DNA of 64,000 bases from Albugo candida (Eukaryota). The notes beneath the pieces were generated by a model. That model was not told the DNA's origin, ran no database searches, and saw nothing but the letters and a program-made list of their open reading frames with translations. This document shows, in pieces, positions 1 to 64,000 of this stretch; positions within the stretch are counted from its first letter, which is position 1; each line of letters starts with the position of its first letter. Where the stretch lies: positions 310,001 through 374,000 of the forward strand of contig JBDOQK010000023.1 in assembly GCA_040437565.1 (NCBI GenBank), written 5' to 3'. Position numbers and translations under genes: made by a program.

Positions 1-1485
1 CCAATACCACAAAAAATGAAACGAAAGTAACCGTCCCCGTTTCAGCAAAGAATGAAAGCGGGCCTGCTCCTCCGGTCGTTCCTTTCCCAACCCCAGCTCC
101 ATCACAAAGTCCCCCAAAAGTGGAAATACCTCCTTCAAAAAACGAAACGAAAGTAAACGTCCCCGTTCNNNNNNNNNNNNNNNNNNNNNNNNNNNNNNNN
201 NNNNNNNNNNNNNNNNNNNNNNNNNNNNNNNNNNNNNNNNNNNNNNNNNNNNNNNNNNNNNNNNNNNNTTCCGTCACCGGCTCCTTCTCCATCTCAACCC
301 ACTCCGAAAAATGAAGTGCCGAATGCTCCAAAAAACGAAACAAAAGTTGGCGTCCCCGTTTCAGCAAAAAATGATAGCGCCCCAACCCCTCCTGTCGTAC
401 CAAAAGTGGAAGTACCTCCTGCTTCAAACAATGAAACAAAAGTGAGCGTTCCCGTCCCTTCCAAGAATGAAAGTGGGCCTGCTCCTCTTGTCGTTCCATT
501 CCCGACACCAGTTCCATCCCAAAGTCCTCCAAAAGTGGATATTCCCCCTCTTCCAAAAAATGAAACGAATGTCAATGTTCCTGTTCCTGCAAAGAATGAA
601 AGTGCTCCGACACCCCCTGTCGTTCCGATTCCACCTTCTTCGTATCAAGTACCCAATACCACAAAAAATGAAACGAAAGTAACCGTCCCCGTTTCAGCAA
701 AGAATGAAAGCGGGCCTGCTCCTCCGGTCGTTCCTTTCCCAACCCCAGCTCCATCACAAAGTCCCCCAAAAGTGGAAATACCTCCTTCAAAAAACGAAAC
801 GAAAGTAAACGTCCCCGTTCCTTCGAAGAACGAAAGTGGGCCTGCTCCTCCTGTCGTTCCATTCCCGACACCTACTCCGTCCCAAAATCCTCCAAAAGTG
901 GATATCCCCCTTCTTCCAAAAAATGAATCAAAAGTAAATGATCCTGTTCTTGCAAAGAACGAGAGTGCCTCAATGTCTCCTGTCGTTCCAAAGGTGGAAG
1001 TACCCAACCCACCAAAAACCGACAATCCCATCACACCTCCGGACAGTCCTCTTCCATCGTCTGCTTATGGCCCTCCTCCTGCCCCTCCCCTCTTTCAAAA
1101 ACCTGAGTCCAACGCGGCCCCACCAGTTCCTGTTCCCAACGCCCCGAAACAACTTTCCACTACACCATCCGTCACTACTCCAGTCACTACCCCAGTCACA
1201 CCTGCGGTAAAGACCGAAACCTCCGCCACCCCTCCGATTGTTCCGTCTCCATCTTCAGCGTATGGGACTCCATCAGTGCCTCGAACAGTTCCCGTGGCTG
1301 CACCCCCAGCATCGCCAATATCATCTCAGAAAATTGAAAATGCTCCCACAAATTCTCTTCCTCCAAACAATCAAATTCCTCCATCCAGAAGTTCCCCTGC
1401 AACTCCAATCACTGTCCCTACACCAATCTCAGTCCCACCTACCAAATCGACACCTAATGGCGCATACGGCCCTTCTGCGTATTAA
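1..1485 (+). CDS. Pro/Ser/Thr-rich repetitive protein (mucin- or cell-wall-like), 5' end outside the window
   Basis: Long ORF 316-1485 of repeats such as PVPSKNESGPAPPVVPFPTP and KNETKVNVPVP, with many N-x-S/T sequons. It continues through the gap to base 1. Confidence 0.8.
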
Positions 1486-1616
1486 CGTATCCGATCCAAA
1501 ACACAAGCAAAGATGAAAGCTGAAAATGATCCTGTCCATTTGTAGTACATGTGAGCCGTAAGGAATATATAATAATTCATACATTTAAACGTTTCTTAAT
1601 TTGCCAACTCAATTTT

Positions 1617-3952
1617 TCAACACAATTGTGCTCCATCGTCGCTATCTTCCAAGTCATCAAATGCGCTGATATGTGCTGCGTGAGACAATTTGTCAAGACC
1701 TGTCAATTCTTCCAGATATGTCGCTGAATTGGACGCATTTTGCAAAAACTCAAAAGCGTTCGAGTGAAAAGCTTCCAACACTTTATCGCTGCATGCAATG
1801 CATTTGTCAAAAGCGACTCCCACGACCGGAACGACGCTGAAGCTGTTTATATAACCACGAAGCTGATGTGGTATGTAGCCTAAAGCCTCTGACGTGTGTT
1901 CCACAACGTCTCCTCTTTGGTCGGGTGAATGTAATACTGCGACTAAAAGTTCCACAGCGTTAGCTGAAGCTATCGGTGCGACGCCAGGACGTGTCACTGT
2001 ACACATTTGATCGAGTGTGCGATCTCGAAGAGAATTGCGAGGACCGACGATATCGTTGCAAAAATAGCACCCTAAACGGACACTGGAGGTCCCATCAGAA
2101 TGAATCGTTCGGATTCCATGACGCATGACCAAATAACTGTCGAAACCCAATGCTGTATTGATGACAATCTTTTGCTTTGATGCTCCAAGCACAGTTGGGA
2201 GCCATCGACTTTCCCGTGAGTCTGTGCCAAGAAATATCACATCATGCGTATCGATGAGACTTTCGAGTTGCGCTAAGCCTTCTTTTGCTTCGCGTATTAG
2301 CTCTGTATTGCTGAGGGAATGGCCGGCCATGGGAATGCTGAGAATTTTTCCTTGAGCATTTACTAATGGAAATATACGCTTCAGTGCAGCTGCGGCGCAT
2401 TCTGCTTTGGGTTTACCACAATCCTGGAATTCATACAAAGGCTGCCGAACGGGATTGGAGTAACTAACCGTGGAATTATCGACTAAAGTGATGTGTCGAA
2501 ATCCCCATGAAAGTAAGCTTCTAGCTGTGAAGCATCCAAGAGTCCCGGCACCCAAAAGGAGGCATTTCGTGGATGCAATTAAATCGAGTTGAAGCGTGGG
2601 TAATTGTCGCCATCGCATCAATTTGAGATTTAAATCAACAGAAGTCTCTGCGAGACGTAAAGGGTCCATCTGATTGCTCAGATCCATCACCCGGGGTCCA
2701 AACTTTCCTCGTTGATTGCATTCCCATCCTACCACATCAATATCTTCCAAGTCGGGCTTCATTCGCTCGGGTATAAGTACTCGAAAAATCAACGAATTTG
2801 AGAAGTTGTCAAGATTTGTATCGTGACCACAGCCTTGCATTCCATGTTCTCGAAAGGAAAAGATCTTCAGTGGTTTTGAGATATCAAGAATCTCGTCGGG
2901 TAAGGTGCTGAGGAGGGCTAAATAATTTCGCAGCGGCCAGCCTGGATGAGAAGGCAAGGCGCACGGATCGACGAATCCGTAGTATACATCGACTTTTGCT
3001 TCGTCAAGACCGTGTCGTTTCTGTCGTGTTTGTTGGCTTTTCCACGTACAAAAGTCATAGACCTTTGGATTCGTGCCTTCTAATTCCGATCCTGAACCTC
3101 GAAAGCATTGTATCACAAAATAGGGAACGATTTGCTGCTTTGTTTGATTCTCGCTATTTGTATATTGCAGATGCATCAGATTCTTAATGACAATCCTTTG
3201 CTCCTTCTGCGTGAATTCCGTACTTGCAGGTGTCGGTGGTTCTGAGATTTGATACGGAGAGGCTGGACACAGCGCAGGGAAGGCGAACCAGTACAGAAAT
3301 GTGTGCTTTTTGAGTTCCGCAAATGTGCACAGAATAAATCCGTTCAGTTGCAACGAAAGCGTTTCGATACTGCACGCCGGGTCGGTTATAATCTTCAATA
3401 TCTACAGATCGGATGAGCGAAATGATAGTAAAGCATCATAAGAATTTGTGTATACTTTATCTTTGGCCAATTCTAAAAGTTTGCCCTTATCCAATGCTTT
3501 GAATTGCTACAAATGTGCGCCAATTAGACCCTTTTTTCATATCATTTGACAAAAGCTTCCCACTTCCAATGTATTGGAGTTATACAAAGTTCCAGCTACT
3601 TTCCAATGATATCGCTCCATGTCATTCTCGCTATGTAGCAAGCAATAAGACGAAGACGAATGATTCGGTGGATTGACACTCACTTATCAAAAGAAAACGA
3701 ATGAGCATTGACTTTGATCCGAGCCGGAACGTTCGGTGATCGGCCAGGACCATAGAATCCAGTAATGGGCTGTACGTTCAAAGTATTGGATTGAGATTCA
3801 CACTTTAATCGCTGACCGTTTAGACTTACTTGAGGCTCATCGTTCAATTGAAACTGATCTACCTTCAATGAAGCAAGCTTATGCCAGAAAGTCGGATCGG
3901 CCACACTGCTCCAAGGCTGAAATTGGAGCAAACTCTCCTTTTTCGATTCCAT
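1617..3952 (-). CDS. ATG7: Autophagy E1-like enzyme ATG7 (multi-exon)
   Basis: N-terminal exon LLQFQPWSSVADPTFWHKLASLK, then FVDPCALPSHPGWPLRNYL, VDLNLKLMRWR, CLLLGAGTLGC, VSYSNPVRQPLY, DSRESRWLP, LGCYFCND and catalytic LDQMCTVTRPG. Short GT-AG introns near 3770-3829 and in 3400-3700. Confidence 0.96.
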
Positions 3953-4592
3953 TATTTATAAAGCTTTTGATTACAATTCATCCAATCAGTTTTTTCCCCC
4001 GAAAAAGCGTCGATTTTTCTCTGAATATCGGAATCAAGTCGCGACGTAGACGGAAGCGGGTAGCGTCGATTACTGAGCAGTCAGATCAGTGAAGACAGAC
4101 GGACGAATGATTCTCGAAAATAGTACGATGATGGCAATAGAACAATTTTTATGTCGCGAGTCTGTCAAGTCGTTCGAATCGCTCGCAGACTCGGAAGATA
4201 TTTTTTATTTAATTAGGCGCTAATACGATAATTGACAGGATCATGGTTCCATTATGATGAGATAAGGAACTCACTAAAGCTCCATAATTTCTATTTAACT
4301 ACTTTTCTAAGTTTTGCGCAAGCAGTAGAATTTGATTCGCAAGTCGGTATCGATTCTTATAATTTGAGGAATCACTGCATAATGTTCTCGGATTTCACAC
4401 AGCAATGTAGAACAATATCTCTTTGAACGAGTTATATTGTTTCTGTAGGTATAAATTCAGACGAATTCATTCTCGGACTTTACATGAGACCATTTATTTA
4501 ACGGACAATACATTTGATACAAACGCCGTCGATCAGATATTCGCTCCCATTCTGTCCGATTCAACAATTTTAAACCACGAAGCAAAGAATCG

Positions 4593-6552
4593 ATGGGAAC
4601 ATATTTCGACTGGATGCACATTCACAAAAAACTAGCTATAGCTTTCATCCGGGTATACCTTACATGTTTATACGCAGCGGCTACTATGAGCGTGACGGAA
4701 GCACAGTCAGACGTCAGAGATCTGTATGTGAGTAATACAGCCTCACGCCTGTCAAAAGGACACATTATCTTTGTGTGCCTTCCTAAATACGACAACTTGG
4801 TTCCGCTCAAGCATCTTGCAAGAAATTTGTATGACCGTGGATATTCTGTTGCAATTTCCCTTCCCGAGGTACGGCTGATTCGATACCCGATCGAGTCGAT
4901 GCAACAATTCTCACTAATTGCAGTCGCTTTTATAGTATGCTCGACACTGGATGAGCGATCTTCCCAATGTGGACTTGATAGCCTTAAGAAACGTTCCCAA
5001 GTACGAAACGCCAAATGTTACAGAGCTGGACACGAGCTTCAATGTGTACCAGAGCTATAAAGATGAATTGCAGTACTATGCATCCGTTCACCGCTTGATG
5101 TTACCCACACTTCTCGAGGTAGTGAAGGAAAAGAAGCCCGATTTAATTGTCGCCGACAGATACGCCTTTGCTGGTGTTGATGTCGGTATCGCAATGTCTA
5201 TCCCCTATGTGGTAAATAGTGCTTCGATTTTGATGGATATCGATAATCCACCCAATATAATTCCGGCACCATTCTCCAACATTTCAGTCCACGTAAGTTT
5301 AGGCTTCCTGTCTACGAATATGCTCAACTTGTATGTAGACGTCAAAAGTAATTGATCGGTGTATGAATGTGTATTACCGTTTGCTATTCCGCTTCACGTG
5401 GCTACAGATATATCAGCAACTCGATCAAAGTCGACAATTGATTGGGCTCAGTCGTGATATGAGCAGTCAAAATCATTTGACGCTGGTCAATTCTGTATTT
5501 GGAGTAGACGTACCCAGGGCGATGTCGCCTCAATACCAGATGGTCAGCCTTCTGAACTGTGTACATATACAATCGAAAATGGACTCATGCATTCCACACA
5601 GTCAGCGACTACCTGCTCAGCTATATTCTTGGATGACATCAGTAATGAGTATCAGACCCCTTCTTCTCATTAACTATCCGTTCTCTTCAGTTGATGGCTC
5701 AATACCTCAATTAATGAATCAAATAGTCAAAGAAATTGGCTACCGGGCTATATGGAGAGTATCTGCAAATCTCAATGTGACTGAAAACATCACTTCATCG
5801 ATCTATTTTTTAAAAAATGATACGATCGAGGACATCTCGATCATCCAGCAGATTTCTTCCTTTTCAGCTGTAATTACCTCGGGTGACGCCCAGCTTATGT
5901 TGTACGCTTTGGCGTCCGGTCTACCGATACTAGGAGTACCGCACACGGCTGAGCAGGTAAGAAAACCATGCTGCCTCACTTTATGCAGAGAAATATTTTG
6001 GTTCTTTAGCTGGAACATCTTAACGCAATTGCCCGGGCTGGAGCTGGCATGGTCGCATTACCCTCATCTTTGTCAAAAGAACGAATCGCTCAACTCGTTA
6101 GAAGGCTTCGAAATGATGCCAGGTAGATTGCGCTTCTATTATTAGTTCAGATTCCTGACATCAAATCTAGTCTACGTGAAGCTGCAGTCCATCTGGGTAA
6201 GATTCTTAAATCAACCGGAGGTACGGAGCGAGCGGTAGACTCGATCGTATCGGTTTTGGAATTTGGAATATCGCATCTCACCCCCCAGCGATGCGTCCAA
6301 TCATGGGTACGATCGTTTTTTGTTGATGTCTATGCGCTTTATGGCATATTGTTGGGTGTCGTGGTGATAAGTCTCTGTGCATTCTCCTCCGTCCTCTATT
6401 CCATCCTACAAAGCGCATTCGCGAAATACAGAAATATGACAGACCCCAAAGCTCAGTCAATAGTCAAAGATAATAACGTCAGGCAGAACCCCAAAAAAAA
6501 GCGACCCACCGCCAAGTATCGTTATATAAACAGTTCCGGACCAAAATCATAA
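4593..6552 (+). CDS. UDP-glycosyltransferase (GT1/UGT-like), multi-exon, with C-terminal TM helix
   Basis: PLKHLARNLYDRG, KPDLIVADRYAF, and a UGT signature-like AVITSG..YALASGLPILGVPHTAEQ. C-terminal hydrophobic helix followed by a basic tail. GT-AG introns link the ORFs. The start codon is uncertain. Confidence 0.8.
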
Positions 6553-7489
6553 AGGCGAGTCGTTTTGAAGCTCTTTTTTTATCGTCGAAATAAGACAACT
6601 TGTTGCAGAACGAGCTTATACTTTATTAGCTCCCTTGTTGTGCTAGCGAGGTAAATGTACAAACTTCTTGAGCGACAATTACTCCATCAGATCGTGTGAA
6701 TCGACTTGGTAGCTGTTCAAAACTTCAGTAACAAGACATACTGATTCTATCGAAGGCCTCTACCATGGAAGTCTGGCATGTTTGCTTGCGGTCGAGAGAC
6801 GAAAAGGAATGCAGAATCTGTCGAGACTAAGCTATTTGATGCAAAATTGCGCAGCGATAAATCGCGTTCGCTAACCGAGCGATGAGGTATTTGCATTATC
6901 AATGAATGATTCTCTACATTTCTACGACTCATGAGCTTTATTCTTCGGACATTTGACTTTGTTCACTGAAACGTATCTGCGTTCGTGTCGGCACAATAAG
7001 CGCTGAGATTAAGCTGTTGTTTCACTAAAAAGAAGGCATGAATCGTCTGAAAACGTATGATTCAACGCGCCGCATTGATCAAATGAGTTCTTGGCGCATG
7101 AACAGCATCACGGATACTAGGTGTCGAGCCTTTTATACCACAAAGCATATGACTCTATCCATTAGACCGTGCACTTATGATCCAATACGCAAGCATGACG
7201 TAGAGAAGCCAAATCGCACCGTTCTGGCAGCAGCTGGCACTTGACAATACCCGTGAGTTCACGAGCACGTTTTCATCTTTGCTGCAAGGAATGTTACTCT
7301 CCATATATATGAGCCCAAAATGACAAGAGGATATTTGGTTGACAAATTTATCGGTCGCAGGCATCTCCAAGACCATATGTCATGCTAGAATAGCAAATAC
7401 ATCTTGTAACGCAATACAGATCTTGTAGCAAATTGAGGTCCATTACGATTACGGTGAAAATACCCGTCATGTATTAAGACCAAGTGATT

Positions 7490-10240
7490 CTATGCAACAA
7501 ACTGAAAACCGATTGGATGCAGTAAAAATGTTTCTCTCAGCTCCTGGCAGTTGGGAATAAGTTCTAGTTTTGGGTAGATAGACATATTCGTTGAATGCGA
7601 TCGCACAATTCCTGACCGCACTAATCGATCACATATACGCGAGAACGTTCGAGTAATTGGCACTGGTGTTATCGCTCGTGTTTGACATAAGAGTCTAACA
7701 CGGTGAAGGACGTCTTCAAACCTCACTAAATGTTCAGAACGGCATCGTAATTCCATCTCCAAAGCTAATAGAAACACACACTCAAATTTGCTCGTATCAC
7801 GTAATCGAATGCTCATACAAGATTTTGAAATTTGATTCCGAGCTTGTTGTACATCGTCCAAGCTTACACAAAGTTCTTTGGGCGCAATAATTGACTCGAC
7901 ACTTTGTTCAAAACGTTCGATACATATTTGTATTGCCAGTTTACACACCGACAGCACACGTCGGACATCTCCTGATGATTGTGCTAGCGACTTTGCGCAG
8001 TACTGAATTGCGGATAAATCGAAAACATTTAATTGTTGGAGTCGGTGGTAAATGATTTGACTTAGTTGATCACTTGAATACGACCGGAACGAGATACGAT
8101 GGGATCCTAGCCGACTTTTTATTTTCGGTGCTAAACGTTCAGGAAGATCCATCGTGTTTGCGATACCAACAATGATGAGTTTTGAAGTTTCGTAGGTTTG
8201 CCATTCCAGTAGATTGTATAATACCATGCTTTTTCCAATTGCCATGAAATCCATTTCGTCCAGAATCAATACAACGATAGGTCGTTTTGCATTCCGAGTT
8301 GAAAACTCTTTTTGCAAAAAAGCGCAGGCGTCGGATGTCTTCTTAGTCATACTCTTTGTGTACTCTGAAAGATTTTGACGAAGAATATCATAAGTTAAGC
8401 TTACACGAGTCAGTTGTAATCCATTGAGTTCTAATGCGATGAATTCCGGTAAATCATTAGTCTCTGTTTCTTTTTTCAGCGTATGGATGATCTCACGAAC
8501 AAGAGAGGTTTTGCCCATGCCAGGAAGACCACTGATGTATATAGGAGCTCCTTGACCATTTGCAGAAATGGCATTTCGAATGGACTGAAAAATTTCGAAT
8601 CGTTCCTCCTCTCGTCCTACCATCATGCAGGGTGCAGAGTAAGGTTGCAGCTCTTCGCAAGCCTTTTGCAGCTTTAGACACAATTCATCATGCATTTAGA
8701 TTATTGCTCGACACGCAGAGATGGTCGAATGTGTACCATTAGATTGTATTAGAAAGGTACTGTACTGTCGTTGTGGTATCGGTCCATCTTATGCACAGTA
8801 AGACAGTAGGAATGGAGAGGATCTATAGGAATGGATACTCGCAAATCCGTGGCTAAATGTCTTTGGCGAACAGAAGTACGCATAGTTACATCTTACTCGC
8901 ACTGATCTACAGATAAGGTTTCATTATTTCACAGCTGAGATGAAACACATGGGGCGGGGTTGAATATCAGGCGATGTTTAAAAAAGAGGCTCCTACGGAA
9001 AGAATTGCTTTGTTAATAGTTGAGGAATTGCGCCTGGCGTCCTGACTCCTTATTCCAGGGACTCATGGAAATCTTCTTTCATTATTAGTTTACTTTAGTG
9101 GGAAAAGACGCTTTCGTAAGCGTCTACGCTGTGTGCATCAAATTCGCTNNNNNNNNNNNNNNNNNNNNNNNNNNNNNNNNNNNNNNNNNNNNNNNNNNNN
9201 NNNNNNNNNNNNNNNNNNNNNNNNNNNNNNNNNNNNNNNNNNNNNNNNTTGACCATTTGCAGAAATGGCATTTCGAATGGACTGAAAAATTTCGAATCGT
9301 TCCTCCTCTCGTCCTACCATCATGCAGGGTGCAGAGTAAGGTTGCAGCTCTTCGCAAGCCTTTTGCAGCTTTAGACACAATTCATCATGCATTTAGATTA
9401 TTGCTCGACACGCAGAGATGGTCGAATGTGTACCATTAGATTGTATTAGAAAGGTACTGTACTGTCGTTGTGGTATCGGTCCATCTTATGCACAGTAAGA
9501 CAGTAGGAATGGAGAGGATCTATAGGAATGGATACTCGCAAATCCGTGGCTAAATGTCTTTGGCGAACAGAAGTACGCATAGTTACATCTTACTCGCACT
9601 GATCTACAGATAAGGTTTCATTATTTCACAGCTGAGATGAAACACATGGGGCGGGGTTGAATATCAGGCGATGTTTAAAAAAGAGGCTCCTACGGAAAGA
9701 ATTGCTTTGTTAATAGTTGAGGAATTGCGCCTGGCGTCCTGACTCCTTATTCCAGGGACTCATGGAAATCTTCTTTCATTATTAGTTTACTTTAGTGGGA
9801 AAAGACGCTTTCGTAAGCGTCTACGCTGTGTGCATCAAATTCGCTGTATTTGAGACTCCCACGGCTATGCTCAGTCTGCCGCTATTCAGTTTCATCTATT
9901 TCCCACATATTAGCACCAATGCATCTCTTGATGCATTCATCCAAATGGCATGTACCGTCAATCGCGAATTAGAATTTCAGTCTTGTGCTCCTATATTTGC
10001 AGAGGAAAGCACGGATGCCAATGTGTTATCGCAATACTACAAAGCATAACAGACCTTGAAGCGAACGGATGGTAACTGCTCCATAAAGAAGCAACTATAT
10101 TAGTGTAGAAATTGCGAAGTACCTCCAGTATGTTTAGTCCGACAAAACGTTCACGGCTTGCATACTCCCAGTCGTGTTCTAAGCTGTTACACAAATAATG
10201 CACGTGTAAAGCGAAGATCATCTGTAAATCATTCAATTGG
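7490..10240 (-). CDS. ORC1: ORC1/CDC6-family AAA+ ATPase (most like ORC1); upstream exons uncertain
   Basis: Exon 7490-8695 has GREEE, Walker A IYISGLPGMGKT, Walker B VLILDEMD, VLYNLLEW, IANTMDLPERL, SRLG and SGDVRRVL. The 5' exons are confused by the gap duplication. Confidence 0.8.
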
Positions 10241-10599
10241 TTGACTCCTCAAATCTAGAGCAAAAGAGATGCTTCATTTTTCCTGCTATAGCCACTGCGG
10301 CTCTATGAATCGAACTTTTTCACTTTTCTAACAAAACGAGTGAATCAACGAAGCAGAGAAAGTCAATCTTGTCGTTGAAATTAAAGAGGGGCTGGTCTTG
10401 AGCGGAATAGTACTTCATTGACCGTGCCCTTTACGATAGCTTTGCTGAAGTGTCTATCTCTACTGGAGATTATGTTAAATGTTTTTATGCAATCCAAGAA
10501 TGTCTCGCGCTGCTAAGAGAACTTCACAGCATTGATACCACCAATATTGTTTTTTCTAAGTTTATCATTCAGAATCCATTCAGGTGCCCGGGTCATGGG

Positions 10600-12450
10600 A
10601 AATTATTAGTATTATTATTCACCTGAGAAGTTTCTCTCTGATGTACTGGCATGCAGCAGCTGCACTTCGCTCTAAAATAAAGGCTTTCACTTGGTACGGT
10701 CTTGAGCTAGGTGTGCAGAAAACAGAAATCTGAGTAGGTCTTGAGCTGGGCTTTTCCGATGGACGTTCTTGGCGAGGACTTTCTGAAGCCCTCGGAACGT
10801 CGAGATCCGGGTGGCGGGTTGTAATAGTAACCATCATAGCTTGTACTGGGATATTCGTTTCAAGCGGCGCAAAATGTGCCTAAAGAGGCGTCACTTGGTC
10901 TGTCGCGTTGTCGTGCCGAAGAGGTATAGCCTGACATGTTGCATATAGTGCCCAGTTGCCGACATGTTAGGATAATGGATACGGAGATCGTGGTGGAGAT
11001 GAAAGTATTCGGGCTGGCTACAGACTCATTCCGTCCCTGCCCATGTACCCTAGTTATTGAGTAGGATCGGAATGATGTGCACGTTCTAAAAACGCTCAAT
11101 TTTCCTGTTCTTTCCGATGTGCATTTTCCGCATTGTCGCCAAGTAGCGTGCCTGACTTCCGAATATGACGCGACTGAATCCGTAGATCTGCATTAATGTG
11201 AAATGACGAATCTTGTTTGAGCAGCGACAAGAATTAGTCTAAGGATGTGTTCCTGAGAATGAACTAATCGGCTTGGTCGGTATAGATAACTTGCTGGCTT
11301 TAGCTACTGCATTGTGGGTTAAGCGATGTGCATAGGTGACGGGATGCTTCGTTATTGATGTTGAAAAGAAGAGGAAATAGTGATTCATCTTGTGGGTTGC
11401 CGTGATTATTAGGAAAAGCTGAATACATCCAGGTTTTGCGGTGGAACTGGAGATTGGTGTCAGCGAGTATGTAGTTTGATAAGATGGACATCTTCTGGAG
11501 AAAGGAATGATTTGGGCGCTTCTATGAGATTGTATCTGTCGATGGCGTCAATTGTCCTGCTCAGACCGATACCAGTATGTGCACACTGCGTTAATATCTG
11601 CAAATGAACCCCACACTCAGTTTATGGGCCCATGCTGAGTCTGCCACAGTCTTTTCACTCTAATTGGGTGATAGCCAAGCGTCAACTCTACCGTGTAAAC
11701 TGTGTAGTATAATGAGCAATATCATTCTCCGGTCGTGTTTAAGTATGTGATCGGGCGCAGACGGGAATCATTTCCGTGCGGCTTATTCGGTTTAGGCAGG
11801 GCAAGTACGACGCCATGGTTGAGGCTTCGTAAAACGAGTCTCGTTGCGGTCGCGGCGAAGTGATTGATGAAGGTGGCTAGTTTAAAAGCAACCGTTGGAG
11901 GGCTAGGATCCAGAAGCTCCATCGGTATGCTATCCAGCCCTAGAGGGCGATTGTTTCTTCGGACAGGAAAACTTTTTAAACCTTCTTCAGTGGTGGTGGG
12001 TTTGCGAAGGCGGTCGGGTACAAGATATATAGGTGTGTGTGCGCAATCGTATAACTTTGACCTGAATAAAATGGTGATGTTAGAGGTCTCTTCGCTGTCG
12101 TTATCGATGTTGTGAACGTTACGATATTGTATAAGAAGTGGGGGATGCCGACGCGGGAATAGACAACTCCTACTGTGGAACATTTTCTCGGAGAATCTGC
12201 TGCCTTGAAGCTATTCGAGTTGAAAGTATGTTCAGACTCTCTGAGTCGTACGCGCTGAACTCGAATTTCTCGGATCGCTAGTAGACTGCATGAACGGAGC
12301 AATGGGAGTTCGACAGGGTCATCGTATGCCGTGATAGCTAGTTGAAGTTATTTTTAAGCATCTGAGAGGCGACCTTTATCCGCATCATATATGGCTCGAG
12401 GCTTGAGGATTTAGGTAGCTGATGCGACCATCTGATCATGTACGGTGGGA
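10600..12450 (-). mobile_element. Degenerate non-LTR retrotransposon (RT remnant) with (TAA)n-like 3' tail
   Basis: NNRPLGLDSIPMELL...LPKPNKP...LRPITYLNT at 11722-12183 is a non-LTR RT N-terminal motif. An ATT-repeat tail lies at ~10600-10620. Confidence 0.7.
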
Positions 12451-12989
12451 CATTCTATGTTGTTGGAAAGCTTAGAAAGCTTTGCAGTGGTGAGAGCTTG
12501 AATGAGGCGAGGTCAAACTTCAGCATTGTCGAGTTGCGGGAATACATTCTCGCGAGAATCTTTTAGACGCTGGGAATCCGAAGGGAAGCTTATACTAGTC
12601 TATGTTATAAGGATTTCATTACAGTGTTGACAGAAGTGATCGACAAATCAGTCCAACCATTACATCAGATGAAACCGACGGTATTCTGGTATTTAGAACA
12701 GACGATTTGGTGTAAGATTCCTAAACAAGATATTCGAGTGTGCAACCGATATCGTTCAGATCATGACATTGCAGACAAGTTCAAACATCATGGATAGTAA
12801 GCTGTATTCCAATCTATGAATGACACAGTACCGTCAAAGCAGATGACAAAGAATGACGAAACAATCGATTAAAGCCAAATCGCGATCAGATGAGTCTGGA
12901 AGTGGACGTGACAGAGGTGGAGGTGACAATAGTGATCAATTCTTTCACGTCCCTCCAAACTCATCTGATTGGATTCGGCTTTGATCGAT

Positions 12990-13137
12990 ATTTTGTTCGT
13001 AATTCCATATACTTCATCTGGTTCTTTGACCACCTTCCTTATCCTGTCATGAGCCCCCTGACCGTGTGAATTTCACACAAGTCTGGCTCCAAACCTAGGG
13101 AGACAGATATTTCCTAGTTTTTTGCTTGTTGGGCTCA
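12990..13137 (-). mobile_element. 5'-truncated copy of the SINE at 53310
   Basis: Reverse complement aligns by eye with 53407-53644 (gagccc..aagca..aatatctg..ccctagg..ggataaggaagg..aaagaaccaga). Confidence 0.7.
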
Positions 13138-15220
13138 GTTGAAGGTGTCTATATTACTAGAATCAGACTAACGGACTTCTCTAGTTGTCTAGGCTATTTT
13201 AAATAACATATATACATATAAAAAACATTTCGTGAAATACCTGTGAGAGATGATAATATGTCGTCTCGTTGATAATCCCGTATCGTGGTAGCCTCAGCAC
13301 CCTTAATACGAGACTGTGTCCAGCTTGTAAATGCTGTAAAGCTGTAAAGCTGTAAGATTGGTCCAAAAGTACCGTGGTTTGCGAATTGGTGTGCGCCACA
13401 CTATGGTGAGCATAACCAGCCAACTAGGACTAGGATCTGAGTTGCACTTGTCTTTTGACTTGTCTGTGCCGTACCCGCAGTAATGATCTTCGGCTTCTGA
13501 ATATTCCACCAAATGATCCTTGCGTTGCGAGTTGTTCCAAAACTTTAGCAAGCCGAATGCGTTCCGCTTGGTCGTAACACTGTCTTCGAAAGTACCGAAC
13601 GTGAGCACGAGTTGCTGATCGCCGATCGAACAAACAACGATTTCGATCTGTCCTTACGAAGTGCAGTGTCACCGCTTGCAATGCAAGCCATAAATCTGAG
13701 ATAATGTCTAAATAGTCTTTCNNNNNNNNNNNNNNNNNNNNNNNNNNNNNNNNNNNNNNNNNNNNNNNNNNNNNNNNNNNNNNNNNNNNNNNNNNNNNNN
13801 NNNNNNNNNNNNNNNNNNNNNATGTCGGGCTGAATATCCTTCAGGAACCAGAAACGAGATCGAACTGGCAACATCCGAAAGGCTAGAAGAAACTGTAGAT
13901 CTTCGTAAATAGGTAATACACGTTTTCGAAGATGCCGTGATGTAGCCATAAAAGTTCGAACTCGTTCGGAATCCAGTGCGTCCGATCTCTCCCGTGTTGA
14001 CCAATGTGTCGACATCGGATGACTCCTGGTTGGTTCGGGAGGTTTCCAAACGATTCGTGAGAGTTGTGAATGTGGAATAGATGGAAAATAATGTTTCCTT
14101 TCCTTGGTTTTTACTCCCACATAAAATGATCTGCCACTTGTGGTTGGTGTAATTCAAGTGATGAGACCAATCGTCGAGTGGATACGCTGGAGAATCTGAG
14201 TGACTTCATCGTAAAGTCGACTCAGCAACTTTGCTTCAGACATATTCGATGTGTTCAGCTCTTCATCGATGTAATACATGTCGACAGAATCTTCCTTCGT
14301 TGGCCATGTGTCGCTTTCACGAAAAAAGTCTTGCAAACTTCGAACGTCGAAAAGTGTAGCAAATGTTTTTCGAAATGTTCGATGTGGTTCATCGACCATG
14401 CCAAGATTGTACCAAACGTTTTGCGTACTCGGATTGCGAGTAGCAGCTTTGTAATGTAACTTTTGGTCGCAGTGAAACCACATCGGTTGTTCCATGTAGA
14501 ACTGACGGCGTTGTGAAACATCTAAATCTGAACTTGTAATACTCCAATCCATCTGATGCCACATTCTAAGTGCTTGTTTACGCCTTGACGATATACTCCC
14601 CCATTAAACCATTTTCCCATGTCGATTTGGTGCAATGGTGAATATATTCATCGGCTTGTGTGGTCCAAAGGAAGGTTGAATAAGTTGTAATAATTCCGTC
14701 GAAGCAGGTATCCAATTCGCAGGAATACTTGTTGGCGCATCGGATGCGAACTGCTGAAGGAATTGAATATGTTGTAACTTTAGTCGTCCCACCAAAAAAG
14801 GAACTTGTAGTCCACCATCTTGTCGGCGAAGATATAAAAATTCCTTGCCGATCAGGTGAACATGTTTTGAATCTTTCTTGGCTGGATCAACCGCTTCCCA
14901 CACTGCCAGGGACCCGTTTCCCAGTCGACTGAGCTGGAGCAGACCCACCAGCCGATACTAGTCTATGTTCGCTCTCAATTTATGAGGTAGCGTGCGATTG
15001 GTCACCCATGTGCCAGAGTTCATACTAGAACGGGCAGACAATGTAGTCGATCCGATTGAATATAGGGTGGGTGTTCAGAGTGCCTTACTTCCGATTTTTG
15101 CGCTAGAGTCGCCAAGAATGAAGCATAATTTGTGTCGAAATTGCTGTTTGGTGCGTTGTTAAGTTTCGTAAAGTTAAAGCTGCGAGTCTTTCTGAATGGG
15201 GGCATACACGTTATGAACGT
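13138..15220 (-). mobile_element. Degenerate LINE (L1/Tx1-like, oomycete type), internally deleted
   Basis: APE remnant VHNVYAP at ~15200, post-RT motif LYLRRQDGGLQVP, and C-terminal DLQFLLAFRMLPVRSRFWFL. Its 3' end matches the one at 43261. Confidence 0.85.
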
Positions 15221-16401
15221 ACTCTGGAGGCAGTGTTGAATCTAGAGCGGAGAAGAATCCCAACATTGACGGCCCGACAGCGGTAAACATGAGGCATAAT
15301 TCTGCACGAGATGGTGAATCCAAGACCATAATGCCGATTCGAACCCGGGATAAATCTTGATCTAGTGTCATCAGTCATATGTATTTGTCCATCCGGCGTT
15401 GACTTCGTCTTCTATAGTGCACATAAGCCGAGTTTATATCTTACTTAATCGTACTCAAGTGCTGCTACTTGAGTTGTGATGTTAGGCCGTGTACGCTAAA
15501 AAAGTGCCGATCCTTATGTTTCGTAAAACGGCGGACGTGAAGGAAACACTCATTGGGCGGACGTTATCCCTTCGCCCAAAAAGCCATTATATTTGTTCGG
15601 TTGGATCAGCTGCATCCTATCCAAAACGAGTCATCCTTGCCGGATTCAGAATCAGTTCATTGGATAACAGGCAAACCAATGAAGGAAATGAAACAGCATT
15701 ATCAGCGCTGAAACAGCTAAGGGCCTTGATAGAAGCTTGTAATACGTGTTAGTGGAGCGGATATTTACACGTCATAGCTTCTTGTGTGGCCGATCAGGTA
15801 GGATGGTACAAAAATTATGGAATTCAAGTATGATTAGGAGCCAACAATTGAATTTGAGTATAAAGAGAATTGATACGGGACTGGGTACATTTCGTTACTA
15901 CGACAGAGAACAAGCGGAAAGTCTGATTTGATTTTTGCCGTACGATGTCACGATAAAACCGAAGAGAGAAACGGTAGTCATAATGTTCATCGACTTCTAA
16001 CTTGTGAAGATAGATAGATGCAAAAAAAAGAAATAGTCGTCCTTTAGGAATACTTCTTGTGAAAAGCGCATCTTTCGTAGCTAAGCGTGCCTAACAACTG
16101 TGGCAACAAAGAGAAAACCTAAAGTTTGTCACGATAGAAACAACTTCCACTGGAAAAATATGATTGATAAAGATAGCATTATTTCTCAACGCTTGATGCA
16201 AAACACCGACAGTCTGTTTTGGAAATTAAAGACAGCGGCTGAGGGGAGCGCAAATTGGTCGTATTTACGAGAGAGCTTAGCGCCTCCACCACACATTATC
16301 AACAGATCACATGGACTTAACTTGCAAGCGGTTCTATCAGGAAATCGTGTTATCTGATACAACGAATCAGGAGTAAAATAGTATTTTAGTTGCAAGATAA
16401 A

Positions 16402-19069
16402 GGGATCCGCTAACGACCCATCACTTTTCGCTAACGACCCATCACCCCCATATTTCCAGCCAATCATAGACCTCCAGCGGCTTTCCAGGAGAGTCGCGAT
16501 ACAGTACTTTTTAATACAGAAATAATTCATCTTTTAAAATTGGTGTTATTGTTCACGTTGCAAAGCAACGTGGATTGATGAAATCTAAGCTTATTCTAGA
16601 TATATATATAGTAGATTTCCGAAAGAGATATAATTCTATGGACTAAGATGTGATCCCAGGCATCTGTGGGCCAGCCTGGGTACTTCCACTCGTCAGCAGC
16701 GCCAAGCGCTGCAAGATTGCCAGCTGCTGGTAGTGCTGCTGCTCTTAGTGCTGCCGATGCAGGTGCTACTATTGGATTCAGGCAACTCCTTTGATTGTGG
16801 CCAATCTGGCGACAGTTTTCGCATCTTCTTTGTCGCTGTGAAGATGCTTCAACATGCTCAAACTGTGAGGGGTCCCTCTGCGTGGCTGATGTAGGGATCC
16901 TCCTGCTTAGCGAACCAGCAGGTCGGCCACGAGCTCGGATTACAACAGAGTTGTGTACTGTGGCATTAGGTAGTGTTGCAAGGTGGTCACGAATCATCCG
17001 GCGGGGAAATTGTGATGCTTCATTGAATTCATTACGAATTCTCTGCAGATCTGCGTCAATGGATTCATTGTTGTTTGCTTCCAGTAGTGTAATCGCACAA
17101 GCTGGCTTTACCAACCACCAATGCTGGTGGAAATACTCGCAAGCCAGCGGAGATGAAGTGCGGAGGAGATGCTTGCAGGGATGCCATGGGTTGATTGAAA
17201 GTTACCTGAGCATTCGCCTGCTACTTGTCGCTGTTGGTATTGTTTAAAAGCCAGCTTCAATGCGGTCACAGAAATCTTGCCCATGACAGCAGCAAAAGTT
17301 GCCCCAAATTGTAAATAAGCGGTAGCCCGATCCAATGCTGTTTGCTGACGAATTGATGCCAGCTGACCCTCACAGGCAAGCTTGCATGCTGTATCCACTG
17401 TCAGAAGATCGCCATTGGATGCCCGAATTCACTTTCTCAATGTTGCATGTGCACTCTCTACTCGTGAAGTTGTGGTATTTCCAAAATGCAGCTTGCCACG
17501 CAAGAGGTAATCCACAAATCGGTCTTTGTAGATGAGCCATGTCTCTTCATGATATGTCATGACATAACGGGGGCATTCGGTGCGCATTGATGCCATCTGG
17601 GTCTCGTAGTTCTCTGCAGTTTTTGACGAGACAAGTAGATTCCATGCTTGGTTAAGCTTCTGGAAAGCTTCTATTGATGCAAAGGTTTTCGCTGCTTGCT
17701 CAGAGTATTCTTGCTGATGTGCCAGCGACACAGCAAAAAATTTGCATTTGGGAATACTCTCTCTAGTGCATTCATCAGCACCAGCTCGCGATCAGTGACA
17801 AACGTAGTATATGTTGGCAGAGAGAACCTGTTGAAAACCTCACGGATGAGGCGCACGGCCCAAAGGTAATTGTCCTCGTCTTCTGCTGACATGAAGCAGT
17901 ATGCAAATGTGAAGCTTTGGCCAGTAGCGGTAACTCCAACAACATGTGCAATCGGTAGACCAAAGCGATTGGTCTTGTACGTTGAGTCAATGAGCCAGAT
18001 CTTGTTGGCGCTGTATTTGATACAGATTTCTTTTGCAGATGCAGAAACAATAAGCAGGTGAGTGAGCTTGCGCTCATCATCAAACTGGGTGAAGTATGGA
18101 GTGGAGGCATTCGCATCCAGGCTGTCAAGTAGGGCAGCAAGTGATGAGCGTCCACCCAAAACACGCCGTCGCTTGGCTTGCTTGATGTTGTAAATGTCAC
18201 GGGGTGTGACAAAGACATTTTTCCTCCACATGCTTTCCACAATGCGGATAGGTGGGAGACCATCAAGGATTATACCAAGAACCAGAGCGCGCTGTTCATT
18301 TGTAAGTGCGCGACCTTGTGGATGAACCTTGGGGTCCACAAAAGCTTCATGATTGTGGTCATGCCTGCCAAGCTCTACCATCCATTCAAGTTCTGCACGC
18401 CGACGACTCAACAAGCTAAACTTGCAAGCGGTAGCGCGACTTCCTTGTATGCGTTGACGCTGTTGTTGCTTTAAAGAAGTGGTCCGTAGTCTTCCACTGC
18501 ACGAGCATGCTAGGTCAAGTCCTTTGACTTCTCCAGAGGGTTTGTTCCCAACGTGTCTGGTGCGCAAGATGGTCATTATATACCCTTCATCTTGGAACAA
18601 CTTGTTAACCGCATCACGGGCTTCCTTCAAAGTACCAAATACATGGTCAGGAAGAGATTCAAGGNNNNNNNNNNNNNNNNNNNNNNNNNNNNNNNNNNNN
18701 NNNNNNNNNNNNNNNNNNNNNNNNNNNNNNNNNNNNNNNNNNNNNNNNNNNNNNNNNNNNNNNNACTTGTTAACCGCATCACGGGCTTCCTTCAAAGTAC
18801 CAAATACATGGTCAGGAAGAGATTCAAGGTTAAGGGGGTTCATCGTTGATATGATAAGGCTGACAAAGACTGATATGAGTGGAGATCGGAAGTTGGAAAG
18901 AAGATGGCAAGAAGATGGCAACTATGAACTTGGCAAAGGTGAGCTATTTTGTATTCTGGAAAAATACTGTATCGCGACTCCCCTGGAAAGCCACTGGAGG
19001 TCTGTGACTGGCTGGAATTATGGAGGTGATGGGTCGTTAGCGAAAAGTGATGGGTCGTTAGCGGGTCCC
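16402..19069 (-). mobile_element. Mutator-like (MULE) DNA transposon with long TIRs and frameshifted transposase
   Basis: ~130 bp TIRs (GGGATCCGCTAACGACCCATCAC.. / ..GTGATGGGTCGTTAGCGGGTCCC). Imperfect 9-bp flanks caagataaa/aaaaataaa. Transposase motifs HNH, IDSTYKTNRFGLP, VTDRE, LLCRWHI, TTSRVESAH and a C-terminal CxxC..GHN..C knuckle. Confidence 0.93.
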
Positions 19070-20608
19070 AAAAATAAATTGTAGAGTAAGATTTTTGACA
19101 CCTGAGCGGCTCGCGCAACGGGTCACAAGTTTCCAAAAGAGAAAGACTAAGCGCTATCAAAATTAGAGTGCTTACATTTGGTCACGTATAACACGTAAGG
19201 AATGCTACCTACCATATGCTGCTTGGCATTTGTCCTCTTATGGTAGACTGGATCTCAATATTTCATCGTCTACATCGCAAAAATGGTTTGGAATCAGTGT
19301 TCACCTTCATTGATGTATGGAACGATGCGCGAATAAGTATGCTGACAAGCAATCTGGACGCGAGCGCTATATCAAGATATCACATTGCCATTTTTTGCGA
19401 GATGGCTTGGATGCACTATAGTCAGCATGAAAGATAGCAGCACATGAGAAAGCATCAGTCAATCACAAGACTAAGGCAGCGGATCAAATACATGAAGAGC
19501 ACCGGTCTCTTGAGATTCATCATCGTCCCAATTATATGTAGCAGCTTTGCAGACATCCTTTGAATGAGAAAAACGTGAACTATACTCGCTGCTTCCTACG
19601 ATGATTGAAAACTTGATCGATATGACTCTTTTCTACATCATCAAAGTTATCTTGCGAAGCATTTTGAGATGGGTGTTTGCTGACGGGATTAAGTTTCTCA
19701 TGTGCAGTGCTGTATATATAAGTAATAGACCGAATAGAATCGAACCGAATCGATCGAGAAGCAACAGGTTTGCAATACGGATTGAGTGTTGCTACGAGAA
19801 GCAAACTATCTATCGCACGACAATTGTATGCTCGGATGTAATCTTCTCACGTTCCCACTACTTTGGCGATGATCAACTCAGTCTAGTTCGATGAGCCTTT
19901 ACTGCTCTCCTCGTCCCAAGCTACTGCAAGGTAAGAAGAAATTCTTTTATATTTGACTAGGTGCTCCGTTTTACGAGTTCATGTATCTAGTAGAGTCCTA
20001 TAAGAGGGCACCTCTCACCAAAGTCGATAGAATGCGTCGCGCTCAGGAAAATCAATGGTTGTGGAAGCAAGCCCATTACGTTAGCTACGTGTGGTGGTCT
20101 CCGGATTAGACTACTCGAGGCCCTTGATCGGAGGGTTAGAATAATTTAGAAACACTACGCAGCAGTTCAGAGCAAAAGTATGTATATTACTTTTCTAAGG
20201 TCCATAGTTCACTGTACTCGTAGCCTAAGCCTTAAGAAACGTTCCGCCCACAGCCATTGGTTTATTGTCCAATAGACATGAACAAGACTGATGTGTGCAA
20301 CACATCTACTTGTACTGTAATATCAATAATACAATGATGTACAGATACGTTACATATCCGATTGGTTTCCATTTACCCGCCATTATCCACCACACTATGC
20401 AATGATCTCAATATGAGTATGTGAATTGCTCACGTTCTTTACGTAAGTCCACTTGTATAGAGTTGTAACAACGTATTCTGCCACTGATGATGACACGACG
20501 TAAGAACTACTGTCTGCAGCGATGCAAGAGGTCAAGCTTCCAACTGCGTCTCATTCATTATTTTATCCCATTTTGTACTGGAAAAACCAGATCAAGCCGT
20601 TAGATGAC

Positions 20609-21746
20609 CTAGCACTGAGCACCTCGGCGGCTTTTTGCGAAAAACCATTTATTTCGTTTTCTCTCATTCCAGGATGTAGAAAGTAATGCTTTGAAGAAGC
20701 AAAATGAGTTTTTTTCTGGATGTTCTAACGTAGAAGTACGACTAACCCAGCCATGCGCGTCCTTACGACGTCGAGACTGTCGAGTTTTCGAACACGCTTC
20801 TCCGAAGTCTCTCACTGGTGTTCTTCCTATCCCAATCATTGCTGACGCATAATGCACGATGTTGTCGAGCACCTGTTGATTCGCTACACCGCAGGCGTCT
20901 CTCACGGCAACCAAGTAGAGATAGTGTTCTGGCCAGCTTCGCTTAGGGTCCTTACGCGCCGTAAAGACCTGTATCGACTGGGATGCCGTGAACATGGTCT
21001 AGAAAGTCTGCAGTAGCCTTTTCATGACGTTGCCTAGTGTCGGTATTTGTGTCCACCACACATCCAACTGCTTGTTGTAATACCGTTCTGCGGTGCCGCT
21101 CAAATAGTGTCCAAGCAAGTCAGCTTTGACTTCTTCCGACCAGGCAAAACCGCACGCGTGCTTTGCCGTTGTGACCCGTCTCAGGAACGTTTGCCCCCAG
21201 TCAAGGAATCCGGAGCCGAGCCCATGGTAGAGCTCGCTCCCGTCAAACTTCCTGATTGCCAGCTTTCGCTGACGTGCGTCTGGAACTTGACGCACAGGTC
21301 CCGCTGCCTGGTGCTGATGCCTCTGCTGCGCGGGGAAGCGCTGACCCGGCTTCGCTGCCACGTACTGCGGCCCGAGTGGCTCAGCGTGCACTTCTTGCGC
21401 CGGCGACGCTTCTTGTCGCCTCGGCGGCGAGTTTCTCAAGCGCGTTTAGATTCATTGGACCCGCGTTTCCCATGTTTCACCCGATCAAAGAGCTAAAAAG
21501 ACCGCTCTCGATCGTGCCTCGCAGTCGCTCGTTCTCATTGATCTGCTTCTGAGACGCTTCCATGCTCTCCATGCGACCTTCGAGCCCCATGAGCATCTTG
21601 AGGATCCTTTCGTTTACGTCCGCGCTCCTTTCGTGGGCTGGCGGGTCGACGACAATGGCAGATGCCAGCATGGCCCTTTCGTGGCCGGTAATTGGCGGCG
21701 GTTGGACCGTGTTTCTGGTGTCGTCGTAGTTTGTACCTGGGCTCAT
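20609..21746 (-). mobile_element. LTR retrotransposon gag remnant (oomycete copia-type)
   Basis: [24 protein letters not shown]...[22 protein letters not shown], followed by RKDPKRSWPEHYLYLVAV, with internal stops. Confidence 0.75.
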
Positions 21747-22299
21747 AACCTGTTCGATATAGAATCACTGTGATAAAAGAATTATGTAAATAGGTTATCC
21801 CTGCCTACAGGTCACACACTTTCTTGCTGGTAAGAGTTCTTCACCAACCAATCGGTTGGTTGTAGCCCTAACGCCTTGTCTATCCTCTGCAAATACCAAT
21901 GAGCAAAAAAGGTTCTGCCGTCAGTCGCATTCCGAACCGTTTCGTGTGCTGGTTCTCATTCCTTTCAACAACATATGTGCTACATGATCACGGCCTCTTC
22001 TCCGTCTTCACGTCTTACTGTTGGAATATGGTAAATTTGTGGTCCACGCGACATTGAAATAGTTCAGCCATGGGCGACTTTCCGTCGCTACGACGTCATT
22101 GACCGACCGTGCTGTTTGAAATAGTGCGCGATATTGTGCTTTGTATGCGGACAGGATACATAGGAGTTGAATATGATAGCAGTTAATAAAAGTACATACA
22201 TTTGTTTGCACCAAAACAAAGAGGAAGGGGGAATTCATACTTCCATCTCTGCTAACAAAGGCACATTAAAGCTCTCAAACTGCCACTCTCTCGTCACGC

Positions 22300-24414
22300 C
22301 ATCCAACCTTTGCTAATGGAAGACCCGCCCTCTGCATGTTACCCTTCTCTAAAAAAAGCAGAGGACGCGTTCAAAGCCTTTGCCATGCAGAACTGGTTCG
22401 CCGTCAACCCTGCTCAGTTAAAGACTGGCACGAAAATACGGAAGGTCTGGTTGAAGTGTGCACATGCCCGAGTACACAAAGTTGAAGATAGCGGCCTTCG
22501 TCGGACGTCAACAATAAAAACAAATTGCAAGTGGCAAGCTGTCATCCAGAGAACAATAAGCGACGATGAATTCGTTCACCTATGTCTGGAATTTCGAAGT
22601 CCTCCCTGGTGGGCATAGCGGGCAAAATCACGCAGAAGGCCCTGCCGCATATGCAATAAACCTAGTAATACAACCCGAAAAAGAACTGCAAGTGATGAAA
22701 ATGACAAAGACTGGGGCAACGTCTCGCGTAATCCTTGCGACACTTCGTCATAACGACCCGTGTTGCTTACTGGTTGGATAAGATGTGTACAATACCAAGG
22801 AAAGGGTATGGCGATCACAATTTGCCTCCTAATGTTTACTTTGACGAAGGTTCTAAAGAGCCTTTTTTAGGTAAGGAACTCTGCGTTAAACGGCCGACGA
22901 CCAGTCGAGGCTCTTTTAGACCGTTTTAAGAAGGAAAAGATCTACCACAAGCTCCGGCAGAGCGATAGTCGAGAGCTGACTTGTTTATTCTTTGCTCCAA
23001 CAACGGCTGTATCACTTGCAGCGGAATTCGCGGCATGCAGTGCGTAGCACAATCTTCAATGTTACAACAATTATGCTTGCTTTTCCACTGATCAGCCCCA
23101 TTGTCTCTTTGTGCATACAGGTTTTTATAATGGAATCAACGTACAAGACAAACTGGTAAAGCTTGATGGTTTTGCTAAGCGTTACCAGCGTCAGGCGTAA
23201 GTAACTGCCGATATTACAGATATAAACCGCCGTTGTTGCATATCGTTGGGATTACGCCAACAAACCAGACATTATCGCTGTCTTACGCCTTCCTTTCCGA
23301 AGAAAGCGAAAGAGACTACGTATGGGCTCTATGTCAATTTCGGGACTGCTTTGGGCATTTGCTTAGTTCCGGCAAAATAACTGTGGTTGTGGATCGTGTA
23401 CTGGCGCTAATTGCAGGCATAAAAATGGCATCCCCAAGTGCTACTCTGCTGATCTGCTGTTGGCATATAAACCAGAATGTGCAAGCAAGAGCGAAGCGAC
23501 ACTTTAGCAAGACAGAGGAGTACGACAAATTCTGAATCCAGTGGATGGCTTTCTGCGACGCACCTACAGAAGCGGTTTACCACAAGCAATGGTAATTCCT
23601 TCTGCCAAGCTTGCCGCTGCAATTGGCAAAATACTTGGACGACACTTGGCTTGACAAGCACAAGGAGAAATTTTTTACTGCCTGGACCATGGATGCCCTT
23701 CATTTTGGGCATGCTGTCACGTCGCGTGTAGAGGGGAGCCATGCATTTCTAAAACAGGGGATTGCTGTTTCAACACTTGACTTCGATGAAGTGTACAGCA
23801 TAATTGTCCTCTCTGAAGATGCCCAACGCCGCGAAATCAGCCGAAAGATCGGTCTTGAACGCATGCAGCCTCCAATAAAAGTTAAAGCCCAACTCTGGGG
23901 CAACGGCGTTCGCAAAATTTCAGCCCATGCAATGGGCAAGGTATGTGAACAATGCATGCAGGGGGCTTAACACGTCCTCCGAAGTCAGATGTTGTCAAAC
24001 TATAGATCTTTGGAGGTTTCAGACTTCCATATGCATTGGTGGCTCCACCAGCCATCACCGCCTCCAGATGCACAGCAAGAGCAAAATTCCACCATATTGT
24101 GGAGTCGCTTGTAACACGGTACAAGGAGATGAGCGAATACCCGCAGGCCATGCTTCGAACCACACTTGAAGCATTAGATTCCTCGCACGCATCTGACATG
24201 AACAATCCGGTAGTAGCGAAAACAAGTGAGCGGCCATTGGGTTCGCAAAACCGTTCGTCAACAAGGCGCGATCCTTCGCTTTTTGAGCATGTGCGCCGCA
24301 AGAAGCGAAAATGCGGGCATTGCAAGGATGAAGGACACTACAGGTCCACTTTTTTTCATTGCTTAGTTGCTTGCGGCGGAAAATATGCCGGTATCAGAAC
24401 AATCAGCCAAATTG
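22300..24414 (+). mobile_element. Degenerate MULE transposase (second family), with apparent introns
   Basis: MESTYKTN, LLHIVGIT, YAFLSEESERDYVWAL, VVDR, LICCWHIN, TSRVEGSH and RDPSLFEH..CGHCKDEGH, broken by stops and frameshifts. Confidence 0.85.
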
Positions 24415-25189
24415 NNNNNNNNNNNNNNNNNNNNNNNNNNNNNNNNNNNNNNNNNNNNNNNNNNNNNNNNNNNNNNNNNNNNNNNNNNNNNNNNNNNNNN
24501 NNNNNNNNNNNNNNAGCAAAGGGGGGGGGTCCGGTTGGCAGCTCCCTAAATTTTTTCGGATATTAGGTCAGAGCAGATCCCGAGCAATAGTGGAGGGCGA
24601 GCTGCTAGTAGGAAGCATAAAAGGTATAGCTTGCCGTTTTTGCTGTCCTCGTCTGATATAATCGACGGACGCCCACTACGATTCTACAACTATTTTATAC
24701 AACATGCGGCAATTTCATGCTATTATTGCAAGTGTGCATGCTCTTTCTGACGAATTATGCTGAAGCGCACTCCATCTAAGCACTATCATTTCACTATCTG
24801 TAGTCTAACAAGTAACGTGTCTCTTTAGCTAGAGCTTTCTCAGCCGAATACTACGAAAGTCACATTTCCTTTATCGTGCTTAAGAATGACGCCCAGGGTG
24901 CTTCCCAGCGCTCTTCCAGTACTCTGTTACATGCAATACATGACGAGATATTGCGTACCATTGAAGCAGAAGCGTGGTCAGGTACATGCTCGTACAGAAT
25001 TGGATTATTCGGGCATCTTTAAGCTATTTCTAGCAGTATAATGTGCAACTACTTGGAAGAAGGTTTCCGCGTAGCGTTTGAGTCAACGCACCCGTTCAGA
25101 TGATCATGCTCAACAAGCCCATTGCTCCGAATCAAAGTGAAGAAGATCAATGGAAGGTAGCCGGGAGTTCAGAGATATCGTTCCGCAGT

Positions 25190-27445
25190 GTTTATGACCT
25201 CTTTTGTCGCGGATGCCACACGATCCCCTTCGTTTCTAGTAGTGCAAAGACTCTGTAATGTTGTAGACAAGAGTCAATTATATCGATTGTTTGCAAGGAA
25301 AGTGAGATACGACCACTCATTGTGGGCCTAAATGTGCTTGTGTTCGAGCAGATTGCATTTAATTGGAGGTTACCAAGTTTCTTAATGCTGGAGAATAATG
25401 TCATTCATAATAATGATGCACTACATACCGCTCGATGACGATTCCTGGCTACTTCGCATCGGGATAAAGAATCTACAGGATGACATTCGGTTGTACGAGA
25501 TCATGGAGGAATATCATTGCATGACATTGAGTTTTTCGTTCAAGCAGTAATCAGATCGCTTTTCGTGCTTCCGATATAGTTGCAGCTGCGATTGTAGAGT
25601 GCCGATACTAGAATCGACATTATGACGCCGGCGAATGATATTATTCGTCAGCTGTGATTTCCAGCACTATATATACTTGTATAGAAACTATAAAAAACAA
25701 AATACAGACGTGCCCGTGAGCGTGTTGATAAAGAGCGCTTCCCCATTGTTCAGAAACGAGTCTTTGTTCGCATGTTCTTCGAAGCTAAAGACTTCATGTC
25801 GAAAGGATACCTTCACCTGCAAGTTTTGGAGTTGGAGTCCATCACTATATAGTCTTCCAATCACATTATTTGTCTCATTACCGCTCTTTTGAGAGACTGT
25901 ACGGTTGCGTTCTTCGATGATCTGGATAAGCAAAAAGATGTGATTCTAGTCTAGAATTAGCGACCAACATTCGGAGTCCCAAGCAAATGTTTTTGAAAGG
26001 TGTTGCTCCAAAACATTCGGCATTTTGTTCAATACTGATACTGAACTAGCTTTTGATATAGATGAGTGGAGATAATCACTACGAAAGTTTCGCTTGTCGC
26101 GTGAGGTGTCTTTTCTGACATATCAAACACATTAATTGTCATGTCAGGCACCAGCCTCTTGTTTCTTTATCTACAATAGTCAATATACGAATAATAATCA
26201 CTTTGAGTGAAACAAAGTCCATTTTAAGTCTTATTTTTGTGGACACATATGTAAACTTTTGCTCAGATTCATGCTACTGGGTGGACGGGAATGCCATGCA
26301 CAAAACTCGTGAGAACACTACAGGCTTTAAAACAGTCTAGCGAGTGCTGTTCTACATACGACTGGCCATAAACGATTATAATGATGTACAATAGTTTCGT
26401 CTGGAAACTATTGTACATCATTATAATCGTTTATGGCCAGTCGTATGTAGAACAGCACTCGCTAGNNNNNNNNNNNNNNNNNNNNNNNNNNNNNNNNNNN
26501 NNNNNNNNNNNNNNNNNNNNNNNNNNNNNNNNNNNNNNNNNNNNNNNNNNNNNNNNNNNNNNNNNGCAGTAATCAGATCGCTTTTCGTGCTTCCGATATA
26601 GTTGCAGCTGCGATTGTAGAGTGCCGATACTAGAATCGACATTATGACGCCGGCGAATGATATTATTCGTCAGCTGTGATTTCCAGCACTATATATACTT
26701 GTATAGAAACTATAAAAAACAAAATACAGACGTGCCCGTGAGCGTGTTGATAAAGAGCGCTTCCCCATTGTTCAGAAACGAGTCTTTGTTCGCATGTTCT
26801 TCGAAGCTAAAGACTTCATGTCGAAAGGATACCTTCACCTGCAAGTTTTGGAGTTGGAGTCCATCACTATATAGTCTTCCAATCACATTATTTGTCTCAT
26901 TACCGCTCTTTTGAGAGACTGTACGGTTGCGTTCTTCGATGATCTGGATAAGCAAAAAGATGTGATTCTAGTCTAGAATTAGCGACCAACATTCGGAGTC
27001 CCAAGCAAATGTTTTTGAAAGGTGTTGCTCCAAAACATTCGGCATTTTGTTCAATACTGATACTGAACTAGCTTTTGATATAGATGAGTGGAGATAATCA
27101 CTACGAAAGTTTCGCTTGTCGCGTGAGGTGTCTTTTCTGACATATCAAACACATTAATTGTCATGTCAGGCACCAGCCTCTTGTTTCTTTATCTACAATA
27201 GTCAATATACGAATAATAATCACTTTGAGTGAAACAAAGTCCATTTTAAGTCTTATTTTTGTGGACACATATGTAAACTTTTGCTCAGATTCATGCTACT
27301 GGGTGGACGGGAATGCCATGCACAAAACTCGTGAGAACACTACAGGCTTTAAAACAGTCTAGCGAGTGCTGTTCTACATACGACTGGCCATAAACGATTA
27401 TAATGATGTACAATAGTTTCCAGACGAAACTAGAAGACTAATCGA
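25190..27445 (-). pseudogene. Possible decayed secreted Cys-containing protein (region duplicated across a gap)
   Basis: Signal-peptide-like SFVWKLLYIIIIVYG lacking an ATG, then DCFKAC and LMCLIC fragments broken by stops. Confidence 0.3.
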
Positions 27446-27528
27446 GGTGCAATTCAAAATGTTTGAGTATTTTTTATTGAGCTGGGAAAGCACTCATCAA
27501 TATACACGAACTCGAAATGAGGCACAGG

Positions 27529-28020
27529 TTAGTACCAGCAAAATATAAACAAAAAGAAAGCGAATAGAGTTAGAAAGTGTCGATGGAATACCTCATCTCC
27601 GTAAAGTAGTGATAAGTCCTTGAACTTCGAATGCAGTTCTGTATCCATACGCTCGTAAACAAGCTTTGCAAACTGTTTTTCTGATCCCCAAGGCTTTTTC
27701 AGGACAAAAATAGGCCTTGCTACCAGGTCAATTATTTTGTACGTCACATCTGCAGGATTTACAAAAATAAAAGTATTTGAGACAATAGCATGAAGAGCCG
27801 CCAGGAAGTCTGGTTCACAATTTGCGTACATATACGACGAACGGCTACAGATTTTGTTATAAGTAACCATTTCTGTTGGCATGTTTGGGCATACAAGCAT
27901 CATATCGAAAATGTTGGGTTTGTTTTGGTCAGTGTTTTGCAAAAGAGAGCGGATTGAGCTCGTTGCCTTAATAGCGCTGATGACAAGGAGTGTGGTGAGG
28001 AAGAATCGGACAACGACCAT
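27529..28020 (-). CDS. Small secreted protein, candidate effector (163 aa)
   Basis: Intronless ORF from the ATG at 28020 with signal-peptide-like MVVVRFFLTTLLVISAIKA. No recognisable domain. Confidence 0.6.
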   Translation of the reverse strand: MVVVRFFLTTLLVISAIKATSSIRSLLQNTDQNKPNIFDMMLVCPNMPTEMVTYNKICSRSSYMYANCEPDFLAALHAIVSNTFIFVNPADVTYKIIDLVARPIFVLKKPWGSEKQFAKLVYERMDTELHSKFKDLSLLYGDEVFHRHFLTLFAFFLFIFCWY

Positions 28021-28399
28021 AGTTTGTTGCGATAGCCGAATAAACGAAAGTGAGTAGGTACTGAGCTTGTGAAGCATTATCTGGAACATCGCTCCCAGAA
28101 TACATATGGCAAACCGATCTCTCTGTCATTTTCCTTTCTTGTTCTGCTTGCCGTCTCTACATCCGTCTGTAGCTCTTACTTTACGGAAGAAGATTGAATG
28201 TGCACGTACGTTATCTATATATATCCATCTGGGGCCCTTACTATAACGGAAGAAGACCGAAATCGGAAGTACGTCATACTCAGCAACTAACTTCGCTCAT
28301 TACTTAAGCCTAGGCTTTACACAGCATCCGCATCTTATCTGAACATCCATTATATTGCTTACGTCCAACGAGTATCATACCAGGAAAGAGTAACAATAC

Positions 28400-31300
28400 A
28401 CTTTTTTGAGTAGAATTGTAACATAGATCCCCGAGTACTAGGAGTGGTAAAACAGGCGGAGAGAAAGGCGACAAGAAGAGAAAATAAAGTACTTCTCAAT
28501 TTGCCGGCTACTACGTGCCTTGCAAACGAATACAGCAACACCGTCTTTCCGGAAAAAGATGAACCTTTTAGCCCTTCCTGTCGAAGACAATGGTGTCTAT
28601 CGACATTTCCAGCTTACCTACCGTTACATTACCAAATGTTGATAACAGGTCCTCGCAACTTGTCCGCTACATAGTGACACGTTGTCTGTAGAGGGTGCGC
28701 TCTCATTCTCACCTATACCGTCAGACCTTCCCCGTCTGAAGTAGTGATTGGCCAATCAGAGGCCGATATGGAGATTCTGATACCTCTCTCTCCCATTCCA
28801 ATTCCTGCCGATCAGCCGGGAGCAATGAAGGTAGATGACGAGAACGCGTCATCACCTTCGTAACCGGTTGAGCAAGCAAAGTACACCGGTAATCGACCAA
28901 GTCTCGCCGATATCTTGAAGGGGCACGAAGAGCTCCTCAAGGATAAAGCTCGAACAAGGCGCAATTAAGGTCTGAGTGCCGAAGCCGTTGGCAGCGGATC
29001 TTCGTGTTATCGATCAACTCTTTGATGGAGGGCGGTCGAGTTGGGAGGTTCTCTCTGCTAGCTTGGAAGCAGCAAAACCGTTGTTAATACCCGTCTATCT
29101 CGAAGTATGCAATCGTCCTTAAAACGGGTCAAGACCTGGTTCGGACATTACCACACCGGGCAACCAGTATTCATTCCGAGAATACGATATTACCGGATCC
29201 CATTATTTCCTGGACATCTTCGGCATTGGACCGGGAATCTGTCCATCGAGCATCGTATCAGCATTGTATTCGTTATAATACGACATTCTCTATGCTCATT
29301 ATCGTGAAGCAGTGGCTTCACANNNNNNNNNNNNNNNNNNNNNNNNNNNNNNNNNNNNNNNNNNNNNNNNNNNNNNNNNNNNNNNNNNNNNNNNNNNNNN
29401 NNNNNNNNNNNNNNNNNNNNNNGCAATGAAGGTAGATGACGAGAACGCGTCATCACCTTCGTAACCGGTTGAGCAAGCAAAGTACACCGGTAATCGACCA
29501 AGTCTCGCCGATATCTTGAAGGGGCACGAAGAGCTCCTCAAGGATAAAGCTCGAACAAGGCGCAATTAAGGTCTGAGTGCCGAAGCCGTTGGCAGCGGAT
29601 CTTCGTGTTATCGATCAACTCTTTGAGGGAGGGCGGTCGAGTTGGGAGGTTCTCTCTGCTAGCTTGGAAGCAGCAAAACCGTTGTTAATACCCGTCTATC
29701 TCGAAGTATGCAATCGTCCTTAAAACGGGTCAAGACCTGGTTCGGACATTACCACACCGGGCAACCAGTATTCATTCCGAGAATACGATATTACCGGATC
29801 CCATTATTTCCTGGACATCTTCGGCATTGGACCGGGAATCTGTCCATCGAGCATCGTATCAGCATTGTATTCGTTATAATACGACATTCTCTATGCTCAT
29901 TATCGTGAAGCAGTGGCTTCACAGAGAATAGCGATGTCCACTTGGAGAGTGTATATCACTCTACTTCCTTCCCAGTAGCGCTGGTCTTGTCAGGAAAAAT
30001 CTGGGAGCAGATCAGAATCGAGGGCAGATATATCTTTGCTCGTGGTAATGGAGCTCCACTATCTGCTTAGCGATTACGGATGGGACAGCACAGTCCGTAC
30101 TGCTTGCAGCTGTCTGGGAAAGGTCCGGCTTCGCCCAAACAGAAACAATCCAAACCGGTCCAACGGCGAGTAAACAGCCACCGCAACCAACACCTGAAAC
30201 CCCCCCAGCAGAAATAGCTCTGAAAAGTTCTGAGAAGCCGTGATAGAAGACAACGACAATTCTTCTCCGTCGGAACCTATTTCTGTTGACAACAGGCCTT
30301 CTACTATTTCTCCGCCGATTAAATCCCTCCCTGTTAATGAAACAAAACAAGTGGACGTTCCTGCAATACCGGAACAAAGTACGCCAAAATCGGTGTCACA
30401 ACCCACTCGGAGCATGGGAGACGATATCAAATCGTCTCATCTACTGTTGAGGCAAGCAAAGAAGTCGCCAAGTCAAAGGAGGCTACTCCCTTTTCCAGGA
30501 AGAAATACACAAGAATCGAAGAGGACGATCGTCCCACCCGATTTGAGGGTGCTGGCCTTCTTCACCTAAGATGTGTCGACGTCAATGTCTTCCATCAATT
30601 CTGAGAGAAGATTTTGACGTTTCCAAAATGGAAAACACCTGAATTTTACCTCTAATGGTGATGATATTCTTAAATTTGCTTCCAGACACCCGATTGCGCT
30701 GCACGGAGTACTCAATCTGAGTATGAGGGCTAATGATCCCAAGTTGGCCGAATCAATAGTGTTCTTGCAGCTTCGGATCCATGTTCGGACACAAAATTTA
30801 TCAACAAATGGTTCGAGAAAATTAGTGGGATATTTCCAACAAAACGAGTACCTATGTTCGAGTCAGTCGCCCGCTGGTGGAAAGATTCCGCCAACATTGA
30901 CGACGGGCTTCGATCGACGCAATCTCTCGGTTTCCTTGAGCCAATGCTCCTGTGCACAGCTCCACTGATGTACAATAACGACCACTAGATTTAATAGAGT
31001 ACTGGTAGGCCGGTCATTTGGATTTCTGCGCATCACTGCAGATTGCTTCACACAAACAACTTGCTTCGATTCTTGCGCTCTCCATTGAGAACGCTCTGCC
31101 TCAGCGAATGGTTTGACGCACAATGGGACAGCCCACTCTTTTGCGACTTGGAAGTTATCTAACTATCGAAGCTCTACCTTCTCGAGGACGCATCCATTTT
31201 GCAACCGAGAGAGGTGGAATGAGAACAACAGCTAGTCGCTAGAGCTCTTTCTGTGCAGTAGTAAGGGAAGCTCTTTGGAGACCATCTTGAGAACAACAAG

Positions 31301-32470
31301 AACCTTCTTTCCATTAATACAAACGGCAACAAAAATAATGGTCACCTTTTTGTACAGCACATACTATCGAAATACGCCATTTCTTGCGTACAAGAGACTC
31401 ATTTTTGCGACATTCACCACCTGGAGACTTTTCAGTTTCACTTGGCGTCCGCATTCCGACATTATCTTTTTTTGAGCGATTCGAATAGTCTTCACTCTCA
31501 TCCCGTTTGGGAAAGGGTAAAAAAAAAACGGGGTTATGACTATTATTCGTCACGATTTTCCCGGATCTGAATCTGCACAAGCTCTCCCACTGTTTCCGCT
31601 CCGGACCAATATTTGGTTGTACGTTTGGTGGTACTTGGAGGTCCAGTATATGTACATAATGTTTATGCTCCGGTGAAACTAGCGGAACGGCGACTACTTT
31701 TTGATCAACTTCCAACTGGATCCTTTGAACAACACGCAAAGCACATCGTTTGTGGCGATCTGAACACAACCTTGTGTCCCAGTTTGGATTGCTCCAGTGG
31801 TGTATATATGCACGAGACCATTCGACTCTCATGTTTAGAATGGCTTCCCAACTTTGTTGTTCTGGATGCTTGGCGTCAACATCATTCTGATGCACGTATT
31901 TTTACTGGCCCCCAACCAAGAAGTATCTCTGCTCGTCGTCGCTTTCTGAGAATGTTGCCCGAACGAGCGCATTTTTTTTGATGCGATTCGCTCAGCGTTT
32001 CGAATACGGTCCTTACGTGAAGTGAAGCTGGGAAGCCGTCTGACCAGTCTCAATACTACTTCTTACGCCGTTTGTACGTCGAAGCCACGAAAATGCTGCG
32101 ACGAGCTCAACCTGTTGGCGTCCCGAAAGGGAACTGGTACATACATATCCGGTACAATTTGGCATTCAACTCTCGGACAAGAAAGTTTTCTTTTCGATAA
32201 TACCTCGGAATCAACTTTATCAAGTCGTTGGGAAGGCATTGCCACCCGATAAACCCCACCAATGTTGCTTTTCGTATCAGAGCGTGATCGAAGGGGGGCG
32301 TCAGCATGTGGGGAAGCTTTTTACCAGTCATTTAAACGTCTTCGCTACCAATCTACCGGATATCCAGTTCCGACTATCCGTCTATATCTTACCAGTTCGA
32401 GCACGGTTTTGGTATTTACAACACTCACATCCAGAAATCATTCTGTGCACTCAGAAGTATTGTGGTGAGG
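28400..32470 (+). mobile_element. Degenerate LINE (ORF1 remnant, APE endonuclease, C-terminal remnant; RT largely deleted)
   Basis: VYVHNVYAP..HIVCGDLNT..LDAWRQHH at 31613-31981 and DIQFRLSVYILPVRARFWYL at ~32360. Its 5' region is similar to 48904-49000 on the minus strand. Confidence 0.8.
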
Positions 32471-33023
32471 TAGTTGGAAACTCCCACATAGGATCAGAGA
32501 GGCTTGATACCCACATAGATGCATCCCAATATTTGAATTCGGATTTATGCGCTTGCATAGATGCATTGAACATGACAAGACTACTCGCGTGTGAAGTCGG
32601 CTGAACTTTCAACAGACAACTGAAGCACTTTGAGAATATATGCGGCAGAAGTGATTCGGACCTGCTGGTTGAGTAATTGTAGAAGTTACAGTATCAATCC
32701 TCATGGAGTACATGCAATGATATGGCACAGTCCATCTCTTTTTTTCGAATACTTCTCTCGGCCTGGTTGTTTAAAGCGAGCTGGCTCTCATCTTTTTCGC
32801 ACACGACGATACTATGTCAGAGAGGATCAAAGTCCATCGACGTGGGTACATCTGAGGCAGTAAGAGGGCGCCATACAAGTTGGATGTACTGGATCATCCG
32901 AAAAGAAGCAATCTGAAAGGAGCTCACAACATGAATGCATAGACGCATAGAGCAGCCTGAGCACTACAACGGCTCAATTGTTAAGCCTCACTTTGCCCAA
33001 AATTGTGTTCTAGCCGCTGCCCT

Positions 33024-36000
33024 TCAATTTGTACTATTATCGACAAAACCTGCTAATTTAAAATCGTAGTTGCAGTTCATTTGCGAATTCCTGGTGATCA
33101 ATACGGCATCTCCCGTAATGCTGATCATGTTGTAGACTTGATTCCGATACAAATGACTGGACTCAATGGGAACCAAACGGAATGAGAGCATTGCGTTCCC
33201 ACCCAGCGCACGAACGTGAGCCCGCACAATTGCAATTGCTTCATTGAGGAAGAGGTGATAGAAAGCCCCCAAGCCCCCACTTTCACGCACACTCCAGCTT
33301 TCTTTTATAAAATGGAGCGTCACACGACCCAAGTACTGCACAACTCGAGCGTTAGCGATGTGGGACAACGGCGTGAGCTCAATCCATTCAGTTCCATCCA
33401 TCTCAACCATTCTTGGCTCAGCAGAAAGCGTCAGATGTTTGGCGACTGCCATTCCAACTAACGTGATCTCAATCTATAGAGCAGCATTCAATATTATATT
33501 TTAAGCATCAAATAATTGTACCATGGTTTCGGATGCTACAGACACCCGCGTTTTGAGCCCACAAATAGCACAGGGAGCGTAGGACCGCAATTTGAATACG
33601 AGACTAAGCCATCGTGAGTACAGGCGTCTGAGGATTGTGATTCTGCGAGTACCTGGAGAAAAGATCTTTGAACACTCGCGATAGCAATTCGTTGAGCCGT
33701 GTGTCACGCATTCGATCCTCTTCCCATTCGACGCGTTTCATGGCCACAATCAACTGGATATTTTCAGCCGCGAGAAAGTCGCCTTCCAGACGATCTGTGC
33801 TGCAGAGAGAGACTCCCTACACAGCTTTCAGCATAATATTTACAGTGATGGACGCATGATCACCTCGGGAAGTGATTGTTCCAATAGTACAGACATGAGA
33901 TCCTCATCGGTCTCATCGTCAATTTCCAATACGAATGTCTCCTTGTCATCGTGGATGCCTTCTCCGAAGATCTCCTCTTCGTCTGAAGTTGAGTCGGACA
34001 CAGAATTTTGACCAGGTAGCTGGGTACAATGAGTCAAGCTACATGACACACTGTTTCTGTGGACAAGCCGAGTGTCTGGTGATTCATCAACTAGGCGAGT
34101 ACGACTCTGATTAAGCTACAGATCGGGCTGTTATGATGAGAACACCCACACTAAACCTTCCAACCTTTTCTTTGTTGCTTGTACTCAACGCTTCAATCTC
34201 ATTTTGGAGACTCACTAGCCGTCGATCTTCCTCGTCTTTGATCTAAAGGCGTAGTGAGCGGTCATAATTGTGACGGGTTCTCAAGTACCTCGATATTCCG
34301 TTCAATTCGAAGTGTTGGTGGAGATGGCAATGCAGGTAGATGAAAGCCCGTTCCAGTAATCACGCCAACGATTAAAGCTCCTCCAATCTACGTGCATCCG
34401 TTAAGACCTATAACATTCGCCATGGGTCACTATACCTGGATCTGTGAGTCGAAGCCAAACATTGCATTCATACCCAGAACTTTCATTTTTACCGAGAGCT
34501 GTCAGCGAGGAAAAAGACTTTCAATGACTGCGTCTGACATGATTAGGCATACCTGTCGATATAGCTCATATTCTACAAAAGGAAGCGCATCGGAGATGAT
34601 GGTCGCATTAGCGTCGCCTGTGCTTTTGCGTCGCTGACGGCAAACTCGAGCTTGAACGAAGCAACCCGACCCGACAACTGCTAATCCAGATGGAGGTTCG
34701 ATAGAAGCGAGTAACATCTCTGGAACCCATTTGTTCCTGCAAATTCCGCAGCGAACCATCCGCATGCTGCAAAGAAGCGTTAGCTGACATCAACGTTAAT
34801 TGATCAAGAATACTTTGAGAATGGAGCAACAGATCGAGAGTACGGAATATGGCATGAGAGACACGGTGTTGTCGCCGGAGGGAACGGAGGCAGGTTTGGA
34901 ACGTCACTCCCGTTGGTGTTGGTGTCTGGCAACTGGGTCATCCAAGTAGATGATTTTTTGGGGCTTTTGAGTGTGGCTGCGGTGCCCCTACACGAGCAGC
35001 GCGTTATAGTGCGAGATCGATAGTTATGACGCTCGTACGTGGCTGAAATGACGCAAACATCGTCGTGGATAGTGCAGGATTCCGCATACCCAACAACGAA
35101 AGGGCATTGCAATAAAGTTGCATGTGATCGGATCTACGATAGACTATAAGCTTTAATGAAAGTAAACTCGTAATGTACCTCGTCTCGTAATTCCAGCCAC
35201 CAGGAATCTCGTGTCTCCTGATCAGCGAGCTTGGTAGCAAGTTTACCCAAATACTTGACCGATCGAGCGCTTGTAATTCCACCAAGTTGGATGCGAGTCG
35301 ATGCGTCAAAGCTTTTTAATGTAATTAATTGAACATCGTCTTGCATGGAAATGTGAATCGGCTCCGCAGCCGAAGCCTTGGGCGTTCTAAGATGCCGTTT
35401 TTTTGCTTGAGGTGACCTCATCTCGAATCTCTCGCTGGGCAAGTTGTCTGTCGTTCCAAGCATCGATGTATCCTCTGCGTCTATGCCTTCTTCCTCGGAA
35501 GAAACCGATTTCACCGGAATAATGAAACAAGCAGTCCCACAGGCTCGTGCTACAAGCCCACTGTCCCCTTCAACGTCAAAAAACTGCTTGTACGCCAGCA
35601 CAGCATTTCCGCCAAGCTCTAGTGCTTTTTTTCCAACCTTAAGCATATCGTATGAAAGAATTTGCAAGAAATGGTATTTCGCATACCATTGTGACGACTT
35701 GTGAGGAGAGTTTATAAAGGAGAAGCTGGCGGTATTCATTGCTTTTTCTCGATGTACGGAAGCTATCACTCCAAGAGTACTCAGGATCCGCATGAACGAC
35801 AAGTTCCTCGACGAAACCGAGTATTTTCTCAACACGGTACAGATTGTCTTGTAATGTAGAAACACCAAAGAATTGAACGCCCGCAGAGGATTCCTGAAAA
35901 AAAGGATTCACATCGCCAAAGTAATTGAGACGCATCACGAGACTCAATTCTCCGCGAACGCCCAGTAGAGTGTCGTAGAGTGGGAACCAGCCATGGAGGA

Positions 36001-36366
36001 CATGTTCTTCTCGCATCAGCAAGCAATTCAAATCGACGTAAACGACGCCAATGGTCTAGAAAAATCGTTTTTTATGTGAGAAAAGCAGTCGAATGCGTGG
36101 AAAGAAGAGAGCGTACGGGATCGGAGGTGTACGCATCGTGATCCATCAGCTTAAATTCTATCGGTTGGCTCTGAAGGACTGAATCATCCGCAACATCGAA
36201 GCGAAATTCTTCATCCCACATTGGACGCAACGATTTGCGGGAGACGGAAGATTTGGCTTCAAAAGAAGCAAAGTTTATATGAACGTACGTATCTGCGAGC
36301 TTGTTGGAGCGATCTAAAGCGGGCAAACCGCGTGCTTCGACGACGCGAATTTTGATCGTACATGGC
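33024..36366 (-). CDS. C2CD5: C2 domain-containing protein 5 (C2CD5)-like, multi-exon
   Basis: N-terminal C2 domain (PCTIKIRVVEARGLPALDRS..WDEEFRFDV), then GWFPLYDTLLGVRGEL, LELGGNAVLAYKQFFDVEGD, SARSVK, ETRDSWWLELRDE and AHVRALGGNA. Many short introns. Confidence 0.88.
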
Positions 36367-36376
36367 TTTAGTATTG

Positions 36377-36640
36377 CTTGGAGGTAGACAGTCTGAGTTG
36401 GCCTCCTATCAAGTTCTCATCGCATCGAGAATGTTCGACCACTTCGTTGCATGTAGACTNNNNNNNNNNNNNNNNNNNNNNNNNNNNNNNNNNNNNNNNN
36501 NNNNNNNNNNNNNNNNNNNNNNNNNNNNNNNNNNNNNNNNNNNNNNNNNNNNNNNNNNNCTTGAAGGTAGACAGTCTAAGTTGCCCTCCTATCAAGTTCC
36601 CATCGCATCGAGAAAATTCGACCACTTCATTGGATGTAGG
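36377..36640. repeat. Diverged ~80-bp tandem repeat upstream of the C2 gene
   Basis: Two similar but non-identical units (cttgRaggtagacagtctRagttg..tcgaccacttc) flank a gap. Confidence 0.55.
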
Positions 36641-37559
36641 CTGTATATTCGGCAAGAGAATGCAGAGCATTCGTTCAGCTGAAATTATTGTGCGGGACAC
36701 CCTCAATGCCCACAGAAGCGCACGTCCTCCTAAGGAATCTATGCAAGTTCAGGAACATTTTACGTGCAATCATATAGGAAAAAAGACTTGCTCGTTCTTG
36801 TTTTTATTCGGAATTCCTTTGAGTTCGCAGACCTAAGAAAACGCCGACCTTGTCGATTATTACTGTATCCTTTGGAGAATTTTGTATGTCCAAAGAGCTA
36901 AATGCCAAGCTTGCCATGAATAATTCTTCGTTGCATATTTATGACCTTGCAACGGCAGAGATAAAACATAAGCTTTCCAATATAGCTTGTTTCTGACACG
37001 ATCAGCCGTTGTTAAAGCAAACTTTGCACCTGCATGATTGGTATCTATCTGAATCTATCAACTTACTCTAAATCGAGTCATCTGATTTGTGCAGAAACTC
37101 AATGACAGAATTATCATGTGTCGTTTCGGCCGATTCAGCTTGTATTTTGCATCAGAATTTTTTGAAATCATCCGTTTAAGCACAAGTGCCGTCAACCAGG
37201 TGACGGCTAGAGCCCCTGTCCAAAATCTAGATTTGTTCATCACAGCCCAGTACGTCCGGAATAGCCAAAGTGAGATCTGCTTCATCCTTTTCACGTAGGT
37301 ATGCTTTGGGAAATTTAGCCCTCAAATGACCCATTTCTCCGCATACATGACATCGTCTTGTACCTTGAACCGACGGTCTTCAATTGCGCTGACAACTTCT
37401 CTTCCAGTTCTATTATTTTCTGCGTCTGACTCTCACGCTTGGGCAAATTGTGTCAGCTCTTCCGCTTGTTGAAGGTAATCTGTTCTGCGATCATCCACCT
37501 TCGCCGTTAGAACGATTTGCATCTCTTGAACAGTATATTGAGCGATATTGTTCAAAACG

Positions 37560-38760
37560 AGGTAGTCCGACCCACCACCTGATGCCTTACCCACTGCGTT
37601 CAAGTAAGTACATTAGGTAATCTTTCACAACCTAGGACGATTAAACAAGTCCATTGCTAGCGACGGCGTAAAGTTTTTTAAACGCTTGTAGCATCCGTTC
37701 CATTGCATATTGAAGTGTCGGTACTTAGCTACGCCAGGCTTTAATCTGTTTCTTGGAACATCTTTCGCCTATACCTTCAAGGTGATGGCCAAATCAATCA
37801 ACTTCGACATTCTCAGGCCACGAAAACCCACACGTCTATTGATTCATAGCCTTCCCCATGCTAAGAAGCCGATCCCAGACCTAGAAAGAATTCCTTTCCG
37901 TCGAATGGTTTAATCTTTAACTCTTTTTGTCGTGCGTCAGGGTCTCTGAACTCATCTTGTATACCGTAAACCACAGGCCTCGCATATTCATGCCTGCACA
38001 CCATTTCCTTGGTTCCCCGGATTTCCTTCAATCCACCAACACCATTGACATGAAATGTTCGGCGATCGTTGTCCCGAAAACCAACTCGTACAACAGCCTC
38101 ATCCAGCTCGGGTACATATCGATATTTGGTGTCAAGCTGTTGGCAGATCGCCCGTGAGGCTTCACCCATCATGAAGGTGCACTCATTTTTCAGCGCGTCA
38201 ATCAAATCCAATGACTGAGCAGAATCAATCAAGTGATACCTTACAAGTGTATACCGTCTTGAGAGAAGAATCGCACACCATATTCAGTCTGATGCTCGTC
38301 AATAAACTGGGGAGATACATATCAATAAACTCTTTTCTCCACGTTCTTTCGGGAATGTCTGTCAGAGGATACAGGTGCATCCATGGACCACGCCTCACTG
38401 CCAATTCAAACAAATTTGGATTCCTTTCCAGGCCCATGGATTTTCCGTCTGAGATTTTCCTTGGCATCCCATCCTTTGCCCATTTACCCTCGGATCTCAG
38501 CTTTGACTCTTCCAGACGATTCAAGCGACCAACCAGCCCACGCATCAGCTGCAGCAATTAGCATTTGTCGCCTTTGTCATCACTCTTTCTCTCCAGAGAT
38601 GCTTGCTTGTGTACGTCAAAACTCACCGCCATGGTTCTCTCTTCTAATTCCTCTTCTACCGCGGATATCTCACGGCCAGGAGTAGTCGCATGTGACGAGG
38701 CATTATTCTCGTCAGCCTCGTTACCATGAAGAAGTCTACCATTAGTCTCATATCCTGTTA
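37560..38760 (-). mobile_element. Highly degenerate copia-type gag remnant
   Basis: KELKIKPFDGKEFFLGLGS matches the gag motif at ~21240. Confidence 0.65.
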
Positions 38761-40888
38761 GTTCCTGATGCTGTCACGACATACTTGACACAGGGAAAGA
38801 AAACTAGCATATCTACTTATTCATTCTACAACTAAATAAGAAACGCTTTACTCCACACAGCAATGTTGTGTAGTTCACGCATTCATATGACTGCGTCATC
38901 ACATCTTCAACATTTTCCACTTTAGGGCTTCATGGTAGTGAAGACATCCTAATCGTATTTCTTGCAAATTGCAAGATTAGCTTCACCATAGTGAGCGATT
39001 AGCTGCTTAATAAAGGATTTCGAATCACAGAATCAGCATTTTTGAAAACCTTCCGCGCACTCTGGTCAATTCACCTTACCAGCTTGAAGACTATCGCAGG
39101 AAGGCTGCCGTCTTCGCTTACTATAGCTATACATGGTGCCCGATAAATCCTTTACTTTCTCCTAGTTCAACATTGCTGCTCACCATAGAACTATGATAAT
39201 GGTGCGCTACGACCTGGAATCCGTCATTTTAGATGTAGCTAGCTCGGAGGCTGTCACGTCTTACCCGTGAAACGCGTTATAGCTAACGTGCAGCTCCTGT
39301 CGATGGTCATGCATCCACCACGTCTCAAATGCTCGGATAGATTAAAGCTGTTGATAGGTTGTGGTAAGAACTGTTACACAAAATTCCATATGTCAATACA
39401 CTTGCCATTATGTATCAGCAATCCAACAATTGATCGCTGTAAGACTACATTCGGGAATTTCTTCTTCAAACAAAATCTCACTACGGTGCATCTATTCTGC
39501 ATAAATCGAAAACTTAGGGAAAAACTACATTGGGTGCAGACGGATTATTTGTTCGCACCATTCGTGCTCCCATTTCAGTGTGTTTGTGAAGGAAGCTTCA
39601 GATCTGATCCCTACATCAAAATCATCTATATCGCATCAGCGCACACTTGACCGTAAAACAGCAGCCTCTAAAGGTGTGATATCCTACTTCAACTCGTGCT
39701 TCCGAAATAAGCTTGTAGCTCACGCGCCATCGCCGTTTTCAATGCTGCACGACTCTGACTAAGTAGAAGCAGCTGATGATATTATTGAAGCCTAGACGAG
39801 TAATCACGTTGGTGTTTTTGCTTAATTGGTTCCATTCAGATTTTATGGGTTTTATTGAGATGGATTGCAAATGAAGGTTTCGCAGATCTGGTGGAGGATC
39901 AAATACTTGGATTCGGATGAAGTGTGATCGGTGCTGTTTCGTACTACCTGATGCATGGTAGCGTCATAATAAGCATAAGATCTCAGATTTGAACCTTTAT
40001 TTCAGATATGAGCAGTGAGGTACTTGATGATGATTCTAATCAAGTTGACAGCGTCGTCAGTATCATAATGAAACAGAAAGATCGATTTGAACAAGGCTAC
40101 CGCTCCTATTAATTTGAATTAGCGGACTGACTGATCAGTTGACTCTCATTTCGGGTAATGATAAGGTAATTTGACACTGGTCATGATGATAATAGGCTAT
40201 ATAAAGGATCATCAAGCAAATGATTGCCAAGGAAAATTGGTGCAGTGCTAGCCCCAGAGGTCTCCAGTCAAAGATGATTGATTGAGAACTATTGATAGTG
40301 CAGTCAAGTAGCCGAGGGATAATAGAAAGCAGAAATCTATTTTTTGCGAGACGGATCGCCACCTTTCATAAATCAATTTCCAATCGCTAGCAGCTGGCAG
40401 CCTATTTTGAACTAGAGACGATTACTCATTTGGAATGGAATTGTGTACCGAAGGCTTTTTGTGCGATTGTAGTACGCACACTTTCTTTTGCCGGCGATGT
40501 TACAGCTGATTAAAAATATTTCATCACATTATTGCCCTGTGATTGCATACCAGCTTGCACTGCCTCTTTCCGAAAATACAGTTACGGCAAGCTCTTGTTA
40601 TATCTCTTGCATGATCGAGGTAATATGCAACAAAGTGACTGAATTCATATCTTTCAGGAGCTTGCGGCAGTTTGATAAACAGAGATGGCAGCCCATCTAC
40701 AGCCGCTTGAGCACATGAGGGATTCTTTGCTGTGAAAGCTGTCAAGTAGTCGACATTTTGTACTTGACATTTTCGACACTGGCCTGAAAATTTCGATTCA
40801 AAATTTCTCAATAAAATTGACTGGTTCTTGTAAACTCTGAAATTATAAACCACATTTGAGGAAACTAAAACAAACACATCGATCTACC

Positions 40889-43218
40889 ATGAAAATGCCC
40901 ATCGCTCTCTCAGCTGTCGTGAGTCTTAACCAGGGACTCCATATTGACGCGTACAAAATCCACACACCAGTAGGACATAATTACCGACAGCTTTCTCGCT
41001 CTCACAAATGTCTCCAACGTTTTGCCCTGTACGCCAACCTTACGTATGTTTTGACGGAGCCCAATGCGAGAGGAAGAAAGACGCATGATGATAGGCTAAA
41101 GATGGTTGCAGAAATCGATAATCATATTCCGTTTTGGAGCGTCCAGGATAGCTGCTTAAGCACAATTTGCGCTACTCACACAATTATTCTCAAAGATGAA
41201 AGAAAACGATTTCACAAAACTAATCCCTCATCGAGTTTGGATCTCCATTCTGGCGCTCATTTGGTCGTGGATGAAGAGAAACGCAACGATAAAGTTAACG
41301 ACGAATCAAACGAGGTATCTATTTCTGGGACTGATCTGATTGGAAGAGGCAGCAATGATAGAAGGGATAGTGTCACGGAAGAATTTCGATCTCCTGATAA
41401 TTGGAGGAAAAAAAGAAATGATAATGAATGGAAGGTTGCTCACAAGAAATTCCGACTATTTGGTGCTACCTTTGATGTAATGAGTTACGATGCGTCGAAT
41501 ATAGCAAAGAATATGAGCGCTAATCCGGATGGAAAAAATAGCTTTCATCAAGGCTACGATTCATTAAAGCAGGCTTCAACTGCTAAAAATGTTCTGGTCA
41601 GTACTAATAACCGAAACGATGCTCTTAAAACACTCCAAATCATTGGGGCTACTGTACATAAACAGAACGACATTCCCACATTCACGTCATATTGTTTGCT
41701 ACTGCAAAAAATTTGCCCGAATTATTCATTCAAGCTTGCCTTCGATGTTTGGATTTTAGTGACATTGATGTGAGATACTCGATCACAGTATCAACTCCAA
41801 AAATTTTCCAATTGGCGCTGCAGTACGCTACAGATAAAATTCCTTCTATGATCATGCTAAAATGCGGCAACACGTGTGGTTCGATCAAATGGGGATCCCA
41901 GAATGATTGTTTGCTAATATCTTTGCATCAGGAAATAAAAGATAGCTCCTCCGTAGACTTGCAGCTGTGGACCGGGTACCCCTACCAGCGAAATATTGTT
42001 ATTTCCGAGGTGCAGGCAAATGAATGGACGGGGTTTCACTATTCAAACATGTCAGTCAAACACCTAAAAGTGAATGCGCAAAATTGTCGAACATGTATCC
42101 AGCACACTGTTGAACCGCTGATAGGGTGCATAGACGCAAATGAAGAGATCTTTTCATGCATGACCAAACAACACACACATGCCAATAAAATTGACTTCAG
42201 AAATAAGTGTTCGTCAACCGAGGGTCCGTGCGAAAAAATTACGTCCGAAAGACAAGTAAGCGAAAGATTGTTTACCGTTCCCTTGGTCTCGTTGCCTTCA
42301 AGTGGCCAGCCCGAAGGAGATATTACAGAAAACACATGGACAACCCGATATCAGTGCATGTATTTCATGCCAATCATCAGAAAGAAGCCTGAACGCGATG
42401 ATTACTCAACCGGCAAATCAAAGATACGCTCGGCATGCTTGTCTTGTCTGTTAGGAATCCTTGGGGGGTCTGTGAAGGTTGATGAAGCTCTGATGAAGAT
42501 AGTAAAAAAGGTTCAGCCAACTTCATACAAGAGTAATCTCATCTTTTTCAATACGCATGTAGATGTGCAAGAATCCGCAATCAAATGTTGGGATTTTTGT
42601 ACGTGGGTGTCAGGTCTCTCCGATCCTATGTGTAATTTTTTGGAATCTATGATTGCGAAAGAAAGAACGCCAGTGAGAGAGGTCCAAGAAATCCGGTCGG
42701 AAAGATCGGAGAATGCGAACGAAAGGACGCGTATGCCTGGATCAAGTCATGGGCTTACAGCAGAAATCCCGGTAGGACATTTCTCCACATCAAGCCATTT
42801 CTTTGCACATCCTGGAGTGGAACCAGATAGAATAAAAGGTTCTTTGCAAAACGCCGTCGATGATCTCAGTGCTAGGTCATCAAATGACTTGATCTGGTTT
42901 TTGCAGTTCGAAACGAGAGCTGCTGATAAAGAAGCATTCAGGAACTCGGCATTTTGCATCGCAGCAGTCAGCAATTCCTACGTTGTGTCATCAGTATCAT
43001 TGTACATTCTGACGACTCCTTTCAAGTTGACACATGTACTGAACTTGTGTAATTTACATACTCATTTCGGGATCGTTCATTACGAAGCTATAGAAATAGG
43101 CTTGCTTCCACAGCCTTTGAATTTTCTAAGCGCATTGCAATCTATTGGGATTAGTGAGTATAATCCTCCACCTAGATCTCTACTAGAGAAGCGAAGTAAT
43201 AAAATGGACCTTTTTTGA
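40889..43218 (+). CDS. CHxC/CCG-type Albugo secreted effector-like gene, broken by one frameshift (~776 aa if repaired)
   Basis: Signal-like N-terminus, then (S)HKCL, CLRCL, CRTCI and CLSCLLGILG (CxxC-x5-G). The two ORFs join by adding one A in the A-run at 41706-41711; the paralog is in frame at that point. Confidence 0.72.
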
Positions 43219-44682
43219 AGTAGGAAGTGCTTTAATAATGTAAAAGTGCATTATTATACCTGTTGAAGGTGTCTATACTACTAGAAATTAACTAACTGAC
43301 TTCTCTAGTCGCCTAGGTTATCTTAAAAACATACATACATATGAAAAATACGTTTCGTGAATATATAGATGAGACATGATAATATGTCTGCTCGTTGATA
43401 GTCCTGTAGTGCATAGCCTCAATCACCACGATACGAGATATGTCCAGCATGTAAATGATAGAAAGCTGTGAATATTGTCCAAAAGTACAAAGTTTTGCAA
43501 AGGGGTGTGCGCCACAATACGCTGAACGTAGCCATCCAACTAAGACTAGGATACGAGTTGCACTTGCATGGTGACTTGTCTATTTCGTACCCGCAGCAAC
43601 GATTTTCGACCCCTGAAAAAACTGCCGAATGATCCTTACATTGCGAGTTGATCTAGTGCCTTGAGAAGCCGAATGCGTTCGTCTTGATCGTAATTACCGA
43701 ACGTGCGCACCAACCGTGGTCTTGATCACGGAAAGCGGTGAAATTGTCGGAGTTGCTGACCGCTGACCGCTGACCGCTGAACGAACAAAACGACGATTCC
43801 GATCTGTCCAGACGAAGTGCAGCGTCACCGCTTGCAATGCAAGCCATAAATCTGATATAATATGCTGATATTCTTTCCATGCCGGCCGTATTGCTGGCAC
43901 AATTGCACATACATTATGCGTCCAACGTGGTCGAGAGGAGAGAAATTGATCCCATCTAGGGAGTAACTCCCTCCATAACTGTGCCGTGTGATCGCATTCT
44001 AGAAAGAGATGTTGATAGGATTCCATTGCCCCACACGAAGGCTGCTTGCACAATATAATGTCGGGCTGAATATCCTATAAGAACCAGAAACAAGATCGAA
44101 CTGGCAGTATGCAGAAAGCCAGACGAAACTGCAAATCTTCGAAAATTGGCAATACACGTTTTTGAAATGCCGTGATGTAGCCATGAACGTGAGAACTCGT
44201 TAGGAATCCAGTGCATCCGATCTCTCCCGTGATGACCAATGTGTTGACATCGGATGACTCTGGACTGGTTCGGGAGGTTTCCAGACGATTCGTGAGAGTT
44301 GTGAGCGTGAAATAGATGGAAAATAATGTTTCCTTTCCTTGCTTTTTACTCCCACATAAAATGATCTGCCACTTGTGGTTGGTNNNNNNNNNNNNNNNNN
44401 NNNNNNNNNNNNNNNNNNNNNNNNNNNNNNNNNNNNNNNNNNNNNNNNNNNNNNNNNNNNNNNNNNNNNNNNNNNNNNNNNNNGCGGTAATGGTCCTGTA
44501 AATACTTTTTCAGTCGGATGTTGAATTCGCCAAGCGTCTACCACACCCAACTGTGAAAGCCATTCCAAACACGCTAATCGACTTGGTTCGTGTCGAATTG
44601 TTCCACTCGAAGCATCGATAGCTGGATCGCCTGTGGTTATGCCCTCCGCTACCTGCTTCAACGTCTACCCAGCTGCCCGCTT

Positions 44683-44866
44683 TTCGCTGCTTGACAGCTG
44701 TACTTGCCGTCGCACCCACCGTAGCATTCGACCAGACGTCCGCATGAACCTCGCTACGACGTACCCCGCCTACCTGCAAGACGCGAGGCACCTGCCGAGC
44801 CCGCACTTCGTTCACCCCGCCTGCCTCTACCCGCTCACTGCAACCCGCGAGGCGCAGGCCGAGCTC
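44683..44866. repeat. 184-bp GC-rich repeat, copy 1
   Basis: Identical to 47208-47391 but with a different upstream flank. Confidence 0.8.
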
Positions 44867-44966
44867 NNNNNNNNNNNNNNNNNNNNNNNNNNNNNNNNNN
44901 NNNNNNNNNNNNNNNNNNNNNNNNNNNNNNNNNNNNNNNNNNNNNNNNNNNNNNNNNNNNNNNNNN

Positions 44967-45188
44967 GTCAACGTCGGTGGCATACACCTGCGCGTCCATG
45001 ACAAGGAAGGGAACCGTGCCACTGCGACGTTTGGTGGGAAGGCATCCTTCACGGAGCCAGCTGTTACGAGGGAATCCTTCTGCGATGGGACGGTTACATC
45101 CGCTCTCTCGCTAGCAGGTCTCCAGGGAGATGCAGACCCGAGAATGGCCAGCGTGGTGCAGCACATCGTGGTGGCGACGAGTTTTTAA
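44967..45188 (+). CDS. 3' part of an ORF resembling the RNAP beta'/RPB1 C-terminal region H
   Basis: Own translation ..KEGNRATATFGGKASFTEPAVTRESFCDGTVTSALSLAGLQGDADPRMASVVQHIVVATSF*, compared with RPB1-type GGLTSVTRHG..GALMRCSFEETVEILFEAG..DD..GVSENVILG. Confidence 0.55.
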   Translation, partial: VNVGGIHLRVHDKEGNRATATFGGKASFTEPAVTRESFCDGTVTSALSLAGLQGDADPRMASVVQHIVVATSF

Positions 45189-45388
45189 AACATGCTAGCG
45201 GCGCTTAGGTAGCGCGATGACGTAGGAACGCTTGCCTGAGGGTGGGTTAGCTGGCCCTGCTGGTTGAGGCTCTGAGGTCTCGACGCTTTGCAGGGAAGTC
45301 TTAGCCGAGAACTCGGAGGGAGCGACGTCCTCGGGGTCCTGGTCTGGCTCCTAGTGTTCGACCGACTCCTTCTCCTCGACGTTGACGT

Positions 45389-45848
45389 ATGCAGGCGACC
45401 TCGATCACAGCGAGACGCCTGCATACGTATGAGCTGAGTGAAGTCGACAAGCTGACTCTGCAACTGGCGAGGAGCAACACGTCGATGTCTCAGTATGCGG
45501 TGAGTCTGCGCAACTGCATTTCGGGGAAGCGTGGGTGGCTCAAGTACGGCTGCATGGGATTTACATCGCTGGGCACCGCGAGAGGTGTCGCTACGTGCGT
45601 CTGGACCGATCCCTACTTCGAGGTCTGGCTACCTTCTCGCTGGGCGGAGAGGATGATGGTGCCCATGCGCTTGGAGGAAGGCGAGTACACGTCTCCATAC
45701 TACAGCTGGCGGAAGGTAAGGGAGGGAGACTACGCAATCTTGTCGCGGTGCCCTGTCCTCTCGCATGAGTCTGTCAGATGTGTACGTCTACGGTTCTGGA
45801 ACGAACCAGCGATTGGAGTGCATCCGGAGTACTGTGCACCGCTGAACC
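45389..45848 (+). CDS. Divergent RNA polymerase beta'/RPB1-like subunit (regions B-D), cut by a gap at the catalytic motif
   Basis: SLRNCISGKRGWLKYGCMG..TARGV (cf. [22 protein letters not shown]), REGDYAILSRCPVLSHES (cf. D.VLFNRQPSLH..S) and AIGVHPEYCAPLN (cf. the segment just before NADFDGD). Confidence 0.85.
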
Positions 45849-46109
45849 NNNNNNNNNNNNNNNNNNNNNNNNNNNNNNNNNNNNNNNNNNNNNNNNNNNN
45901 NNNNNNNNNNNNNNNNNNNNNNNNNNNNNNNNNNNNNNNNNNNNNNNNTAATCCTTGCCGACTCCACGCCGATGTTGCGACGATACTCCACGATGCCCCC
46001 GTTCAGGCAAACCAAGCTAGTCATCTACCCGGTGTCCCACGCTACGCCCACTTGCAGCATGTACGTCGGCTTCGTCACCCCCTGCAACCGATCTGCGATG
46101 TCCTTCTCG

Positions 46110-47204
46110 TCAGCCGCAACCATGTACGGCACTCCACGTTCCTCGAGATAGCCTTTTCGATACCCTCTCTCGCAATACGGTGGCGTCACAGTGTGGGCGG
46201 AACCAGGTGTCCGACGCCGTAATCTTCGAGCCTGGTCGCATCGTCGCTGTCCCCTCCGACACAGGGTGGTAGACGATCGATCGAGTCGGGAACAAGCCGT
46301 CCACGTTGACCCGCTCGCTGACGACTATGCCATCCTCGTAGTTGTGACGCATGTTCGCGAAGACGACGAGAAGGGGAATGCCTGGGACGGAGAGCGGTCT
46401 GTCGGTTGGAAGTTGCTCGATGACTTGCTGCATGAAGGGTGTTCGAACGACGGGAAGGTAGGTCGCAGTCGAGGCAATCGTCGACGTCAACTCGACACGT
46501 GGTTTGCAGATCGCTTGCGTGCATATGGACGATGCGAGGCCTGGTCTCGGTGGCTCATCGTCGGCGAAGAAGGGGAAGAGGTGGAAGAGCGTACGGCTGT
46601 TGTCGCGGATGTCTGCGCGAGAGGCTCTCGGGACGCCAGTGAGCAAGAGCAGCATCGCAGGTGTGTTGTAGCAGAGCGAGTCGACCCATGCGAACTCGCT
46701 GGGTGACAGGCAGGGCACACGCTTCAGCAAGCAGCCGGACATAGCGTGAAGCAGGACAACCTTTGCGGGCTCGAAGACGTCTAAGCTGGGAGCGTTACGC
46801 GAGTCAAACGTTCGCCAGGTGGACAGCAGAGACGTTACGCAAGCATCCGAGATTCGAACAGACTTCGACGAGAAGCAGAAAAGCCAGGTCTTCTGTTCCG
46901 CCACACGAGCGTCTTTGTGCACCTCGCCGAGTAGCTGCCGTGTCTGCTCACACGTCTCAGCGGTGAAGCATCTGTACATGCAGCCGTGCACGACGGAGCG
47001 AATGCGTCCCGCTTCCAGTCAGTCGCGGGAGGAAGCAGTGCAGAGGGAGGGCGAGTAGCTGCAGGCCCAGCTGTGAGAGTCGACGCAGGCAGTGCTAGGC
47101 CTTGAACTACTCAGCAAGAATAACCGTTGGGGCGTGTGTGATGCATAGCGCTTCGCACTTAATTTTTTTCAGCGACCAACGTCTCTCAGCCAGTACGTCT
47201 CGTG
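46110..47204 (-). pseudogene. Divergent RNA polymerase beta/RPB2-like subunit fragment
   Basis: FPFFADDEPPRPGLASSICTQAI (cf. IPFPDHNQSPR..QSAM.KQAM), LPVVRT, and PGIPLLVVFANMRHNYEDGIVVS..DGLF (cf. G.N..VA...GYNQEDS...RGLF). In frame upstream is ETYWLRDVGR*KKLS (cf. ETPEG..CGLVKNLS), with two stops. Confidence 0.85.
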
Positions 47205-47207
47205 TGC

Positions 47208-47830
47208 TTCGCTGCTTGACAGCTGTACTTGCCGTCGCACCCACCGTAGCATTCGACCAGACGTCCGCATGAACCTCGCTACGACGTACCCCGCCTACCT
47301 GCAAGACGCGAGGCACCTGCCGAGCCCGCACTTCGTTCACCCCGCCTGCCTCTACCCGCTCACTGCAACCCGCGAGGCGCAGGCCGAGCTCNNNNNNNNN
47401 NNNNNNNNNNNNNNNNNNNNNNNNNNNNNNNNNNNNNNNNNNNNNNNNNNNNNNNNNNNNNNNNNNNNNNNNNNNNNNNNNNNNNNNNNNNCATTCGACC
47501 AGACGTCCGCATGAACCTCGCTACGACGTACCCCGCCTACCTGCAAGACGCGAGGCACCTGCCGAGCCCGCACTTCGTTCACCCCGCCTGCCTCTACCCG
47601 CTCACTGCAACCCGCGAGGCGCAGGCCGAGCTCCCGAGTTTTTGAACACGCATGTCTCTGCCTGCTCACTGCAACCCGCGAGGCGCAGGCCGAGCTCCCC
47701 TCTTCTTCACCCTCGACCCTTGCTTCACCGAAACCGCGAGGCGGCAGCCGAGCTCACCCCGACTTCACCCACGACCCTCGCTCACGCCTCACCACTTGCT
47801 CTCGAACCCAGCTAACCCGCCTAACCCCCT
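47208..47830. repeat. 184-bp repeat copy 2 plus iterated CGCGAGGC-N4-5-GCCGAGC motifs
   Basis: Motif copies at ~47549, 47613, 47676 and 47735 in a C-rich tract. Confidence 0.75.
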
Positions 47831-48554
47831 TCTCGCCTGGAAGATGTCAGACCTGGCCCGGTAGTCGCGCACAGTCTTCAACGTCTGACCATCAATCAGA
47901 GGCACCGATGACTTGCTTGTACGCTGAAACGCCTCCATCAGGTACGCGTCTTGCAGCACCTTCGGGATGGGGATTGGCGGCTTCGAATTCGCAGCGAGGA
48001 TAGAGAGAACCCTCGTAAGTGCGTTGAATCGATCAGACAAGCCNNNNNNNNNNNNNNNNNNNNNNNNNNNNNNNNNNNNNNNNNNNNNNNNNNNNNNNNN
48101 NNNNNNNNNNNNNNNNNNNNNNNNNNNNNNNNNNNNNNNNNNNCAGCACCTTCGGGATGGGGATTGGCGGCTTCGAATTCGCAGCGAGGATAGAGAGAAC
48201 CCTCGTAAGTGCGTTGAATCGATCAGACAAGCCCGACTGGTAGCTCCGGCACTCCCTGCTTTCGACTGCATCCCTTACGCAGGTGACCAGTCCGATGATC
48301 ATCGCGGAGAAGAGTTGCATGTTCTGCGTGTACCTGAGTCCCCGCGTTGGGCCGTCCCCGCACACAGATGTCTCTGACCCCGCTGTTGAGACGAAGTCTG
48401 GTGCACACCTCCCAGGCGACACATCCACCAGCGCGTACTGGATGTCTCTCGTCCTCGTCTCCAGATCCGCTAGCCTGTCCATGATGCGCTCCTGTGTCAA
48501 CGAGATCTTGCTCACCAGCGTCGATATCTTGCGAATCTCGTTCCTCGCCGACAT
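47789..48554 (-). CDS. Orphan ORF of the foreign insertion (~190 aa after collapsing the gap overlap), N-terminal coiled-coil-like segment
   Basis: MSARNEIRKISTLVSKISLTQERIMDRLADLETRTRDIQ...; the gap flanks 47955-48043 and 48144-48232 are duplicates, so the frame is continuous. Confidence 0.55.
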
Positions 48555-51500
48555 GTGAGCAGATCGTCCCACACACATGCTGCAGGAGTGGTGTGTGAAA
48601 TCACCAAATACAATATGTGTTGCGGTCGATTTAAAAGTGTTGGAAAGCAATAACTCATAAAAACCCACTCGTTCCTCGGCCGTGACCGGTGCATATACAT
48701 TGTGAATATACACCGGTGCATCGTGAATGAGAAGACGCAAAACCAAATAACGATTTCGAATGCTTCGTTCGGTAAGTTCTTCAGCTGTTGAGTAACCGGG
48801 AAANNNNNNNNNNNNNNNNNNNNNNNNNNNNNNNNNNNNNNNNNNNNNNNNNNNNNNNNNNNNNNNNNNNNNNNNNNNNNNNNNNNNNNNNNNNNNNNNN
48901 NNNTTGAAAAAAGTTGTTTTTTCGAGTTGTTTTTACTAAATTGGCGGGTTATTTAGTAGCCGGCAAATTAAGAAGTGCCAATCACAGCTCAAAAAATTAT
49001 ATTGTTGCTAAATCGCCAGAACTGGCGAAGCAGCAAATAAAAATTATACCTTTCGCGCAGCCGACCCCACGTGGTGACATTTTTCAGCGTATCAACTGGA
49101 AGATCTCATATTACACCCTTCGGAGAGTATTTGAACAGGTTAGTTTATAATATTCCTTTGTTTTTTCCAATCACTACAGTTTCACAATGACAGCTAGAAA
49201 AAGCTCGATGTCCAATGGCAACCGGCGCGAACCCATGCTCCTCTACTTTTATTACTAGATATATCAACAAATAATAAATAATTCTATAAAAAACGATTTT
49301 TATAGAATTATCAGTCACCTTTCCAACATCCTAATCTCTAGAGTGTCTACTATTAACCTACCATATACAGATATCAGAAAAAAAACGTACCTACGCTAGA
49401 GCAATACAACAAAAACAGCGGAAGAAACAGAATGAGCTCGTGTACAAAAGTAGACAGGTGAGCTGATTGGCTAGCGTACTTAGCAATAATTGAGCTGCGA
49501 TTGGTTAGATCAATTGTCTGTGGCCGTAGTATTAATGTCTGTGGCCATAGCGGCTCCCTAATGCAAATGAAGGTATTGCAATAATTAATAAAATCAATGC
49601 TGGAATACTAGTCCAAATACCGGGACACATCAAATTGCGGATCTTAATACACAATCCTTTACGTCTAATGAAAATAAAGACACCATGTACACTGGCATCA
49701 AGATATTGCGAGTTCAGCGGATGCTGAGAAGTAGCCACGTCTCCCAGCTACGAACGGAAATGTATAAGTCCTGAAGAATCCGGTATGAGCTTGCGTGCTA
49801 TTAGACACTTTTCTAAGGTAGTGTTGACCGTATTCGTCATTCAAATCACTCTCACGACCAAACCGACATATGTCGTCAAAAAGCGTGAGAAGCGCCACAT
49901 TGACAGGCCCAGTAAATTCGCGGGCTATTCAGCACAAGAACAGCGACGATTGTTTCCGCATGTTATCGCAATCTGGATCTTGGCTTTACATCCTTACTCA
50001 GGAAATCATTCAAACAGTACAGGACACCATGATGATATAATTCGAACGGTTCTAGCTGATTCTTCCGGCGCCTAGATTGAGGTCTGGATCAATCTACCCG
50101 TATTCGATAACAAATTACAGCTCAAGAAGTCTCCTGCTAATTGAATTGGATACTCAAGATGATAACACGTCGCTATTAATGGTCACGGCATGGTGTCAGG
50201 CAAAAATTGAGCAAAGTCATCATAGTTATAGAAGAACTGAATCAGCTGGATCTCTATCGTGTTAGCCAACAACAAAACTTAAAAGTCTATGAATTCAGCT
50301 AGAAGTAGCACTACTTGTTTTCGGCCTTTCACAATCTTCCATGAATTAATCGACTGTAACCTGGTAGCAAGTAAATTATTGTCCGGACGATGTCAGTGAA
50401 TACAATGGAAGGACTAATCTCCATTTAAGTTGCTTCCAAAAGAAGATTAGAAGACGCACGTTTGCATTTGTCCTGAATGGTCTGCTGTCTGCGTATTTTA
50501 AATTGATTGAAAGCGCCAGACGAAAAGATATTGTCAAGTCGATAACGACTTGTGTCATAATAGTGAGTCTCCAGTAATTTATCTCCGTCATGAAAACCGA
50601 TCCCGATGCAGCTGTAAAGTTTACTTCCATTTCACAATCATAATCAAGTGGAATCATTCCAGTTTCTACTACCCTTATAGAAGTAAAGCATCATCGATCG
50701 TTGCTGCGAAATTGCGGTAAGCTCATCGAAACGTAATCGTAGCACTTCATATTGAACCCAACTACATAGTTCATCTTCATTTTTACCCTTGATGTTGGTC
50801 TGCTCAAGGTACGTATTTTCTGTGTCACGGTGCCAAAAAAAGTTCTATGTGAGACCCCAAAGTATGTATTTTGTAGAATTTTCGCTCTATAAAATAAATG
50901 ATGTTCAAATTGATGGTGACACAAAGGAGCTTAGTAGAGAAATATGGGTGCTTCAAAATACTTGGCGTAGATTGTATCTTCCTCAGAACAAAGCTAGGAT
51001 TTGCAGATTTGTGTCAAGAGCCTACTTCTACATTACAATGGAATTTCATCTTATGCTTTGATCTACCTTGAGTGCTAAGGAGAATCGGCTTTATAACTCA
51101 TCATTCTCAGTTTATTATTTTAAGATCTTTCTGATAGTCGACGTGACTATTTTAATGGAGAGCGAATAGAATGAGCTGGATCTTTGTCAAGAGCTTCCCC
51201 TCCCAATCCTTGACGATTTCCAACTGCTGGTATACCGGGTTAGTCAATCTCAAGTGCCTATGTATGCCAGGTTTTATCGAAATTAATTTCCGAGGCGTGC
51301 TAATTGCACCACCCATGATATTCAGCTATACAGCAATTGATCACCCGGAAAATTGAATCAACGTCGTCTCTACAAATGTTGTAGTCATCTTTTATTTAGT
51401 TAAGTAAAAATCCAATCGTCGCAAAGATCATTGAATATGACACTAGAAGCTTCATCGGCTGAGAGGATAAGGCAAGCGACTAAGAAAGCGGATCAAGAAC

Positions 51501-53309
51501 GCTGAAGTACGCTCGATTTTATTCTTGTTTGAGTTTTATAGGTTTTTATACACGAAATCATGCAGCATGAAGACTGAGTCTTTTCATTTTCTGCGATCGT
51601 CGACTGGATAGGCTTGTACCCGCTTATAACCATCAATACGCAGTGATAATCATTCTTGCATCGATGAAAAACAAAAATATCGATTATTCGTGTAATATCA
51701 CAATTAAAATGTGTACGGCAATCCGTGAAAATACTACAGCATACTTATTCAGTTTTGTGTTCTCTGACTTTGGCAATTATCACACACGATCATTGATATC
51801 TCGTATTTTAGCCAGAATGCGCCTGTAGTAAGAGGTCCAAAAAAATACTCTAGGGTTTTATCCGGAAAGCCTACTATTCAAGAATTACAGGGATACTATC
51901 CATTAATAAAGGAAATTAGGCAGCAAATGATTGAAATTTGGTGTTTTGGTATGTTGGGGCATTATTGCGGGTACGACGTGATATTTTGGCGTCAAAATTG
52001 GCATCTGGATCCTGTACCGATCTTCGGCCGTTGTAAGTCCAGCTTGTGTGCACTTGTTTACCGAATCAACCACTTTCAAGATCTGGAATGATAACGATAT
52101 TCTTCAGCACTTATACACGACCCAGCCTTTAGAATTATGATACAGCAAGTTGTATTTCATAAGCAGTAGTCTTGATGTGAGTGAGTCTACACTACTTCTA
52201 GCTGATGGTACGACATCATCAAACACGCTTTAAAGAATGTCTCTGAGATCTATATAGAAATAACCCAAGAGATGTTTAACGTGGTATGTCGAAAAAAGAT
52301 AGGACCGGATCTAGTACCGTTTTAGCGCCAAGCGCTGTACTCAAAACAAGCCTCAGCGATGCGTCAAGCCATATTTCTATTTTGATGTGTACGATAATTG
52401 GAAACACATGGTCCTCTCCATTTATCTACCATTCATAATACCTGAGCGATCAACTACTTTAGGACGCAAAAGTCGGTATCGTCAAATTTACTCGTTCGCA
52501 TTTATGAGAACGTCTGAAGAGTCTGATGAGATTTGCCAAGCATAACTGCGGTTGGTGTCGTATGGACCAGAACGAGAAGGTAAAATACTACACGGTAGTC
52601 TTTTAGATCACTATCCAATAATAATAAAGAAGTTCAATACGTATGCATGATAATAAAAGAAGACGCTGCGATAAAGTCTCTCGGCTAGCATCCGTACTTG
52701 AAATGCGTCGTTTTCATGTAGCTAGCTCGGAAGGCTATCACGTCCTACCCGCGAAATGCCTTACCACTAAGGTGCAACTTTTGTTGATGGCCATGCATCA
52801 CTTAATACGTCTTATTTGCTCGGCTAGATTATAGATGTCGGTAGTTTAAGGTAAGAATTGCTCAATCAATTCAAACACGTAAATTCGATCTTCCATTAAG
52901 TCAATGAACCTGCCCATTCTATATCAGCAATCGTGGCGACAAAGGACGAATCTAAAATGTCATAAAAACATCGCTGTAAGGCCGCATCCAAGAATGTCTG
53001 TGTCAAACAACATCTCACTACGATGTATTAATCTTAAAAATTCGTTTTGATAGGCATCATTCTATGTAGGAACTCAGGGAAAAGCTAAATTGAGTGCTGA
53101 CTGGTAATTTGTTGGCACTATTCGTGCTCTTTTTTTAGTGTTGCGAAGAGAGCTTCAGATCGAGATCACTATCTCAAAATAATCTACATTGCATCACTTA
53201 CTCAACCATATGGCAGCGATCATCTAAAGATGTGATATTCTGCTTGGTCACGCGCTTCCGAATTAAGCTTGTAGCTCACGCGCCATCGCCTGTTATAGAC
53301 CAATGGACA

Positions 53310-53644
53310 GGGGTCCGTACCCAGCTCAGTCGGTTAAGCACTTGAGCGCACGGACCCCCTGCCGGAGGTAGTTAGTTCGATCCCCGGCAGTGTGGGCAGC
53401 GGTTTGAGCCCACCCAAGCAATAAGCTTGGAAAATATCTGCCTCCCTAGGTCTGAAGTCAGACTTAAGTGATATTCANNNNNNNNNNNNNNNNNNNNNNN
53501 NNNNNNNNNNNNNNNNNNNNNNNNNNNNNNNNNNNNNNNNNNNNNNNNNNNNNNNNNNNNNNNNNNNNNNNNNNNNNATGATAGGATAAGGAAGGTAGTT
53601 AAAGAACCAGATAAACAGTGTAATGAAATCCTTGACAAATAAAA
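53310..53644 (+). mobile_element. tRNA-like SINE with 16-bp target-site duplication
   Basis: A-box-like AGCTCAGTCGGTTAAGC, B-box-like GTTCGATCCC and an A-rich end. Flanked by tatagaccaatggaca at 53294-53309 and 53645-53660. Absent from the paralogous block. Confidence 0.85.
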
Positions 53645-54350
53645 TATAGACCAATGGACAGACTATTACGAAAGAAGCATCGGAAAAAATGGACAATGCT
53701 TCACGACTCTTATGTGCCTCTGATTGAGATGAATCGGAGATACATATTTCGCAGATCTGGTTGAGGGTCAAATGCTTGGATTCCGATGGAGTGCAGTCGG
53801 TGCTATTTCTCACTATCTTATGCCTGCATATCTCCACACTAAGCATAACACCTTATGTGCTCTTCTATCTCCACAGGTCAGCAGTAAATGATGATCACTT
53901 CAAAATGATTGATAGTGCAGTCAAGTATCCTAGTGATAATAGGGAGTATGAATGTCTTTCTTGCGAGACCGGTCGCCACCTGTTGTGAATCAACCTTCCA
54001 TTGCTACCAATTGGCAGCCTGTTTTCAGCAGGATCATTTGGATTACAATGGAACTATGTACCGAAGGCTTTTTATGCGATTATGCAACAAAATAGGACAG
54101 CTCCATCGCTATTATGCTCTGGAGTGACTTATTGCATACCTTTCATGACATTGCGGCAGTTTGACGAGTACAGATGGCAGACCATCCACAGCTGCTTGAG
54201 CACATAAGGGATTCCTGGCATTGATTCTGTCAAGTAGTCGACGTAGTACTTGACATTTTCGACACTGTGTAAGTGAATTTCAGTGGATCTTGTTATTTCT
54301 CAAAGTGTATACGACATTTGGGAAATTCGAATCAAACACATCAATCTACC

Positions 54351-56718
54351 ATGAAAATACCAATCGCTCTCTCAGTTGTCTTTAGTCTTGATCACGGACT
54401 CCATCTTGACGCATACAAAGTCCACACACTAGTAGGACATAATTACCAGCAAATCTCTCGCTGTCACAGATGTCTCCAGCGTTTTGCTCTGTACGCCAAC
54501 TTCACGTATGTTTTGACGGAACACAATTCGGAAGGAATCAAAAGCATAATAGGCAGGGGATGATTGCAGGTATCGCTGATCATGTTCCGTTTTCGAACGT
54601 TTAGGATAGCTTCTCAGAGAAAGTATGCTCGGTCCTTTCCAAAATTTGCGCCAATGACAAGTTTATTATCGAAGAGAAAAGAAAAATACTACACAAAAGC
54701 AATGCCGCATCGAGTATGGATATCCGTCTTGGCGCTAATTTGGTTGTAGAAGGAGAGAGATGCAACGATCAAAGTAGCGACGAATCAAACGAGGTATCTG
54801 TTTCTGGGGCTGATCTGATTGGAAAAGGCAGCAATGATAGAAGGGATAGTGTCACGAAAGAATTTCGATCTGCTGGTTATTTGAAGAGAAAAAGAAGTGA
54901 TAATGAATGGAAGGTTGCTCACAGAAAATTCCGACTATTTGGTGTTACCTTTGATGTTACGAGTCACGACGCGTCGAATATAGCAAAGCATATGAGCAGT
55001 AATCCGAATGGAGCAAGAAGCTTTCATCAAGGCTACGATTCGTTGAAGGAAGCTTCACCTGCTGGAACTAATTTGGCCAGCACTGATGGCGGAAACGATG
55101 CATTAAAAAAACCGCAAATTAATGGAGTCACTGTACAAAACCAGAAAAAAATCTCCACAACCCCGTCATATTGCCGACTCCTACCAAAATATTTGCCCGA
55201 TTTTTTGATTCAAGGTTGCCTTCGATGTTTGGATTTGAGTAACATTGATGTGAGATACTCAATCACATAGTCAATGTTGAAGATTTTCCAATGGGCGCTG
55301 CAGTATACTACAGATAAGGCTCCCTATATTATCATAATAAAATGCGGTAACACATGTGGTTGATCAAATGGGGATCCCAGAATGATTGTTTCTTAATATC
55401 TTTGTAACAACAAATGGGAGACAGTTCCTCCGCAGACTTTCAGGTGTGGACCGGGTACCCCTACAAGCCAAATCAACTTACCTCCGATGTAAAGGAAAAG
55501 GAATGGACCAGGTTTCACTATTTAAACATGTCCGTCGAACACCCAAAAGCGAATGCGCAAAACTGTCGAACATATATCCAGCTCTTTGTCAAAACGCTCG
55601 TAGGGGGCATAGACGAAAATGAAGAGGTCTTTTCATGCTTGACCGAACAACACACACACGCCAATATAATTGACTTCAGAGAAAAATGTTTGTCAACCGA
55701 GGGTCCGTGCGAAAAAATTACGCTAAAAAAACAAGTAAGCGAAAGATTGCTTACCCTTCCCTTGGTCTCGTTGCCTTTAAGTGGCCAGCCCGAAGGAGAT
55801 ATTACAGAAAGCACATGGGCAATTCCATATCAGTGCATGTATTTCATGCCAATCGTTAGTGGTTATGCTGTACACGATCAATACATATACCCAATCGGCG
55901 AATCAAAAATACGTTTAACATAGTTTAACATATGGATTCCCATCGTGCTTGAATTGTCTATTAGGAGTCTTTGGGGGTCTAAAAAAAGGTTGATGAAGCT
56001 CTGATGAAATAGTAAAAAAGGTTCAGCCAACTTCACACACGAGAAGTCTCATTTTTTCGACACGCATGTAGATGTGCAAGAATCCGCAATCAAATGTTGG
56101 GATTCTTGCATGTGGGTGTCAGGTCTCTCCGATCCTATGTGTACGTTTTTGGAATCTATGATTGCGATAGAAAGAACGCCAGTGAGAGAGGTCCAAAAAA
56201 TGCGGTCGAAAAGATTGAAGAGTGTGAAGAAAAGGACGCGTATGCCTGGATCAAATCATGGGCATACAGTAGAAATCCCGAAAGGACATTTCTCCTCATC
56301 AAGCCATTCCTTTGTAAATCCTTGGTGAAACCAGATAGAATAGAAGATTCTTTGCAAAACGCCATCGATCATCTCAGTGCTAGGTCATCAAATGACTTGA
56401 TCTGGTTTTTGCAGTTTAAAACGGAGAAACTGCTGATGAAGAAGCATTCAGGAACTCGGCATTTTGCATCGCAGCAGTCAGTAATTCCTACGTTGTGTCA
56501 TCAGCATCATTTCACATTTGACGACTCCATTCAAGTGGACACACGTAATGAACTTGTGTTATTTACATACTCATTTCGGAGTCATTCATTACGAAGCTAT
56601 AGAAATGGGCTTGCTTCCACATCCATTGAATTCCCTAAGCGCAGTGCAATCTGTTGGGTGTAGTGAGAATAATTATCCGGCTAGAACTCTGCTAGAGAAG
56701 CGAAGTAGTAGAATTTGA
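54351..56718 (+). pseudogene. CHxC/CCG effector pseudogene, paralog of 40889-43218
   Basis: MKIPIALSVVFSL..ISRCHRCLQRF, with several stops and frameshifts splitting it into at least 6 ORFs collinear with copy 1. Confidence 0.85.
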
Positions 56719-56799
56719 GCTTTTTTGAAGTAAGACGTGCCTTGACAGTGTGAAAGTGCATTGATTTACTAGTGTGTTGCCGCTTGCTCAAATACTTTT

Positions 56800-57900
56800 A
56801 CCGGTTTTTCGTTACCAACAAATTCCGCCGCAGTTCTACGTAAACCTTCAGAGATGAAGCTGCTTTGATATGGAATGGATGGCTGATAGTGAGGTCTTTC
56901 CCACAGAAATTGCTTCTCGGTAACTGCTACTTTCAACACTCCTCGAACATCGTGCATCGACGATCCTCCTGAAGATGACATGCACTTGCTCCAGATTGAA
57001 ATGTCACCGCAGCTTCGCCACCCTGTGCGCTGGCAACCCCTTCGCCACATGTTTCGCGCTGGCCATACTTCTTCACACGGTAACTTCCTGACAGCTGCTT
57101 GGTTTTTCATCTTGTTACTGGTTATGTGACAGAGTGTCCAATTTACTTCGTCAGCTTCGCATCCAAGCAGTTCTCGTTTCTCACGCAAGACTAAGTTAAC
57201 CTCGGCCTTGTGATCGATAACGATAACGTGGTTTGCTTCTTGCAGATCCGCCTTGTCTAAAGGCTAGGCTAGTGAGTGGGTCTCGTGGCCGTGCGTACAG
57301 CGAAGCTGATGTCTGGTCTTGTACATCGAGCAATATAAAGTAGGCTACCCACCAGTGACTGAAATTTTCTTATGATTAACTCACATTTTCCGCTTCGTCT
57401 GGGGAACAGGTTGAGCTTCGTGATCAGTGTTATCGTCATACAAAATGGGTGTTCTCACGCCATCCGCTTTTTTCGATCCATGTAGATAAAGTACTTCGTC
57501 AATAGTCACAGTCTAATTCATAAAGTACGTCTCCTTGTTCTTTTTACTCCACCGTCATGACCAGAAACTTGTTAACGTCAAACATATCCTTTATTGAAGT
57601 AACTTCACAGCATCGAAGAATGATCCACGTCGCTTTAGCTCGAGGAAGTGATTGCCACTCCTATATACACCGACTACTGCAAGCTCGCCTCCGTGGATTT
57701 TAAAATATACAGGTGCGTTTAATACACACTGGCTAAAGCCAGCATCGAACAGCTTTGCATCTACTAGTTCCCTCGATAATCGGCCCACTTTCTTTATTCG
57801 GTAAATAGACTTCTCAATTCGTAGAGCCAGTTTGTTCGTGCAATGCAAACCAACCTGTATCAGCGTCTTCTCAGAAACGCGCATCCCCTTCGTTGCTTCA
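56800..57900 (-). mobile_element. Copia-type RT/RNase H remnant
   Basis: LRIEKSIYRIKK..GFSQC..PVYFK..VVGVY resembles the copia RT core; degenerate. Confidence 0.6.
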
Positions 57901-58099
57901 TCGCAAGGAAGGTCTCCACGATCCCCTCGTTGCGGTGACGTAAAAACCGACTGATGTCCGTGAAGTGACCGCTTTTTATTCTTGTTTCCAGTCAAAGAAG
58001 AAGCCAGTGTAGAAGGCGATACGCTCATGGTAAGCGTGATGAAGTGCGCAAATATAGAATTCGGTCATGCTATGGTGGTATGTGGATTCCAATGTAAGA

Positions 58100-61050
58100 A
58101 GATACAATAAGGAGAGCGAAATGAATGTGTCATTCTGACCAGCTTATGGATTCAGATACAATCCGTAATGCACCAATATTAGCAAAGGGTTGGACGCGAG
58201 GCGGAATCGGCGCTATCAGGAAAGTATGACAAAGATGCATAAAAACTCCTACAGTTGCGGGAAATTGGGATACATGAGGACGGATTGATGAAACAAGACT
58301 TCCTGCAGCAATAAAGAAACGTCGTTCTAGGGAATACAGTAATGGATACCAGGATGGAGAATACGAGGAAAGCATGGATTGTAGATGGGATCTAGCAGGC
58401 ATGTCGAGGCAGATTTCAACTGGTAAATAGGATCGTCAAAAGTGCAACAAATCCTGTATACCTCTAAAATGGCAAGGAATTGAAAATAGGATGGACAGGA
58501 CTGGCGAACATTATCGCAATAGCCAACTGTTTGATGACCTAAGTACTCTTGAACAATGCTACAACATGCGGATTATGTAAATCCTACTTCTGAAGGTGCG
58601 ATCGTGCTCGATGTATGTTTGGCCAAGAACGTTCTCAATATCGAGACAGACCGTAGAGAACGAAAATCCAGTATTATCGGTATACTGACTTCAATCGAGC
58701 CTATTGACAACTCGGAAAGCAGATGAGAAGTCTATCACACTTCCATCAACAATTTATTCATCTTGAGAACAATAGTATCAACCGGATAGCAAAGCTCCCC
58801 GATACAGGAATAAGACTTGATGAAAATCGGTGACCTACGTGCGATATTGAGCGAAAACACACCAACAGTCTCGACGCGATACGGGCATGAATGCACCAAC
58901 GGGACGAATTGGTGGTGTCATATTTAGACTTATCAGGACCAATCAATCCGCAAGAACGATCGAGAAAATAGTAGTTTGGTCAATTTGCCGACTATAAATT
59001 GAAGGATTGTCACATCATCTTCTTGGCCAAAACCAAGGGTGAATCAGCTAAGAAGTTTTAAGATTTCTTGCTTTACCTTTAAACACGATATTATTGCCGA
59101 ATTTATATTGACGCACTGATGGTGGCGGATAGTACAAGAATGTCCACCATTTTTTCAAGGAATTAAGAGGACGAAGACAGCTCAGCGAGGTCAAAAACCA
59201 AGTCTCAGTCATGAGCCTGGTGCGGTCTATGCTACAAGCGTTATATTTTCGGGAAGTACTGCCGGTTATACTACCTCTATTCTCCATAGAAGCTTGATCA
59301 GAGTGAGAAAGAAGTACCCGAACGAGAAGTGCCTTGTGTACAATGAACCAAAACTCGAGACCTGTGGAAGGCTTTAACTGAAAAATATAAGTATTGTTGA
59401 TGTCGTAGCATTTGGGTCACCTCCTTCGATTCGAATTTGAACTGGAAAAGTAGTTTTTCGATAAACGAAGCGAACGGGGCGCTATTATCGGAAAACGAAA
59501 AGAGCGTACAAAGTGTAATACCAAATTAGAGACGGTCGTTGCTACTCAGTATGTAATAGATCCGGAGTACAGAATGAAAGCGCTTGAGAGTATCAATGCT
59601 GGGAAAATATCAGTCACGGCTGCTACAAAATGGTGCAGATCTAGAAGGATCAAAGGAACAATTCTGCTATAGAAAACAACTAAGGGAAACTATTTAGATG
59701 AATCGTGTCAGTAATGATAAAGCCGAATCTGAAGACTTATAGTCAGCCAGTGCCTAATCAACGCAGGCTGTGGACTCAAACCTATACTCAATGGAGGTAA
59801 ACCATGTGCCGTCTTTCCAAGACCCGATGAGATCAGATCATTGCATAACAAGTGGGTCTTCAATCGACAAACGGACGCAGAATTTAATCTGGAACGGTGC
59901 AGGGCAAATACTGTTGCTTCAGGGACGAACAATCCTTCGCAATATACTGTGACATGAATTTCGCAGCAGTCATAGATTTAGATTCAGAGTAGCAAAGCTC
60001 ATACTGGCTTCAGCAAAGATCTGGAGAACGCCAGCAAGATATGAAGACGTACCTAATATGCACCAACAATAAAAAACCTGGATCTATACTTGCACGTGGC
60101 TCGAAGGATGAAAATATTGACGGAAGAATCGGTTTTTCAAGGAGTGTGAAAGGGGTACTACGACTACAAAGAGTATATATGGGTTCAATTAACAGAAAGG
60201 CGATGCATAAACCTTCTGCATAAACAGCTAAACGATAAGGTACTTCTCAAGAAATCATATTTGTATTACGAGCATCCTTCAAGTGAATTTGCGGCTCTGT
60301 AATCTATGTAGAGGATAAACTGATAAAAGCGAGAAGAGTTGCAAGAATCGAAGCGACATTTGAAAGCCTTTCAAGCCTTTCAATCAACCGTCTCGGACCT
60401 GTCAGCAAGATGTTGCGTGTACGAGTTCACTACAGCTAAACGGATAGATATTCGCTGGATCAAGAACCGTCAATGAGCAAATTAACAACAAACGTGTTTA
60501 GATTAAGCGCAATCAGTTCTTGCGCCTACTGGACATGATTACAGTAATAATTTGACATCAACGTCAGATAAAGTGAAGCTGAATGACACAAAAAGCCGAA
60601 TGCCAATACAATACAGGCTTTTGGCAGATGACATCTGATGGTTTGCGCGATGCATTTCGTCCAGACATAAGCACGCAGCGCAGAAACAAACGAGACGTAT
60701 CTGGGCACCAATTGGGCGTTGGGCATCAGAGGGTGAAGTATATGTAGGATACAGAAGGTATCAAGGCTCATTTGGATGGTGAAGTATGCCGAGGAATCAC
60801 ATGTCAGTCTAGTAGATTTTGAAAGATGCTAACGATGCGGCGGATGACGTAACGAGGAATAGCATGTCCGATACAGCACTCCTTTGTTCGGGTTGCTGGT
60901 TAGCCGTTCATGCAAGAAGCAGCACTCAGTGTCACTGTCGAGTACAAAATCAGACTTTGAAGCAATATCGAAGGAAGCATAGGAATTACCTGGAGCAAGA
61001 GAAGTTTCAGAGAGATAAGAGATATCGTAATGGAAATGATCTTAAGGATG
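58100..61050 (+). mobile_element. Heavily decayed copia-type LTR retrotransposon
   Basis: Degenerate knuckle SYSCGKLGYM (~58250), protease-like AWIVDG (~58375), PSFQDPMRS (~59810) and RT-like VLRLQRVYMG (~60160), in copia order. Confidence 0.5.
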
Positions 61051-62999
61051 GATAACCAGGTGGTCATCAGTCAGTTTCTTAATAAAGCTACTTCAATCAG
61101 GGCGAATAGATCGATGTCGTACTAACCTTCTACACATTTTCGCCGCCAAAGTTTCTCCAGCTAAAAGATTTATGGCATTGACTTTTTTTCCAAGCGGTCA
61201 TCCTCTTCTCCCACCTGCCATCACATTAGAGAGAAATAGAAAGATGTTCAATACGGAATTGATGATTTTCTGGGATCACGAAAAGTATCCATTAATCCGG
61301 AAGATTCTTTGTTTTCGGAATTTGGTTGATTTAAATGACCGCAGTTGGCGCAACATATGTAGCCTCTATCGTTTTGGCATGAACCTCAAAGATCAGACTA
61401 TGTGAACGTCCTGTCTCAGATCCTCGTGGCCAAAAGCGAGATCATATTAAATTAGTGGTATATGATTAATGTTTATTGATATTGTCTTGAAGGTCTTAAG
61501 ATCGATTGTGGATTATCGGGCTGATCTTCAAATCCCCCAAAACGTTTTAGTTCGGTGTTTTATCAGGTCAAAAGATATCAAGATGGCAATGCTAATGCCA
61601 GGTACATATGTTTTTTGTCGTTTTTCTAGGGCCGTCTCGGCTTCTCCACAGGCCATCGCAAATCCGCAAGCTAAATCGACTTCTTCATATTGGTCGTGTG
61701 TCGATAGTGTGCTGAGTCGATGGTCTGATACGTAATAAATTACTTGACAGAGAGTGTAGTTCTCTCTGTAGACGCTTCTTTATATGGTGAATTTTCGTAA
61801 TATCTAATTGTTGATCAGATAAGATCACCAATCACGGTTGAATGCGATCATCAAAATCAGTGAAAGGATAAGCATGATAAATTGTTGAATTATTTCACTT
61901 GGAGGAATTTATAAGGAAAGAAGCCTCTGACTTGGTACGCAAGACGTGAGTTGGGATCCACTTGACAAAATGCTACGGTCTCAGTGAATAGAGACGCAGC
62001 CAGCTTTAGTCTTCATAACAGTTTGAACATCTTGAAAGGAATCAAATCATGATATAACCGTTCAACCTCCGCAAAGTAGCCCACCTATTCCAGACTCGCA
62101 GTCTTGCTGGTGTAACTTCGTGTAAAAAAAAGTGGGCAAGTCGCTTGACGCAAGTGTTACCTCAGTAGTTAGTCTAAGTATGGCTTTGTAATAATAGCAT
62201 TGATTAGTTTGCTGGTATAGTTGTGTTTTTAATAAATCGATCTCACGATAAACTTCAACGCTTATAGAATAAGATTACCCTACTCTTACAGATAAAAAAA
62301 TAGCGTTACATTGCAAATTGCTTGGTGTGCAATACATATATCCCAGGCAAAAGTTTCGGTGAAACGATGAGTAGATTTCGGTTTTTCCAGTCTCAATTGA
62401 ATTATGCTTTTTCGGTTTTCTATTGTGACAGTGCTCTCAACGTCCTGAGCATAGATATACCTTCACAGCTGACTTGACTCTAACTTTCCCTCCAGATAGA
62501 TTCACAATCTACAGATAACATGCGAACTTTTTGCTGCTGTCCTACCGATAACCATCTTTGACTGATTCAATGACATCGTTTTCAATCTTCATCGCCATCT
62601 TCTATTTTTGTTTTGGTGGTAAATAGAGAACAATCGAGAGATTACTTGAACCTTCAATACGTATATTTTCCAGATGCATGATTTCACTTTGTAAGTCATC
62701 CAGGGATTCTGGTGCTGAATAAAGATGGTTTGTTCTCTCACATAGCTGCTTTTGCATAACATCAAGAATCTGGATTGTCTGTGATATCCCTGGCTATAAA
62801 TTACTCATTTCTGACATGTTAAGAGTACCCCAATGCGCAACCGTGAGTTCTTGTACTCTTCTTGTGATCCTTGATCTAGGTTTCCTTCTATAGACAGCTT
62901 ATGGGAGATGAAGATCAAGTGTTGCAGTGGTTATGTCGAATAGATGAAATTGGAATGGAATGAAATCAAGACTTTGAGGTATTCCGAATTTCAGACGCT

Positions 63000-64000
63000 C
63001 AAGACGCCCCGATGAAATGTTGCATAAAAGTGATGGAATGTACTCAATGTGTGGTCAAATGGTTATAAGATGTCACATACCAACAGGAACGGTATCAACG
63101 TGCACAAGGTCCGGACTGTAAACATACTATCTAATAGAGGCGCAAGCAAGTAATCACTTGCGTCTATGTTTAACCACGTGGTGGTGCTTTCAAGTCACGA
63201 TATATAATTCTGTTGATATCTGCTGCTTGCATCCATGCTTAATTTGTGTGGCAACCATGACTCCCTTTGGCTTACAGAACTGGAACCTCACTCGTTTCGG
63301 GTTCTGTACAGTGAATTTGCTGCTTTGCATTACTCCCTAAGAAGAATTGACGTGGTGTGATCGGATATAAGATGGATACATGTCGAAATTGTGTGACCGA
63401 TTCTACGGAAGAATCGATGCAAACATCGACAACCGACTCATATTAAAGCGTGTGGAAGCAATATGGAAAAACCTTGTGGACGGTGTGTGATAACGCTTAT
63501 GCGGTAGCAAGAAACACGATATAGACATGGCACTGATACAAGTGATTTCTACTATTTTCAATCAAGAATGTATGTCTCCCCGATTGCAATTACAAGGAAA
63601 AGGGTCGCATGATTACTTTCAGCACAACGAAAGCATAAACGTTCGCAAAATTGGCTTCTTGGCGGCTCGTTGGAGCAAGAAACCATCATGTATCATTTTA
63701 CCAACAAAAAACTGTTTCTTGGCATGTGCTACATCCGCATAAAACAGGTGTGAAGAGTTTGGTACTCAAGAGTCCTTACTGTCGGATATTGAAGTCGAAT
63801 TATATGCGCGTAAAAAGATAAATAAATCAGAACATGGCGTCTTACAACACCAGACCCACCTATTGCTTTCATGTATGAAGATACTGGGCATACAGTATCG
63901 AAGGCAGCCTGCTATGCATCAAGTTCATCCTTCCTACGAACTAGTTCAATCTATCTAGCAACTCGTGACAACCTTACTCAGGAATACGTAACACTTGAAG
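63000..64000 (+). mobile_element. Possible copia RT/RNase H remnant
   Basis: Weak scattered motifs (YAVAR, DIEVELYA, MYED) among many stops. Confidence 0.3.

Follow-up and report, generated by a model that had tools for sequence, protein, structure and literature searches.

A probable inherited nuclear insertion from a small linear DNA element with its own polymerases in Albugo candida

Introduction

A 64,000-nucleotide stretch of the Albugo candida genome (GCA_040437565.1 JBDOQK010000023.1:310001-374000), here called the window, contains a block with remnants of RNA polymerase-like genes, which raises the question of what these genes once belonged to and how they came to lie within a host repeat. 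A first-pass annotation had read the block as the fossil of a DNA virus or virus-like element. The fossil reading is supported by intact copies of both subunit genes on contigs of about 17.4 kb and by the gene order of distant relatives; the parent may be a virus or a plasmid, as no capsid gene was recognised. We conclude that the block is most probably an inherited nuclear insertion, derived in scrambled and broken form from a small linear double-stranded DNA element with its own polymerases.

Extent and composition of the block

The GC content of positions 44630-48586 is 59.9% over 3557 called bases, against 43.6% in the remaining window, where 112 windows of 500 nt gave a mean of 43.6% (SD 3.6, maximum 57.2); the earlier description of the block as GC-rich was borne out. 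Public contigs from all four runs also contain the host repeat in uninterrupted form, in which position 44629 is joined to approximately 48596 through about 10 nt (AGTGGTGTGT). These 10 nt correspond to window positions 48587-48596, so that the insert comprises 44630-48586 and the boundaries first proposed, 44630-48595, were accurate to within 9 nt. The insert begins with CCTG and finishes with CAGG. No target-site duplication was visible at the insert junctions. Four 100-N gaps lie inside the block, two of which (47392-47491 and 48044-48143) are unmerged contig overlaps of 142 and 90 nt. The first size estimate of about 4 kb was too low, as N gaps conceal at least 2.8 kb of further sequence; public-run contigs extend at least 1353 nt leftward of 44967 and at least 1446 nt rightward of 45848. 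The locus is arranged as follows.

44484-44629, minus strand: left flank, a high-copy dispersed host repeat (summed contig depth 1e3-1e5, against 5-60 for the block)
44630-44866, no strand assigned: left end of the insert, 53 nt unique to this site, then a 184-nt copy of repeat R
44967-45185, plus strand: possible C-terminal end of the 730-aa, capping-enzyme-like g1, with a stop codon at 45186 (weak hmmsearch match)
45428-45848, plus strand: beta'/Rpb1-like fragment, aa 93-232 of 604, running on into the gap 45849-45948 (tblastn, Pfam)
45949-46142, no strand assigned: GC-rich stretch past the beta-fragment breakpoint, no origin assigned
46143-47018, minus strand: beta/Rpb2-like fragment, aa 251-542 of 814, broken at both ends
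47019-47207, no strand assigned: spacer between the beta fragment and repeat R (homology to P0008 ends at 47018)
47208-47790, no strand assigned: repeat region R, including the false gap 47392-47491 between overlapping contig ends
47789-48553, minus strand: truncated homologue of g8, a gene conserved among the elements (g8 profile, E 2e-5)
48587-48803, minus strand: right flank, where the same high-copy host repeat resumes (junction-spanning contigs)

The left-flank repeat may represent the endonuclease region of a non-LTR retrotransposon; a Pfam scan of it returned no match, and an 89% copy is located at 13864-14148. Within the insert, 44683-44866 is identical to 47208-47391, and repeat R holds a 64-nt tandem repeat in 2.7 copies at 47541-47712. 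No similarity to aa 543-700 of P0008 was found in any frame of 45949-46142. The g1 profile gave a weak match in the window (hmmsearch, E 0.11-0.14, 6.8 bits, profile positions 655-726/727), which was the top match among 1656 six-frame segments.

RNA polymerase-like gene fragments

The first-pass annotation had reported beta'/RPB1 and beta/RPB2 motifs in the block, and both assignments held. Positions 47018-46143 (minus strand) encode aa 251-542 of an 814-aa protein, with 95% identity over 299 aa. The fragment alone had no Pfam match; it stops just short of the Rpb2 domain 6 part, which occupies aa 550-688 of the intact protein. Of 18 family members scanned for this domain (PF00562), 15 scored above the cut-off, the others being P0052 (19.2 bits), P0100 (just the DNA polymerase part recognised) and P0091 (an unrelated protein). 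A metagenome Rpb2-like profile matched the window fragment with an E-value of 2e-62, and a search of the PDB with family profile A1 returned 81 sequences, the best 60 of which were all second-largest subunits, with archaeal Rpo2 at the top (3e-44). The same truncated beta ORF (289 aa) was present on at least 11 contigs in other assemblies.

Positions 45428-45847 (plus strand) encode, with 99-100% identity, residues 93-232 of a protein of 604 aa (tblastn: 99% to P0005; 100% to P0108 and P0110). The fragment alone scored 17.4 bits with PF00623 (E 0.005), below the cut-off of 25.3, which all three full-length beta'-like relatives exceeded (40.2, 34.0 and 33.1 bits); the orthologue on metagenome contig L081 scored 30.1 bits. 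Full-length relatives contain NLDFDGDE, and D-x-D-G-D-E is invariant in the six aligned beta'-like family members. P0109, a 477-aa ORF that represents the same integrated copy in other assemblies (aa 112-588, 96% to P0005), likewise has the metal-binding aspartate motif; in the window, the position of the motif falls within the gap 45849-45948. A PDB search with P0005 returned 95 sequences at E<=1; the best 60 of these were without exception largest subunits of RNA polymerases, and the alignments took in DFDGD. Foldseek matches of a low-confidence model were likewise all RNA polymerase largest subunits.

A host Pol I, II or III subunit was considered as the source and rejected: the proteins are 604 and 814 aa long, whereas the listed cellular chains of solved structure have 1100-1700 aa, and the best single-sequence PDB E-value is only 1.3e-4.

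The third fragment had been taken for a probable separate beta' C-terminus, and this assignment found no support. The ORF at 47789-48553 (minus strand) is a homologue of g8, a gene conserved among the elements (hmmsearch E 2e-5; alignment A3). If the 90 nt duplicated around the false gap 48044-48143 are counted singly, the homologue is about 191 aa long. One relative, P0136, is 72% identical. Neither a PDB profile search (0 matches) nor the protein atlas (best 0.76) linked g8 to RNA polymerase.

Intact relatives of the element

The first-pass annotation had proposed a search for intact relatives. Intact 604-aa and 814-aa genes exist at 93-100% identity in many public assemblies. They sit on contigs of 17442-17456 nt, as listed for seven forms of the first protein and six of the second. 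The equal size of these ~17.4-kb contigs could also stem from flanking repeats. An 81% relative carries the name Albugo laibachii, and the nearest relative outside Albugo is from Bremia. The family comprises 99 representatives at the 50% identity level, with named members from Albugo, Bremia, seven chytrid genera, Melampsora and Closterium; distant relatives occur on compact 20-25 kb soil-metagenome contigs. No published description of the family was found in the literature searched.

Three distinct metagenome elements have a common gene order: family-B DNA polymerase, Rpb2-like protein, Rpb1-like protein, P-loop protein and possible capping enzyme. In all three, the DNA polymerase gene (PF00136, 1e-37) is directly upstream of the Rpb2-like gene, and in L081, L082 and L084 the beta and beta' genes are separate, on opposite strands and 3.6 kb apart. 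The element DNA polymerases matched PF00136 at 1e-37 to 1e-43 and PF03175 at just 16-19 bits against a cut-off of 25.8; no phi29-type chain was among the 60 best PDB matches. The 730-aa g1 is a possible capping enzyme with guanylyltransferase-like and methyltransferase-like motifs, and the P-loop protein, g5, looks like a superfamily-3 helicase; both readings come from motifs read by eye and weak Pfam matches (LEF-4, E 0.08; AAA_16, E 0.004). PDB profile searches gave 0 matches for g1 and one insignificant match (E 0.55) for g5. Among the neighbours that had been proposed as telling, DNA polymerase B was present and a capping enzyme possible. No capsid gene was detected: the double-jelly-roll capsid, the A32-type packaging ATPase and VLTF3 had no Pfam match in 18 element ORFs, a weak test for proteins this divergent.

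In L081 an inverted repeat extends to both contig ends, its arms (1-430 and 18927-19356) being 100% complementary. This 430-nt perfect repeat and a further 486 nt beyond it at one end indicate terminal repeats of at least 916 nt. L084 has a 121-nt inverted repeat (82%) set in from its ends. The sequence AAACATTT is located upstream of 9 of 42 genes, compared with 0.27 expected.

Probable insertion and inheritance

The pieces in the window come from the interiors of genes, and neither their order nor their orientation is that usual for the element. The positions at which they break off, 45428, 47018 and 46143, fall within contigs, and in all four runs public contigs cover those stretches with few or no differences. 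The right junction is spanned in three studies: X2 (48180-48631), X6 (48180-48663) and X7 (48451-48631). The left junction, 44629/44630, lies inside one window contig and was seen in that contig only, being absent among the public-run contig pieces listed. A contaminant was rejected as the source of the block.

Four copies of the truncated beta ORF (window, P0126, P0122 and P0133) have one common breakpoint. All four carry Y273C and A276T, two changes that the 10 intact variants lack; at 5 other positions the four copies vary among themselves. Derived substitutions common to the window and the truncated ORF of other assemblies indicate an inherited nuclear insertion.

An unlikely alternative is that the contigs 44967-45848 and 45949-47391 derive from a free element or another locus and were misplaced during scaffolding between the two halves of the host repeat, the true insert being about 1.4 kb of repeat R and the g8 fragment. 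The four 100-N gaps, two of them unmerged overlaps, are in keeping with such an error, as is the left junction that was missing from the public-run pieces listed; moreover, contig 44484-44866 ends in a stretch identical to 47208-47391 and could therefore connect directly to the sequence from 47492 on. However, an X6 contig joins 47113 directly to 47771 and so ties the beta-fragment contig to the g8 side, from which overlapping contigs continue to the right junction. The depth of the internal contigs also matches that of the junction contig (in X2, 52-60 for block contigs and 83 for the junction contig, values compared with each other only), and the internal contigs have breakpoints missing from the intact genes, which argues that they are not the intact element.

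The inherited insertion of a broken copy is also to be weighed against active transposition, in which the parent would be an integrating, Polinton-like self-replicating transposon and the block its decayed product rather than an accidental capture. We regard this as quite improbable. In its favour are the long terminal inverted repeats of one relative, the CCTG at the start and CAGG at the end of the insert, and the occurrence of members from Closterium (1.19 Mb) and Zopfochytrium (210-225 kb) on large contigs of nuclear size, which suggests that integration may belong to the element's normal life cycle and not be an accident. Against transposition, a Pfam scan of 14 L081 ORFs and another 4 from L082 picked up neither an integrase nor a transposase, the junctions show no visible target-site duplication, and the block consists of scrambled internal gene fragments rather than an element bounded by its own termini.

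A family-B DNA polymerase, Rpb1, Rpb2 and a capping-like enzyme form a gene set typical of Nucleocytoviricota. A giant-virus relic of the kind found in other eukaryote genomes is nevertheless highly improbable, for although the element has this gene set and an IMG/VR scan with the family profile led to giant-virus Rpb2 genes (388 of 432 stretches), those matches are 21-31% identical and cover the conserved C-terminal third only, close relatives are on complete-looking 17-25 kb contigs with about 15 genes, the subunits are half the usual length, Pfam found no capsid, packaging ATPase or VLTF3, and vaccinia rpo132 (6e-25) ranked below archaeal (3e-44), eukaryotic and bacterial enzymes in the PDB search.

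Proposed origin

The favoured reading is thus of an inherited fragment of a small linear double-stranded DNA element, which would measure about 17.4 kb in the Albugo group and 20-25 kb in distant relatives. This parent is predicted to encode a family-B DNA polymerase of cellular or large-virus type and a minimal RNA polymerase with a beta'-like subunit of 600 aa and a beta-like subunit of 800 aa, together with a superfamily-3-helicase-like P-loop protein and a 730-aa guanylyltransferase/methyltransferase-like protein. It may replicate and be transcribed outside the nucleus from its own promoters, as poxviruses and yeast killer plasmids are. Scrambled pieces would have been captured at a break within the high-copy host repeat, probably by end-joining. 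The window copy is dead as an element: beta' begins at aa 93, beta retains only aa 251-542, and g8 is truncated.

We lean slightly towards the wider reading that the block is a nuclear fossil of an undescribed, widespread lineage of 17-25 kb minimal linear replicons with long terminal inverted repeats, whose hosts are oomycetes, chytrids, rust fungi and charophyte algae. Such replicons would carry the smallest known two-subunit RNA polymerase of archaeo-eukaryotic type, alongside a capping enzyme, an ATPase resembling helicases and a family-B DNA polymerase of cellular type. By nature they would either be cytoplasmic plasmids that lack a capsid or rank as the smallest relatives of giant viruses, with a live copy still resident in present-day white-rust oomycetes.

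Comparison with known systems

Like NUMTs, NUPAVs and endogenous viral elements, the block consists of scrambled foreign fragments of foreign base composition, has no target duplication, and is inherited and diverging among isolates. Unlike them, it has as its donor an element family for which the literature searched held no description.

Baculovirus LEF-8 and LEF-9 are trimmed in size, and the RNA polymerase subunits of baculoviruses and nudiviruses resemble those of the element in this respect. The g1 protein has a weak match to baculovirus LEF-4 (E 0.08), and in one atlas neighbour cluster LEF-8 was named on 33% of members. Among 8 beta-like proteins searched to E<=0.1 and 3 beta'-like proteins searched to E<=1, none matched LEF-8 or LEF-9 (PF04941/PF05094). 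The active-site motif of cellular beta' is NADFDGD; the element motif, NLDFDGDE, is near to it, in contrast to the baculovirus/nudivirus enzyme, and the element's hosts are not arthropods.

Nucleocytoviricota share with the element a family-B DNA polymerase, an RNA polymerase of archaeo-eukaryotic type, probably a capping enzyme, linear genomes with terminal inverted repeats, and relics left in host genomes. Their genomes are 70 kb or more, compared with 17-25 kb for the element, whose RNA polymerase subunits are about half as long.

Pieces of yeast cytoplasmic plasmids are also fixed in nuclear genomes. Their DNA polymerase is protein-primed and of PF03175 type, whereas that of the element is of PF00136 type with a weak, below-cut-off PF03175 match; their beta and beta' subunits are fused, whereas the element has two separate genes; and the element's P-loop protein, unlike theirs, looks like a superfamily-3 helicase. 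The pGKL2-type plasmids (Sykora 2018, PMC6211774; Heneghan 2026, PMC13348850) are small linear double-stranded DNAs with terminal inverted repeats; they encode a capping enzyme, a DNA polymerase of their own and a two-barrel RNA polymerase of reduced size, and no capsid gene is recognised in them or in the element. The element would share this plan of linear double-stranded DNA, terminal inverted repeats (known from L081, a distant relative), its own DNA and RNA polymerases, and a putative capping enzyme. The yeast elements are described in Kast 2015 (PMC4431711) as more than 75% A+T, whereas the element has a GC content of 46-60%. Its hosts also set it apart from the yeast plasmids, being oomycetes, chytrids, a rust and a charophyte alga.

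A GC-rich insert within a high-copy host repeat

The first-pass annotation had described a block visibly richer in GC than the host, and composition bore this out: GC content was 59.9% in 44630-48586 (3557 called bases) versus 43.6% in the rest of the window, and the maximum among 112 windows of 500 nt outside the block was 57.2%. The block is broken by gaps and holds pieces of several genes, as follows.

Features of the insert and its surroundings
44384 and 48804: further gaps just outside the block
44867-44966, 45849-45948, 47392-47491 and 48044-48143: 100-N gaps inside the block
44970-45185: possible C-terminal end of g1, weak profile match (E 0.11)
45428-45848 (+): beta' (Rpb1-like) fragment
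47018-46143 (-): beta (Rpb2-like) fragment
47208-47790: repeat region
47789-48553 (-): third ORF

The sequence is identical on either side of two inner gaps (47250-47391 and 47492-47633; 47954-48043 and 48144-48233), and the gaps at 47392-47491 and 48044-48143 are unmerged overlaps. A further identical pair is 44683-44866 and 47208-47391. Within the repeat region, a 64-nt unit is repeated in tandem 2.7 times (47541-47712); this tandem repeat might derive from the terminal repeats of the element.

Public contigs from four runs of four studies were compared with the block. The flanks proved to be a very high-copy repeat, and the uninterrupted repeat, with 44629 joined to about 48596, was found in all four runs. 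Depth over the block was low and even, like that of the contig crossing the right junction, which was crossed by contigs in three runs. Contigs extended past the gap edges at 44967 and 45848 by no less than 1353 nt and 1446 nt, respectively, and a single contig linked 47113 to 47771, bypassing the repeat region. Among the contig pieces listed, coverage was sparse or nil at the left junction and over bases 44756-44866; the junction itself was seen in the window's own contig only. A LINE endonuclease, read by eye in the flanks, had no Pfam support, and the flanks are therefore named only as a high-copy repeat. Elsewhere in the window, 13864-14148 is an 89% identical copy of the repeat flanking the insert on the left, and a 148-aa open frame at 20999-21445 (-), within a local GC peak (54%), looks like a fragment of a retrotransposon Gag.

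Remnants of a divergent two-subunit RNA polymerase

Searched alone, the beta' fragment gave a weak match to Pfam Rpb1 domain 2 (E 0.005, 17.4 bits, under the cut-off) and the beta fragment had no Pfam match; a search with the beta fragment (P0002) against proteins of similar length also found no match. Among longer proteins, three relatives of the beta' fragment were found, 604-605 aa in length and with 99%, 81% and 51% identity, the last being annotated as a Lobulomyces angularis protein. All three passed the PF00623 cut-off, and the beta' relatives carry NLDFDGDE at the place of the cellular catalytic aspartate motif. Against solved structures, the intact 604-aa protein P0005 gave 95 matches at E<=1, the best 60 of which were all RNA polymerase largest subunits; relatives of P0005 were not found in IMG/VR. 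The fold matches of the predicted beta' structure (pLDDT 47.7) were all RNA polymerases, at a TM of 0.15 that is too poor to tell which parts of Rpb1 are present.

An exhaustive HMMER search with the beta fragment, run without length limits, recovered 99 representatives, mostly of about 800 aa, with 53 at E<=1e-10. The closest relative, of 814 aa, is 95% identical over aa 251-549. Rpb2 domain 6 passed its cut-off in 15 of the 18 family members scanned. The family profile matched 81 sequences of solved structures, and the best 60 were all second-largest subunits, led by archaeal Rpo2 (3e-44) and followed by eukaryotic Pol III, II and I and then bacterial beta, with vaccinia rpo132 lower (6e-25). 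In IMG/VR the profile's matches were confined to generic Rpb2 genes of giant viruses, with 21-31% identity. Because the family matches RNA polymerase domains (PF00623 and Rpb2 domain 6) and solved structures, the original observation of beta' and beta remnants is correct. Judged by length and by sequence, the predicted enzymes are far from any cellular polymerase.

Gene content of the metagenome relatives

A metagenome scan yielded four loci representing three distinct elements (L081, L082 and L084), on contigs of 20.3, 23.7 and 24.6 kb, which share one compact gene order.

Gene order of the metagenome elements
First part: g1 (730 aa), g2 (640-720 aa), small ORFs, g5 (465-aa P-loop protein)
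Second part: DNA polymerase B, Rpb2-like gene, g8-g10 (other strand), g11, Rpb1-like gene

It had been proposed that the neighbors of intact relatives be inspected for a DNA polymerase B, a capping enzyme or a capsid. The DNA polymerase was present, adjoining the Rpb2-like gene; a possible capping enzyme was indicated by motifs read by eye and a weak LEF-4 match, and no capsid, packaging ATPase or integrase was recognized by Pfam in the element ORFs scanned. The DNA polymerase matches PF00136 (1e-37), and its nearest solved relatives are archaeal PolB, Pol delta and Pol alpha, with poxvirus polymerases more distant; none of its best 60 structure matches was of the protein-primed type. DNA polymerase B and an Rpb2-like part are joined in three fungal gene models, in agreement with the adjoining genes of the metagenome elements. 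Since these are separate ORFs in different frames in the elements, such fusions may be gene-model merges (joined models, fungal and other: P0014, P0019, P0020 and P0100).

The g1 consensus contains, by eye, a KxDG-type nucleotidyl-transferase motif and a GxGxG methyltransferase-type motif; the LEF-4 match (E 0.08) was its sole database support, and its profile had no match in the PDB. The g5 protein shows a P-loop, GGEGKS, and a motif read by eye as a superfamily-3-like motif C, and its profile gave one insignificant PDB match (E 0.55). From these motifs we infer a capping function for g1 and a helicase function of the superfamily-3 type for g5. The predicted structure of the 639-aa g2 protein was too poor for use (pLDDT 32.6). 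L082 has an additional APH phosphotransferase-family gene near its right end (18495-19412; PF01636, E 8e-10), which is absent from L081.

L081 (20,328 nt) has a perfect 430-nt inverted repeat (1-430 and 18927-19356) extending to the contig end; counting the 486 nt remaining at the other end of the contig, the terminal inverted repeats must be at least 916 nt long. In numerous independent assemblies, the clusters of the intact 604-aa and 814-aa proteins lie on contigs 17442-17456 nt long, and the cluster at 81% identity includes a protein of Albugo laibachii Nc14 along with contigs of 17.6-17.9 kb. The recurring contig size, together with analogy to L081, suggests that the 17.4-kb form may be extrachromosomal.

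Within 70 nt upstream of 42 ORFs in L081, L082 and L084, the 8-mer AAACATTT preceded 9 of the 42 genes versus 0.27 expected, and related forms such as AATGCATT and AATCAATT lie upstream of other genes. It may act as a promoter for the polymerase that the element encodes. The 8-mer is absent from the block in the window.

The window copy is probably an inherited fossil

The third ORF had been read as a probable beta' C-terminus, a reading that found no support: neither Pfam nor a PDB search with the profile of g8 gave a match. Profiles from the metagenome elements placed g8 in this ORF at 48180-48332 (E 2e-5), with the N-terminal and central parts aligned and an early stop. The PDB profile search gave no link between g8 and RNA polymerase, and the best protein-atlas match (0.76) was uninformative. 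Relatives of the third fragment were sought among proteins of 81-259 aa, a range that a longer intact Albugo-group g8 would escape.

Of the beta' and beta genes, the 64 kb contain aa 93-232 and aa 251-542, respectively, and nothing more. The pieces are arranged and oriented differently from the genes of the relatives, with g8 and beta on one strand and the g1 end adjoining beta' aa 93. A frameshift after beta aa 549 was ruled out; homology simply stops at aa 542. In the protein collection, a 477-aa ORF spans beta' aa 112-588 and shares 96% identity with the intact gene; a 289-aa ORF elsewhere has the same extent as the beta fragment in the window. A longest contig of 4664 nt is listed for both ORFs, from which we infer that the gap at 45849 conceals most of the remaining beta' gene.

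All four known truncated beta ORFs (the window, P0126, P0122 and P0133) share one breakpoint and two substitutions, Y273C and A276T, found in none of the 10 intact variants; the family alignment of seven members shows no variation at the A276T position. Five other sites vary among the four. Such a pattern is the signature of a single old insertion, by now inherited and diverging, and not that of contamination by the free element.

Host range

Named members of the family came from the following hosts; the others are from metagenome or run assemblies.

Oomycetes: Albugo laibachii, Bremia lactucae
Chytrids: Lobulomyces, Globomyces, Clydaea, Chytriomyces, Boothiomyces, Zopfochytrium
Rust fungus: Melampsora americana
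Charophyte alga: Closterium

Some members (P0015, P0138, P0139, P0146 and P0147) lie on contigs of 0.13-1.19 Mb, the shortest 129 kb, which suggests nuclear integration in Closterium sp. NIES-65 and Zopfochytrium polystomum, and thus integrated copies in other hosts too. In a quick tree of 37 rows (33 chosen near-full-length proteins and four trimmed fusion models, of about 100 available), the Albugo-group and Bremia proteins were sisters (SH-aLRT 100) and several chytrid proteins grouped together.

Comparison with known systems

The eukaryotic elements known to have their own transcription and replication enzymes are mainly giant viruses, the baculovirus group and yeast killer plasmids. Here, about 15 genes include those for a family-B DNA polymerase, for a half-size RNA polymerase in split form and probably for a capping enzyme. 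This compact set, found in at least four distant eukaryotic groups, provides a new comparison for tracing how those systems arose. An unstudied DNA element may also be resident in obligate pathogens of plants, white rusts and downy mildews among them, and the nuclear fossil is a dated, inherited marker of that association.

No description of the element family was found in the accessible parts of the published literature searched, supplements aside. In the available portion of an endogenous dsDNA viral element survey (10.1101/2025.04.19.649669), the terms Albugo, oomycete, Bremia, chytrid, Closterium and linear plasmid do not occur. Zoosporic fungi have been reported to host giant viruses, according to the accessible text of PMC13533422. 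As far as the available text of PMC13348850 describes, the range of yeast-type virus-like elements was widened in 2026 to take in Zoopagomycota, Mucoromycota and, tentatively, a single chytrid contig; the Kappamyces contig in its Fig. S5 might bear on the chytrid members of the family. In that same text, the polymerases of the yeast-type elements are protein-primed and their RNA polymerase is fused, whereas the elements described here have a PF00136-type DNA polymerase B and separate Rpb1-like and Rpb2-like genes.

Follow-up and report, generated by a model that had tools for sequence, protein, structure and literature searches.

The open reading frame (ORF) that begins at position 45389 of the window, by which we mean the whole 64-kb stretch of DNA analysed, is very probably a real, 5'-truncated and rearranged relic of a mini RNA polymerase gene from a compact DNA element, and not a native gene. 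The source would be a DNA element of ~17–28 kb carrying a family-B DNA polymerase, a D5-like primase-helicase and a two-subunit mini RNA polymerase, the latter made up of a beta'-like subunit of ~600 aa and a beta-like subunit of ~814–850 aa. The window would hold a rearranged copy of such an element in repeat-rich host DNA, with beta' running from codon 93 (45428 on) into a gap and beta codons ~251–543 lying on the opposite strand (47018–46140). The ATG at 45389 would be a chance in-frame start codon in unrelated flanking DNA. The window feature itself is of an ordinary kind, a relic that is truncated and then interrupted by an assembly gap, and "gene relic" is the annotation it should receive, since its appearance as a "minimal subunit" is an artefact of 5' truncation and a scaffold gap.

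The homologous part of the ORF is a beta'/RPB1-like gene fragment at 45428–45847 on the plus strand, which corresponds to residues 93–232 of the 604-aa protein P0002 with 139 of 140 residues identical (tblastn, E = 8e-92). P0002 was also the best match of the translated ORF, window residues 13–153 aligning on P0002 residues 92–232, and tblastn found no other part of this protein, residues 1–92 included, anywhere in the 64-kb window. A profile of 26 family members, run with filters off over all six-frame segments of the window, gave a single match at 45428–45847 (profile positions 85–224, E = 1.4e-62), and profile positions 1–84 had no match in any of the six frames across the whole window. Searched together over the six frames of the 64 kb, the beta' and beta profiles gave one match each and nothing else at E < 0.1. 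The fragment spans a region C-like segment (GKRG...RGVA) and an RCP motif resembling NRxPxLH, and its last residue is the N of NLDFDGDE.

Taken alone, the 153-aa piece falls short of recognition: its Pfam match to RNA_pol_Rpb1_2 (E = 0.0053, 17.4 bits) lies under the 25.3-bit cut-off, and phmmer against the PDB returned no RNA polymerase and chance matches only (E 0.17–1). The beta'-like identity proposed in the earlier note is nevertheless firm, because of its relatives, with E = 3e-92 to P0002 and, in an HMMER search that went exhaustively through 1.84 billion representative proteins, 70 family matches at E ≤ 1e-3 (45 at E ≤ 1e-10).

Both landmarks on which the proposed start was based, the ATG at 45389–45391 (+) and an in-frame TGA two codons 5' of it (45383–45385, +), are read directly in the sequence, and the frame stays open for 153 codons, to 45847. 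As a real start, however, 45389 fails. Alignments to relatives begin at query residue 13–15, the relatives' N-terminus is 79 residues longer than that of the window ORF, and homology sets in abruptly at 45428, therefore the start is not the native one. The 13 codons from 45389 to 45427 (+), the ATG among them, read MQATSITARRLHT and have a counterpart in no relative (P0002 reads ...LSDPSSP ahead of Y93); they are flank, not gene. A perfect 13-nt inverted repeat occupies 45385–45428, with arms at 45385–45397 and 45416–45428 and 18 nt between them. Its right arm ends at the first homologous base, 45428, and the ATG falls within its left arm. The search of the window for such repeats gave two matches, where 0.02 would be expected, and none of 100 shuffles reached two.

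The suggestion that 45190–45388 is a frameshifted 5' extension is excluded, as profile positions 1–84 are unmatched in any frame. Judged from the sequence, the first 92 codons are absent and not shifted into 45190–45388, and with them the N-terminal Cys/His module (region A) is absent from the window copy according to the six-frame profile.

At its other end the frame runs into a scaffold gap of 100 N (45849–45948) which covers the catalytic motif; base 45848 is the last before the gap and the final codon is the Asn that opens NLDFDGDE. All 15 N runs in the window are exactly 100 long, and a run of this length conventionally stands for a gap of unspecified size between contigs. A longer listed ORF (45389–46222, 277 aa) was rejected as an artefact in which the N run is translated as X. 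The active-site motif had been placed ~153 aa from the ORF start, and this distance agrees with the 153-codon frame, but the motif itself is not within the window, where just its first N is present. The gap would conceal at least ~1.07 kb more of the beta' ORF, because P0074, a related protein of 477 aa, runs 356 residues past the N. P0074 is identical to the window ORF at all 121 shared residues and to P0002 at 459 of 477, and its sequence includes NLDFDGDEVHV and extends as far as the position equivalent to residue 588.

The next contig carries a beta/RPB2-like fragment on the minus strand (46140–47018), equivalent to approximately residues 251–543 of the 814-aa protein P0110 (E = 1e-186, 95% identity) and matched by a five-sequence beta profile at positions 256–555 (E = 3.4e-146). 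It is bounded by stops, one at 46110–46112 and one directly upstream of 47018, and its similarity to beta stops short of the conserved GDK..HGQK motif. No significant similarity was found by tblastn in 45949–46139; a frameshifted beta tail suspected there by eye was rejected, the best tblastn match to residues 535–814 (E = 0.018) being the end of the main match. Another protein, P0117 (289 aa), is identical to the window beta ORF at 287 of 289 residues. The longest contig of P0074 and that of P0117 are both 4664 nt, which points to another assembly in which the relic is covered from end to end. The orientation of the relic, with beta' on the plus strand followed by beta on the minus strand, C-terminal side first, is that of two element contigs from soil metagenomes (L059 and L060), so the window may hold one collinear copy, which would have lost the 5' part of beta', an internal segment and part of beta.

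Elsewhere in the window, intron-free minus-strand ORFs with strong Pfam matches encode an ATG7/ThiF protein (1617–3398), a Cdc6/ORC-type AAA ATPase (7490–8695) and a C2CD5 YbjQ-like domain (35134–35868). The relic lies among five short contigs of 383, 882, 1443, 552 and 660 nt between 44484 and 48803, and the pieces from 44967 to 47391 form a GC island, at 58–61% GC versus 41–45% in the rest of the window. The GC-rich flank 5' of the beta' fragment (44967–45427, 59.7% GC) is on the same contig, and all four public sequencing runs compared have contigs that join it to the fragment; it matches neither subunit gene and none of the ORFs of L059 and L060. The flanks share the GC of the fragments and could themselves be element DNA.

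The beta contig ends in a repeat, R (47208–47391), with identical copies at 44683–44866 and, over 142 nt, at 47492–47633. R is multi-copy in the runs, its summed contig depth reaching 35 against ~5 for the fragments in run X1. Contig ends overlap, 44725–44866 being the same as 47250–47391 and 47492–47633, and 47954–48043 the same as 48144–48233. Both 44484–44866 and 45949–47391 lead into 47492 onward, therefore the order of the small contigs in the scaffold is uncertain. A minus-strand stretch at 44485–44664, on the contig that also holds the R copy at 44683–44866, looked LINE endonuclease-like by eye, and a weak zf-RVT match was found at 43697–44074. This setting fits an element relic lying within, or invaded by, retrotransposons. 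Physical continuity is demonstrated with repeat R only, and chromosomal placement otherwise rests on the scaffold, as no contig joining the fragments to a unique host gene was seen among the contigs of the four runs.

Such a setting could also arise from a defective free element, a rearranged and deleted episomal copy misthreaded into the nuclear scaffold via the shared repeat. This would account for flanks that resemble the fragments in GC (59–61%) and not the remainder of the window (41–45%), for contig-end overlaps that make the assembly graph ambiguous, and for the absence of a bridging contig reaching a host gene. We consider it unlikely, however, since R, with which the beta contig ends, is found again beside the LINE-like stretch seen by eye, with the weak zf-RVT match nearby, and since the fragment contigs have low, equal depth within each run and there is no second close copy over 45428–45700.

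The junctions of the relic recur in public data. Of the words sampled from the 882-nt contig, at least half are present in each of 14 public runs, among which no RNA run is listed. For four runs, filed in four studies under three organism labels, the Logan contigs were compared with 44967–47391. The junction at 45428 is bridged by contigs in all four, with 0–5 differences, as is the 46140 border, and the 47018 border is bridged in three of four. In every run contigs extend past 45848, by 168, 206, 851 and 2219 nt, and in two of them the loose end continues in frame as LDFDGDEVHV. One contig per run covers 45428–45700, therefore no second close copy exists there. A more distant copy, with 15 differences in 104 nt, matches 46915–47018 in all four runs and continues past 47018. 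A frameshift within 45190–45388 or a chimeric contig at 45428 might be expected from so poorly assembled a region, in which contigs of 383–1443 nt are separated by gaps; the same junction in four of four runs from four studies, together with the lack of any window frame matching profile positions 1–84 or P0002 residues 1–92, makes either highly improbable.

Recurrence of the junction under three organism labels is also what would be seen if the host had kept the truncated gene as an exapted short subunit of ~480–510 aa, starting at ATG 45389 or at Met 45485. The frame is open over 477 residues in P0074, and the catalytic motif is intact both in P0074 and in the loose ends. Against this, such a protein would be without the module of invariant residues C62, C68, G70 and H71, and all that the locus retains of beta is a stump of 293 residues with a stop on either side. 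Differences between the runs in the beta' piece amount to six letters in five codons, giving C55F, R84H, A86E, G143L and one silent change; the ratio of four replacements to one silent, a small sample, is consistent with relaxed constraint, and G143 belongs to the conserved IGVHP. Furthermore, 139 of 140 residues are the same as in the intact form, so the frame may still be open just because it is young. We therefore regard an exapted subunit as quite unlikely, and the truncated relic of an element gene as the better account. The relic in the window is probably dead: lacking the N-terminal Cys/His module, and with no intact beta at the locus, this copy would be non-functional.

The protein family to which the relic belongs is far better defined than the window piece. 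Full-length matches are mostly 580–615 aa long, and all ten full-length members scanned matched Pfam RNA_pol_Rpb1_2, nine of them above 25.3 bits. In an alignment of 26 sequences an N-terminal C-x2-H-x2-C-x-G-H motif is conserved, with C62, C68, G70 and H71 invariant and H65 nearly so. D234, D236, G237, D238 and E239, the catalytic loop with its three Asp (D-x-DGDE), are invariant in 26 of 26. The same holds for R144 (in RGVA) and for R199 and P201 (in R-C-P), around which positions vary, and further downstream for R366, G408, Q424 and D428. Another cluster, P0003, carries NLDFNGDE, which is counted among the signs of decay. Searched against the PDB, the family profile matched archaeal Rpo1N and eukaryotic RPB1 at E ~1e-19, with the catalytic Asp triad at residues 234–238 in the family versus ~456–462 in Rpo1N.

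The profile alignment places GFTSLGTAR of the window opposite GKRVDFSSR of Rpo1N, and SRCPVLS opposite NRQPSLH. The altered motifs described in the earlier note (GKRVD to GFTSL, NRQPxLH to SRCPVLS) are thereby borne out, and as the changes are common to the family they are lineage traits, not damage to the window copy. The same distinction between copy and family divides two further claims. The N-terminal zinc clamp is indeed missing from the window copy, but the family keeps a short Cys/His motif. Of the choice between a streamlined enzyme and a decayed 5' end, streamlining describes the family and not the window copy, in which the 5' end is missing and not frameshifted.

Evidence for the fold comes from the intact 604-aa relative P0002 and not from the window piece. 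AlphaFold2, run on the family alignment, gave a P0002 model with a mean pLDDT of 80.7 and a pTM of 0.79, and each of the 50 best Foldseek matches of the model was a structure entry with a multisubunit RNA polymerase in it (E ≤ 2.7e-8). VIA-align superposed 405–545 residues, and 430–545 for RPB1, A190 and NRPD1, with model residues ~19–604 involved and Z scores of 19.1–16.1, highest for plant Pol IV NRPD1 (Z 19.1) and 16–18 for Pol I A190, Pol II RPB1, Pol III C160 and vaccinia Rpo147, and the targets were covered over essentially their whole length. The structure prediction and superposition that had been proposed as a check thus recovered a largest-subunit fold of RNA polymerase, double-psi beta-barrel (DPBB) included, for the intact relative in place of the window fragment. 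On this model the family protein is a compressed version of the entire largest subunit, its active site at residue 234 versus ~460–480. The intact enzyme would work in the manner of other multisubunit RNA polymerases. The D-x-D-G-D-E loop of beta' would hold the catalytic Mg2+ and beta would supply the second barrel, a bridge-helix-like Q..LD.AK segment is present, and the enzyme would let the element transcribe itself.

Two contigs show what the source may look like. L059 and L060, soil-metagenome records of 23.7 kb and 20.3 kb, respectively, encode full-length members 31–32% identical to P0002, and they are syntenic and densely coded. The beta'-like gene is on the plus strand (599 aa in L059, 656 aa in L060) and the beta-like gene on the minus strand (829 and 852 aa). 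The L059 beta-like protein matches Rpb2_6 (E = 3e-11) and, weakly, Rpb2_7; its syntenic homologue in L060 is 46% identical to it, and P0110 (814 aa) has matches to both Rpb2_6 and Rpb2_7. A family-B DNA polymerase is encoded on the minus strand (750 and 741 aa, PF00136 at E ~1e-38), its nearest solved structures being archaeal PolB and Pol delta; it is predicted to be of the primer-dependent and not the protein-primed kind. A conserved plus-strand ORF of ~460 aa was tested in L059 only, where a PHROG primase match (E = 8.6e-5) and an Atlas score of 0.95 to D5_N/DUF5906 clusters mark it as a putative D5-like primase-helicase. Several further ORFs on mixed strands, without a Pfam or PHROG match, have no assigned function. 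Among the element ORFs, one of 480 aa found no usable match in Atlas, and one of 366 aa had two homologues and a model with a pLDDT of 31.6. No capsid or packaging gene was recognised with Pfam and PHROG in the 61% and 67% of the two element contigs that were covered.

Related sequences occur on 14–28 kb contigs in assemblies labelled Rhizopus arrhizus, Melampsora americana, Clydaea vesicula and Lobulomyces angularis, and in Albugo laibachii Nc14 a beta homologue annotated as a putative RNA polymerase subunit is on a 17.6-kb contig, the one with CCA27707.1. The longest contigs of the beta' cluster P0002 and the beta cluster P0110 are alike in several assemblies (17442, 17444, 17448 and 17456 nt), therefore both genes share a discrete unit of ~17.45 kb. 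Proteins of the P0114 type are likewise encoded on contigs of 17442–17456 nt. From L059 and L060, relatives 31–46% identical, this unit would be expected also to carry the polymerase and helicase. Homologues of the DNA polymerase fell into 11 clusters on contigs of 3.6–23 kb, none of 17.45 kb, in a word-based search that may miss some.

A metagenome scan with P0006 returned nothing, and L059 and L060 came from a second scan. PLSDB plasmids gave no match by tblastn. IMG/VR offered 594 candidate stretches, of which 58 code for a relative; the best of these shares 29% identity over 150 residues, and no close relative was present. The IMG/VR stretch examined, L001, carries an ordinary giant-virus RPB1 accompanied by a capping enzyme and D5.

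Reduced viral RNA polymerases with a small beta'-like and a beta-like subunit are found in baculoviruses and nudiviruses, as LEF-9 and LEF-8. Their subunit sizes are roughly similar to those of the mini family, host range and genome size being different. Pfam holds models for both LEF-8 and LEF-9, and hmmscan of ten family members against all of Pfam-A (E ≤ 1) gave no LEF match.

A closer likeness is with the 13-kb yeast plasmid pGKL2, whose K2ORF6p and K2ORF7p form a reduced, non-canonical RNA polymerase of the multisubunit type, according to excerpts of two papers (PMC6211774, PMC13348850). On the same excerpts (PMC6211774, PMC13348850), pGKL2 resembles the elements described here in combining a reduced RNA polymerase with its own DNA polymerase on a small eukaryotic DNA element, and the spacers between the conserved regions of its enzyme are shortened, as in the mini family. 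The pGKL2 enzyme, however, has beta fused to part of beta', with the C-terminal beta' regions as a separate 15-kDa protein, most of the clamp (beta'a1–a10) is missing, and the DNA polymerase is protein-primed, as far as these excerpts describe them (PMC6211774, PMC13348850). In the mini family, by contrast, beta (814–852 aa) and beta' (~600 aa) are separate genes on opposite strands, the N-terminal Cys/His module has not been lost, alignment of the model with RPB1 starts at the first residues of RPB1, and the DNA polymerase of the element belongs to PF00136, nearest to archaeal PolB and Pol delta.

Like Nucleocytoviricota, the elements have RPB1, RPB2, PolB and a D5 primase-helicase all present side by side, and vaccinia Rpo147 is a structural match to the P0002 model (Z 16.2–16.4). 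The element contigs, at 14–28 kb, are however much smaller than these genomes, given as ~100 kb and more in the text available from PMC11253617, and mini beta' is recognised for Rpb1 domain 2 only, whereas the giant-virus RPB1 piece in L001 has Pfam domains 1–5. Mriyaviruses, proposed giant-virus relatives of 35–45 kb, are likewise small eukaryote elements with a helicase-primase, but lack DNA polymerase and RNA polymerase subunits in the portion of the source consulted (PMC11253617), and the elements here have both. The window copy is also like eroded endogenous viral elements, with truncated genes that contain stops, lie in repeats and are common to related genomes, as outlined in part of PMC12455990. 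It differs from eroded giant-virus copies in that its source is a compact element and in that only ~1.3 kb is visible in the window. The unsequenced Rhizidiomyces virus, considered for comparison as a DNA virus of similar size, was dropped because a table in PMC3820453 lists it as dsRNA.

In the library of papers searched, neither a description of the mini-polymerase family nor any occurrence of the accession numbers was found, and the element family seems undescribed. We tentatively put forward, with a little less than even confidence, that it represents an undescribed lineage of self-replicating, self-transcribing elements of 17–28 kb in fungi and oomycetes, either viruses or capsid-less plasmids, with the smallest complete separate-subunit RNA polymerase (beta' ~604 aa, beta ~814 aa), distinct from the yeast killer plasmids and leaving endogenous copies in host genomes. 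The limits of the homology, the gap, the family with its fold, and the genes that surround it in relatives are shown directly, and from these we infer chromosomal integration of the window copy, the life style of the element and the enzymatic activity of its polymerase.

If this were true, beta' would preserve the layout of RPB1 from end to end in 40% of its length, a mini RNA polymerase would occur together with a D5-like helicase and a family-B DNA polymerase of the primer-dependent kind, and the lineage could be an early small relative of giant viruses or else an offshoot that has undergone drastic reduction. A beta' of ~600 aa with a beta of 814 aa would help to define the minimal core of the multisubunit RNA polymerases, and the mini polymerase would be a tractable target for structural work and biochemistry. 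Elements of ~17–28 kb would furthermore fill the size gap that separates giant viruses (at least 100 kb) from yeast killer plasmids (13 kb), and would bear on the relationship between giant viruses and cytoplasmic plasmids, as well as on the DNA elements of fungi and oomycetes.

The TGA ahead of the ATG also prompted us to consider an alternative genetic code. Freeing any one stop codon lengthened the ORFs about as expected, with none outstanding, so this candidate was set aside, and host genes such as ATG7 are readable in the standard code.

A second, more distant copy of the beta gene, matching 46915-47018 of the RPB2-like fragment of the relic (46140-47018, minus strand), was found in all four sequencing runs (X1, X7, X10 and X11), hence each of these genomes holds at least two element-derived loci. 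This copy differs from the window at 15 of 104 nt, with an identical set of differences in all four runs, and lies on contigs of at most 8696 nt, where it extends past position 47018, the end of the relic. One contig each in X10 and X11 also joined 46450 to 46540, leaving out the 89 nt between them in the beta fragment; the joining contig is part of a diverged copy, with 16 differences over 101 nt.

Short variants were present in the beta'-like protein family. P0003 and P0105-P0109 belong to a cluster of ORFs of 70-145 aa with 80% identity to residues 70-153 of the window protein. Their catalytic loop is altered from NLDFDGDE to NLDFNGDE, and they probably represent additional copies undergoing decay in related assemblies. 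In another family member, P0052 (807 aa, on a 23.9-kb contig), the beta'-like body is joined at its N-terminal end to a NADAR domain (E 5.8e-40). The family members KAG0910054.1, from a Rhizopus arrhizus assembly, and KAH9806643.1, from a Melampsora americana assembly, lie on contigs of near-equal length (14381 and 14385 nt) despite belonging to different protein clusters, which may reflect coincidence or a shared unit length.

Within the window, an inverted repeat whose perfectly matching 13-nt arms are separated by 18 nt (45385-45428) is placed exactly where unrelated flanking sequence meets the beta' homology, with 0.02 such matches per window expected by chance. The repeat may be a trace of break repair.

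Contig ends beside the N gaps were identical in sequence, both as a 90-nt stretch (47954-48043 and 48144-48233, flanking one gap) and as a 142-nt stretch (44725-44866, 47250-47391 and 47492-47633), each at 100% identity. It follows that at least one of the "gaps" is really an overlap that was left unmerged, and the shared ends indicate that the assembly graph branched at repeat R (47208-47391).

Close upstream of the GC-rich island holding the relic, two long plus-strand ORFs overlap (40856-41773, 305 aa, and 41692-43218, 508 aa); neither matched any Pfam family at E <= 5, and they could perhaps be a single host gene divided by a frameshift or intron. Surrounding the island are retrotransposon-like pieces on the minus strand (43697-44074, 44485-44664 and 48144-48803). 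At 43697-44074 there is a weak zf-RVT match (E 0.0074, under the cut-off), and two of the stretches resemble a LINE endonuclease, as judged by eye alone.
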